From NCBI RefSeq assembly GCF_963921235.1, contig NC_086097.1:49106001-49170000 (forward strand): 64,000 nt of DNA, written 5' to 3'. The DNA is from Mobula hypostoma. Lineage: Eukaryota. The notes under the pieces are model-generated. The model saw only the letters and a program-made list of their open reading frames with translations, did not search any database and was not told the origin of the DNA. This document shows positions 1-64,000 of this stretch, piece after piece. Both the position numbers and the translations under genes were made by a program. The stretch's first letter is position 1, and each line of letters starts with the position of its first letter.

Positions 1-27
1 TATTAAAAATTAAAACCAAAATTGTAA

Positions 28-914
28 TGCTGAAAAAGTATTGATCCCCTTTGTAATTACGACACTAACTTTCCTCATGTGTAGTACTGTATACTACCTT
101 ACCAATTCACTCAATTTGTTGATGTAGAAAATTGGAGGATCATCTGTTTTCAATTAATTCATAAGGATAAATACCCCATCCTTTTGTAAGGTCCGACAGA
201 ATGGTAGATTTTCAACAGACCATCCAAAGTGAAGACAAAAAGGCATTTGAGACAAGTCAGGGAAATGATAATAAAGAAGCACAAATCTGGGGAAAGGTGC
301 AAGACTACCTTAAAGGCACTGAACATACCTTGGAGCTCAGTGCAGTTCATTGTGGAAAAGGTAGAGGAAAGGCACTATATGTACCTTAGAGTTCAGAGCA
401 GTACACTGTTAAAAAGTGGAAAAAATATGAAACCACAAACACACAGCCTAAGTCAGGCCGCCCCTTTAAACTTAGTAGCCGGAGAGGAATGGCACTTGTT
501 AGAGAGACTACTGAGACACCAACAATCACTCTAAGTGAGCTGCTGAACTCAGTGGCTGCAACAGGAGATGAAGTTCATGGCTCCACAATCTCTAAGGCCT
601 TGCACAAAAGGAGTATTTGTTGAAGATTGGCAAAGAAGTCCTGGCTACAAAAAATATAGCCTTGCCTGTAAAAATTTGCATAGCATCACTTAGAAAACAA
701 TGTAAAGATGTGGAAGAATGTTTTGTGGTCAGATGAGACTAAAGTGGAACTTTTTGGCCTCAACACTCAGCTGTATGTGGGGCATAAATCTAACATTGTA
801 CATCAGCCAAATAACACCAGCCCTACTGTAAAGTATGGTGGAGGTAGCATCATGCTATGGGGATGTTTTTCAGTAGCAGGAACTGGATATTTGATCAGAA
901 TTGATGGGAAGTAG
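28..914 (+). mobile_element. Degenerate Tc1-like DNA transposon (5' part and transposase fragments)
   Basis: ORFs 229..534 (HTH-like 'KALNIPWSSVQFIV') and 708..914 ('[16 protein letters not shown]...[17 protein letters not shown]') carry Tc1 transposase motifs; frames are broken and the 3' end is truncated. Confidence 0.85.
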
Positions 915-1420
915 CACTCTCTGTAATTTAACAACAGAAAGGGAGCAATCACCCTATTGAGCAATCACCCTATTGAGCTGTCAAAAGACCCAACAATCTA
1001 GACTCACCCATAGCAAAAGAGGCACTGAGGAACAGATTAGTTTGCAGATTTTGGAAAGATGCAAAAATAACATGGTTGTTGTCATGGGCGACTTCAACTT
1101 CCCCAGTAATGACTGGAACCTCTGTAATGCAAAAGCTTTAGACAGGGCAGAATTTGTAAGGTATGCCCAGAAGGATGATTGTGCTAGCTTTCTTTTCTTT
1201 TTTGGCTTCATGGCCAACCAGAGAAGAAGAATTTCAGAATTGTATACTTTGATAATGATGTATGAACTTTAAAAATGTAATGAAGAATTAAATGAAATGT
1301 AAAGGTTGCTTAGGGATCACTTTCATGGGGTTTGTCGTGTTGAGGCTGGGAAAGGATGGCAGGGTAAAGGAACCATGGTTGACAAGAGAAGTGGAACATC
1401 TAACTAAGAGGAAGAAGGAA
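915..1420 (+). mobile_element. CR1 LINE endonuclease-region fragments, with a short Rex1-like 3' tail near 1190-1270
   Basis: 'EEQISLQILERCKNNMVVVMGDFNFPSNDW' resembles the CR1 APE domain at 32695-33216; also 'KEPWLTREVE'. Confidence 0.65.
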
Positions 1421-1424
1421 AAGG

Positions 1425-3290
1425 AACACTATAGCACAGTGCAAACCCCGACTCACAATCTTGTGCTGAATTTTTAACCCATACCAAGATCAATATAACC
1501 TTTCCTTCCTACATAGCTCTCCATTTTTCTTTCAACTATGTGCCTATCAAAGAGACTCTTCAATGTCCATAATGTATCTGCCTCTACCACAACTCTGGCA
1601 GCACGTTCCACGACCTACCATTCTGTGTAAAAAACGGCCTCTGACTTACCCCCTTTAGAGTCATAGAACACTAGAGTACAGAAACAGGCACTTCGGCCCA
1701 TCTAGTCCATGCTGATCTATTAACCTGCCTAGTCCCATCGACCTGCAATTGGACCATACCCCTCCCATCCATGTACATATCCAAACTTCTCTTAGATATT
1801 GAAATTGAACCCACATTCACCACTTCCACTGGCTGCTCATTCCAGTCTCTCAAAACCTTCTGAATGAAGAAGTTCCACCACATGTTCCCTTTAAACATTT
1901 CACCTTTCACCCTTAACTCATGACCCTTAGTTCTAGTCTCACCCAACCTTAGTGGAAAAAGCCACTTACATTTACCCTGTCCTTACCCCTCATAGTTTTA
2001 TATACCTCCCTCAAATCTCCCCTCATTGTTCTACGCTCTTGGGAATAAAGTCCAAACCTGTTCAACATTTCCCTGTCAAGTCCTGGAAATGTTCTTGTAC
2101 ATTCTCACACTCTTTTAAACTTATTGGCATCCTTCCTGGAGGTAGGTGATCAAAACTGCACACAATACTTCAAACAAGGCCTCACCAAAGTATTATACCA
2201 CTTCAACATCTCAACTCCTATACTCAATACTTTGATTTATGAAGGCCATTGTGCCAAAACTTTCTTTACAACCCTATCTACCTGTAATACCACTTTAAAG
2301 AAATTATGGATCTGTATTCCCAGATCCCTCTGTTCCTCTGCACTCCTCAGTGTTCTACCATGAACAGTGTAAGTCCTAACCTGGTTTGTCCTTCCAAAGT
2401 GCAACACCTCACACCTGTCCACATTAAATTCCATCTGCCAGTTTTCAGCCTATTCTTCCAGCTGGTCCAGATCCCAATGCAAGCTTTGATAGTCATTCTT
2501 GCTGTCTACTACACCCCCAATCTTGGTGTCATCTGCAAACTTGCTGATCCAGTTTATCACACTATCATCTAGATAGCAACAAACCCAGCACTGATCCCTG
2601 TGGCACACAACTAGTTACAGACCTCCAGTCAGAGAGGCAACCAGCTATTACCACTCTCTGGCTTCTCCCACAAAGCCAATGACTAATCCAAGTTACTACC
2701 TCATCTTGAGTGTCAAGCAAATGAACCACCTTGCCAACCTCTCATTCGGGACCTTGTCAAAGGCCTTGCTAAAGTTCATATAGACAACATCCTTGCTTCA
2801 TCAGCTTTTCTGGTATCTTCCTCAAAAAATTATAAGATTGGTTAGACACGACTTAACACACACAAAGCCATGCTGACTATCCCTATTTAGTCCGTGTCTA
2901 TCCAAATACTCAGATATCCAATCCCTGAGCATTTCTCACTACCAATGTCAGGTTCACCAGCCAGTAATTCCCTGGCTTGTTCTCAGAGCCGTTCTTAAAC
3001 AACAGAAGAACATTCGCTATCCTCCAGTACTCTGGCACTTCACCTGTGGCTAAAGGCATTTTAAATATCTCTGCTAGGACGCCTGCAATTTCTGCACTTG
3101 CATCTAACAGGGTCTGAGGGAACACCTTTTCAGGCCCTGGGATTTATCCACCTTAATTTGCTTCAAGACAGCAAAATCATCCTCCTCTGTAATCTGTAAA
3201 GGGTCCACAACCTTGTCATTGTTTTGCCTCACTTCTAAAGAAGTTGTGTTCGTCTCCCAATCAAATACAAATGCAAAAAAAAATTTTGAA
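1425..3290 (-). mobile_element. Degenerate CR1 LINE 3' portions (two stacked 3' ends)
   Basis: Minus ORFs 'MGETRTKGHELRVKG...', 'MEFNVDRCEVLHFGR', 'TGEVPEYWRIANV...KPGNYWLVNLT' are CR1 ORF2 motifs. Confidence 0.85.
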
Positions 3291-4660
3291 CAACTGCAAA
3301 AAAAGCAGTGGCTCTGAGTAAGATCCTTGCTCTTACATTCAAAACATCTTAAAGCTCTACCTTAAATTACATTATACTTTCCTCCCAACACCTTAAAGTT
3401 ATGTTCCCTTGAATTAGCCACATTACCCATGGTAAAGTCATTCAGAAAGTCAGGAGGCATTCAATCCATATAAGCATAAATTAGTAAATTTGCAGATGAC
3501 ACAAAGCTCAGTGGTGTTGTAGACGGTGTAAGAAGTTGTCGTAAATTACAATGGGTCATTGATTGGATACAGAGCTGAGCTGAGATTAGGCAGATGGAGT
3601 TCAATCTGGAGAAGTGTGAAATGATTCACTTTGGAAGGTCAAACGAAGGCAGAGCACAGCTATAGATCCCTCAAAGTTTCCATATAAATTGAGAGACAAT
3701 AGACAACAGACAATAGGTGCAGGAATAGGCCATTCAGCCCTTAGAGCCAGCACCGCCATTCACTGTGATAGTGGCTGATCATCCACAATCAGTACCCTTT
3801 TCCTGCCTTCTCCCCATATCCCTTCACTCCGCTATCTTTAAGAGCTCTATCTAACTCTTTCTTGAAAGAATCCAGAGAATTGGCATCCACTGCCTCCTGA
3901 GGCAGAGTATTCCACAGAACCACAACCCTCTGTGTGAAAAAGGTTTTCCTCAGCTCCGTTCTAAATTGTCTACCCCTTATTCTTAAACTGTGGCCTCTGG
4001 TTCTGGACTCCCCCAACATCGGGAACATGTTTCCTGCCTCTAGCATGTCCAATCCCTTAACAATCTTATATGTTTCAATCAGATCCCCTCTCATCCTTCT
4101 AAATTCCAGTGTATACAACCCAAGTCGCTCCAATCTTTCAACATATGACAGTCCCGCCATCCCGTGAATTAACCTCGTGAACCTACGCTGCACTCCCTCA
4201 ATAGCTAGAATACCCTTCCTCAAATTTGGAGACCAAAACTGTACACAATACTCCAGGTGTGGTCTCACCAGGGCCCTGTACAATCTTTTTGCTCCTATAC
4301 TCAACTCCCCTTGTTATGAAGGCCAACATGCCATTAGCTTTCTTCACTGCCCACTGTACCTGCATGCTTGCTTTCAGTGACTGATGTACAAGACCACCTA
4401 GATCTCGTTGTACTTTCCCTTTTCCTAACTTGACACCGTTCAGATAGTAATCTGCCTTGCTGTTCTTCCCACCAAAGGGGATAACCTCACATTTATCCAC
4501 ATTAAACCGCATCTGCCATGCATCTGCCCACTCATCCAACCTGTCCAAGTCACCCTGCATTCTCGTAACATCCTCCTCACATTTCACACTGCCACCCAGC
4601 TTTGTGTCATCTGCAAATTTGCTAATGTTACTTTTAATCCCTTCATCTAAATCATTAATG

Positions 4661-5766
4661 CAGGGGTCCCCAACCTTTCTCGCACTGCGGACCGGTTTCA
4701 TATTGACAATATTCTTGCGGACCGGCCGAGCAGGGGGGAGACTACAATGACCATGAAGCCTTGCGCAGGCACCAGTGCGCAAGCGTGTACGTGCCGATTT
4801 TTCTCTACAAATCGCTTTTGGCAATTTTGTTCGGGGGGGAAGGGGTGTTAATGACGAACACAGTATCGGTGATAAGTGGCTAATACACTTAATTTCGTTT
4901 CTAAAAGGGTTTATCTAATGAATTTAATATTAAACACACAGCACATATTTTCCTCGCATGAACATAGTGAAAAATCAATTATCAGGGGAGCTTGAAGTAA
5001 GTGTTGAACGAACTTCCAGTAGAAGTGGTAGAGGCAGGGGTATTATCATTTAAAGAAAAATTGGATAGGTATATGGACAGGAAAGAAATGGAGGGTTATG
5101 GGCTGAGTGAAGGTCGGTGGGACTACGTGAGAGCAGCGTTCGGCACGGACTAGAAGGGCCGAGATCGCCTGTTTCCGTGCTGTAATTGTTATATGGTTAT
5201 ATAAGTAAGTCAATAGCATCGTAACATTTTAAGTAACGATTGGATATTAAACATAAAGCACATACTTTCCTCGTATGAACATATAAAATCATTGCAACAC
5301 ACCAATATCGCTGAATCAGTGGGAGCCCTGGGCTTGTTTTCCTGCAACAAGACGGTCCTATCGAGGGGTGACGGGAGACAGCGATACTCGAAGGGGATTC
5401 CTTAAGTCCAGTCTATTCCGCAATTTAGTTTTGGTTGCATTCATCGCAGAGATATGTTGGAAATGGAAGCAACGTTTTCAGTGCTTTCGTGGCTATCTCA
5501 GGATATTTAGCCTTGACTTTGATCTGGAATGCCGGTAGAGATGTTACGTCAAATATGCTTTTCAGCCCGCCGTCATCTGCAAGTTCGAGGAGTTGATCTC
5601 CTTCCCACGCTGACATGGATGACGCGCGGGTAATGACCTCGCGTGCGTTCAAACTCAACAGTGACAGGGAATGAGGAAAGGTGCAGCTGACTCATATCGC
5701 CAAATCATATCGTTTCCTCGCGGCCCGGTAGTAAATGCTTTGCGGCCCGGTGGTTGGGGACCTCTG
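4661..5766 (-). mobile_element. Non-autonomous hAT (Charlie/Buster-like) DNA transposon
   Basis: TIRs CAGGGGTCCCCAACC / GGTTGGGGACCTCTG; perfect 8-bp TSD CATTAATG (4653-4660, 5767-5774); remnant transposase C-terminus 'YPEIATKALKTLLPFPTYLC' (5425-5658). Confidence 0.92.
5003..5202 (+). mobile_element. CR1 3'-end fragment nested inside the hAT element
   Basis: CR1 3' motifs ('ttggataggtatatggac', 'gaagggccgag...cctgtttccgtgctgta'); flanking direct repeat AAGTAAGT at 4995-5002 and 5203-5210. Confidence 0.8.
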
Positions 5767-5945
5767 CATTAATGTATATTGTAAATAGCTGCGGTCCCAG
5801 CACCGAGCCTTGTGGTACCCCACTAGTCACTGCCTGCCATTCTGAAAAGGACCATTAATCCCTACTCTGTTTCCTGTCTGCCAACCAATTTTCTATCCAT
5901 GTCAGTACCCTACCCCCAATACCATTTACTCTAATTTTGCCCAGA

Positions 5946-6540
5946 TTAAGAGAGCGTGGTTAAGAAGGCATATGATATGTTGGCCTTCATTAGTCGGAGA
6001 ATTGAGTTCAAGAACCATGAGGTAATGTTACAGTCAGTAAAAACTTGCAGTATTGTGTTCAGTTTTGGTCACTTCATGATAGGATGGATGTAGAATCTTT
6101 AGAGAGGGGGCAGAGGATATTTTCTATGATGCTGCCTGGATTAGAGAGCATGTTTTATGAGGAAATATTGAGAGAGCTAGGGTATTTCTCTTTGAAACGA
6201 AGGAGAATGAGAGGTGACTTGATAGAGATGTATAAGAGGCATAGACAGAGTGGATAGCCTGCACCTTCTCCCCAAAGCATCAACAGGTAATACAAGAGGG
6301 CATAATTTTAAGTTCTTTGGAGAAAAATAGAGAAGGGATGTCAGGGAGTTTTTACACAGTGAGTGGTAACGCATGGAACCAGGCAAATACATTAGGGCCA
6401 TTTAAGAGACGTTTAGGTAGACACATGGATGAAGGAAAAATGGATGGCTATGTGAGAAGGAAGTGTTATATTGATACTGGAATAGGTTAAAATGTTGCCA
6501 CAAATCGTGGACCAAAGGGCCTGTGCTGTACTGTACTGTA
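5946..6540 (+). mobile_element. CR1 LINE 3' fragment
   Basis: 'QYCVQFWS...RRRMRGDLIEMYK'; ends 'aagggcctgtgctgtactgtactgta'. Confidence 0.85.
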
Positions 6541-6899
6541 TTACCTGGATGAGACCAGACTGGTTATGACATGCCAGCCTAGGAGCTGTGAAGTGAAGGA
6601 TAGAATCAATCAAATGAGCAAAATGGGCCAAATAGCTGAATGACCACCCTGCTCTAACAGGGGAGGGCAATGCAATTCTGAAATATGAACATTTACATTT
6701 TGATTTTTATATTTTTTTAATTGTTTAAATGCAACCCATTGCATGTTACATGTTTCATTGCAGATTCCAGAAGCTCTGCATGTCTGACTTTACAAAAAGG
6801 TTTAAACTGAAAATTAGGGAAAAGGTCCAAAATTGCCTCAACATTCAACATGCCAAAAGATATACAGGAAGAAACTAGGGATCGGCTTCTGTAGGTAAT

Positions 6900-7950
6900 G
6901 ATTTTTTGGTTTGGGATGCAATGGGTATGGTGTGTAGGGTATCACAAGTTCTGTGAACATAACGGTCAGTGGATAAATGATGGACAGAGTGGTGCTTGAA
7001 GGTTTGACTCAATGATGGATGATGTTCAGTCAGCAGAGATTCACGGAAGAACAGGAGTTAAAGGGAGGACTCAATGCTCAATAGAGTTGAGTGGGGATAA
7101 AGATCAGCAGGGATGGAATTCAAAGGGAATATAGTTGAGAGGATAACAGAATTCACTGGGGCTGCTCAGAGGGAATGGGGTCTATGGGGGTGAGGATCAG
7201 CGGGTGATGTGATCCACAGTGATAGGCTTCGATGGTCATGTGATTCAGTGAGGGGGTGAGGTTTAACGAATGGATTAATTCATTGAACATGCAATTTATT
7301 CAGAATGGGGTTCAGGTGACATGCACAGAATTTCAATAGCACATGGAGTTCAGTAGGGTTCACAAGATGAGCTGATACAATGGAAATGGAATCAACAAAT
7401 AAAGGTGGCTTATTGGCAATGAGTTCCATGGTGTGGTTGCATATAGCAGGTCATGGTGTTCAATAGCCATTTGATCCACAGGTTGGCAGAGTTCAGTGGG
7501 AATGAGGTTCCAGGGTCAAGGATACAGTTATTAATGGAATTCAATGTGATAGGGTTTAGTGAGTGATGGATTCTTTGTGTTGTGATCCAATAGGGAATGG
7601 GATTCAGTGGAGGACACCATTAAGCAGTTGAGATTTAGTAGGTGATTTTGTTCCGTGGGATGGGGATGGGGGGAGAGGAGAGAAGAGGGAAAAGAAAAGA
7701 GAAAGTAACTGGTCATAATCTTAGGGCAAGTGGATGTAGTGAGTAATATTTAACTGGGGTTCCGCGGGAAAGCCGAATGCTGATGAGGTAGGGAATGTTG
7801 GGATGTAGTCCACTGAAGGAGGGGAACAGCAGCCGAGGGTTTCAGTGGGCGCTGTGCTCAAACGGGAATTGGGTTTAGTGGGAATTGGGATTCACAAGGT
7901 GGGAATGAGGTTGAACAGGAGGAGAGATTCAGTAAGGATCAGCATCAATA
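6900..7950. repeat. Decayed G/A-rich short-period tandem repeat in TMEM179 intron 1
   Basis: Recurrent variants of 'ggg(a)atgggrttcagtg' over about 1 kb with strong purine/G skew on +. Confidence 0.45.
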
Positions 7951-7966
7951 GGGGCTAAGTGACTTA

Positions 7967-8440
<474 letters not shown>

Positions 8441-8769
8441 TGTAGCTGGAGGCACTCTGGGGTGAAGCTGCAGCCACGCTGGAATGTAACTGAGAGCACC
8501 CTAAAGTGAGGCTGCGGCATCCTTGGAGTGAAACTGGGTGCATGTGGGGTGAAGTTGCGGTATCCCTAGAGTAAATTCTGGAGCAAAGGTGGGGCCGACC
8601 CGGAGAGCTACTATCTTGGAATGAACCTATGATCATGATAGCTTGGAGCAGGTTTCCGGAGTGAACGTGAGTGCTCCCGGAGCAAAGAGAATACTAGACT
8701 ACACAGATTGGAATCATTCTGGAGAAAGTTCAGACAGGTTTAGAGACCATCTCACAGTGATCATGAAGC

Positions 8770-9365
8770 ATACCTACACACAAGAAATAGGAGCAGGCAT
8801 TTCAAATCTGATCTCTTATCATAGCCCCATCATCTGGCCCTAACCCTATATTCCTGGTGTGCCTAACATTTAAACACGTATCAACCTTGAATATAGTCAG
8901 CCAATGAGCTGCCACAGCCCATATCCAATGATTCATCATCTTCTGGGTGAAGGAATTTCTTCTCAGCTGAACAACCATTTCGTTGTTTTAAGACAGTGAT
9001 TCCTGGCTCCAGATACCCTACCGCAGGGGAAAATATCTATCATGTCAAGCCCTGTAAGAAAGTTGTACTTTTCAAAGACATTGTCTCACTTCTTTCTAAG
9101 CTCAAGGGAGTATAGAACCGGTCTGCACATTCTCATACAACAAGTCCTCCAACCAGGAATCAATCACATATAAATCTTCCTGGAGTAGAGAGGCCAGACC
9201 TCCACCAAATATTCTAGACATAGTCTTACCAGGTCAATATATGATTGGAGTAAATCACCTCTGCAACTTTACTCATAACATCTAGCAATAAAAGCCAACA
9301 TTCTATTTGGCTTAAAATTTGCTTGCTGAACTTGAATATTAAGTTTGGTGATTTGTATTCAAGGA
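8770..9365 (-). mobile_element. Old degraded CR1 3' fragment
   Basis: Residual CR1 3' motifs ('aataggagcagg', 'ccaaatattctagacatagtcttaccagg', 'gccaacattctatttggc'). Confidence 0.6.
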
Positions 9366-10189
9366 TAGCGTGTTCAGAAACAGTATATATTCATAAAAAT
9401 GAAAACACTAACATCGAAAGTGACTGCCCCGTGCATCAAGACAGCTCTTGACTGTGTGACATCAGGTGGCCCTGAATCACCAGCTGTCCTGCGGAGGACA
9501 TATAGCCATCCTTCTTATGGTTATTGTAGAGCCAAGCTGAGATGATGCCAATGTTCCTGGGGGTGAGAGGCAATTCTGAAACAACTGGGACCAGCCTGAA
9601 CTGAACCTGGGGCTAAACTAGAATAAATCTGAAGCTATCCTGAACCATTTGCTATTCTGGAGTAAACCATGAGTTAATCTGGTGGTTAGTCATGGCCCAT
9701 CCTCAATATGGATCACTGAACTGTACCTGGAATAAACACAATGCTTTCAAGCAGTGAAAAACCCATATATGATCATGTACAGAGAGATTTTGATGTGCTG
9801 ATTGATTAAAAAAATGTAAACCCACCAGTACAACCAATCAGGAAACCAAGTGATACACTAGCCCTCAGTAGAAAGTGGTTGAAATACAGAAGTTAAGATT
9901 AAAAAGGCTTTGATGACTTTAATTTAAATCTACATGCAGATTTGATCTGACAAATGATCTGTCTTGGAATCTATTCAACTTCGGTTTACTAAATAGGCTA
10001 GCGACTAATATCCATTAAAAACCCTTAACTTCCCATAGCAATCTGGACTACAACTCACTCAACCCTGTAAAGATTCCACTGTATCTCCCCATTTCTCCAG
10101 CTCTGTCATACCTGAGCTAATGACAGCATCTTCTATACATTTTACATAATGTTTTTTCCTTTCTCCTTAACTGTGGTAAGAAAGAAGAG

Positions 10190-11165
10190 GCAGAAACCCG
10201 CAAACCATTGACCTGTAGACCTGATATCTGTAGTTGTGAAAACATTGGAATCTATTATAAAGGATGTTATCACAGGACACTTAGAAAATAATTAATATAA
10301 TTGAGCTGAGTCAGCATTGATTTACAAAAAAAAATCATGTTTGACCAATTTATTGAAAATAGTTGAGGACATCTCCAGCAGTTGAAATGAGAAAGAACCA
10401 ATAGATGTGGTGTATATGGATTTTGATCAGGTTTTTGATAAGATCCCATAGAGGAGGTTGGTGAACAAGGTTAGAGCACACTGAAGTGGGAGTAAGTTAC
10501 TAGCAAAGACTGCTTATAGATCAAATACAAAAGTAGGATTTTAAAAATTTTTCTTGGGTTGACAGGCTGTGACCTATGGGATAGGTGTGATGTTTAACAA
10601 TCTATGTTGACTATTTGGTTGAATTTGGCCAAATATGCTGAATATGCAAAGTTTCCAAATTTGCTGAAGGCACAATAGTGATGGGAATGTAAAGAAATAC
10701 TTCATGAGGTTATAGACAAGCTGAATGGGCAGCAAGAGACAGATACTGTGGAGAAAAAAATATGAGTTTATCTATTTCTTTACTGAAAAACAAAAATGTT
10801 GAGTATTTCTAAAATGGTAACTGGGAAATACCGATACTGAGAGACACCTGGGTGTCTTTATATGCAGGTCACTGAAAGCTACCATGTAGATGAAACTAAC
10901 AATTAAGAAGATAAATGATATATTCTCCTTAAGTGCAAGCAGATTTGAATACAAGGAATAAAATGAATTATTAGAATTATTTAAGTTCTTTGTAAGACTA
11001 CTTTTGGAATATTGTGTACACTTTTGGTCTCCTTATCTAAAAAGGTGCTTGTTCTAAGGCAATACAATGAAGATTTACCAGATTGATTCCTGAAATGGCA
11101 GGGTATCATAAGGAAAGATCAAGACATTAGGCTTCTGTTCTCTACAAGTTAGAAGAATGAGAATA
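10190..11165 (+). mobile_element. Old degraded CR1 RT fragment
   Basis: 'gatgtggtgtatatggatttt', 'ttgataagatcccatagagg', 'ttggaatattgtgtacacttttggtctcc' = CR1 DVVYMDF / FDK.PH / LEYCV.FWSP motifs. Confidence 0.75.
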
Positions 11166-11777
11166 TCTGTATAAAGATATAGGAAATGCCACTTAAATAG
11201 GATCACCAAAGCTGAGCTCCAAATCATAATCAAGAACTTAACTGGTACAAACAGATTGACACAATGGCAACTAGAGGATGGGAGAATAAGATTAATGTAT
11301 GACAAGAGGCTCCCTCATTTCTTCCCCCGTATTCTTGTCAGGAATAATATGGTATATTAAAGACACATACACATGGAAATTAGCCTAGAACAGAGGAGTC
11401 CAGTTGAGTGGTGTACCTGACAAGTAACATTCTATTTCCACCACCTCTACCATTAGCACATGGTGGATGTCTGGGTACTAGCTACGAGACATATCATCAA
11501 TGCCATGTCATAAGTCATTCTGAACTAAACGTAGGCACCTTCTTTCATTATACGAATCAGAATCCTGTAATTGCCCATTTCAAAACATTACATAATGGTG
11601 TTTCTTGACTAGCAGGGATTGCTAGTACCTGCTGGCTTGATAGCATCACCAACAAACCAGAAAAAAAGAAAATATCTGTTATTACCAAATACAAATAAAG
11701 TAGGAGAGTTTTCAGATATATTTTGATCACATGATTATTCATTTGTGGTAGATAGATGAACACAACTTCAGATATAA

Positions 11778-11954
11778 TTATTCAGCTTGAACCACTGCTG
11801 TTGAGTCCATCTGAAGTTCTTTCTTTTTCCTGATGATTTTTGCAACATCATTCTTCAGTTTCGCAACACTGCCTTCCAATTCTTCTCCAAGTGTTTGAAT
11901 CAATTCACTCCGTTCATTCACAAAATACCTCAAGCAGTGAATATGCTCTTCATC
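11778..11954 (-). CDS. KIF28: KIF28-like kinesin, terminal coding exon
   Basis: Acceptor ttttattttag|GAT, phase 0; DEEHIHCLRYFVNERSELIQTLGEELEGSVAKLKNDVAKIIRKKKELQMDSTAVVQAE* (TAA at 11780-11778). Confidence 0.85.
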   Translation of the reverse strand, partial: DEEHIHCLRYFVNERSELIQTLGEELEGSVAKLKNDVAKIIRKKKELQMDSTAVVQAE

Positions 11955-12325
11955 CTAAAATAAAATGCACAAGGAATACTGATTAATTGGCAATATTAAA
12001 GGTTTCTTATCCATTACATAGTGGGATTTAAAAGCGTTACTCAAAGGAGCTAACAAAGTCCCCTTTAATTTAACAAATTATTAAATTGCAGAAAGCAATC
12101 AATATCAACATGAAAATGCATACTGGGACATATAATGGAAGAATAACACCTTTACAATCGGAAAGTGCAACATAAAGACTGAAGTCATGATTAATATAAT
12201 TTTTAGTGTTCCGGGTGTATTTTCTCTCATCATTGCATTCAACTGTACTGTGGAGAAGATCCCTCAGATACACCCAGACTGTCACCACTAAAGTACAGTA
12301 AACTGTCAAGATTTACTTTGCGTAA

Positions 12326-12518
12326 ACACATGAAATTCTGTAGATGAAGGAAATCTTGAGCAACACACATAAAATGCTGGAAAACTCAGTAAACCAAGCA
12401 GCATCTATGGAGGGAAATGAATAATTGATGTTTCGGGCTAAGACCCTTCACCAGGACTTGTCCCGAAACATAGATGATTTATTCCACTCCACAGATGCTG
12501 CCTGACTTGCTGAGCTCC
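12326..12518. mobile_element. Palindromic Penelope-derived mini-element with hammerhead-like core
   Basis: Inverted arms; minus-strand CTGGTGA-AGGGTCTTAGCCC-GAAAC at 12430-12454; 14-bp flanking repeat TTTACTTTGYGTAA (12312-12325, 12519-12532). Confidence 0.75.
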
Positions 12519-12618
12519 TTTACTTTGTGTAACTGCTTACTTCAACTTACAATGCAAAAATAACTTATTTTCTCAGTGTCCCTGCTCAGGATGCTCGCAA
12601 TTGGCAAGAGAATACATT

Positions 12619-12785
12619 CTCTGGTGATTTTTGCAACATCATTCTTCAGTTTCCCAATACTGCCTTCCAATTCTTCTCCAAGTTTTGGAATCATAGAACT
12701 CCTTTCACTCACAAAATACTGAGTTCCTCCAGCATTTTGTGTGTGTTGCTTGATTTCCAGCATCTGCAGATTTTATCTTGTTTGT
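12619..12785 (+). mobile_element. Penelope-like 3' terminus fused to a 99-nt copy of the kinesin terminal exon
   Basis: 12621-12719 aligns without gaps to 11830-11928 (11 mismatches by eye); followed by 'gagttcctccagcattttgtgtgtg...ccagcatctgcaga'; direct repeat AAGAGAATACATT at 12606-12618 and 12786-12798. Confidence 0.85.
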
Positions 12786-13194
12786 AAGAGAATACATTGA
12801 GTCTCTTTCCTGCTTCACAACGTAATGTTGTAAGGATAGCAGGTATTTTTGTCTATCATTCATGCTGCTCTATTATTAGAGGAGACTTCCTATCTTATTT
12901 GCTCATCTCTGCAGCGCGCAAAATTATTGCCAGATAATAAATCAAAATCTTTCTTATGGCGGTCTTCGAACCTGGGAACATAAAAGCTAATTTAAGATTA
13001 TCATTATAGCCAAAGGTGTGTTCAGAAAGACCAGAGAATGGACAGAGAACATTTTGATTGTCATGACTCAATGTCTGCTCACGGGTTTACATAAAGAGAG
13101 CTATTCCCTGCATTTTAAAGCCTATATGTGGAACATAAACTGGCAAAACCACACCAGACACATAAAAATCTTCAATAATGAGCATAAGGCCTTC

Positions 13195-13585
13195 CAGAAA
13201 TTCAAAGTAAATTTTATTATTGAAGTACATATATGTCACTGTATACAATCCTGAGATTCATTTTCTTATGGGCATACTCAGCAAATCTACAAAATAGTAC
13301 TTATAACAGGACCAGTGAAAGAATAACCAGAGTGCAGAAGACAACAAACTGTGCAAATGCAAGTATAAATAAATAGCAATAAATAATGAGACGATGAGAT
13401 AAAGAGTCCTTAAAGTGAGATCATTGCTTGTGGGAAGCATCTCAATGATGGGGCAAGTGAGGGCAGTTATCCCCTTTTATTCAAGAGTCTCATGGCTGAG
13501 GGGTAGTAACTGTTCTTTCTGCAGCCCACAGAAAGCCATCGATTATTGCTGGTGCCATCTTGTCTTCAGAGACCAGGTACGAAGT
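13195..13585 (-). mobile_element. Rex1-like non-LTR 3' end fragment
   Basis: Reverse of a tail 'aagaaaatgaatctcaggattgtatac...aataataaaatttactttgaa' of the type I associate with Rex1-clade 3' ends. Confidence 0.55.
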
Positions 13586-14002
13586 TTAAAAAAATAAGAG
13601 TCATTGTGTTTTACAGCACAGAAACAGACCCCTTGGCCCACCATGCCTAAGCTCATGCATGCCCATGTATACTAATCACACTTGCCTAGCTCACCCTGGA
13701 ACTCATGTGATCTAGCCTCCAGGCCAGTCTACCTTGCTTTATCTCATCAAAGGCCTTGATATATGTCTACTTCATGGCATATCAATTCTTTCAGTTACCT
13801 CTTCAAAAACTAAATCAGATTTGTGAAATGTTTTTCCATGCACAAGTCATGCTCACTATCCCTAATCTATCCTTCATTTCTATATGCAAATAAATCCTAT
13901 CTCTTAGAACCACTTCCAATAACAATCCCACCACTCCCTGTCCTGTAGTTCACTGGTTTGTACTTGCAGCCCTCCTTAAATAAAGGTACAACATTAGCTA
14001 TC

Positions 14003-14215
14003 CACACAACACACACAAAATGCTGGAGGAATTCAGCAGGCCGGGCAACATCTACGGAAAAAGTGCAGGAGACGTTTCAGTCCTGCCAAAGGGTCTTGGC
14101 CCGAAACATCAACTGTATTTTTTTCCATAGATGCTGCCTGGCCTGCTGAGTTCCTCCAGCATTTTGTGTGTGTTGCTCAGATTTCCAGCATCTGCAGATT
14201 TTCTCTTGTTTATGA
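14003..14215. mobile_element. Palindromic Penelope-derived mini-element with hammerhead-like core
   Basis: Arms acacacacaaaatgctggaggaattcagcagg / cctgctgagttcctccagcattttgtgtgtgt; CTGCCAA-AGGGTCTTGGCCC-GAAAC at 14083-14107. Confidence 0.75.
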
Positions 14216-14592
14216 TTAACTACCTACCAGTCTTCTGGAACCTTGTCTGTGACTAACAAAGATATAAAAGTCTTTGCCAAGGCCCCAGGAATTTCCAACA
14301 CTTGCTCCCCATAACATTCTAGGATATACATGGTCAGTTTCCAGGGATGTATCCACCTTCATGCTTTACAACTCCTCCAACACCTCCAGCACCTCCATCT
14401 TTATAGTGTTGGTATGATCTAGAACATCACTGCTCCTTTCCCTGAACTCATAGCTTCCATGTGCATCTCCATAGTAAATACAGAACAGAAGTATTCACCA
14501 GCCATTTCCCGTAATTTCCCATGAAGATTACCATGGATGATTAAATGACCTATCTTATTCTTAATACATTACAGAATCTTTTAGGATTCTCC

Positions 14593-14951
14593 ACAGAAAT
14601 TAGTGATCATAATGCCATGAGATTCAAAGTAAATATGGAAAAAGAGAGGTCTGGACCATGGGTTGAGATTCTACAGCTCAATACAAGAGGACATGACTTT
14701 AAGGTAAGGGGTGGGAAGTTCAAGGGGGATATTAGAGGAAGGTTTTTTACTCAGAGAGAGGTTGGTGTGTGGAATGCACTGCCTGAGTCAGTGGTGGAGG
14801 CAGATACACTGGTGAAGTTTAATTGACTACTGGACAGGTATATAGAGAAATTTAAGGTGGGGGGGTGTTATATGGGAGGCAGAGTTTGAGGGTTGGCACA
14901 ACAATGTGGGCTGAAGGGCCTGTAATGTGCTGTACTATTCTATGTTCTATG
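14593..14951 (+). mobile_element. Chimeric CR1 insertion: short post-endonuclease segment fused to a 3' end
   Basis: 'SDHNAMRFKVNMEKERSGPWVEIL' joined to 'NTRGHDFKVRGGKFKGDIRGRFFTQR'; ttcta-type tail at about 14935-14951. Confidence 0.75.
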
Positions 14952-17900
14952 ATCTTATCTGCCAAGAATATCTCAAAACCGCTTATTGCCCTCCTCCTTT
15001 CCTTCTTAATTATACCGTTACATCCTTTACATCCCAGAGACTCACATAATCCCAGCTGCCTCAACCTGACCTATACCTCCTTTTCCTTGGCCAAGGTTAA
15101 AGTGAAGGACAAGATAGGGAAGATTAGGGAATGGACTGAGAGTTGCTGTGAATTGTTAGCCTATCCCTTGAGGGAAAAGGAACTGGAAAACAATTTCCTG
15201 GAAAAAAGATGAAATTATTCTGCATTCTGATAACTGTTTTTGAACAGTAAAGAATACCATTATTTTATGTGCCAGGACATACATTTGTTCATTTGATTGA
15301 AACTATAGCTGAGGAAAATGTTCAAAATTTTCCCACATTATTCAACTCAAATTGTCATTTGAAATTACAGCTGTGGCTTGAAATTAGCTTATCTATAAGC
15401 TTGTAACTTGTTTTCCTTGACAGGTAAAAAATGAATGGGTTAACAATACTTCCAATAGCCAGAACCTTTTATTGGCATTTCCAAAATTTGTCTATTGAAA
15501 TTATATCTAGCAGCAAATTTTCTAGGCTTACCCATGATTATAAAATTATAGAATTGCATTTATTAAATAAATAAGTGAAAGTCAAGATGATGGCCAGTTT
15601 TTGATGTGAATGCCAGGACAGGTAATGATGCCAGCAGGATATCTCATCAACAAAATCCTTGCAGCAACAAAGTTATACATTCTTAAACTGAAATGGAATA
15701 AAAGAAGACTGAAATGGTTACATGATGAATGAACTCCAGATCTAAGCATAAACCTGTGGATTAGTTATGGCCCAAGTAATTCGCTGTATCTATTATATTT
15801 TGCATGAATACTGAACAGCAATTTTTCTCTCTCTATTGTTCATCAGTTTTGTGGACTGGCAGGTGCAAGCTCCAAGAAAATCATGTTCTTGAGATGTGAA
15901 TGCTCATATGAAAGATTAATGATAGTGGGGTGCCTACAGCAGATTTAACAAGATATAGTCCATACCTATTGCAGGTTTAACAAGAAGCAGTCTGCAATTG
16001 ATAGCTAGGTGATTTTACATTCAGATATGTTATAAAGGTGTATGTAAGAACCCAAATTAATTTCAGTTATCCAGCAGCTCTAATGTCTCATGAATGATGA
16101 AAGTCCAATGGTGATTTCAAATACTTTCACTCAAATGCAATAAATTCTTTTAGATTATCATTAAAAAAGTGTTTTTATAGTTATAGATTCATAGAACACA
16201 GAAACACTCCTGGGCTCACTGAGGCTGTGCTTACCGTTAAGCATCCATTTACACTAATCGCCAACTGGAAATTCCACACTCACACACTCAGTTTTCCAAT
16301 GAAATTTTCAATTGCTCTTGAAACAATTTTCTGGGGTAAAATTCCATGACATAATGTCAACAATAAAGCAACATCCAAAAATCACCCCTGTGTGATTTTC
16401 AACCAGTCTGATCTGGAAAAGTGCAGTTCCTATGTATTCATGAAACAATCAGCTTTTACTCTTAAAGTTTTCCATGAGACAGAGCAACTTAAATTGGTCA
16501 ACACTCAAACTGCATTCTTTACCCTCACAGATCTTTGAACTCCTATGCCTTCAAATATGGAATCACAATACTGCCTGGACTGCTATCATTCAGTCTCAGG
16601 ATCATTCCAGACTGGTGTTGCTGATTTCTGCCACATAGAGTCATAATGTCAGACAACACTAAACACAGACGCAAACCCTTTGGTCCGGTCAGTTCATAGA
16701 GAACAGAATCCACCAACCAAAAATCGAAAATATGGAATAAAATTCCCTCTCATGGAATCTGCGTGTCTTTAAAAAAAGTAAGTGTTTTTTTTTCCCACAA
16801 CGCACACTTGTTGACTCATATTCAAATGATGTGTCTTTGCATTACAGGAAATCAGAATGCATTCCACTTTCAAGCAGCGTAACCCACCAGGATCACCAGA
16901 ACATAAATGCAATTTGCTGCTACGGTTGCAACCTGACCTTGACTGTTGCTCTCTGCACAACTATTTTTAAGGGACATATTACATGTTCCAGTTGTAATCT
17001 TGCTGGAGCAAAATACTATAGATCTAACTCAGAAAAGTACTGCCAATTCTGTTTTTCTCTCTCACACATCCTCTCTGTATATTTACAATATATTTTATGA
17101 AGCATATGAATTTGCACATATTGTAATGTATCTATTGAACCATTTTCTTGGACTGATGTGTTTTTCTAGCATTTGTTTTATTTCTCTTGTACTCTGGTCA
17201 TCTGTAAAATGTCTTGATGCTTCTTGCTGTGCTGTGTGACTTGAGATTCTATTTCTCACTCTAACATTTTGACTTGGCTTCCTCACCTCTGCATTATTCC
17301 AGGTCCATTGCTTATATTTTCTTCAAAGTGTTTCTGTTTCTTCCTTTCTTTGGGTTCCTTTTACTAAACTATCCATCAGCCATGTTTTGCTGCACTTATC
17401 TGTTATAAATGGAAAACTCCTTTCAGTAAGCTGCGTACACCATTAAATACATTTTCCAAGTTTCACCGAGTATTCGAAGTTAGCCACTTTTAGTTGGCCT
17501 ACAATTACGTAATTAACATATAATTAGTTAACAACCCTGAACAAAACAATAACATCCTGACATTATATGCTTTATTTGATTAGCCTGGGTAAATCCTTTT
17601 ATATGTGTAATCATATCCCCATAGGTAGAAGCATATTTAATTATTTCCTGCTCTTCAAAGATCAGTTTTGTGAGGATATGTATGGGTTGATACAGTACTT
17701 TATGAAACAAATTTAAAAATCCCTTCTGAAGCAATGTTTTCATATTTTTACAGCGATATTGTTGTAATTCTGTTATTTATTTTCCTCTGGTTGACTACTA
17801 CACCAGTGTTTAGCAGATGTATGAATTTTAATGTCAATGTATGAATTTCAATATGTATAAATTCATATATTTTATAAACATCTCACAGATACATGCTATA

Positions 17901-18664
17901 TTTAACAACAATGTTATAGTTGTTTATTAAAAGCCTACACAGTCTGGGATTCCCGTATTATGTCAACAAATGTAGAATACAGAATCATTCAAAGATCCAC
18001 ATAACTGAGACTACTGAATCTAGTTCAATTTTTCTCCGTTATAAGGTCATCAGTTTTGAGTCTGATTATGGTTCCACTTTTCATATTCAGAAGTATTAGT
18101 AGAAAACTTGCCATAAATTAGATTGACAGTGATTTGTCTCCCCTACAGAGAGTACTCTGGCACGGTTGATGCAGAAAATATTAACAGTGCTGTAAAAAAT
18201 ACACTCTCTTGCTGGTGTTCAGTTTTCATTGGGGCAAGGCACTCTGCATCCAATAACCATTTTATGGAGGCAAATGGGAACCAATCTAATGGAAAAAAAG
18301 CTATTTCAGTTTTCCTTTCTGATTAATTGTATTGCAGATCAAGTCAGAATAAAGAAAACGTTTACTGCTCTGTTCTCTAATTTTAATTTTATAGTATGCG
18401 GAGCTTGCATTATTGTAAATTATCAATAGTTGTACAAAGTGTGATGGAATTAGCCTTCTTGGCACCAATCCTCCTATAAATGTCCAGTATCCATTTTAGC
18501 TGAAGTCATTATAATCAGTTTCAATAACCTACAATATATCCTTGTACCATATGAAAATAGAAAATAGCGTGGAAAATGTCTGCACACCTGTCAACACAGA
18601 GCATTTAAATGCACATTATGACAGTAAGTTCTCAACAGTAAGATTTGTTTTTGTTATGTATTTT

Positions 18665-19015
18665 TCAAGATGCAAAGCCAGCATTTAATGCCCATCAACC
18701 TAATTGCCCTTAAGGGGTTGAGGAACCACCTTCTTGAACTGCTGAGCTTCATCTCCAACATAGCAGCTATAATAGAGCTGATTGGCTTGCTGTGCCATTG
18801 CAGAGGGCAGTTAAGGGTCAATCATATTGCAGGGTTTTAGACTCACATATAGGCCAGACTCAGTAAGGATGGTAGAATTTCTTTCTCAAGGATATTAATG
18901 AATCAGGCAACTTTGTACAATAATCTAGTACTTTTAAGGTCACCATTATAAATACTAGTTTTTTAAAAGCATTGTAATTTGTGTTTAAATTTCACAGCTA
19001 GCGTGGCAGACTTGA
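18665..19015. repeat. Old interspersed repeat (non-LTR 3'-end-like); related to 63600-63680
   Basis: 'ccagcatttaatgcccatc...ttgccctt...ccaccttcttgaactgctg' is the reverse of the motif ending 'gatgataaatgctggc' at about 63600-63670. Confidence 0.4.
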
Positions 19016-19021
19016 ATCTTG

Positions 19022-19790
19022 GAGCAACTCACACAAAATACTGGCATATAATAGGTGATCAGCAGGTTAGGCTACATCTATAGTGGGGAACCAGTTGTTA
19101 ACAATTTGGGCCAAAACCCTTCCTCGGCACTGGAAAGGGAGGGGGAAGAAGCCAGAATAAGAAGGTGGGAGAAGGAGAAGGAGTACAAGCCGGCAAATGA
19201 CTTATGAAACCAGCTAAGGGGGAAGGCGGGTGGATGATGGAAGGGGGATGGATTAAGAAGCTGAGAGGTGATAGGCAGAAGCAGTAGAGGGCTGAAGGTG
19301 AAGGAGTCTGATAGGACAGGAGAGAGGACCATGGGAGAAAGGGAAGGAGGAGGGGCGTTAGAGGGAAGTTACAGGCAAATGAGGAGAAGAGAAGGGGTAG
19401 AGGGGAGAAATAACTGGAATTTAGAGAAATTGATGTTCATGCCATCAGATTGCTACCCAGATAGAACATGAAATGTTGCTCCTCCAACCTGAGAGTGGCC
19501 TCATTGTGGCAGTAGTGAAGACATGGACCGACATGTCAGAGTTGGAATAGGAAGTCGAATTGAACTGGGTGGCCAGTGGGAAATCTCGCCTTTAGTGGTG
19601 CACAGAGTGAAGGTGTTGCACTTGCAGATGAAGTGTTGTCTCACCGGCAAGGACTATTTGGGACCCTTAATGGTGGTAAGAAAGGAGGTATAGGGGCAGG
19701 TGCAGCACCAGTCCAGTTTGCAGAGATAAGTGCCAGGAGGGAGATCAATGGGGAGGGATGAGTGGACACAGGAGTCATGTAGAGCCTTTC
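19022..19790 (-). mobile_element. Penelope-like element 3' remnant (endonuclease region plus terminal repeat)
   Basis: Minus translation 'PPGTYLCKLDWCCTCPYTS..TTIKGPK...RQHFIC' and 'PLATQFNSTS.S.SDMSV...HNEATLRLEEQH..F.LG...GMNI' fit the Cys-rich linker and GIY-YIG C-terminus of PLEs; ends in the same terminal repeat as the mini-palindromes. Confidence 0.8.
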
Positions 19791-20189
19791 TAATCTATCA
19801 CCTATCACATAATTTAGTGCATTTTTTGTGGTTGAACATGGTCCATCCACAAGATAAATAGATCCCTCGCCAACGTAGGCTTTGATCATAACAATCATTT
19901 AACCAGTGATACAGAACACATTCTAAAATTATGCATTTTTTCATCCAGATTGCATCAAGCAAACTTGCACAACTAGTGAGAATTCTGCCCAATAGTGATG
20001 TCTTTTTCATTGAACTCGATTTCACTAGTCCCGAAGTACTGCTGATGCTGGAATCTGAAATTAAAATAATAAATGCTAGTGATACACGGAAGGTCAAGCA
20101 ACTACTGTGAAATAAAAAAAAACAGTTTACTTTCAACTCCTCAAAATAAATTTGTTTCATCAGCTGTAAACCTGAGGTGGGACTGCTTC

Positions 20190-23100
20190 ATAGAACATAG
20201 AACGTGGAACAGTACAGCACAGGAACAGTCCATTCGGCCCATGTTGTGCCGAACCAGCAAAAAGCAAATCAAAAACATCCAAACACTAATCCCTCCTACC
20301 TACACCATGTCCATATCCCTCCATCTTCCTTTCAGCCACGTGCCTGTCCAAACGTCCTTTAAAAGCCTCTCATGTATTTGCCTCTACCACCATAACAGGC
20401 AGCACATTCCAGGCATTCACGACTCTTCGAGTAAAAAACTTACCCCTCACATCCCCCTTGAACCTACCCCTTCCCACTTTCAATACTTGCTTTCTGATAT
20501 CAGACATTCCAATCCTGAGAAGCAGATACTTTCTGTGCACTCTATCTATGCCTCTCATAATCTTATAAAACTCTGTCACATCTCCCCTCAGCCTCCGACG
20601 CTTCAGAGAAACCAATCCAAGTTTAACCAGCCTCTCATAATAGCATGTGCCCTCTAAACAGACAGCATCCTGGTAAACTTCTTCTGCATTCTCTCCAAAG
20701 TCTCAACATCATTCCTATAGCAAAGCAACCAGAACTGTACACAATACTCCAGATGTGGCCTCATGTGGCCATGAGAGAGGTCTGGAGGGAGATGAGGACC
20801 ATCACTGGGTTCCGGCAAACTAGCAACAGAGGAGCTGAAGGCAGTGTGGACAGGGCCAATCAACTTAACCTGTTCTTTAACAGATTTGACATTGTGGTCC
20901 CTGCCCATCCCCCACATGAGCCATCTGTTGTCGGCCCCCAACCAACACATATTCCACTCTCTCCTCCTACCCTTCCTCATAGTACCCCACTCTGCTCTCA
21001 TGACTATACCCCTTCCCCACACGAAACCACCACGGTGGGTTTCACAGCTGAACAGGTGAGAAGACAGCTGAAATGTCTCAACCCAAGCAAGGCTGCAGGA
21101 CTGGATGGTGTCAGTACTGGGGTGCTCAAAGCCTGTGCCCCTCAGCTATGTGGAGTACTTCGCCATGTATTCAACCTGAGCCTGAGGCTCCAGAGGGTTC
21201 CTGTACTGTGGAAAACGTCCTGCCTCGTCCCTGTGCCGAAGACGCCATGCCCCAGCGGCCTCAATGACTACAGACCGGTGGCATTGACCTCCCACATCAT
21301 GAAGACCCTGAAGAGACTTGTTCTGGAGCTGCTCCAGCCTATGGTCAGGCCACACTTAGATCCTCTCCAGTTCGCCTACCAGCCCCGACTAGGAGTTGAG
21401 GATGCCATCGTCTACCTGCTGAACTGTGTCTACGCCCACCTGGACAAGCTAGCGAGCACAGTGAGGGTCATGTTTTTTGACTTCTCCAGTGCGTTCAACA
21501 CCATCCGCCCTGCTCTGCTGGGGCAGAAGCTGACAGCGCTGCAGGTGGATGCTTCCCTGGTATCATGGATTCTTGATTACCTAACTGGCAGACCACAGTA
21601 CGTGTGCTTACAACACTATGTGTCCGACAGAGTGATCAGCAACACTGGGGCTCCACGGGGGACTGTCTTCTCTCCCTTTCTCTTCACCATTTACACCTCA
21701 GCCTTCAACTACTGCACAGAGTCTTGTCATCTTCAGAAGTTTTCTGATGACTCTGCCATAGTTGGATGCATCAGCAAGGGAGATGAGGCTGAGTACAGGG
21801 CTACGGTAGGAAACTTTGTCACATGGTGTGAGCAGAATTATCTGCAGCTTAATGTGAAAAAGACTAAGGAGCTGGTGGTAAACCTGAGGAGAGTTAAGGT
21901 ACCGGTGACCCCTGTTTCCATCCAGGGGGTCAGTGTGGACATGGTGGAGGATTACAAATACCTGGGGATACGAATTGACAATAAACTGGACTGGTCAAAG
22001 AACACTGAGGCTGTCTACAAGAAGGGTCAGAGCCGTCTCTATTTCCTGAGGAGACTGAGGTCCTTTAACATCTGCCGGACGATGCTGAAGATGTTCTATG
22101 AGTCTGTGGTGGCCGGTGTGATCATGTTTGCTGTTGTGTGCTGGGGCAGCAGGCTGAGGGTAGCAGACACCAACAGAATCAACAAACTCATTCGTAAGGC
22201 CAGTGATGTTGTGGGGATGGAACTGGACTCTCTGACGGTGGTGTCTGAAAAGAGGATGCTGTCTAAGTTGCATGCCATCTTGGTCAATGATCCCATCCAC
22301 TACATAATGTACTGGGTGGGCACAGGAGTACATTCAGCCAGAGACTCATTCCACCACGATGCAGCACAGAGCATCATAGGAAGTCATTCCTGCCTGTGGC
22401 CATCAAACTTCACAACCCCTCCCTTGGAGGGTCAGACACCCTGAGCCAATAGGCTGGTCCTGGACTTATTTCCTGGCATAATTTACATAATACTATTTAA
22501 CTATTTATGGTTCTATTACTATTTATTATTTATGGTGCAACTGTATCGAAAACCAATTTCCCCCTGGAATCAATAAAGTATGACTATGACTATGACTATA
22601 ATCAGAGCTTTAAAAAGTTGCAGCATAATACCCTGATTTTTGAATTCAATGCTTCAACTAATAAAAGCAAGCATTTCATAAGCCTTCTTAACCACCCTGT
22701 CGACCTGTGTAGCCACTTTCAAGGAGCTAAGAACTTAGATCCCAAGATCTCCCCACTCAGCGACACCGTTAAGGGTCTTGTCCCTAACAGTTTACTACCT
22801 CCTTGCATGTGCCCTACCAAGGTGCAACACCTCTCCTTTATCTGTGTTAAATTCCGTCTGTCATTTCTCGGCTCTTATCTGCAAATGATCTATATCATCT
22901 TGTATTCTTTGACAGTCTTCTATACTATTCAAACCTCCACCAATCTTGGTGTTATCCACAAAGTTGCTAACCCACCCATTTACACTTTCATCCAATCATT
23001 TATATACATCACAAACAGCAGAGGTCCCGGCACAGATCCCTGTGGAACTCCACTAATTACAGACTTCCAACTCGAATAAGTCCCTTCAACCACTACCCTC

Positions 23101-23200
23101 CACGCAAGCCGGTTCTGAACTCAAATTGCCAATTCAGCATGTACCCCATACATCTTAATCTTCTGGATTAGCCTGTAGTGAGGGACTTTGTCAAACAAAG
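20190..23200 (-). mobile_element. CR1 LINE 3' portion split by a Rex1 insertion (20190-20770 and 22600-23200)
   Basis: ORFs 20370..20615 and 20654.. 'RPHLEYCVQFW'; sequence resumes after the Rex1 tail with antisense RT motifs. Confidence 0.85.
20771..22599 (+). mobile_element. Rex1/Babar-clade non-LTR retrotransposon, young 5'-truncated copy with long open RT frame
   Basis: ORF 20645..22444 with 'LNDYRPVALTSHIMK', 'LDPLQFAYQP', 'FFDFSSAFNTI', 'KFSDDSAIVG', 'YKYLGI'; AATAAA followed by a (TATGAC)n tail at 22579-22599. Confidence 0.92.
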
Positions 23201-23373
23201 CTTCAGGCAATATTACAAAACTGGAAATTCAATTTCACCCTTTCTTGTTGCTTTGACTCTGTGCTTTGTAAAGCACTAACATCCAAGTAGATCTCTTGCA
23301 TAAAATGGTGAATTGAGTGAAAATTCATTAGATGAAACACTAGTATGATTTACACGTTGAAAGATGCATTATA

Positions 23374-23549
23374 ATGTTGAGCAATACACACAAAAAACTG
23401 CAGGAACTCAGCAGGTCAGGCAACATCCATGGACAGGAATAAATAACTCATGTTTTGGACCGAGACCCATCATCAGAACCTGAGTTCCTCCAGCATTTTG
23501 TGTGTGTTCTGGATTTCCAGCATCTGCAGAATCTCCTGTGATTATGATA
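23374..23549. mobile_element. Palindromic Penelope-derived mini-element with hammerhead-like core
   Basis: Minus-strand CTGATGA-TGGGTCTCGGTCC-AAAAC at 23452-23476; 10-bp flanking repeat ATGCATTATA (23364-23373, 23550-23559). Confidence 0.75.
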
Positions 23550-24814
23550 ATGCATTATACTGTATGGTTCCTATTAAAGCAGTTTACTGCACAACTTTCT
23601 GAAAGTATCCCTAGTCACACTCCCAATGGCAGTCTGATACCATGACTGCAAAGCAGGAATACTTTGCTGCAAAGAACAGAAAGGGACTCCCTAGACATAC
23701 TGAAAGAGACATTAATTCTCATATGTGAGACAAATGCCAAGACTGAAGTCCTGTTATGCCAAAGGTGGAGGGTGGAGGATGGGGAGGGTGTTGGAGAGGA
23801 GGGAAGGTGATCCTCACTGGAGACTTACTCGGGAAGAGCCTGGCAGGAGGTAGCTCCAGCTGTCTCTTCCAGAATCAAGGATCCTCAATCATTTAAGGTT
23901 CAAAGGCTCATTATTCGAAACATAAACCATAACCATAAACAGTAAACCTTAAACTATTACATATGTTCTCACAAGAAATGGTGGTAGTAAGAGAGCCATC
24001 TGAGTAGCACATTCATTCACGTGTTAATAACATATTCATCCATGTGTAGTGTTGCAAGTGGATCTGATATGGGAGATTATTATGCATCACCTGTTCTTTC
24101 ATAGACAATTAATGCAATTCCACATTGATGTTAGAGATTGGAGTGTGTGGAGATGGATTTGTCCAGACTGGGTACAATAATTGGGCAGACTCTTTATGAA
24201 AAGTCTCCCTCCATCTGTGAGATTCTTATTGCCCAAGGTGAAAGCTCCCCTTTTCTGAACTGCTAGTTTTCTGCTGAGACATTCTCCTCTTCCTGTCACT
24301 CCTAATGTTATTTAGCCTGCAATCCAGATCTTACTAGTGGTCTGACTGCTGTTTTCTCTCTTCCTCCAGCTACTCTTTTCCCCCAGATTGTTGGGCTGTG
24401 GTAAATACAGCTAAGTCCTTTTTATGTTTGATGTCTGCTAACAGATCCAATTTCAAGTCAGGGTGGTCTTAGAAATGGCCTGGTAAGATGGTTTAAGTGC
24501 ATAGGGTCAGATGTAGTAAGCTTGTAAACAGTTTGGTGCAACTGCAGACATTTGCCAGGGAAAAGGATGGAGTCACTGGCTAGCAACCAATTTTCTGAGA
24601 ACTCAAAACATTAACAGTATAATGTTGTGCATCACTTACTGAATGCTAACCACTTGCAAACACTGTGTGTCACTGTAAAATTCTGTTTTGCAATGATATT
24701 TTATTTCTGTTGAAAGTTAAGCAGGGTCAAAGCCCTTCTTCCGTTACTTGAGTTCTTCACTGGTGTCTTATTCAATGTCAATGTAAAGATATATAAAGAT
24801 AACTCTCCTCTTAC

Positions 24815-24969
24815 TAGTGGCCTGAGTTGCTTCAAGCAGATCAGTCGTCCTCTCACTCCAATCATGCTGAAGTAAAAGGTCTTGAGTGCTTTTGCGAACT
24901 CAGCATCCACACTGGGAAATGGTGACCTTTGACAGGATTGATCACCAGTGAACTTCACTGAAACTCCAT
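24815..24969 (-). CDS. KIF28: KIF28-like kinesin exon
   Basis: tttgcag|AT...CTA|GTAAGA; 155 nt, phase 1 to 0; (D)GVSVKFTGDQSCQRSPFPSVDAEFAKALKTFYFSMIGVRGRLICLKQLRPL. Confidence 0.82.
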
Positions 24970-25056
24970 CTGCAAACAAACAAAAGGAAAGTTGAGAGTT
25001 AAAGCAACGAAGGTGATATTATCAGGAAAAAAGCAGCTCATATTTATCAGCACTAC

Positions 25057-25210
25057 CAAGCTTTGAAGAAAAGTTTCTCATTTTTTGTGCCTTCTTTTGC
25101 AGTTTGCTATTTTCACTTCTCAAGGCTTGGTTTGCTTCTCGAAGATTTTTTGCTTCTTGTTCCATCATTCTTAGTTGCTGAGATAGTTTGAATTTATGTT
25201 CTTCTTCATC
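25057..25210 (-). CDS. KIF28: KIF28-like kinesin exon (coiled coil)
   Basis: cag|GAT...CTT G|GTAGTG; 154 nt, phase 0 to 1; DEEEHKFKLSQQLRMMEQEAKNLREANQALRSENSKLQKKAQKMRNFSSKL. Weak splice sites; 87-nt downstream intron. Confidence 0.75.
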
Positions 25211-25442
25211 CTGCATGATCAGATATCAAAATAAATTAAATATAAAAGGTTTCTGGAATTTTTTCATTCTGTTTATCAGATTAAATTTGAGGAATATATG
25301 AAAGCATTAATAGTTCTTATTGCTAAACAAACCATAGGTATCTGTGGTCTGTGTTGTAAAATTACAGCAAGCAAACATGAATTAACTGCAAGCTTGAATC
25401 TTTCTAATTCTGGTAATCTTATAAAGAACAGATTTATCATAC

Positions 25443-25549
25443 CAGTGGCGCAGATGTCCACCGATTTCTATAGCTTAGATCTAACAGCACGCTACCATCA
25501 CTTGACAGTGGGATATTAGCAAGCTCTGTTTTCCTTTCTTGGCAACCTT
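25443..25549 (-). CDS. KIF28: KIF28-like kinesin exon
   Basis: tgttttctcag|AA...CTG|GTATGA; 107 nt, phase 1 to 0; (E)GCQERKTELANIPLSSDGSVLLDLSYRNRWTSAPL. Confidence 0.75.
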
Positions 25550-28013
25550 CTGAGAAAACACAGTTCGAAATAATGGTTATGTTCCACTTCCAGTCAAGCA
25601 TATTCTTTCTCCAATTCTGAGTATTCCGGTAGACTTCCTTTTAACATTTAACACCAATATTGAACACATTTCAAAAAAGCATACTAAACGGACATATTAA
25701 AAATCTGAATCAATATAGGAGACCCAGGAATTACTAAGTGGGTCCAGCACTAGTAGAAATGATGAATAATTGTTTATCTTCCCAAACTTGCTGCCTAACC
25801 TGCTGTGTATGTCTAGCAATTTCTTATTTTGTTATTTTACTGTTTTCTGCTTTGAAAATTGAGTTTTGGATATTCTATTTCACTTTGGGATGAAGAAACT
25901 GAAGAACATTTTTGTGGCCAAGTAGAATGAAGAAAATCGACTTCTAAGGTGATAGGACAAAATGAATTGAAGGGAATGGTGGAAGAGAAACAATGGTGGA
26001 AGACTGACAAGATGGAACAAGAGGACAGAGAGAGGGATGGGAGGAATAGGAGATATTGTGCATGTGGAAAACCTGAAAGGTTGGAATTTAAATTTGCTGC
26101 AGTCCCTTTCAGGCAGCAAGCTCCAAATACACTCCACTTCTCATGCAAACAAAGCTGCTATATTCATCTCTAATTTTTCTACCAATTGCTTTAAACCTAT
26201 GCTTCTTGGTTAATGGTCAAGTTCCAAGGAAGATGAGTCCTTCTTTTCTACTTTATCAGAGTTCATTATAGTGTTATACTCCTCAGTTAGATCTCTTTTA
26301 TCTCATCTGTAGCAGGGATAACAATGTGGTCTTCTCTGGTCTTTCCCCATCCTGTCCTGGAAATATCTACATGATCTTCCACAGCAGTCACTTTCTTTAT
26401 AAATTGATAGAATAGGCTGCAGATGCTGGAAACTGGAGCAACAAATATTCTGCTTGAGGAACTCAGCAGGTTGAGCAGCATTTTTGATCAGTTGAACTTT
26501 TGGGGCACAAGCTTGACCTCTTTCTGTAATGTACTGACCAAAAGTGAATAGAGGTCTTTGGCTGAGGCCCAAATTGCATTTTATCCAATTCTCTGTGATA
26601 GTTCTGCCCTTGTATTCTTTGCCTTGGCTTATAAAGTATTGCATATCTCTTCACATCCACTTTGTCTATTGCTCCCATTGCTGAAATCAAAGCAGCAGGA
26701 GAAAGGGAGAGACACCCACCAGTTAGACACCCCATCAAGAAGATTTTCATTCACTTAAGTGAAGCTTCTTTTGGGAGGGAAACAATATACAGTACAATGT
26801 CCCCTAAAGGGCAGTAGAGAAAAACTATAAGACTACAAGATATAGGAACTAAAACAGGCCATTTGGCCCATCGAGTCTGCTCTGCCATTTCATCATGGCT
26901 GATGCAATTTTCTTATCAGCCCCAATCTCCTGTCTTCTCCCTGTATTCCTTCATGACATGATTTTTCAAGAATCTATCAAACTCTGCCTTAAATATACAG
27001 AAAGACTTGGCCTCCACAGCTGTGTGTGGCAAAGAATTCCACAGAGTCACCACTCTCTGGCTAAAGAAATTCCACTCTCTGGTTAAAGAATTTCCTCCTC
27101 ATCCCCATTCTAAAAGGACGCTCCTCTATTCTAAGGCTGTGTCCTCTGGTCTTAAACTCTCCCACCAGAGAAAATATCCTCACATCATCTACTATATCAA
27201 GGCCTTTCACCATTTGATAGGTTTCAATGAGGTCACCCTTCATTCTTTTGAATTCTCATGAATAAAGGTCCAAAGCCATCTATTGCTCTTCATATGACAA
27301 GCCATTCAGTCCTGGAATCATTTTTGTGACCATTCTTTGAACCCTCTCCAGTTTCAACACATCCTTTCTAAGATAAGGACACCAAACCTTCTTACAATAC
27401 TCCAAGTGAGGTCCCACCAGTGCTTTATAAAGTTTCAACAATACATTCTTGCTTTTATATTTTAGTAGTCTTGAAACGAATGCAAACATTGCATTTGCCA
27501 TCCTCACCACAGACTCAACCTGCAAATGAACCTTTATAGAATCCTACACAAGGACTCCCAAGTCCCTTTGCACCTCAGTCTTTTTGTATTTTCTCTCCGT
27601 TTAGAAAATAGTCAACCCTTTCATTTCTTCTGCCAAAGTGCATAACCATACACTTCCCGACACAGTAATCTATTTGCCATTTTTGCCCATTCTCCTAATC
27701 TGTCTGTCCTTCTGTAGCCTCTCTACTTCTTCAAAACTACTTGACCCTCCACCTATCTTCATGTTGTCTACAAACTTTGCAAAAAAACCATCAATTCCAT
27801 CATCTAAGTCATTGACATATAATGTAATAAGAACCAGTCCCAATGCATATCCCAGTGAACACCACTATTTATGGGCAGCCAGCCAGAAAAGGCTCCCTTT
27901 ATTCCCATTCTTTGCTCCTGCTAATCAACCACTGTTTTATCCATGCTAGAATCCTTTCTGTAATGCCATGGGCTCATAGCTTGTTAAGCAGCCTCATGTG
28001 TGTCACCTTATCA

Positions 28014-29923
28014 TAGAAACATAGAATATAGGTGCAGGAGTAGGCCATTCAGCCCTTCGAGCCTGCACCGCCATTCAGTATGATCATGGCTGATCATCCA
28101 ACTCAGAACCCTGTACCTGCCTTCTCTCCATACCCCCTGATCCCTTTAGCCACAAGGGCCTTATCTAACTCCCTCTTAAATATAGCCAATGAACTGGCCT
28201 CAACTGTTTCCTGTGGCAGAGAATACCTCAGATTCACCACTCTCTGTGTGAAGAAGTTTTTCCTCATCTCAGTCCTAAAAGGCTTCCCCTTTATACTTAA
28301 ACTGTGAGCCCTCGTTCTGGACTTCCCCAACATCAGGAACAATCTTCCTGCATCTAGCCTGTCCAATCCCTTTAAAATTTTATACATTTCAATAAGATCG
28401 TCCCTCAATCTTCTAAATTCCAGCGAGTATAAGCCTAGTCGATCCAGTCTTTCATCATATGAAAGTCCTGCCATCCCAGAAATCAATCTGGTGAACCTTC
28501 TTTGTACTCCTTCTATGGTAAGAATGTCTTTCCTCAGATTAGGGGACCAACACTGCACACAATACTCCAGGTGTGGTCTCACCAAGGCCTTATACAACTG
28601 CAGCAGAACCTCCTTGCACCTGTACTCGAATCCTCTTGCTATGAATGACAGCATACCATTCGCCTTTTTCACCGCCTGCTGTACCTGCATGCCCATTTTC
28701 AATGACTGGTGTATAATGACACCTAGGTATCGTTGCACCTCCCCTCTTCCTAATCGGCCACCATTCAGATAATAATCTGTTTTCCTGTTCTTGCCACCAA
28801 AGTGGATAACCTCACATTTATCCACATTAAATTGCATCTGCCATGAATTTGCCCACTCACCTAACCTATCCAAGTCACCCTGCATCCTCTTAGCATCCTC
28901 CTCACAGCTAACACTGCCACCCAGCTTCGTGTCATCCGCAAACTTGGAGATGCTGCATTTAATTCCCTCATCTAAGTCATAAATATATACTGTAAACAAC
29001 TGGGGTCCCAGCACTGAGCCTTGCGGTACCCCACTAGTCACTGCCTGCCATCCTGAAAAGGTCTCGTTTATTCCCACTCTCTGCTTCCTGTCTGCCAACC
29101 AATTCTCTATCCACATCAATACCATACCCCCAATACCGTGTGCTTTAAGTTTGCACACTAATCTCCTGTGTGGGACCTTGTCAAACGCCTTTTGAAAATC
29201 CAAATATACCACATCCACTGGTTCTCCCCCATCCACTCTACTAGTCACATCCTCAAAAAATTCTATGAGATTTGTCAGACATGATTTTCCTTTCACAAAT
29301 CCATGCTGACTTTGTCCGATGATTTCACCGCTTTCCAAATGTGCTGTTATCACATCTTTGATAACTGACTGTAGCATTTTCCCCACCACCGATGTCAGGC
29401 TTACTGGTCTATAATTCCCTGGTTTCTCTCTCACTCCTTCTTTAAAAAGCGGGGTTACATTAGCCACCCTACAATCCTCAGGAACTAATCCAGAATCTAA
29501 AGAGTTTTGAAAAATTATCACTAATGCATCCACTATTCCTTGGGCTACTTCCTTAAGCATGCTGGGATGCAGACCATCTGGCCCTGGGGATTTATCTGCC
29601 TTTAATCCCTTCAATTTACCTAACACCACTTCCCTACTAACATGTATTTCCCTCAGTTCCTCCATCTCACTGGACCCTCGGTCCCCTACTATTTCCGGAA
29701 GATTATTTATGTCCTCCTTAGTGAAGACAGAACCAATGTAGTTATTCAATTGGTCTGCCATGTCCTTGTTCCCCATGATCAATTCACCTGTTTCTGTCTG
29801 TAGGGGACCTACATTTGTCTTAACCAATCTTTTTCTTTTCACATATCTATAAAAGCTTTTACAGTCAGTTTTTATGTTCCCTGCCAGCTTTCTCTCATAA
29901 TCTTTTTTCCCTTTCCTAATTAA
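28014..29923 (-). mobile_element. Young 5'-truncated CR1 LINE with uninterrupted 579-aa RT/C-terminal ORF
   Basis: ORF 28103..29842 ('KSPGPDG', 'NYRPVSLTS', 'YLDFQKAFDKVPH', 'GVPQGSVLGP', 'KFADDTKL'); flanking repeat TTATCA at 28008-28013 and 29924-29929. Confidence 0.95.
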
Positions 29924-30017
29924 TTATCAAAGGCTTTCTGAAAATACAAGTACACAACATCAACTGATTCTCCTTGTTTATCCTGCTTGTTATTTCTTCA
30001 AGGAATTCCACAGATTT

Positions 30018-30829
30018 CACAGGCTTAGAGGAGACGATGGCACCTAACAGCGACTCCTTTGCTTTCATCTTCAGAAACAGCTCTATTTCCATCTTTAATA
30101 TCTCTAGTTTTCCCTTTAAGGGTTCTTTTGAAGACTCTGACCTGGAGTTACATGCTGACTTCGGTTCTTCACGGGAATGGGACCAGCTCTAGGGGTTTCA
30201 CAACTAGCTGTTATTCGATTTGCCAAGGATGCGGCCTAAGAGATTAGCTCGTCTCCGGAGTTCCAGGATATCGTGACTCTGGAGATGGGTGGACCAAAGG
30301 TTGGTGTCCCGGCAGGAAATCGGTGTGTTGTGGAAGATGAAAGATCTCTGGTTGTGTGCCCAGAGACCCGAGATCTTTGGGCACAGAGCTCGGGAAGAGC
30401 ATCACAATGCACTTTCAACATTGTAAATCAGCCAGTTGTTTATTATGTCTCCCCTCTCACTGTGAAAAGGAGGCATAACTTTCTCTTTTCTTAGGGACAG
30501 AGAGAGCCTGTGGTACGTCGAATATCGGGTGAACAAGTAGTCATTGGTAACTGCAGGTCTGTGTCTTTACTGTTGCTTTGCTGCACGCTTGAATGCTCGA
30601 TGGTGGGTGCCAATGCTTTTTTTTTGCTGGTGGGGGAGGGAGTTTGTTGCTTTGCTGCTGCTTACGTGTGGGAGGGGAGAGCTGGGGGGGCTGTGGGGTT
30701 ATAACATTTAACTGTCATTCATTCTTTGGGGGCACTCCTCTGTTTTCATGGATGGTTGTGAAGAAAAAGCATTTCAGGATGTATATTGTATACATCTCTC
30801 TGACATTAAATGTACCTTTGAAACCTTCG
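30018..30829 (+). mobile_element. Unclassified ~810-bp non-coding retroposon inserted in CR1
   Basis: Interrupts CR1 with AGATTT on both sides; starts 'agaggagacgatggcacc'; ends '...gttgtgaagaaaaagcatttcaggatgtatattg...gacattaaatgtacctttgaaacctt'. Confidence 0.6.
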
Positions 30830-31599
30830 AGATTTGTCAGTCAAGATTTTCCATTAACGAAACCATGCTGACTACAGTCTATTTTATCATGTGCCTCCAA
30901 GTACGCGCATCATTAATAATTGACTCCAACACCTTCCAAAGCACTGAGGTCAGACTAACCGGCCGATAGTTTCGTCTCTTCTGCCTCTCTCCCTTCTTGA
31001 AGAGGGAAGTGATATTTGCGATTTTCCAGTCTTCTGGAACAATTCCAAAATCTAGTGATTCTTGAAAGATCATTACTAATACCGCCATGTTCTCTTCAGC
31101 CACCTCTTTCAGAACTCTGGCGTTCTACCGCGCTAGCATCACTTTCTAGCAGTCTGATATCCACCCTCGCCTCTCTTTTACATTTTATGTATCTGAAGAA
31201 ACTTTTGGAATTTCTTCTTTAATATTATTAGCTAGCATTCATATTCCATCTTTATCTTCTTAATGACTTTTTAATTGCCTTCTGTTGGTTCTTGAAAGCT
31301 TCCCAATCCTCTAATTTCCCACTAATTTTTGCTCTATTATATGCCCTCTCTTTGGCTTTTATTTTGGCTTTACCTTCTCTTGTTAGCCACGGATGTGTCA
31401 TCTTTCCTTCCTCTTTGGGATGTATATATCCTGTGCCTTCCAAATTCCTTCTAGAAATTCCGGTCATTGCTGCTCTGCCATCATCCCTGCCAGTGTTCTT
31501 TTCCAATCAATTCTGGCCAACTCCTCCTTCATGCCTCTGTAGTTCCCTCTACTCCACTGTAATACTGATACACCTGACTTTAGCTTCTCCTAAAGGGCA

Positions 31600-34505
31600 G
31601 GACTATTGTAGGAAAGCCTCCAGATCACCAGATCAATGGTAGGAAAGCCGTGGAGAAAATCTGAAGGACAGGATTTATGCACACAAGGAAAGCAGGTACT
31701 GATAAAGATGAGTTGTCGTGGTTTCTCAAAGGTGATATCATCTCTCAAAAATCTGATTGAGTGTTTTGAGGTAACTAATACATGAAGGCTGAATAATAGA
31801 TATGATTACATGGATGAGAACGTAGGTACATTAGTAAATAAATTAGGTGGAATGTAAATGGATTGAATTTAATCCAGGTAAGAGTAACTTAGTGCACTTT
31901 GGGAGGTCAGATTCTGTTAGGACATATAGAGAATGTGGCTGGGACCTTAGGAGTGCTGATGAATGGAGAGACAATGGGATGCAAGCCCATAGATCCATGA
32001 ACATGGTGACACAGATAGAAAGGTATCGGTATGCTTACCTTCATAGGCCAGGGCATTGAATAGAAGAGGTGGGATTTCATTTTACATTTATACAAAATAC
32101 TGTTTAGCCCAGACTTAGAATATTGTATCATGTGTACCAGCAGGTTACAGAGATAAGAGATGATCAAGCCACGTTTTTCTCTTTGAGCTTGAGAGGTGAC
32201 TTGATAGATGTGTGCACTAAAAGATTATAAGAGGCATAAATAGAGTGGAAAGCTATCGCCCTTTTCCCAGAGTGGCACAGGCTAATACCAGAGGCCATCC
32301 TTTTTAGGAAAGTTTAGGGGAGATAACAGACGTAGGTTATTTTTTTAAACAGAGAGTACTAACTGCCTGGACTACATTGCAGGGGATTGTGATATAGGTT
32401 GTTGCATTGGGGACATTTTAGGGACTCTTAGATAGGCACATGGTGAAAATAAATGATGTTGAAAGTTTAAGCAAATCCGCTGATAGAAAGGTTGTGTGTG
32501 GTGGTAAAAATCTTCTGAGGTGTATATATTTCAATGCTAGGAGTATTGCGGGGAAGGCGGATGAGTTGAGAGCGTGGATTGACACGTAGAATTATGACGT
32601 TGTAGCAATTAGTGAAACTTGGCTACAGGAGGGGCAGGACTGGCAGCTTAATATTCCAGGGTTCTGATGTTTCAGATGTGATCGAGGCAGAGGAATGAAA
32701 GGTGGGGGAGTAGCATTGCTTGTTAGGGAAAATATTACAGCAGTGCTCAGGCAGGACAGATTAGAGGGCTTGTCTACTGAGTCCTTATGGGTGGAGCTGA
32801 GAAACAGGAAAGGTATGGCCACATTAGTGGGATTGTATTACAGACCACCCAATAGTCAACGAGACTTGGAAGAGCAAATCTGCAGAGAGATAGCAGACAA
32901 CTGCAGGAAACATAAAGTTGTGGTGGTAGGGGATTTTAATTTTCCATACATTGATTGGGACTCCCATACTGTTAGGGGTCTAGATGGTTTAGAGTTTGTA
33001 AAATGTGTTCAGGAAAGTTTTCTAAATCAGTATATAGAGGGACCAACTAGAGGGGATGCAATATTGGATCTCCTGATAGGAAACGAATTAGGGCAAGTGA
33101 TGGAAGTCTGTGTAGGGGAGCACTTTGGTTCCAGTGATCATAACACCATTAGTTTCAACTTGATCATGGACAAGGATAGATCTGGTCCTAGGGTTGAGGT
33201 TCTGAACTGGAAGTAAGCCAAATTTGAAGAAATGAGAAAGGATCTAATAAGCGTGGATTGGGACAGGTTGTTCTCTGGCAAAGATGTGATTGGTATGAAG
33301 ATTGATACAAAGATTGGAGGTGTAGTAGACAGTGAGGAAGGTTTTCAGAGCCTGCAGAGGGACTTGGACCAGCTGGAAAAATGGGCTGAAAAATGGCAGA
33401 TGGAGTTTAATATTGATAAGTGTGAGGTATTGCACGTTGGAAGGACAAACCAACATAGAACATACAGGGTTAATGGTAAGACACTGAGGAGTGCAGTGGA
33501 ACAGAGGGATCTGGGAATACAGATACAAAATTCCCTAAAAGTGTCGTCACAGGTAGATAGGGTCGTAAAGAGAGCTTTTGGTACATTGGCCTTTATTAAT
33601 CGAAGTATTGAGTATAAGAGCTGGAATGTTATGATAAGGTTGTATAAGGCATTGGTGAGGCCGAATCTGGAGTATTGTGTTCAGTTTTGGTCACCAATTT
33701 ACAGGAAGGATATACATAAGGTTGAAAGAGTGCAGAGAAGGTTTACAAGGATGTTGCCGGGACTTGAGAAACTCAGTTACAGAGAAAGGTTGAATAGGTT
33801 AGGACTTTATTCCCTGGAGCGTAGAAGAATGAGTGGAGATTTGATAGAGGTATATAAAATTATGATGGGTATAGATAGAGTGAATGCAAACAGGCTTTTT
33901 CCACTGAGGCAAGGGGAGAAAAAAACCAGAGGACATGGGTTAAGGGTGAGGGGGGGAAAGTTTAAAGGGAACATTAGGGGGGGCTTCTTCACACAGAGAG
34001 TGGTGGGAGTATGGAATGAGCTGCCAGACGAGATGGTAAATTCGGGTGCTTTTTTAACATTTAAGAATAAATTGGACAGATACATGGATGGGAGGTGTAT
34101 GGAGGGATATGGTCCGTGTGCAGGTCAGTGGGACTAGGCAGAAAATGGTTCGGCACAGCCAAGAAGGGCCAAAGGGCCTGCTTCTGTGCTGTAGTTTCTA
34201 TGGTTCTATGGTTCTATGGATGAATGAAACATGGAGGGTTATGGGCCATTTGGGAGGAAAGTTTGGATTGATCAAGATCTGCACAACATTGTTGACCAAA
34301 AGGCACATACTGTGCTGGATTGTTCTACGTTCTATGTTCACAAGGATGTTGCTTGGAATGGGGTATTGTAGTTATAAGAAAAAATTGGATATCCATATAG
34401 ATATATGGATATAAAAGTCCTAGAGGGATATGGGCCTTTTGTGGACAGAGGATTAGCATAGTTCGGCATCAGAGTCAGTAGGAATGCAGTAGGTCATAAA
34501 GGCCT
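31600..34505 (+). mobile_element. Degraded CR1 3' fragments surrounding a younger CR1
   Basis: 'IEFNPGKSNLVHFGRS', 'gagaggtgacttgataga'; the 3' UTR resumes at about 34216. Confidence 0.65.
32460..34216 (+). mobile_element. CR1 LINE with large internal deletion: APE endonuclease fused to the RT C-terminal part
   Basis: 'YFNARSI...DVVAISETW', 'YYRPPN', 'VVGDFNFP', 'GSSDHN', then an abrupt join near 33295 to 'DTKIGGVVDSEE...'; (ttctatgg)n tail. Confidence 0.9.
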
Positions 34506-35339
34506 ACTTCTGTTCTGTACATTACTAAGTTTCTAAAATATTGCAACCCATGCCAACTACAGATGCTTTTCGGTTTTGTATCGAGCCTGAGTTCAGTTCT
34601 GCTACCTACTGGTCAGCCACACACTTTGCTCGCTGATTACTAGAAAACCTGATCTGTAACTGATCCATAATGGTGTGCTCTGGAAAAACTCATTGTTTGA
34701 TTTCTTCCAATCTCCTTGACGTTAAACACCTTCCCTGTACTTCATAATTTGTCCTAAAAGATGCTTTATAAATAGGAGTCTCTGGGCTATGTCAGGATTA
34801 AAGCTTGCTATTTAGAAACACTAAATACAGTTCCATTAGTAGTTACAAATACATACTGTGCAGTTATAATTTTTGCTTCAGAAATTGTGCTTTATCTGAA
34901 GAAAGCTCATTACTATTCAATTTACTTATTAAAATAATGCAAGTTGACAATAATTTGAATATTGTCAGGATGTAACTGTTACTACCCGTTATCCTAGCAC
35001 ACTCTTGGTACAGTTGTCTGACAAAAATGGCAGCAGACTTGTGAGGCTGGTTGCACTGCAACGAATCAAATCTAGCCAGAGAATTGGCAAAGATGGTGGA
35101 TTAGAGAACGCTTGGAGAATTATTAGAGGGAACAATAAATAAAATATTTGATTCATCTTATTGAAAATGGCACAGTTGAATCAGGGTTCATGTAACCTTG
35201 GCAATGAAAGGTTTTTGTTTTACACAGAACAGAATTTCACCAGTAAGTGGAGTGTGGCATAACAGTGGAGTTTAGCAATTTAGTGTACAATGGTACTGAG
35301 TGGTGGGAGTTGCACCAGCCATCGACATATACTAAGTGC

Positions 35340-35837
35340 TGCACAAAGAATTACATGGTCTTCTGCTGCTGCTTGTAGCCCATCCACTTCAATGTTTGAC
35401 GTGCTGTGCATTCAGAGATGCTCTTCTGCACACCACTGCTGGAACACATGTTTATTTCAGTTACTGTTGCCTTCCAGTCTGCTTGACTCAATCTGGCCAT
35501 TCTCCTCTGACCTCTTTCATTAACAAGGCGTTTTTACCACAGATCAGCAGCTCACTAGATTTATTTTGTTTTCTACACCATTCTCTATCAACACTTGAGA
35601 AGGTTATGTGTGAAAATGCCAGGAGTTTCTGAGATACCACTTCTGACACCTACAATCATTCCACAGTCAAAGTCACTTAGGTCACATTTCTTCCCCAGTC
35701 TGATGTTTGGACTGAACAACAAGTGAATCTCTTGACCATGTCTGCATGCTTTTATACATTGAGTTGCTGCCACAGGATTGGCTGATGAGATAATTGCATT
35801 AACATGCAGGTGTACCAAATAAAATAGCCACTGAGTG
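35340..35837. mobile_element. Non-autonomous Tc1/mariner-type element, one end preserved
   Basis: Right end 'gtgtaccaaataaaatagccactgagtg|TA'; interior resembles Tc1-derived MITEs I recall from fish genomes. Confidence 0.6.
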
Positions 35838-36118
35838 TAATCTTACAATAGAATTCTTAAAAATAAATAATGGCGGAGCTACGGATGGTGACAATCGTGG
35901 AGGGGAAAACGAGGTGAAAGGGTACGGAGTAAAATTTAAGGAAATAAAAAACAAGCAGAATGTTTACAACTCAGGCCAGTTTTGAAGAACAGTAAAATAC
36001 TAAAGGTTATTATCCTCTACAAATATATTCTATTTCTAAACCCTGTTATTGGCTAGTGCCCAGATAGATAAAGTAACTTGAATGTGAATATTCACTGGCA
36101 GAATTTCATTTCACACAC

Positions 36119-36285
36119 CTTGCAGCCCCCACAGCTCCAGGACCAGTGCATGTGTCTTCAGATAGCTGAGGAAATCCGGTGTAACATGTCCAATTGTGAA
36201 ATGCATTGAATAATCCAGGAGAGGGTTAGTATTATCCCAGACAGCAGGGGTATAGAATGTTGTAGGGAGACTGTACATTATAAAT
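36119..36285 (-). CDS. KIF28: KIF28-like kinesin exon
   Basis: tttgttgcag|A...CAA G|GTGTGT; 167 nt, phase 2 to 1; FIMYSLPTTFYTPAVWDNTNPLLDYSMHFTIGHVTPDFLSYLKTHALVLELWGLQ. Confidence 0.88.
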
Positions 36286-36499
36286 CTGCAACAAAAAAGA
36301 CACATGTTTTATTACAATGGGTTTTTGATGAATGACAATATGGAATAATAAAATTCAAAATTTATACCAAACATTAATAAAGGTAATGCTCTGTGAGTTG
36401 GATAGTTTCATAATATTGTTGTGAATTAATATTTAGTATCTTTCCTCCTTTAATGTAGATTCATGATATTAAGGTTTTGCAGACTTTAATAAAGATTAA

Positions 36500-38620
36500 A
36501 CATATTTATAAGATCCTGGTCATACCTCACATGGAGTACTGTGCTCAGTTCTGGTCACCTCACTACAGGAAGGATGTGGAAACCATAGAAAGGGTGCAGA
36601 GAAGATTTACAAGGATGTTGCCTGGATTGGGGAGCATGCCTTATGAGAATAGGTTGAGTGAACACGGCCTTTTCTTCTTGGAGCGACGGAGGATGAGAGG
36701 TGACCTCATAGAGGTGTACAAGATGATGAGAGGCATTGATCGTGTGGATAGTCAGAGGTTTTTTCCCAGGGCTGAAATGGCTAGCACGAGAGGGCACAGT
36801 TTTAAGGCGCTTGGAAGTAGGTACAGAGGAGATGTCAGGGGTAAGTTTTTTACGCAGAGAGTGGTGAGTGTGTGGAATGGGCTGCCGGCGACGGTGGTGG
36901 AAGCGGATACGATAGGGTCTTTCAAGAGACTCCTGGATAGGTACATATAGCTGAGAAATATAGAGGATTATTGGTAACCCTAGGTGATTTCAGGTCATGC
37001 TTTATTGATCTCGGGGGAAATTGGTTTTCGTTACAGTTGCACCATAAATAATTAAATAGTAATAAAACCATAAATAGTTAAATAGTATTATGTAAATTAT
37101 GCCAGGAAATAAGTCCAGGACCAGCCTATTGGCTCAGGGTGTCTGACCCTCCAAGGGAGGAGTTGTAAAGTTTGATGGCCACAGGCAGGAATGACTTCCT
37201 ATGATGCTCTGTGCTGCATCGCGGTGGAATGAGTCTCTGGCTGAATGTACTCCTGTGCCCAACCAGTACATTATGTAGTGGATGGGATCATTGACCAAGA
37301 TGGCATGCAACTTAGACAGCATCCTCTTTTCAGACACCACCGTCAGAGAGTCCAGTTCCATCCCCACAACATCACTGCCTTACGAATGAGTTTGTTGATT
37401 CTGTTGGTGTCTGCTACCCTCAGCCTGCTGCCCCAGCACACAACAGCAAACATGATCACACTGGCCACCACAGACTCATAGAACATCTTCAGCATCATCC
37501 GGCAGATGTTAAAGGACCTCAGTCTCCTCAGGAAATAGAGACGGCTCTGACCCTTCTTGTAGACAGCCTCAGTGTTCTTTGACCAGTCCAGTTTATTGTC
37601 AATTCGTATCCCCAGGTATTTGTAATCCTCCACCATGTCCACACTGACCCCCTGGATGGAAACAGCTCTCCTCAGGTCTACCACCAGCTCCTTAGTCTTT
37701 TTCACATTAAGCTTCAGATAATTCTGCTCACACCATGTGACAAAGTTTCCTACCGTAGCCCTGTACTCAGCCTCATCTCCCTTGCTGATGCATCCAACTA
37801 TGGCAGAGTCATCAGAAAACTTCTGAAGATGACAAGACTCTGTGCAGTAGTTGAAGTCCGAGGTGTAAATGGTGAAGAGAAAGGGAGACAAGACAGTCCC
37901 CTGTGGAGCCCCAGTGCTGCTGATCACTCTGTCGGACACAGTGTTGCAAGCACACGTACTGTGGTCTGCCAGTCAGGTAATCAAGAATCCATGACACAAG
38001 GACAGCATCCACCTGCATCATTGTCAGCTTCTCCCCCAGCAGAGCAGGGCGGATGGTGTTGAACGCACTGGAGAAGTCAAAAAACATGACCCTCACAGTG
38101 CTCGCTGGCTTGTCCAGGTAGGCGTAGACACAGTTCTGCAGGTAGACAATGGCATTCTCAACTCCTAGTCGGGGCTGGTAGGCGAACTGGAGGGGATCTA
38201 AGTGTGGCCTGACCATAGGCCGGAGCAGCTCCAGAACAAGTCTGTCCAGGGTCTTCATGATGTGGGAAGTCAATGCCACCAGTCTGTAGTCATTGAGACC
38301 GCTGGGGCGCGGCGTCTTCGGCACAGGGACGAGGCAGGACATCTTCCACAGCACAGGAACCCTCCGGAGCCTCAGGCTCAGCTTGAAGACATGACGAAGT
38401 ACTCCACATAGCTGAGGGGCACAGGCTTTGAGCTCCCTGGTACTGACACCATCCGGTCCTGCAGCCTTGCTTGGGTTGAGACGTTTCAGCTGTCTTCTCA
38501 CCTGTTCAGCTGTGAAGCCCACCGTGGTGGTTTCGTGAGGGTTTCTAAAGTAAGTACATGTTCAGCACAGCATTGTGGGCCAAAGGACCTGTATTGTGCT
38601 GTAGGTTTTCTATGTTTCCA
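36500..38620 (+). mobile_element. CR1 3' end split by a Rex1 insertion (36500-36991 and 38541-38620)
   Basis: ORF 36477..36950 'PHMEYCAQFWSPHYRKD'; 3' UTR 'ggtaaccctaggtgatttc' resumes as 'tttctaaagtaagtacatgttc'. Confidence 0.85.
36995..38538 (-). mobile_element. Rex1/Babar copy 2 (same family as 20771-22599)
   Basis: ORFs 37812..38522, 37343..37939, 37134..37367 nearly identical to copy 1, with small deletions and frameshifts. Confidence 0.92.
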
Positions 38621-38793
38621 TGCCTACTAAAATCCATGTAGACAACATCCACTGCCCTACCCTCATCTATCTCCCTTATCACCTTGTTAAAAAATTCAAT
38701 CAAGTTATTTGTTTGGGAATTGTTTCTGTTTCACGTCTGCTATTAGTGAAGAGATTTTTGGGATACCATGTTGTGTGAATCTGACTCATATCA

Positions 38794-39358
38794 ATAGTCA
38801 TAGTCATAGTCATACTTTATTGATCCTGGAGGAAAATGGTTTTTGTTACAGTTGCACCATAAATAATTAAATAGTAATAAAACCATAAATAATTAAATAG
38901 TAATATGTAAATTATGCCAGGAAATAAGTCCAGGACCAGCCTATTGGCTCAGGGTGTCTGACTCTCCAAGGGAGGTGTTGTAAAGTTTGATGGCCACAGG
39001 AAGGAATGACTTCCTATGACACTCTGTGTTGCTTCTCGGTGGAATGAGTCTCTGGCTGAAAGTACTCCTGTGCCCAACTAGTACATTATGTAGTGGATGG
39101 GAGTCATTGTCCAAGATGGCATGCAACTTGGACAGCATCCTCTTTTCAGACACCACTGTCAGAGAGTCCAGTTCCATCCCCACAACATCACTGGCCTTAC
39201 GAATGAGTTTGTTGATTCTGTTGGTGTCTGCTACCCTCAGCCTGCTGCCCCAGCACACCACAGCAAACATGATCGCACTGGCCACCACAGAACTCGTAGA
39301 ACATCCTCAGCATCGTCCGGCAGATGTTAAAGGACCTCAGTCTCCTCAGGAAATAGAG
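38794..39358 (-). mobile_element. Rex1/Babar copy 3 (short 3' fragment)
   Basis: ORF 38941..39288 ending 'DNDSHPLHNVL...RKSFLPVAIKLYN'; (TATGAC)n tail at about 38794-38815. Confidence 0.9.
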
Positions 39359-40359
39359 GAAATAAAGGAATATTTTTCTTCATCACTTTATCTTTGCAAT
39401 TGAATGCTGAACTACCATCAGGGTTGATGCAGTCTTTTAAGTGCCAACTGTATAGCTAGGTAAAGAACACAGCGGGAATCAGGGTTTGAAAATTTCATAA
39501 TGCTTCAGTGCAACACTTCCACAACAGCAGGGACTAAGTTGTGGGTCTCAGCCAGGATAACCCAAAGAGGAAAGTACCAATTGGAGGCATTATGCTTACA
39601 GTGGCTTAGGGTTTCTTTCATGTTGCTGCTGCAACTGCAGTACTTTAGACCAGACAGAGCTAATAACAGAACATCCTTTAATAAGGCAGTCATTCTCAAA
39701 TCAGACCGCACAGTGTGGCACAATAGCATGGCAAGGTCATGCATCGTGCACGCAGTTATCAAGTCACATTCATATTCAAATACATTACACTCGTTCTCCA
39801 TTAAAATGTAATAAATCTACAAATGCCATCAATTATCTACTTTCATTAAACTGTTTACAATCAATTACTAACAGAAAAAGATGTACTTATAAGTTTAACC
39901 AAAGACAAATTCATTAAATTTCTTAATCTACTAATCTACAAAACTCTTTGTTACAAACTGTACTTCATCTCTCTGAAGTGTCTACTTCATGCATTAGTGA
40001 TTTCAGTAAATCACTTCAAGTAGGTCTCATACACATTTGGACGGGTAGGGTTCTCCATAACTGTTATATTAACATAATTATCTCTGTAACTTTGAAAGCA
40101 AATTTATAAAAACCTTAAAACAAACAATGATTAACTCTAATTAATAACTGCACAAATATAATCTGGCACATTACTGAATTTAATTAACTCAGTGTTAATA
40201 GTTGTGCTATTGGTTGCCTTTTAGTGCTTCATCATCTTGGCCTGTTCTCATTCCTGCCTTGAATTCTGTTCTTCCTTCTTCTCATCCCATTCCTTAACCC
40301 TTTCTCTTTGTAACTCGTTCAGCCTTTGCTTTGAGTCAATCCACTGCTTTCACACTTTC

Positions 40360-40470
40360 CCATGGAAAAGAGTAAACAATCGATGTTTCAGAAGGGTCTC
40401 GGCACGAAAAGTTTACTCTTTTCCATAGATGCTGCCAGGCCTGCTGAATTCCTCCAGCATTTTGTGTGTA
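40360..40470. mobile_element. Palindromic Penelope-derived mini-element
   Basis: atggaaaagagtaaac...gtttactcttttccat inverted arms around 'gaagggtctcggcacgaaa'. Confidence 0.7.
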
Positions 40471-41354
40471 CTGCTCACTGTTGGCCAGTTTAGACTTTAC
40501 CAGGGTTACTCGGCTCCAAACCTTACCTTCACTTTAGTCTAAATTAACCTTAGATAATTTCCAGGTAATCAAGCATAGTCAACATGGCTTGTGAAAGGGA
40601 AATCGTGCTTGGTAAACTTACCAGGGCTCTTCGTAAATGTAACATGTGGTGGAAGAAGGAGAGATTGGTGGATATACTTTACAGAGATTTCAGAGCTCAA
40701 AGATGCAGGAGCATTTGATTTCCTAGTGTTGAATTGCAAAAAGGCTAGCACAAAGGTACAGAGAATGTTAAAACAATCACAAAATATTACTGTTCATTGT
40801 TAGGGAAATTTCACCCTCCCACCTCACTCACTATCTGGTCCTGTTCCATCAGCTCATTCCAGAGACTGCTTGAAACTGGAATAAAACATTATCTAAAATG
40901 ATGAAATATCGAAATAATCCAACAAATTATAGATTTTCAGGTTAAAATACAGGTAGCTATGAACTGAACACACCTTTAAAGATTACTAATGGTTAATAAA
41001 GCAAATAGTAAATTGTAATGAGATAAAGCAAGGTATTAGAAATAAAAACAATAATTAATCTCTCTGTGGCATTTATTAATTCAGGTGATTGTAGTCATTC
41101 CATTTGCTGTTTACTATGTTTATTCATGTACAGATTTCAATCTTTTTTACACAAAACCAGATGGAAACAATGACAGGGTTTCACAAAAGCAGAAACATCC
41201 TATCAGAGTTTTATAATTTTATCACTGTTTTTAGGAGACCAGCGGAAAACATACAAAGAGGAAACATTTTTGGCTATTAATTGGATTGAAACCTCAGGTG
41301 TTTGGCACCCTCGTCCACCCTTTGTGTATGTAGATGAAAACTGGGATTTCTCAC

Positions 41355-41489
41355 CCTACTTGAACTCCTCTGTTGCTGCTTTCGCGAATCCATTTCACTC
41401 CTAAACACAGACTAATCTCCACTTGAAAGTCCATGCGTTTTCCCAGCAGATTATCCGGATTCACGATGACAGTTTCCTCTCCCAGTGGA
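41355..41489 (-). CDS. KIF28: KIF28-like kinesin exon
   Basis: tttctgcttag|T...GTA GG|GTGAGA; 135 nt, phase 2 to 2; PLGEETVIVNPDNLLGKRMDFQVEISLCLGVKWIRESSNRGVQV. Confidence 0.88.
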
Positions 41490-41944
41490 CTAAGCAGAAA
41501 GTGTACACATCAAATTAGTTGCATTTACTACTGAAAAATCACCCTCTCCCATGTGCTCACATTTCAGGTGTCTCCAGTAGAAACGAATGGGGTGACTGCC
41601 CTTTTGCTTCCATTACAAATTCGGCTTTAAAATCTTGGTTGTAGGAGAATGGTTACAAAGGCTGCATACTTGAAGAAAGTTCAAAGCAATTTATGTATAA
41701 TGTATGAATAGATATTTCCAAGGATAAATGTCAATATTATACCCAAAACAAAAGTGTTCAAAATTGCGGGAGACTAACCTATAATGAAAGAGATACAGGA
41801 TGTATTATTATATTTGTTTTTGCCACCGATTTGTTTCTTTCACCTGGTGTAATGACCCTCTTTATATTACTCATTGTATTCAGTGAGTCTCTGATTGTGC
41901 TGCTTATTCCTTTATTCCTTTGCCAAGACAAAGACTGGGTATAT

Positions 41945-42190
41945 GGGGCCGGCTCAGTGGCATAGTGGTTAGCACAATGCTTTACAATTCAATTCCCATC
42001 ACTGCCGGGTTTCCTTCAGGTGCACCAGTTTCCTCCCACAGTCCAAAATGTACCTGTTGGTGGGTTAATTGGTCATTGTAAATTGTTGCGTGATTAGGCT
42101 ACGGTTAAATCGGGGGATCACTGGGCTGCATGGCTCAAAGGGCCGGAAGAGCCTATCCCATGATGCAGCTCAATAAATAGATAAATAAGA
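41945..42190 (+). mobile_element. tRNA-derived V-SINE (HE1-like)
   Basis: A-box 'tggcatagtggttagcac'; V-domain-like 'gggtttcc..cagtttcctcccacagtccaaa..ggttaattggtcattgtaaattg'; AT-rich tail. Confidence 0.75.
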
Positions 42191-43589
42191 CATAAAATGC
42201 TAGAAATTATCAGCAGATCAGCCAGCATTAACAGAGAGAGAAGCAGTTAACATTTCAGGTCACTGAAACTATCATCAGAATTAAGCAACATGGGCTAATT
42301 TTCAGAGAATGGAGATAGGTGCAGAGAACCAAGTGAGTGTTTGTGTCGGATAGAGACCAAAAGAAACTGCGCAACAGAAATGTTGGTGTGCGGGCCAAGA
42401 AGAAATGGTGAAGGTCTGTTAATCACACGCGATTTGCCTGGAGATGAAAATTGGGAGAAAGGGGGGAAAGAAAAAAAAGGTTTTGGAAATGTGAGGTGCA
42501 AACTGGATAAGTTAAGCACTGCAGATATCAGAAATCTGAAATAAAACTGAGAACACTGGAGAGAGTGGGAGGGCAGTCTGGATAAATTATGTAAGCCTCT
42601 GTTCCTTCTGTAGCCTTGCATATAGCCAGCCTGAACACAATGTGCTCACATCCTGCTGGTATCACTGGGTCCTGGTATCACTTATCACGTGTATCCAATA
42701 ACAAGTAGGCTGTGGTTCATTTTAAACACTAATCTCATTTGAAAGTCAAGATAACAAACATACACTGTCAAAGCGTCATTTTATTAGGTTACTAAGGGCG
42801 ACTCATTATCCTCAATATAGTCTATCAGAGCAAATTTATGACATATTATTGAATAGAAATATCTAAATTAAATTCTTGAGTCATTTGTGATGAATTATTT
42901 CATAGTTTAGTATCAAAAAATAATTACTGAAGGTAAGCGTGAGAGCACAAGATCAAACAATAAAGTTCAAAAGTAGAATTAATCTTCCAGTTATGACTAC
43001 AGAGCTTGTGCACAACTGTGAAAACTTTAATGGCTATGGATTCTCATCAAGTGATTGGTTACCTTACAGGGTGTACAATTTTACTGCCTTGGTAACATCA
43101 CCAAGTTATCCATCACGCCTGACACAGTTACAGTAATAAACATACTGTATGTATTAATATTAGTCTTATCTAATACTATTCTCTAACTAATTTTGAAAAG
43201 AAAGTCAGATGTTAAGACTATCAGGACCAGGAAAAAAATCAGGCTCTTAAGGTCATTGAGGAAACAAATGAGACTTTGACAAAATTCAGAACTATTGTAT
43301 GTGGGTTTAGTTCAGGTGATCCAGCTTTTAGAAACCAAATTGGAAGTAGATACTTTAACATAATAAGTTTGTTATATACACAACGCTATTCCTTCTTTTA
43401 ACATAGTATTAGGTACCAATGAGTTGGACAGTGATTGATCTAGCTTTCCTTAACTGTTAAGCAACTGCATGTTGTCTCCACGGAAATAAATTCAAGCTCA
43501 AGCTTTTTCATTAATGTGCATATATCATTTGTACCCAAAACAACAGATTCTGGCTATCTAGCAGCATGCCAAAAATTCGAGTGTCATGG

Positions 43590-45105
43590 GACAAAAGTGA
43601 GTGTAGCTGCTGTTACTAAGGGGACAGGTCTGAAAGTAGATAAGTCACCTGGACCAGATGGACTACAATGCAAGATTCTGAAAGTGGTAGCTGAAGGGAA
43701 TATAGAGGTTTTTGCAGTGATCTTTCAAGAATCACTAGATGCTGGAATGGTTCTGGAGGACTGGAACTTTGCAAATGTCACTCCACTCTTTGAGAAGAGA
43801 GGGAGGCAGAAGAAGGAAAATTATAGGCTATTTAGCCTGACTTCAGTAGTTGGGAAGCTGTTGATATCCATTATTAAGGATGTGATTTTGGGGTACCTGG
43901 AGGCACATGATAAATTAGGCTGAAGTCAGCATGGTTTCCTTAAGGGATAGTCTTGTCTGACTAATCTGTTTGAATTCTTTGAGGAAATAGCAAGCAGGCT
44001 AGACAAAGGAGAGTCAGTGGATGTTGTTCGCTTGGATTTTCAGAAGGTATTTGACAAGGTGCCGCACATGAGGCTATAGAACAAGATAGTGTAAGAGCCC
44101 AGGGTATTACAGGAAAGGTAGTAACTTCGATAAAAGATTGTCTGACTGGCAGAAAGCAAAGAGCAAGAATAAAAGCGACCTTTTCTGGTTGGCTGCCAGT
44201 AATGGCTCTGCTACTTTTCATGCTATATGTTAATGATGACTAAATGGATGACTTTGTGGCCAAGTTTGCAGATGATACTAAGGTAGGTGGAGAAGCAGGT
44301 AGGGTTGAGGAAGCAGGAAGTCTGCAGAAGGACTTGGACAGATTAGAAGAATGGATAAAGGGTGCTCTGGTTTCCTCCCACAGTACAAAGACAAACTGGG
44401 TAGGTGAACTCTTTATTATAAATTGTCATGTGATTAGGTCGGGGTTCTTTGGGATTGTGAGGTTGCTGGGGTGGTTTGACTCGAAGGGCCTATTCCACGC
44501 CGTTCTGCAAAATAAATAAATAAATAAATAGATAGATAGATAAATAAAAGCAAGATGTACTTCTGAGGTATTATAAGGCATTGATCAGACTGCATTTGAA
44601 GTATTGTGAGCAGCTTTGAGCCCAATATCTAAGCAATGTTGTGCTGGCATTGGAGAGGGTCCAAAGGAGATTTACGAGAAAGATCCTGGGAATGAAAAGG
44701 TTAATGTTTGAGGAGCGTTTGTTGACTCTGGGCCTGTACTCATTGGAATTTAGGAGAATGAGGTGAGATTTCATTGAAACCTACCAAATGTCAAAAGGCC
44801 TGTGCAGAATGGACATGGAGAAGATGCTTCCAATAATGGGAGAATCTATGATTAGAGGGCACTGTCTCAGAATACAAGAATGTCCTTTTAGAACAGAGAT
44901 TAGGAAAAATTGCTTTTAGCTAGAGGGTGGTGAATCTGTGGAATTCATTGCCACAAATGGCAGAGGGTGATTGGTTCTTGAATAGTTGCAGGAAGAAGGC
45001 AAGAGAATGGGTCTGATAAAAAAAAATGAATCAGCCATCATGGGATGGCAGAGTGGACTTGATGGGCGGATGGCCTAAATCTGCTACTATGCATTATGGT
45101 CTAAT
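43590..45105 (+). mobile_element. Degraded CR1 RT fragment with a nested V-SINE piece (about 44360-44545, ending in TAAA/GATA repeats)
   Basis: 'KSPGPDGL', 'ENYRLFSLTSVVGK', 'AKFADDTKVGG'; SINE core 'ggtttcctcccacagtacaaaga'. Confidence 0.8.
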
Positions 45106-46109
45106 GAAGGAGGTGATAAGGAAGACTTGTGTCTAATGGTCTTATTGGGGACGGAGAGGCCCATGCCCAGCAACCTACAATGCAACAGCAACACATATCC
45201 ATTTGATCCCTGCAACACAGAATACATTTTAGTCCTGACATTCCAGTGAAAGTTACCACCTCACAATTGAATGTTGTTTTAATATTCTTTATGGATTTTT
45301 TTCTACAATAGATCAAATCTCCATTTTTCCCATGTATCCATTATTCTGAAATCATCTTAAACACTTGCACCTGTGTCTTAAGGCCCCTCTATTCTTCACA
45401 AAACAGAATAATGATGGAAATATTCAGTCTGTTAGGCACCATCTGTGGAGCTAGAGATAATTAATATTTCGATCAATGAGCATTAAAGGTCATCAAGCCA
45501 AAACACAACTTTGACTTATTTCTTCGCAGATGGCATTAGATCTGCTCTGCTTTTGCCAGCATTTTCTGTTTTATCACAGATCTCCAGCTAGTGCTTGGTT
45601 ATATGTTCATTATTAATCCGTGCTGACTGAGCTGCACATCTTCATTTTAAAATTCTTTTCTTTATTTGCAAATCACTATATAGTCTCTTTATCCCTGCCT
45701 CAAGAATTTGCTCCTGTTCCATATCAGTTCAAGAAATCTGGGCTATTTTACTTTTGGTTCGGAATGCTGTTGCTGCTTGCTTCTATTGTTTTCATGATTT
45801 GTTTTGACTGTTTTTCTCTTTCTCTGTTGGCACCGGGGGCTGGTCTTAGCTTTCAATAATTGGGTTCTTTTGGGTTCCTTGCTTTTCGACTGTCTGTAAG
45901 CAAACAAATCTCAAGTTGAATAATTTGTATATTCTTTGATAATAAATGCACTTTCGATCTTTAAATCTTGAAATCTTTTGAGCCCCTTATATCTTCAGGA
46001 CAGCCAGGTCTCTGGCTCTTGGTACATTAATGGTGCTATGTAAATGGAATTATTAAATGTATGTACCAGTCCTAGTTTTACTGAAAACCATAATCATAGT
46101 CATGTAACC

Positions 46110-46380
46110 ACTAAGTCACATAGTGTAATAAGACAACGCTATTACAGCTCTGGGGCCTTGGAGTTCGGAGTTCAATTCCAGCACCCTCTGTATGAAGTTT
46201 TTACGTACTTCCCATGAGCATGTGGGTTTCCTGCCACATTCCAAAGGTGTACCGGTTCATAGGTTAATTAGTCATTGAAAATTCTCCTGTGATTTGATTA
46301 GGGTTAAATAGGTGGGTTGCGGCTCATTGTACTGGAAGGGCCTGTCCCACACTCTATCTCTAGATTAACTAAGTAAATGT
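46110..46380 (+). mobile_element. tRNA-derived V-SINE
   Basis: B-box-like 'gagttcaattcc'; 'gtgggtttcctgccacattccaaagg..ggttaattagtcattg'; 'gaagggcctg' 3' motif. Confidence 0.7.
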
Positions 46381-46751
46381 TCCCAACCCCTTCAGAGGCT
46401 TTTAATTTCCAGGCTACCTGTAAAATCCAATCTAATTATAAACAATAAAAGAATAAAATCTAATCATGTTTATATTTCCGCTCGCCCCTTCAACCCACAA
46501 GCTATGCGACTCCCCCTGAGGAGGTAACAGCAGATAGTGTCCTGTTGAGGGTCATCAAACTGATAGCTGTTCCTCTCTCCAAACATCCTGCCTGACCTGC
46601 CGAATGTTTCTATTATTTCGTGTTTATTTGTAAAGTTTTCTTTTATACTATGCAGAACATCATTTCAGTATCAATTTTTAAAAAGTGGAGGTTTCGTTCA
46701 CCTAACTCATGTTAATAGTGTTAGCATTTTGAAGTAGTGTTTTGAACTTAC

Positions 46752-46880
46752 TCTCCTCTTGGTGTGCAGGGAAGCAGTCTGACCTGTATAACTGCTTCTT
46801 CTTTTCCATGATGATTATTGACATCCACCTGGTCTTCATAGGTTATGCAATATGCCAACGTCTCCAACCACACATGGGCA
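46752..46880 (-). CDS. KIF28: KIF28-like kinesin exon
   Basis: tattttgcag|T...GGA GA|GTAAGT; 129 nt, phase 2 to 2; (S)AHVWLETLAYCITYEDQVDVNNHHGKEEAVIQVRLLPCTPRG. Confidence 0.9.
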
Positions 46881-48554
46881 CTGCAAAATATTTACGTTGG
46901 TTCATCTTGGTGAAACTGGCACAAGTAGCCATTTTACTGATGCCCTGCTTTACCATTTTTATACACAAACACCTAAAGACTAGATACCTCATGTTTTATG
47001 CATTTCTGGATCTAATCCCTATGCAACAATAAAAAGAAATTCAAACTCAAGGGTTTGCTATTTGAATGACAGTGTACGCAACTTTTCTTCTGGATCTACA
47101 GTTGCTAACCTGGTGTCCATGGATCCCTTGCTTAATGGTATTGGTCTACGGCAAAAAAAATTGGGAACCCCTGTTCTAGATCATCCTCTTGTTTGTCTGG
47201 CTAATACAGGGAGAAATACACACATGTGGTGTTCTGTGCTCCAGTGACTCATGGAGATACAGGCCCTCATTGTGTTAGCGAAGGCTAACTCATCTTCACT
47301 TAAAGTGCTCCTGCATGACCAGATGAAGATAAAATGACTGCATATGCTGTGAACTGGAAACAAAAGAAGAAATTTCAGCAAACACCCAGCTGTAGATGTC
47401 ATCTATGGAAAGAGAAACAAACTTAACATTTGAGGTCTGAGACAAAGGATTCTGAAGAAGACTTTTCAATTAGAAAAATTAGCTTTCTTCTTCTTTCCAC
47501 AGATGCTGCCGGACCTGCTGGATATTATCAACATTTTCTGTCAGTGTTTCTGCCCAGCAAATCTTGGTGTGTTGTTGGAAACCCAAGGTGGACTCCCTTC
47601 GAGTGAATCACCTATCTGTATCTGCCTTCACCACCTCAGTTCCCCAGCAATCGCCAAACAATCTGCCATTTCTGCCCCCTGCCTATTCCAACTATAAATC
47701 TGTCTCCCAAACAATCACATGCACAATCTCACCAAACCTAGGCCGCCAAACTTGTACCAAGACTATACAGTGCGGGCTTAGACAACCCTACTCACTTTGG
47801 CATGGATACCAGTAATCCAAGCTGGTTGACCTGCTGCAGCAAAGTCGCTGCTACAAGGGCCGTGGATCCCTCAAGACACGTCCAGCTGATTTGTGTTTCA
47901 TGGAAACCAATGGTCAGAGGGAGGCACCTCAGCAGCGTAGTGATGTGTTGATGCAAGCCAGTGTCACCTTGTAAGCATCTTTAAAGACAGCAGGTATCTG
48001 TAGTTGTATCGGCAGGTGTTTCACCTCGCACTCACTTTTGCACGTTTCCATGCTGTATGACACTAAATGAAGTCCACTTGGACAATGAAGTTTCACATAA
48101 CTCTGAAACATTGCCATTTATTATTAACAAGAGAAAATCTGCAGATGCTTACCCGATGCACAAGGAAAACCACTTCCAAGGTGATGCAATTACCCAATTT
48201 TAAGCTGCTTTATCATTGGCAGCAGTGCTATCAACTACCTAGACTCTAAGCTTTGTCAACTCCTCTCTAATCCTCTGTGACTCTTTCCTTTTGGGGCAAT
48301 CTGCATTCAAGTTTGTACATGCAAGTTATTGTTGGCCTTCTTACAAACACGTCCTAAAAACAGCACAGAGATCCTACATATATCTTAGAGTTAACCTTTT
48401 TATAAAAAGTCTAACATTATAGAAACATCACAATATAAAGTAAACTAAAATCACTTCTGGGCCAAAATAAAATCTAACTCAAAATATTACATTGGCAATA
48501 ATCAATTGTAAGTTTAATAAGAACACTCTACGGCAAATGCTCTTTGAAATTTAC

Positions 48555-48700
48555 CTTCCAAGATGCAAGGTCTCAACAGGATCCCAAAATGGGTCTTGTT
48601 CCATCTTGTTGTGTACTGTTCCATTTTCTAGAAAATTCTGGTAAATGTCTTCAATTAGAAGTTTTCGATCAGTGAATTTGTCCTGTGTCCATATGACCAC
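48555..48700 (-). CDS. KIF28: KIF28-like kinesin exon (kinesin-3 stalk motif)
   Basis: ttttttattcaag|GTG...GGA AG|GTAAAT; 146 nt, phase 0 to 2; VVIWTQDKFTDRKLLIEDIYQNFLENGTVHNKMEQDPFWDPVETLHLG. Confidence 0.9.
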
Positions 48701-50817
48701 CTTGAATAAAAAACAATAGCTATTCCATTTTTCAGCCGCATTCTGTTTTATAGACCTCCCTACACAAAAAAAAATTGCCTGGGCAAGTTGTTGGTTTGAT
48801 CAAGTCTAGCACGTGAAAGATGTACAAGTTTAGGAAATCAAGCACTAAACAAATAGGTTCAAATCCAAGCATCAGGTCCCCTTCACTGAAGGATATTAAT
48901 GAATCAGCAGCAATGATGAGATGTCATAGTTTTCTGTGTTAGCCACAAATGAGTGAAGTCATTAATTATATTACTGAAGAATGTGACATTACAATTTCTG
49001 GAGATTAAACCAGTATCTAGGTCAGTATTTGAATTCACACATACTGTATGTAAGCACTACCCAGTAGGAGTGCCAGATCATGCCCCTAGTTCTCATGTGG
49101 CAAAATCCCGGCCCATGCCTCAGAGGTGCATTGTTGCAAGGAGTCACTAATACTCTTTAACCAGTATTTGTAACAGTTATATTGCCCAACATGAACTGGA
49201 AAGCAAATTTATGAAGTGGTTAGAAAGAAAGATGGGAAGACTTTTAGGTTGTTATTGAGTAGGTAAACTATTGGCAGGTGGAGTGCTATGCCAGGAATTC
49301 TGAGATTATTCATGTAAGTAGAAACAACAAAAGCAAGACCAAGAATATCCATCAATGAGGAAAGATTGCAGAACACTACATTACAGACAGTTCCAAGTGT
49401 CTTTGTACACGATGCACGCAGTATGCAAACAGTTACAGCAGTCGTTAGACAAATTGAATGCTTGCTTCAAGGACATGAATTACAAAAATATGGGAAATAA
49501 ACAACAGTACTGAAAATATTTAAAGAAAACAGAAAACTTTTAGAAATACCAAGGTTCTGAATCTGATAAAATGGTTGTGGACCTGAAATGCTAAAATCTG
49601 TTTCTCTCCCCACAGAAACTGCTGACCTACTTAAAAACACAAAAAAAAACTGCATACGCAGTTTCATGCTTTAAAAGGTGGCTTACTCTGTACATTTGTG
49701 TCTCCTTATTGAATGAGGGATATACTTGGGCTGGGCGCAGTGAGGTAAAGGCACCAAGGAATAGTTGCACAATTAGACCCATATTGACTAAAGTTTGAAA
49801 AAATCAGTCAGGCTTTAGAGGAGATTTTATTGAAACTGGCAAGGCACTTGTCAAGCTAGACGCTGAAAGCATGTTTGGTGAAATCCAGTACCTTCGAAGC
49901 TGAGACAGATAAATTCTTGAGAACAGGCAGAGAGATTGAGGGACCAGATCAGATTAGCCACTGGATGGCAGAATACGTTCAAGGGGCCATACGATTCTTT
50001 AGTCACTATATCTTATATTGTTATCTACTTCTAGATGGAATAGACAGAGTTCTCATTGATCAGATAATGAATTTAATTCACACCAGGAAGACCTCCAAAG
50101 AGAAGAAAAGGCAACATATTGTCTTTGGATGGAATCTCTGCTCATCTTTCCAATGCAATGTAGTTAATTATTCATCAGCATGATAAATGTAGGAGCAAGG
50201 AGGTGTTAAATATACACGATATAGATGATGTTGGCAAAATCACTTCCCCTCATTTCTCAGGCCTGCCACTCCTGAGCAGTGCAACAGCTTGTACGATATT
50301 GCCACATCCCTCACATCCTGTCATAATATGGATCTTTCCCACATGTCTCATGTTAAAATGAGGAGAAGACTCAGATTCTATGATTCGTGACTTTGAGGTC
50401 ATTTTTAAAAATTTAAATTATTTAAGTTTGCATTAATTCAATGATTTATTTTTTATTCATGTCCTTTCAAACATCTGTTTTTTTAAAAAATGTACATAAT
50501 CATTGCACTATTCATAGCATAGGAAAGACTGCAAATGGTGCCCATCTTTAATTTATCTGAAAATTAGGTGTTAGTCATTCACACTGCTGCCTGCTTGGGG
50601 GTGCATTGTATGAGGAATGTGAATGTGAAACACAGACCAAATCTTCTACCAGCATATCTAAATATGTCAGATAACTTATTGCACAATACTTCATGAGGGA
50701 TACAATTTTAGAAAGTAAGTACCTTTATTTGGTAGTACTGAATTCATTCATCTGGAAAATATATTAGCAGATTAGAAATTAAATTTGTATTAGCATAATG
50801 GAGGGTTGCATGATATG

Positions 50818-53470
50818 GAATTGAATTGACTTTATTTTTTACATCCACGTACACGAGGAGTAAAAATTTTTACGTTACATCTCCGTCTAAATGTGCAATG
50901 TGCAATTTATATTAATTTATAATAAATTGTATGTATAGCAGGGCAGCCAATATAACATAGAAATACAATTGTATCAGCGTGACTTAATCAGTCTGATGGC
51001 CTGGTGGAAGAAGCTGTCCCAGAGCCTGTTGGTCCTGGCTTTTATGCTGTGGTACAGTGTCCCGGATGACAGCAGCTGGAACAGTTTGTGGTTGGGGTGA
51101 CTTGGGTCTCCAATGATCCTTCGGGCCTTTTTTAAGCACCTGTCTCTGTAAATGTCCTGAATACTGGGAAGTTCATATCTACAGATGTGCTGGGCTGTCC
51201 GCACCACTCTCTGCAGAGTCCTGCGATTGAGGGAAGTACAGCTCCCAGGCAGTGATACAGACAGTCAGGATGCTCTCAATTATGCCCCTGTAGAAAGTCC
51301 TTGGGATTTTTTTTTAGATTATGAGAGCACTTAGTCCTCTTTTACTGTCATTTAGAAATGCGTACATGCATTAAGAAATGATACAATGTTCCTCCAGAGT
51401 GATATCACAGAAAAACAGGACAAACCAAAGACTGACACTGACAGAACCACATAATTATAACATATAGTTACAGCAGTGCAAAACAAAACCATAACTTGAT
51501 AAAGAACAGACCATGGGCACGGTAAAAAAAAAGTCTCAAGTCCCGATTGACTCCTGAGTCCCCGATAGCAGGCGGCAAAAGGGAGAAACTCCCTGCCATA
51601 AACCTCCAGGCACCAACAACTTGCCAATGCATTAGAAGCACCCGACCACACCCAACATTGAGTCCGTCCATCCGAAAACTTCGAGCCTCCAACCAGCCCC
51701 TCCGATACAGCCTCCCAAGCACCATCCTCTGCCGAGCGCCTTCAACCTCGCCCCGGCCACTGAAACAAGCAAATCCGAGGATTCGGGGCCTTCTGCTCCG
51801 GAGATTCCGGTTACCACACAGTAGCAACGGCAGCGAAGCGGGCATTTCAGAAGTTTCTCTGGATGTTCCTCCATACTCTCACATCTGTCTCCATCAAATC
51901 AGGATTGTGCACGGTACCCTACTTGACAGATTACAGATATCATTCACTGGAGAGGCCACGTGTGCTGCATCGCGCCGCCATCTTCTCCTCCTCCTCTTTG
52001 GGGGACTCATGTCAAACTTCTTCAACCGTCTGAGGTGAAAGAAGAACCTTTGTGCTTTTTTCACCACACAGCCGGTATGCACAGACCACGTGAGATCCTT
52101 GATGATGTGTATGCCAAGGAACTTAAAGTTGTTCACCCTCTCAACCCCAGATCCATTGATGTCAATAGGGGTTTGCCTGTCTTCATTCCTCTTGTAGTCC
52201 ACAACAAGCTCTTTTGTTTTTTAGACATTGAAGGAGAGGTTGTTTTCTTGACACAACTGTGTCAGGGTGACGACTTCTTCTCTGTAGGCTGCCTTGTTAT
52301 TATTTGAGATAAGGCCAATCAATGTAGTGGCGTCAGCAAATTTAATTAGCAGATTGGAGCTGTGGGTGGCGACACAGTCATGGGTATACAGAGAGTAAAG
52401 AAGGGGGCTTAGGACACAGCCCTGAGGGGAACCTGTGTTGAGGGTCAGAGGGGCAGAGGTGAGGGAGCCCTCTCTTACCACCTGCTGCCGATCTGACAGG
52501 AAGTCCAGGATCCAGCTGCACAATACAGGGTGAAGACCAAGGTCTCTGATCTTCTTGTCGAGCCTGGAGGGAATTATGTGGTTGAGTGCTGAACTGTAAT
52601 CCAAGAACAGCATTCTCACATAAGCATCCTTCTTCTCGAGATGTGTAAGGACGGTGTGTAGAGCTGTGGCTATTGGATCATCTGGTGATCGGTTGTGTCG
52701 GTAAGCGAATTGTAGGGGGTCCAGTTTGGGTGGTAGCAAGCTGCAGATGTAGTCCTCGACCAGCCTCTCGAAGCATTTGCTTATTATTGAGGTGAATGCA
52801 ACAGGACGCCAGTTGTTCAGACATTTTACCTTGTTCTTTTTAGGGACGGGAACAATGGTGGATGTTTTGAAGCAGGAGGGCACTCTACATTGGGAGAGGG
52901 AGAGATTGAAAATGTCTGTAAACACACCTGCCAGTTGTGCCACGTATATCCTGAGTACCCACCCTGGGATGCCGTCCAGTTCCGCATCTTTGCAACTGTC
53001 CTTCTGTTGGAAACACCTGTGTACTTCAGCCTCAGAGATGACGAAGGTGCAGGTCGCTTTGGCAGCTCTCCTCGGGGGCTCAGTGTTGGCGACATTGAAC
53101 CGAGCGTAAAAAAAATTGAGCTCATCTGGGAGAGAGGCAGCAATGTTGGCAGCACCATTGTGCTTCGCTTTGATGTCTGCCATGCTGTGCAGACCTTGCC
53201 ATAAGCTGCATATGCTGTTTGGTGGAGAGTTGTGTCCGGATCTTGTCCCCATATTGTCGTTTCACTGCCTTGATGACTTTGCGTAGATCATAGCTGCCTT
53301 TCTTAAGTTCCTGTTGGTTACTGACTATGTAAGCAATGTCTCGTGTGATAAGTTCCGCTCGCACGGAACTGTTGATCCAGGGTTTCTGGTCTGGATAGAC
53401 CCTGACCGATTTCTGGACGACAACATCCTCGATACACTTCCAGATGAAGCTCGTTACCTCATCCGTGAAC
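50818..53470 (-). mobile_element. Rex1/Babar-clade retrotransposon (second family), interrupted at 51310-51997
   Basis: ORFs 52221..53252 ('FKTSTIVPVPKK', 'LDPLQFAYRHNRS', 'KFADAT'), 51894..52202 and 50974..51207 ('DPSHPNH'); 3' tail at about 50818-50835. Confidence 0.9.
51310..51997 (-). mobile_element. Unclassified ~690-bp non-coding retroposon inserted in Rex1
   Basis: Minus-strand 5' end 'agaggaggaggagaagatggcggcgcg'; CpG-rich body; A-rich 3' end at about 51307-51315; host Rex1 is collinear on both sides. Confidence 0.65.
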
Positions 53471-53834
53471 TGTCTGCGCAGTAGTTAGCACAATCCTCAA
53501 CTCAGGTGCTGTCTCTGTGAGTTTTGAAGACTTATTACTGGCTGTTCCAATTTTCTCCCACATTTCAAAGACATGCTGCCAGGTTAGCTGGCTGATATAA
53601 AATACATCTTGGTGGAGGTAATGGAAAAATAATCAAAGTGGAGTAGGAGGCCGTGTAACAAAGAATAAGCTTCAGAGAAACATACAGAAGTTGGCACAAT
53701 CCTGGTGGGTTTGTTCTTCTGGGACGTGCTACGACTTAATTAGTCAAACTTCTTTGGAGTTGCGATAAGTAAATAAATGGAAATGAAATCCTGTGTGAAC
53801 AGCAATAAACAATATTGCTACCAATGTGACTCAC

Positions 53835-53942
53835 CTGCTTGTTTATTTTGTTCGTCACCTTTATTGTAATTTCTTTTTCTAACTCTTCACCCTTTGCATC
53901 TGTTGATGTCAAATTCTTCACCTGAAGTTCAAAGGTAACAGG
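53835..53942 (-). CDS. KIF28: KIF28-like kinesin exon
   Basis: tttttttccatag|CCT...CAG|GTGAGT; 108 nt, phase 0 to 0; PVTFELQVKNLTSTDAKGEELEKEITIKVTNKINKQ. Confidence 0.88.
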
Positions 53943-55056
53943 CTATGGAAAAAAAAATATGTGCTATTAATTTGCTACTGCATTATTAAAAACAAATATA
54001 TTTCCCTTAACTTTTCACATACAAGATGTCACCCAGCGTCTTAAGGATTGTTTGTTGCCCCAAGGGTGCAAGCTGGGAAAATTCAGTGTTTCTACAAAAA
54101 TGTCACTATAATTAACTGCGAGCCAGTCAAGATGGCATTGACTATCTTTCACCCTTCTGGCAATGGGATTTCCCCTGATGGGAAATAATAGAATCAGGTT
54201 TTGTTTAATTTTATTTAAGAATACTAGCAGAAAGGTCACCAGGAGATTTCCCCCGCTTTTCTTTGAGTGGTATTTTAAGATATATTAAATTCATTTTGCT
54301 TCATGAAGTGCAAAATATTTGTCTGGAGATTCATGCCAAGTCAGAATTGCTTAAACTATTATATACTAGCATTGTAGGAAAATAAAATACAACTGCAATG
54401 TTGAAAATATTGAATAAAAGCAGAAAATGCTGTACATACTCATCAGACCAGAAAGAATTTGTGTGAAAGCATTTGACTTCAAAGATCCCTTATTGGAATT
54501 GGGAAGGAGAGGTTTTACTCTTCTTTGAAGTTCTGATGAAGGTCTTCAGTCTGATACAATAATTCTGTTCCTCTTTTCACCGATCCTGCCAGAACTTTTG
54601 AATTTTTACAGCGTTTTCTTCCTCATATTACCGTTATATTCTGCCTCCAAGATTCATTTCATCGAAGCCAGAAGAAACATATAACAAGCTGATAGGTCTA
54701 AATGCCACATGCAGTGCTAATGATCAGGGATTCATTTCTAGGTACTGACCTGAAAGATGGATTAGTGGCCATACCATTTTTGCTTGTGTTCTGTCGGATA
54801 TGCATCTTAAATTTTCAAGTTGCCGACTCAATAGGTATGGATAGTAATACTGAACTAAGTTCATCACCTAAATTGCACAGACTGGCAATCATTTGTAGGG
54901 GAACAAGTATCCTTGTCTCCATTTTATAGTGCAGGCCACATAAACTATGACAGCAATTTTGTATTTTTATGTTGGAAATCGTTGTGTTGAGGCAGGATTA
55001 AATTATGGAGACGGGATGTTTTTATTTGACTTCTTCAAGAAAAAGAGCAAATGTAC

Positions 55057-55169
55057 CCTGTTAAGTTCTTCACTTATTTGGTTCACTTGGGCTACCATAG
55101 GCATGATAGCAATAAAGTCATGGAAGATACGAGTCAAGTTAGGATTCATATTTTCTTTTTGTTTTCCAT
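55057..55169 (-). CDS. KIF28: KIF28-like kinesin exon
   Basis: ttatttgcag|AT...AGG|GTACAT; 113 nt, phase 1 to 0; (D)GKQKENMNPNLTRIFHDFIAIMPMVAQVNQISEELNR. Confidence 0.88.
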
Positions 55170-55259
55170 CTGCAAATAAAACAAGTATAAGATACAAATT
55201 AAATGTCAGCGGTAAAAACAAGTGTTCAATATCTAACTAGATATAAAACGGCAGACATA

Positions 55260-56543
55260 CAGTGGCATGAAAAAGTCTGGGCACTCCTGGTCAAAATTTC
55301 TGTTACTGTGAATAGCTTAGCAAGTAAAAGATGAACTGATTTCCAAAAAGCAGAAAGTTAAAGATGCCACATTTCTTTAATATTTTAAGCAAGAAAACTT
55401 TTTTATTTCCATCTTTTACAGTTTCAAAATAACAAAAAAGGAAAAGGACCCAAAGCAAAAGTTTGGGCACCCTGCATGGCAGTACTTAGTAACACCCCCT
55501 TTGGCAAGTATCAGAGCTTGTAATTGCTTTTTATAGCTCACTAAGAGTCTTTCAATTCTTGATTGGGGGATTTTCGCCCATTCTTCCTTGCAAAAGGCTT
55601 CCAGTTCTGTGAGATGCTTGGGCCGTCTTGTATGCACTGCTCTTTTGAGGTCTATCCACAGATTCTCGATGAGGTTTAGGTTGGGGGACTGTGAGGGCCA
55701 TGGCAAACTATGCAAAAGGTTCAAAGGAACATCTAAACAAGCCTGATGCATTTTGAAACAAGTCCTGTGGACTGATGAAGTTAAAATGGAACTTATTGGT
55801 CGAAATGAGCAAAGGTATGTTTGGAGAAAAAAGGGTGCAGAAGAACCCCTCTCCAACTGTTAAGCACGGGGGTGGATCGATCGTGCTTTGGGCTTGTGTT
55901 GCAGCCAGTGGCACGGGGAACATTTCACTGGTAGAGGGAAGAATGAATTCTATTAAATACCAGCAAATTCTGGAAGCAAACTTCACACTGTCTGTAAAAA
56001 AAGCCAAAGATGAAAAGAGGATGGCTTCTACAACAGGATAATGAACCTAAACACTCCTCAAAATCCACAACGGACTACCTCAAGAGGCACAAGCTGAAGG
56101 TTTTGCCATGGCCCTCACAGTCCCCCGACCTAAATATCATCGAGAATCTGTGGAGAGACCTCAAAAGAGCAGTGCATGCAAGATGACCCAAGAATCTCAC
56201 AGAACTAGAAGCCTTTTGCAAGGAAGAATGGGCAAAAATCCCCCAAACAAGAACTGAAAGACTCTTAGCTAGCTACAAAAAGCAATTACAAGTTGTGATA
56301 CTTGCAAAAGGGGGCGTTACTAAGTACTGCCATGCAGGGTGCCCAAACTTCTGCTTTGGGCCCTATTCTTTTTTTATTATTTTGAAACTGTAAAAGATAG
56401 AAATAAAAAAGTTTTCTTGCTTAAAATATTAAAGAAATGTGTCATCTTTAACTTTATGCCTTTTGGAAATCAGTTCATCTTTTACTCGCTTAGCTATTCA
56501 CAGTAACAGAAATTTTGACCAGGGGTGCCCAAACTTTTGCATG
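55260..56543. mobile_element. Rearranged Tc1-like transposon with two inverted 3' ends
   Basis: TA|CAGTGG left end; about 55266-55707 is the reverse complement of about 56102-56543, including 'WPSQSP.LN.IENLW'; centre carries 'VLWTDE', 'TVKHGGGSIVLW'. Confidence 0.9.
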
Positions 56544-56626
56544 TTCCTTGTGAGATTATACAGACAGGAACACGGGGGGAAAAGAGCAAGGATAAGTTTA
56601 ATTGAATTATTTTTAATTAAATGAAT

Positions 56627-56846
56627 AAGCCGGCTGGTGGCGTAGTGGCATCAGCGCCGGACTTCAGAGCGAAGGCTCCCGACTTTGAATCCAGCCGGCT
56701 CCCTTGCGCACTTTCCATCCGTGCTCGGTTGAGCGTCGAGCTAGCAACTTGGCCTCGTAAAAATAAGAAAGCCTGCTGAAAAAATGCTGTTTTGATGGTG
56801 TCCCGATAACTCCACTCGGAGTTAAGGGCTTTCTTCTTCTTCTTAC
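56627..56846 (+). mobile_element. tRNA-derived SINE with (TTC)n tail
   Basis: A-box TGGCGTAGTGG (56638-56648), B-box-like TTTGAATCC; tail ttcttcttcttctt; flanking repeat ATGAAT (56621-56626, 56847-56852). Confidence 0.75.
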
Positions 56847-57839
56847 ATGAATGCATTCATTTAAAAAAGAATTTTAGTGTTTTATTTTGTCTTTTCAAAG
56901 AAGTTAATAATTTTAAAATTTGTTTTAATGGTTTTAATAGACAATTTTAAATTGTGTGTTAATGCTTCTGAATCTCTGGAACACTCAACAGTGCTCAAGG
57001 CTCCTGAGTGCTGACAATAGCTTAAGTTTAGTTGATTCCAGCTGATTCATGGGGAGGGATTTTTTTTGCACAAGGGTCTCAATATTCCCAGTATTTGCAG
57101 CAAGCTGCTGGAAGTTGAACTGAAAACGGTGATATTCTCTTTATAATTGTTTGTTAATGGCAGACTCCAAGGAAAAGGAGAGGTCTTTGAGAAGTTGTGG
57201 CTTGTACCCACTCATAGCTCTCTCCCCACCCCCAACTTTTCTCCATCTAGCTCTGACAAGCCGGCTCACCTCCGTGAATATATGTTACAGATGAGAAGTC
57301 AAGTGCATGTGCCATGGAGCTTTCCAGACGGCTGATATTAGTCTGCTCCGTGATTCATCTGACAAAAGTGAGATGCTGACAGAAAGGGCTGATCAGTAGT
57401 GTAAGGGCAATTTTCCCTGGTTGGCAGATTCATGTGTCAGCCATCACTAGTGTTGTCACCTGTAGCCACAGAGCTGTGACGTTGACACTTGTTCTCCTTC
57501 AACAATTCAGAGTGGCATCTGCACCAGCACAGCTTTCTCTCAGAGGCCGTAATTTCAGTCTCTTATCTGCAGCTGTCAGAGACTCAGTCCATGGATAAGT
57601 GGATGCTAATTGATTTTGAGTGAATCTTAAGTCACAAGTAATAAAAACGAGAAGGAACCAAGATTGTTGAAAGAAACATATACAGGCAGATTGTAAATAA
57701 CAAAATATTGTCTGTTTCTGTTTTTCCCCAAAATGAATGAGATTTAATCACAAACTTAACTCTGACCCAAAGATTTGGTAAAAAATTTCTACAGAAAAGG
57801 TGGATATTAATTCATTATTATATTTATAATGGATCATAC

Positions 57840-57987
57840 CCAATTTCACCTGGCTGAAGCCTTCAGTAGACACCAGTTCAGAAGTAAAAAATTCATAATT
57901 GTATTTATGTATTTTATCTCTATCACTTTGTTCATGTGGAAAACCCACATATAGGAAGAAAGAACTGGATCCAATTATAATTCTGTC
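57840..57987 (-). CDS. KIF28: KIF28-like kinesin exon (end of FHA domain)
   Basis: cttttggcag|GAC...TTG G|GTATGA; 148 nt, phase 0 to 1; DRIIIGSSSFFLYVGFPHEQSDRDKIHKYNYEFFTSELVSTEGFSQVKL. Confidence 0.88.
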
Positions 57988-58874
57988 CTGCCAAAAGAGC
58001 AAAAATAAAATGATATGCATGTGATACAAAAGAAAAAAACATTCAACTTATATGATTTTAAGTGCAAAACATAATACATATTTGAAAATTTAAATATCTG
58101 AAAACAACTGCATCTGTGTCTTTGCTGGCTGTCAAGCACATTTAATGATTTCTTTTACAGTAACTGAGATCTGCACATGATCATGTAATGTCAACGAAGA
58201 TTTAAACTATAATTATTAGTGACATTTCTTGAAGAATTATATTTATATTGATCTTGAGCTTTGAATACACCAAGTTGCTAACATTTAGAATCCTTCCATC
58301 CACCGTCATCAGAGAAACTTTCTAGCGTGGTGTTGAAGCGTTCAAGTTTATACATGCTAAGTATTCAAGTCACCTGGTTAGCTTAGTGGCCAGCATTCTT
58401 GATTTCAAGTCAGAAGCTCGTGAGCTTGGATTCCATGACAGAAGCACCATCTGTGTTTGTTTCTCTAGTAAAGTTGTAAAGGTGTCTTGATATTATAGAT
58501 GTGGAAAGGATATTTCCTCTTGTGGGAGAATCTGGTATCACAGGGTCACTGATTTAAAATAATGCCAAATTTGAAATACAAATGAACCAAAAGATTTTCT
58601 TGCAGAGGACTGAAAGTCTTTGGAGCTTTCTCCAAAACTGAGTCTTTGGAATATTCTTAATTTAGAAATAGATACATTTTTGATAAGAAAAAAGGTGAAA
58701 GCCATGAAAGGAGAGCAGGAATGCAGAGTTGAATTTACGGTCAAATCAACAATAATTTTTAATGAATAACGAAGCACCTCTTCCTGCTTTTTATTCACAT
58801 GTTTGTGTGTGCAAACATATTACAGATGAGGAAATATATGATGTACCCCAAAGAAACAGACATACTATATGTTT

Positions 58875-59056
58875 AAAAATGCAAACACGCGGAAATCTGC
58901 AGATGCTGGAATTTCAAGCAACACACATAGAAGTTGTTGGTGAATGCAGCAGGCCAAGCAGCATCTCTAGGAAGAGTCTCGGCCCGAAACGTTGACTGTG
59001 CCTCTTCCGAGAGATGCTGTCCGGCCTGCTGCATTCACCAGCAAATTTTATGTGTG
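58875..59056. mobile_element. Palindromic Penelope-derived mini-element
   Basis: Inverted arms around 'gaagagtctcggcccgaaacgttgac'; 13-bp flanking repeat ATACTATATGTTT (58862-58874, 59057-59069). Confidence 0.8.
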
Positions 59057-59079
59057 ATACTATATGTTTGAATGCTTAC

Positions 59080-59203
59080 CAGATGTTTCAGCTGATGTTT
59101 ATTGAAAAGGATTCCTCCATTGACTCTAACCCTAGCCTGGCTTATAGGCTCAATTATCACTTTGCGCTCACAAACCGTTATCACTGCATGCCTGTCCAGA
59201 ATC
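59080..59203 (-). CDS. KIF28: KIF28-like kinesin exon (FHA domain)
   Basis: ccttcttag|G...CTG|GTAAGC; 124 nt, phase 2 to 0; ILDRHAVITVCERKVIIEPISQARVRVNGGILFNKHQLKHL (FHA H and VNG motifs). Confidence 0.9.
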
Positions 59204-60179
59204 CTAAGAAGGCAAACGCAGTCAATGTTCAGCACACTTTTTTAATAGCTATTTTCAATAACCTTTACCATTTGGTAGATCAGTTATCAACTTTCCATTC
59301 AATTACTTGTCTGTTACCTTTCAGAGGCTTACACTTGAGCCTTATCTTCAGATTTTCCCCCCCTTTCTTCATGGTGTTAAGTCACCCTTTGCTGTGCCTG
59401 CACACTCCCATGTATTTTGGTAAAGCAGGTTGGTGATCATGCTCCAAAGCAAGCTTGTTTGGAGAGGACTCTTTGCAATGAAAATAGGCATAATTTTTTG
59501 CGCCTTGTAATAATATTATACAGCAGATTTAATAATCAAATTATGAAGAAAAATTACATTGCAAGGCAGGCTTTCTTCTCATCTGCCTGTTTCTCTGTCC
59601 ATCTGTGATGGCGATCAAGAAGGACCTGCAAGAGCCAGGCAGATGACTCTTTATCCATACAAATGAAATATCCTATAATATAATTAGGATCCTGACTTCA
59701 GTCTTGTGTCATGTATATGTAGAAATGTGCTCTGCCCATGTGAACCTTAAAGGGCCTGTTGTTGGCAATGCAGAAATGGCCACATACAGTATTTTATATT
59801 TCTGGCACTAAAAATATTCTGCAGGTTATGCCTGGCCCAAATTGCTTGACTTAACCTCCAATCACTCACCTGGAGCTGTCACTGTAAGCCCGGTTAGACA
59901 ACATTACTGCATGATGGAATACATATTATACATTCAAAAAACATGCAAGCTACCTTGGAGCTTTCACTTGGCATTTGCAACTCATCTGTCAAATGAGACC
60001 TATGTGAGAAACTAGTGGCCACCTCTTCACTGATAGAATAGGCAGCCAGTCTATACACTCTGCAAGTAAAAAAATCTAACCATATGAATCCTTCTATAAT
60101 CTTCTGAACTGCTCTAAGCCTTCCTGTTATAATGTCAAACAAACAGTGGAAGATAATTCAATATATACTTTTTACTTAC

Positions 60180-60240
60180 CCAGGTCCTTTCAAGACAATG
60201 TCATGCTCTGAATTAACAGTGCGTCCTACTGCAGATGTGC
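60180..60240 (-). CDS. KIF28: KIF28-like kinesin exon (FHA start)
   Basis: aatgttttag|GC...CCT GG|GTAAGT; 61 nt, phase 1 to 2; (G)TSAVGRTVNSEHDIVLKGP(G) with the FHA 'GR' motif. Confidence 0.88.
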
Positions 60241-60670
60241 CTAAAACATTTAAAGAAATTTCTGGTTTCATCATTCTGTAGTTGTAATTATAGAACACTT
60301 ATTCATATTAGGCTCCTGCTCAGTATACAGAAAGAAATCAGCATATTCATTTGTAAAGAAGAGTTTGCTTTTCATCCAGTGACAGCAGAATTCCTTCTAA
60401 ATACTAAGTACAGTGTCAGGTTAAAATGGATGCAGTTCTATTTTCTTTGCTTTAACTCTTTGAAGCATGAACCAATCGCAAGTGTTTGAGAATTGTTAAA
60501 TACTTCAGCAGTCAAATGAAACAGATTTGATCCTTTCAAACTGTAACAAGCTTGTTTTACTGCCACAGCAACAATATAAGTGCATAAGATTAAAACACTT
60601 GAAGACTGATTAGTGTTACTCTTGGACCATTAGTTTTAGATAATGGAGTCTTTTTTAAAGCTTCACCTAC

Positions 60671-60761
60671 CATTATGAATAAAGTGTCGAATCACCCCGG
60701 ACAATTGGGGATCTTCATTAATGTTCAACAAATATGGAAATGCTGCCATCATCATCTCTTC
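60671..60761 (-). CDS. KIF28: KIF28-like kinesin exon (pre-FHA motif)
   Basis: attttcag|GAA...AAT G|GTAGGT; 91 nt, phase 0 to 1; EEMMMAAFPYLLNINEDPQLSGVIRHFIHN carries the kinesin-3 'P.L.N.NEDP..S' signature. Confidence 0.92.
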
Positions 60762-60929
60762 CTGAAAATAAAATTGGTCATTTACAGTTCTATACTCTAA
60801 TCTTTGCTGTATCAAAAAGCAAATTTAATTGCTGTTAAAATAGAGATCCATTTAAATGAGTATTCATTGATCCAAAACAGTTTTAGTCATAGTTTTATGA
60901 CCTTTCCACAAAAAGCTCAGTTGTTTTAT

Positions 60930-61080
60930 CAGAATCAGGTTTAATATCACTGGCATATGTCGTGAAATTTGTTAACTTTACTACAGCAGTACAATGAAAT
61001 ACATGATAAATAAATATAGAGAAATAAAGTGAATTACAGCAAGTATATATATTCTACTAAATAATTAAATTAAAATAAGT
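60930..61080 (-). mobile_element. Rex1-like 3' tail fragment (a similar one lies at about 61805-61990)
   Basis: 'agaatcaggtttaatatcactggcatatgtcgtgaaatttgtt' type tail. Confidence 0.5.
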
Positions 61081-61399
61081 TTTATAAAATAAAATTTATC
61101 TTGGTGTTCACTCTAGGAGAGAAGACTTGAAGTTGTTGAAACTTATTTTGCTTTGAAGCTATAGTAAATCTAAAGAACCTTTAAATAAGTCAATTCTATA
61201 TCATTTTTCAGTTTAGAAACCCTTACAAATGTGTTCTTATCTGCGTTACAAAAATGAAGTATTGGATGATAACATTATGTTGGAGATGATAGACCATTAC
61301 CAGTTTGGAATCCCAGTTGTAACAATGCTGTAGTAAACTGACCATGATATTTGATTGCTTTTGTAAAATAGATAGGTTATTAAATATTTGAATTATTAC

Positions 61400-61521
61400 C
61401 TTTGTAATAATGCTATATTGCTGTTCCCATTCCTTCCTTGCCTCTTCTAGCTTCTGTTGCCATGATTTCTGTATTTCTTTAACTTGTTGTTCATTTTCTA
61501 AAATTCGTTGTTTAAGCATCT
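61400..61521 (-). CDS. KIF28: KIF28-like kinesin exon (post-motor coiled coil); most 5' exon found in the window
   Basis: acaatccag|AG...AAG|GTAATA; 122 nt, phase 1 to 0; MLKQRILENEQQVKEIQKSWQQKLEEARKEWEQQYSIITK (kinesin-3 'SW..KL' coil). Confidence 0.88.
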
Positions 61522-62654
61522 CTGGATTGTAGGTAAAGTAACATATGTTCTCAATCAATGGCCCAAAACGCAAATGCAACTTAAGTCAAGTGTTACAATT
61601 AATAAACAGTAAATCACAGTAAAGAACTTGGCCTTTAGGCACTGAATGCACACTGACCATAAAGATCACTAGGCCTACTCTAATCTCATCTTTATTCTCC
61701 CCAATTTGCCATTCTATCATGCTAACCCTTTGGGATGCAGGAAAAAAAACATGAAGAACAAGCAGTCTCTATGCGAATAGCCCTGGAGAATGTGGTTGAA
61801 GCCAGAATCAGAATCGGAGTCAGAATCGGGTATAATATCACTGACAAATATTGCTTCCTAGCAGCAATGCAATGCAAGATATAAAAATTTCCGAAGTTAC
61901 AATAAATAAATAAGTGAATGTTGTGGAAAGAGGAATAAGAAGCTAACGTTTATGGGTTTGTGGGGAAGAAGCTGTTCCTAAAACGAGTTGTGTTAATAGA
62001 ATTTTTAGCTGTAACATATGCTCCATCCTCACATATCTTACAATTTACAACAGATTATGAAGCATGAAATCTCGAAAAAACAATTGATCAGGTCAAAGCT
62101 CTGCATTGCAGCGCACTCTTACCATTATCTGTTTAGCATTACTGAGGGAGGGGCTGTGGACTATAAAACGGGCAATGCAAAGAAACTCCAAGACCATTCA
62201 CATTTTCAATGATGGCAAAATCAGTTCATGAGAGCTACATGCTAGACATTTGAAAGAAAATTTCCATCTCAATCCTCATCATCATAAAGGCCAGAGTTTG
62301 GTTCACATCATATATATCAACAAGACCACTAGATATAGCAAAGGCTTTACGACCAGGCAAGATCCCAAATCTGAAGAACTGCATTCCAGAACCAGCTACG
62401 TCTCAAGCCTTGCTCTTCCAGTACATTTAAAATACTGTCAGGTATCTGACAATATAGAAAATTGTCTAAGTACATCTTACTTACAAAGGACAAGATAAAT
62501 TTAGTCTAGCTAATTACTTCTCTATCAGAAAGAAGGTGTTGGAAGGCATCATCAACAGCACTGTTATGCAACATTTCATTTCCAATGTCTAGTTTTGGTT
62601 TTGCACAGACTAAGTGGGTTCAGACCTAATCACAACCTTCATCCAATCATTAAT

Positions 62655-63165
62655 ATCTGAGCAATTTTGGGCCTCATATTTAATGAGAAATACGGTAGCC
62701 CTGGAGAGTCTCCAGAGGAGGTTCTCAAGAATAATCACAGAAATAAACGGCCCCATATGAAGGACATTTCATGTCTCTAAGGCTGTACTCAATGGAATTC
62801 AGATGGATGAGGGGTTGGGATCTCTTTCTAACCTATTGGATAATGAAAGGCCTGGATAGAATGGTACAGAGAGAGGTTATTTCTATTAGGATGAGAGTCA
62901 AGGATATGAGATTACACTCTAAAATAAAAGAATGTTCCTTTAAAACTGAGATGAGGAGGAATTTTTTCACTTAGAAGGTGGTGAATCAGTGGAATTTGTT
63001 GCCATAGAGGAATGAGGGTATATTTAAGACAGAGATTGAAAAGTTCTTGATTGGAAAAAGGGTTAAAACATTTACATGGGTTGAAAATCAAACAGCCAGG
63101 ATTGAATGATGAGAAACTCGATGAGCCAAATGGGCTAACTGTGCTGTGATATCTTATGGTCTTAA
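62655..63165 (+). mobile_element. Degraded CR1 3' fragment
   Basis: 'LYSMEFRWMRG...FKTEMRRNFFT'. Confidence 0.75.
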
Positions 63166-63793
63166 AAACATGGGGATAAAAGAGTTGCAATATTAAAAAT
63201 CAGGTGAAATTATTCTCCATTGACAACAATTTGTGTTAGTGTAGCATCAAACATCAGGGTTAAAGTGAAGTCCACCGACTATATAGAGGAAAACACTTCA
63301 GTGGTTGGAGTTATAACTTCTTAAACATTCATTCTCTCCACCACCACCAGATCATGGCCATAGTTCCTCATTCCTTTATGGCAACAATGCATGGCATCTG
63401 GAAAATATGCTTAGTTACTTCCCTTGATCCCTCTACCATCAAGCATGAGGACTTCAGGCACAACTAAAAAACACTATAAGCAGAATCTGTTTCAAATCAT
63501 ACACTATTCTGAACGCTCATGGTCTTTAGTCAGAGCTGGGTCAGTATCCTACAACACTCCACCAAGTAGCATTTTGGAAATTACTTCAGCAGAATGAATG
63601 CAACAATTCAAGAAGATGACTCACTACAAACTTTTCAAAGGCACTTGAGAGGCGGATGATAAATGCTGGCTTTGCTAACAACAACCCTCTCCTGGAAGTA
63701 TAGATGCATTGAAGTATCTTAGTTTGTTTGAAAGCTTTGAAATAAATTAGATTGTTAGTAATAACATGTAAACATTACTCAGGAGTGGTAGAA

Positions 63794-64000
63794 CAGGGGT
63801 CCCCAAACTTTTTTGCGCGCGGACGGTTTAATATTGACAATATTCTTGCGGACCGGCTGACCCGGCGGGGTGGGGTTGCCAATGGACAAGAGTAGTAGTC
63901 AAATGCGTTGCGTTTACACCGATAAAAACTACAATGATCATGAAGCCTTGCGCGGGCACCAGTGCGCATGTGTGTACCTGCCGACTTTTCTCCTGCAAAT
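63794..64000. mobile_element. Second copy of the hAT family seen at 4661-5766 (runs off the window)
   Basis: Starts CAGGGGTCCCCAAAC; shares 'atattgacaatattcttgcggaccggc' and 'catgaagccttgcgc.ggcaccagtgcgca' with the first copy and has about 60 bp extra. Confidence 0.85.

Follow-up and report, generated by a model that had tools for sequence, protein, structure and literature searches.

The last intron of KIF28P in the ray Mobula hypostoma contains a 167-bp insertion, bounded by a perfect 13-bp target site duplication (TSD), in which the 3' end of a Penelope-like element is joined to a copy of part of the gene's own last exon. We consider it probable (roughly 75%) that the insertion arose in a single integration event during which the exon segment was captured by a template switch, whichever template was copied. 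The initial annotation had proposed one insertion with a template switch to sequence about 0.8 kb away, and this is still the best reading in view of the TSD, the terminus of the tail and the co-occurrence of both parts in relatives. The copy is predicted to be a neutral, old and decaying relic and not a working exon. All positions refer to the window, that is, the whole stretch of 64,000 nucleotides analysed here (contig NC_086097.1, positions 49,106,001 to 49,170,000, forward strand). Its features are summarized in Table 1.

Table 1. Features of the insertion and of the KIF28P exons around it (window coordinates)
Feature	Position	Strand	Remarks
Last KIF28P exon	11781..11954	-	58 codons, DEEHIH...VQAE, stop; 100% identity to KIF28P [Mobula hypostoma] P0002
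Copied source segment inside the exon	11830..11928	+	Direct repeat, 89% identity; CACAAAAT at 11919-11926
Older degenerate hairpin copy, same element type	12333..12579	+	Inverted arms and local alignment
Left TSD copy, 13 bp	12606..12618	+	AAGAGAATACATT
Two bases CT	12619..12620	+	Match neither target nor exon in register
99-nt exon copy, antisense to KIF28P	12621..12719	+	12710-12717 is CACAAAAT, common to the element's inverted arm
Penelope-like element, last 66 nt, sense	12720..12785	+	To the canonical family 3' terminus
Right TSD copy	12786..12798	+	AAGAGAATACATT
Candidate cassette exon, 168 nt	12551..12718	-	Open frame; use unsupported
Penultimate KIF28P coding exon	24816..24969	-	Donor GT at 24815-24814 opens the 12.9-kb last intron

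KIF28P is encoded on the minus strand, and tblastn with three protein models (P0002, P0003 and P0004) places its exons from about 61.5 kb down to 11.78 kb of the window. The insertion is held by the last intron, which runs from 24815 to 11955. Identity of the orthologues to M. hypostoma KIF28P is 95% in Mobula birostris, 91% in Hypanus sabinus and 83% in Pristis pectinata. The M. hypostoma protein (P0002) is only 147 residues long, and exons on the minus strand between 11781 and 61534 match residues from about 390 to 954 of the Hypanus protein and 397 to 858 of that of M. birostris; the gene model may be truncated, or the gene may be partly decayed. In the Pristis pectinata model (P0005), about 21 different residues (IPASKPFGGIVAAMLELELSN) replace LRPL between the last two exons. 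This extra stretch is unrelated to the proposed cassette exon and may be due to an alternative splice choice or to an error in the model. The introns of KIF28P also hold reverse-transcriptase (RT) frames of other retroelements, at 20627-22444 (plus strand) and at 37343-37972, 28103-29923 and 52221-53261 (minus strand), two of which have an ALKBH8_N-type C-terminal motif (Pfam). Just downstream of the RT frame at 20627-22444, a Penelope hairpin copy with a 10-nt TSD occupies 23380-23545.

The 13-mer AAGAGAATACATT is found exactly twice in the 64-kb window, starting at 12606 and 12786 on the plus strand, and not once on the minus strand; both copies of the direct repeat that the initial annotation had described are therefore present and unique in the window. 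The exon copy aligns with its source over 99 nt, gap-free and in direct orientation, with 11 mismatches, 10 of them in codons whose change alters the amino acid and one synonymous (CGG/AGG, by codon reading). These counts had been given before and were all reproduced. The source lies 0.68-0.79 kb from the insertion site, in direct orientation. A search of the 3.48-Gb assembly with the copy yielded two matches, its own locus and the local exon 791 bp away (two of two candidates scored). A paralogue as the source of the copy was rejected, given just these two genome matches among the best candidates, which alone were scored. The tail had been described as about 65 nt of Penelope sequence joined through a 'ct' microhomology. 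The tail stands, at 66 nt, but the 'ct' does not, as a strict gapless alignment shares the C at 12719 alone.

The tail belongs to an abundant family. Its identity to the scored copies, the best 40 of 1337 first-look candidates, is 91-99%. The matches mostly stop at window positions 12785-12788, and the aligned copies all terminate in ...CTTGTTTGT, followed by unrelated flanks. Longer copies of the family extend further upstream, first across CT-rich 3' sequence and then into a reading frame that has GIY-YIG motifs; at one locus (L034), about 330 nt separate a GIY-YIG-like frame from the same tail downstream of it. Another locus (L088) has an open frame of 1064 amino acids with RVT_1 at 555-717 followed by GIY-YIG at 967-1041, although at scores below the cut-offs (RVT_1: E 6.2e-5, 23.2 bits against 29.6; GIY-YIG: E 6.3e-4, 20.4 bits against 22.6). 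The GIY-YIG match in a further fragment (L035:2-268) is above the Pfam cut-off at 23.3 bits. The order of an RT followed by a C-terminal GIY-YIG domain is thus seen in a single ORF, with weak domain scores, and phmmer found no RT match for the L088 frame among PDB sequences. Tail-like sequence is also present near the start of the L088 ORF, which resembles the anole Penelope element, where reverse transcription begins about 110 nt into the ORF (PMC11167929). The family's GIY-YIG query gave 165,891 first-look candidates in the genome. On this architecture, the family is assigned to the endonuclease-containing Penelope-like elements, and the RT/GIY-YIG frame together with the canonical 3' terminus bears out the initial annotation of the tail as Penelope-type. 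No hammerhead match to Rfam was obtained from the window at gathering scores or from four loci at E up to 1; CTGATGA...GAAAC-like cores were seen by eye in copies such as L012. Rfam searches of the element hairpins gave solely sub-threshold miRNA-like matches. One of these is between the hairpin arms at L026:733-827 and mir-3926 (43 bits, gathering score 82), and Penelope hairpins can mimic miRNA genes in such scans.

We compared the KIF28P insertion with ordinary insertions of the family in 864 kb of contiguous sequence around the window and in 44 loci that were fetched with this locus's own sequence and are biased for that reason. The sample has 127 distinct 3' ends, 73 of them in the contiguous part, and 123 were examined. 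A TSD was defined as an exact repeat of at least 10 nt beginning no more than 6 nt from the 3' end, and the flank 120 nt further on at the same 123 ends served as control. Exact TSDs were found at 32 of the 123 ends and at none of the 123 controls. Their length is 10-14 nt in 31 of the 32, the remaining 18-nt case (with a 25-nt insert) being doubtful. Most of these insertions (20/32) have an inverted left arm starting at the 5' TSD, and in 18 of the 20 the arm starts 37-44 nt inside the 3' end. Plain 5'-truncated copies account for another eight and two are too short for classing. DNA that is unique in the sample is present in the last two, namely the KIF28P insertion and a composite at L005. 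The latter, with an insert of 1161 nt, was rejected as a second capture: it is ambiguous and is judged to be a cluster in which several fragments of elements surround 221 nt of unique DNA, with a chance 10-mer. The KIF28P locus is the only clear capture, that is, one of the 32 TSD-flanked insertions, or one of 21 in the unbiased contiguous part. The scan for TSD-enclosed copies of nearby sequence that the initial annotation had suggested, carried out here on the 864 kb and the 44 loci, therefore returned this clear case and no second one.

The offset of 37-44 nt corresponds to the published Penelope 'tail' of 30-40 bp, which is present on one side of the unit (PMC8557442); frequent 5' truncation and an inverted, 5'-truncated copy adjoining the unit are further traits of endonuclease-containing Penelope-like elements. 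Work on the anole element attributes the tail to RT initiation at two sites of an AC-rich stem-loop, with both cleaved strands being extended (PMC11167929). The KIF28P insertion resembles ordinary Penelope insertions in its TSD, its canonical 3' end and its AC-rich start region, and differs from them in that its left arm is host exon rather than element sequence. The exon copy occupies the very position where the inverted left arm sits in most insertions of the family. Genome-wide, 'tight hairpin' mini-insertions that have the junction CACAAAAT(G/A)CTGAGTTCC and a length of about 85-105 nt number at least 71 (e.g., L134, L154 and L155). The tail is on one of their arms, the second arm extends to the AC-rich start region beside the TSD, and TSDs of 14-15 nt were seen. 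The last three bases of the KIF28P TSD are ATT, as reported from in-vitro work on the anole element. An ATT cleavage preference was set aside, since the other TSDs listed show no regularity of this kind.

The junction between the copy and the element has the appearance of an arm. The 14 nt of the copy beside the element, CACTCACAAAATAC (CATTCACAAAATAC in the source exon), resemble the element's inverted arm CACACACAAAATGC, in the exact register at which that arm meets ...TGAGTTCC in tight hairpin insertions. The pattern CACAAAATNCTGAGTTCCTCCAGCATTTTGTG, with no more than one mismatch, has 71 matches in the genome including the KIF28P locus, and its reversed control has none; One point counts against the match: the base after the KIF28P junction is A/T as in the exon, a state found at only 5 of the 71 (N being A). 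Compared with the 14 nt left of the junction at 29 other loci, the copy agrees at 10-13 positions and the source exon at 9-12. The predicted fold of 12700-12760 is a hairpin with exon bases paired to element bases (-9.7 kcal/mol, z -3.8), and none of 200 shuffles equalled it. In the 1.5 kb to the left of the insertion site (11100-12605), CACAAAAT occurs once on the plus strand, at 11919, the boundary of the source segment. At the left junction, 2 nt (TT) at most are common with the T-run of the exon, and CT lies in between. On these observations the join between copy and element is taken to be homology-guided, through an 8-nt microhomology. The 8-nt identity was noticed post hoc, and an in-register chance of 4^-8 somewhat overstates its significance. 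The locus has the features of a microhomology-mediated templated insertion, including microhomology at the junction, a nearby template in cis and direct orientation.

Contigs from four other organisms (B, C, D and I), aligned at 80% likeness, provide information on the age of the insertion. In all four, a contig starts in the tail (12756-12762) and runs through the right TSD to about 13230. Differences in this right flank number 6 of 471 nt in organism B and 39-40 of about 480 nt in C, D and I, and the left-flank pieces of C, D and I are about 5-9% different. The junction between copy and tail is bridged by a 112-nt contig of organism C (12628-12739, four differences) and by a 303-nt contig of organism I (12442-12752), which bridges the left TSD as well. 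Organisms B and D have no contig over 12598-12658 and are silent on the copy there. An empty target site was seen in none of the four. Because two relatives bridge the copy/tail junction, a single old event is indicated. Within the copy, organism C has A>G and C>T changes at 12659-12660 and organism I has an 11-nt deletion at 12666; the copy appears to be drifting independently in different lineages.

The mismatches between copy and exon have accumulated on both sides. In one codon the copy has ATG (M), the state found in M. birostris, Hypanus, Pristis and all four relatives, which read T at 11903, while the M. hypostoma exon has TTG. Given this distribution, the TTG is a recent change in the M. 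hypostoma exon. At a second codon the copy has GGG (G), as do Hypanus and Pristis, where both Mobula species have A. At a third it has AAA (K), the state of Pristis, where Mobula has T; here K is possibly ancestral. Polarised by codon reading against the orthologous proteins and against contigs of the relatives, seven of the 11 mismatches fall on the copy lineage, all of them amino-acid-changing, and three on the exon lineage, with the synonymous one unpolarised. Three of the copy-lineage changes form one cluster, GAA to TCT. The copy thus predates changes common to both Mobula proteins, and its own decay, about five events per 99 nt, is not out of line with a tail at 92-98.5% identity and an intact 13-mer. 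Error-prone copying as an explanation of the 11% divergence was set aside, being unneeded once the changes were polarised.

These data weigh against two unrelated events, in which an older local duplication of the exon was later joined by a Penelope tail and the 13-bp repeat is a coincidence. Such a history, which we regard as very improbable, would explain a copy that differs from the exon by 11% beside a perfect TSD and a tail whose identity to other copies reaches 98.5%. However, with three of the 11 mismatches on the exon lineage and three more in one cluster, the decay of the copy is compatible with that of the tail. A tail inserted beside an existing copy would duplicate the bases at its own 5' end and not those beyond the copy; the 13-mer is confined to the two boundaries, and none of the 123 controls has a repeat of at least 10 nt. 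Relatives were also inspected for the copy without the tail or the tail without the copy, which the initial annotation had regarded as the mark of two separate events, and both relatives with cover (C and I) have both parts. We give next to no credence to an assembly artefact, that is, a chimera of mis-joined repeat-rich reads. The region is repeat-dense, and short-read contigs break at 12378 and 12758, but two other organisms have independent contigs that span the left TSD, the copy and its junction with the tail. A single event, on the other hand, agrees with a 13-mer present only at the two boundaries and with a TSD length typical of the family. It is a likely reading that draws on the TSD and on co-occurrence in relatives rather than on a before/after pair of loci.

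For the template of the capture, we favour DNA, at about even odds. An endonuclease-type staggered cut gave rise to the 13-bp duplication, with the 3' end of the element abutting the right repeat. Element cDNA primed on the right-hand end would then turn the corner over a few bases at the near-palindromic TGCTG...CAGCA stem, which would give a cDNA 3' end of ...ATTTTGTG. This end would anneal to the only complementary 8-mer on the plus strand of the left-hand end, exposed by 5'-3' resection, copy about 100 nt of the exon, dissociate and be joined to the left overhang; the polymerase could be the element RT or a host repair polymerase. Such a course would explain on which side and how far away the source lies, its direct orientation and why the 8-mer is unique. 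The TGCTG/CAGCA stem alone is weak (-3.7 kcal/mol, z -0.8). In none of the 20 hairpin insertions does the arm continue back across the tail. The family's usual path is therefore not snap-back, and arms of this kind fit priming from both nicks better than snap-back.

An RNA template within the same single event is possible, though less probable. The top-strand nick would be extended by the element RT on the nascent KIF28P transcript, and the cDNA would then return to element RNA, or meet the other cDNA, at the 8-nt match. This would use only activities reported for the anole enzyme, since that Penelope protein, once purified, cuts both strands, extends both of them and can initiate within RNA in the absence of homology (PMC11167929). 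It agrees with the 20 of 32 insertions that have a left arm from the 5' TSD, as priming from both nicks predicts, and with a copy that is antisense to the mRNA on the plus strand, as top-strand-primed cDNA must be. In addition, the copy begins beside the mRNA's GGAAAAAG run, opposite a primer ending in TT, and the Penelope elements of Adineta vaga mobilise host sequences in trans (PMC3846280). On the other side, an RNA template does not itself explain why the source is only 0.8 kb away among all cellular RNA; it needs a tethered nascent transcript nearby and germline transcription of KIF28P, both of which are assumed. Since the copy stays within a single exon and stops 26 nt before the exon's 5' edge, it offers no intron or splice junction by which a DNA template could be told from an RNA template. 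Orientation excludes the simplest switch, in which the first cDNA moves directly from element RNA onto KIF28P mRNA: on the strand that carries the tail in sense, the exon piece runs antisense to the gene.

We also examined whether the copy is used as an exon. The initial annotation had pointed out that, on the minus strand, the element supplies an acceptor directly before a copied TAT codon and that an open frame leads from there to a splice donor. All of these are present: CTCAG directly before TAT, a 168-nt open frame at 12718-12551 (56 codons, YFVSE...YFCI) and GTAAGT at 12550-12545. With phase 0/0, they speak for a working in-frame cassette exon of KIF28P. The absence of a polypyrimidine tract, noted earlier as a caveat, is confirmed by 7 pyrimidines in 20 positions of the acceptor, against 10-17 at nine real KIF28P acceptors. 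The 11-nt deletion at 12666 in organism I breaks the frame within the copy, and the segment is contained in none of four annotated orthologous proteins; those of both Mobula species and Hypanus join ...LRPL directly to DEEHIH. All seven copy-lineage changes alter an amino acid, and the 23 non-copied codons would be open by chance in about one case out of three. The proposal of an in-frame cassette exon is thus abandoned as highly unlikely on account of the purine-rich acceptor, the deletion in organism I and the absence from 4/4 proteins. Three sequencing runs guessed to be RNA have a depth of 0 on both real exons (11600-12048 and 24621-25050), leaving the gene uncovered; of 164 joints in these runs, the 15 shown are all between repeats.

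The candidate GTAAGT donor sits in the decayed tail of the older element copy at 12333-12579. The arms of this copy (12385-12445 and 12454-12514) are 77% complementary, and its local alignment with another copy, at 14100-14209, stops at 12579 and has a score of 82.5 (shuffle maximum 48.5). It ends about 25 nt before the left TSD, so that two Penelope insertions of different age lie side by side.

Insertions of LINE-1 are known for microhomology-mediated 5' junctions, templated filler DNA and chimeric retrocopies, and in L1 chimeras both parts have the same transcriptional sense. In polymerase-theta-type templated insertions at breaks, a 3' end anneals at a short homology, copies, dissociates and is joined. 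The KIF28P insertion is similar to such filler in its cis source, its direct orientation and the short homology near the break. It differs in the class of element, a GIY-YIG element with both strands cut, and in the length of the segment, 99 nt from about 0.7 kb being long. An L1-type chimeric retrocopy was considered and rejected, as on the plus strand the tail is sense but the exon piece antisense, and the piece is internal, 26 nt short of the exon's 5' edge.

Capture of host sequence by Penelope elements is a known route, already reported for the rotifer Adineta vaga. In that study, TSD-bounded Penelope units hold captured host sequence, including non-coding 'unrelated sequences' between solo pLTRs (Arkhipova, Yushenova and Rodriguez 2013, PMC3846280). 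The KIF28P insertion shares with these units, as they appear there, host DNA within a Penelope insertion that is bounded by terminal sequence of the element and a short TSD (PMC3846280). The Adineta vaga cases described there are whole intron-containing genes or spacers between two pLTRs that were moved to new loci (PMC3846280), whereas in KIF28P a 99-nt internal fragment of an exon was acquired in cis, from 0.8 kb away, in a vertebrate host. Unlike the Adineta vaga units so described, it replaces the inverted arm of a minimal 66-nt tail, with an 8-nt match at the join. Among the papers listed by full-text literature searches, none describes a Penelope insertion that contains a copied neighbouring exon. 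What appears to be new in the KIF28P case is the local capture, in cis, from the last exon of the very gene that was interrupted, and the replacement of the inverted arm of a minimal insertion by a segment whose join mimics that arm.

It is conceivable, though improbable, that Penelope intermediates in rays copy nearby host DNA whenever it mimics the inverted arm, the KIF28P copy being one proto-exon. If true, an element class of more than 10^5 copies would repeatedly, and guided by sequence, give rise to local duplications of exons and regulatory sequences, and the KIF28P proto-exon would have been framed in phase by the element's AG and the older copy's GTAAGT. Against such a regular outcome stands the single clear case of foreign DNA in 32 TSD-flanked insertions.

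Penelope-like elements are the least understood class of retrotransposons, and how their inverted structures are resolved is an open question. The KIF28P locus may be viewed as a natural 'mistake' that recorded the resolution step of Penelope intermediates. The presence of a foreign piece in the arm's place, together with the 8-nt arm mimic, argues that the two ends of the intermediate join by annealing at short homology. As a single old and decaying case, predicted to have no effect on KIF28P, the insertion suggests that Penelope integration can duplicate a fragment of a neighbouring exon inside the exon's own gene.
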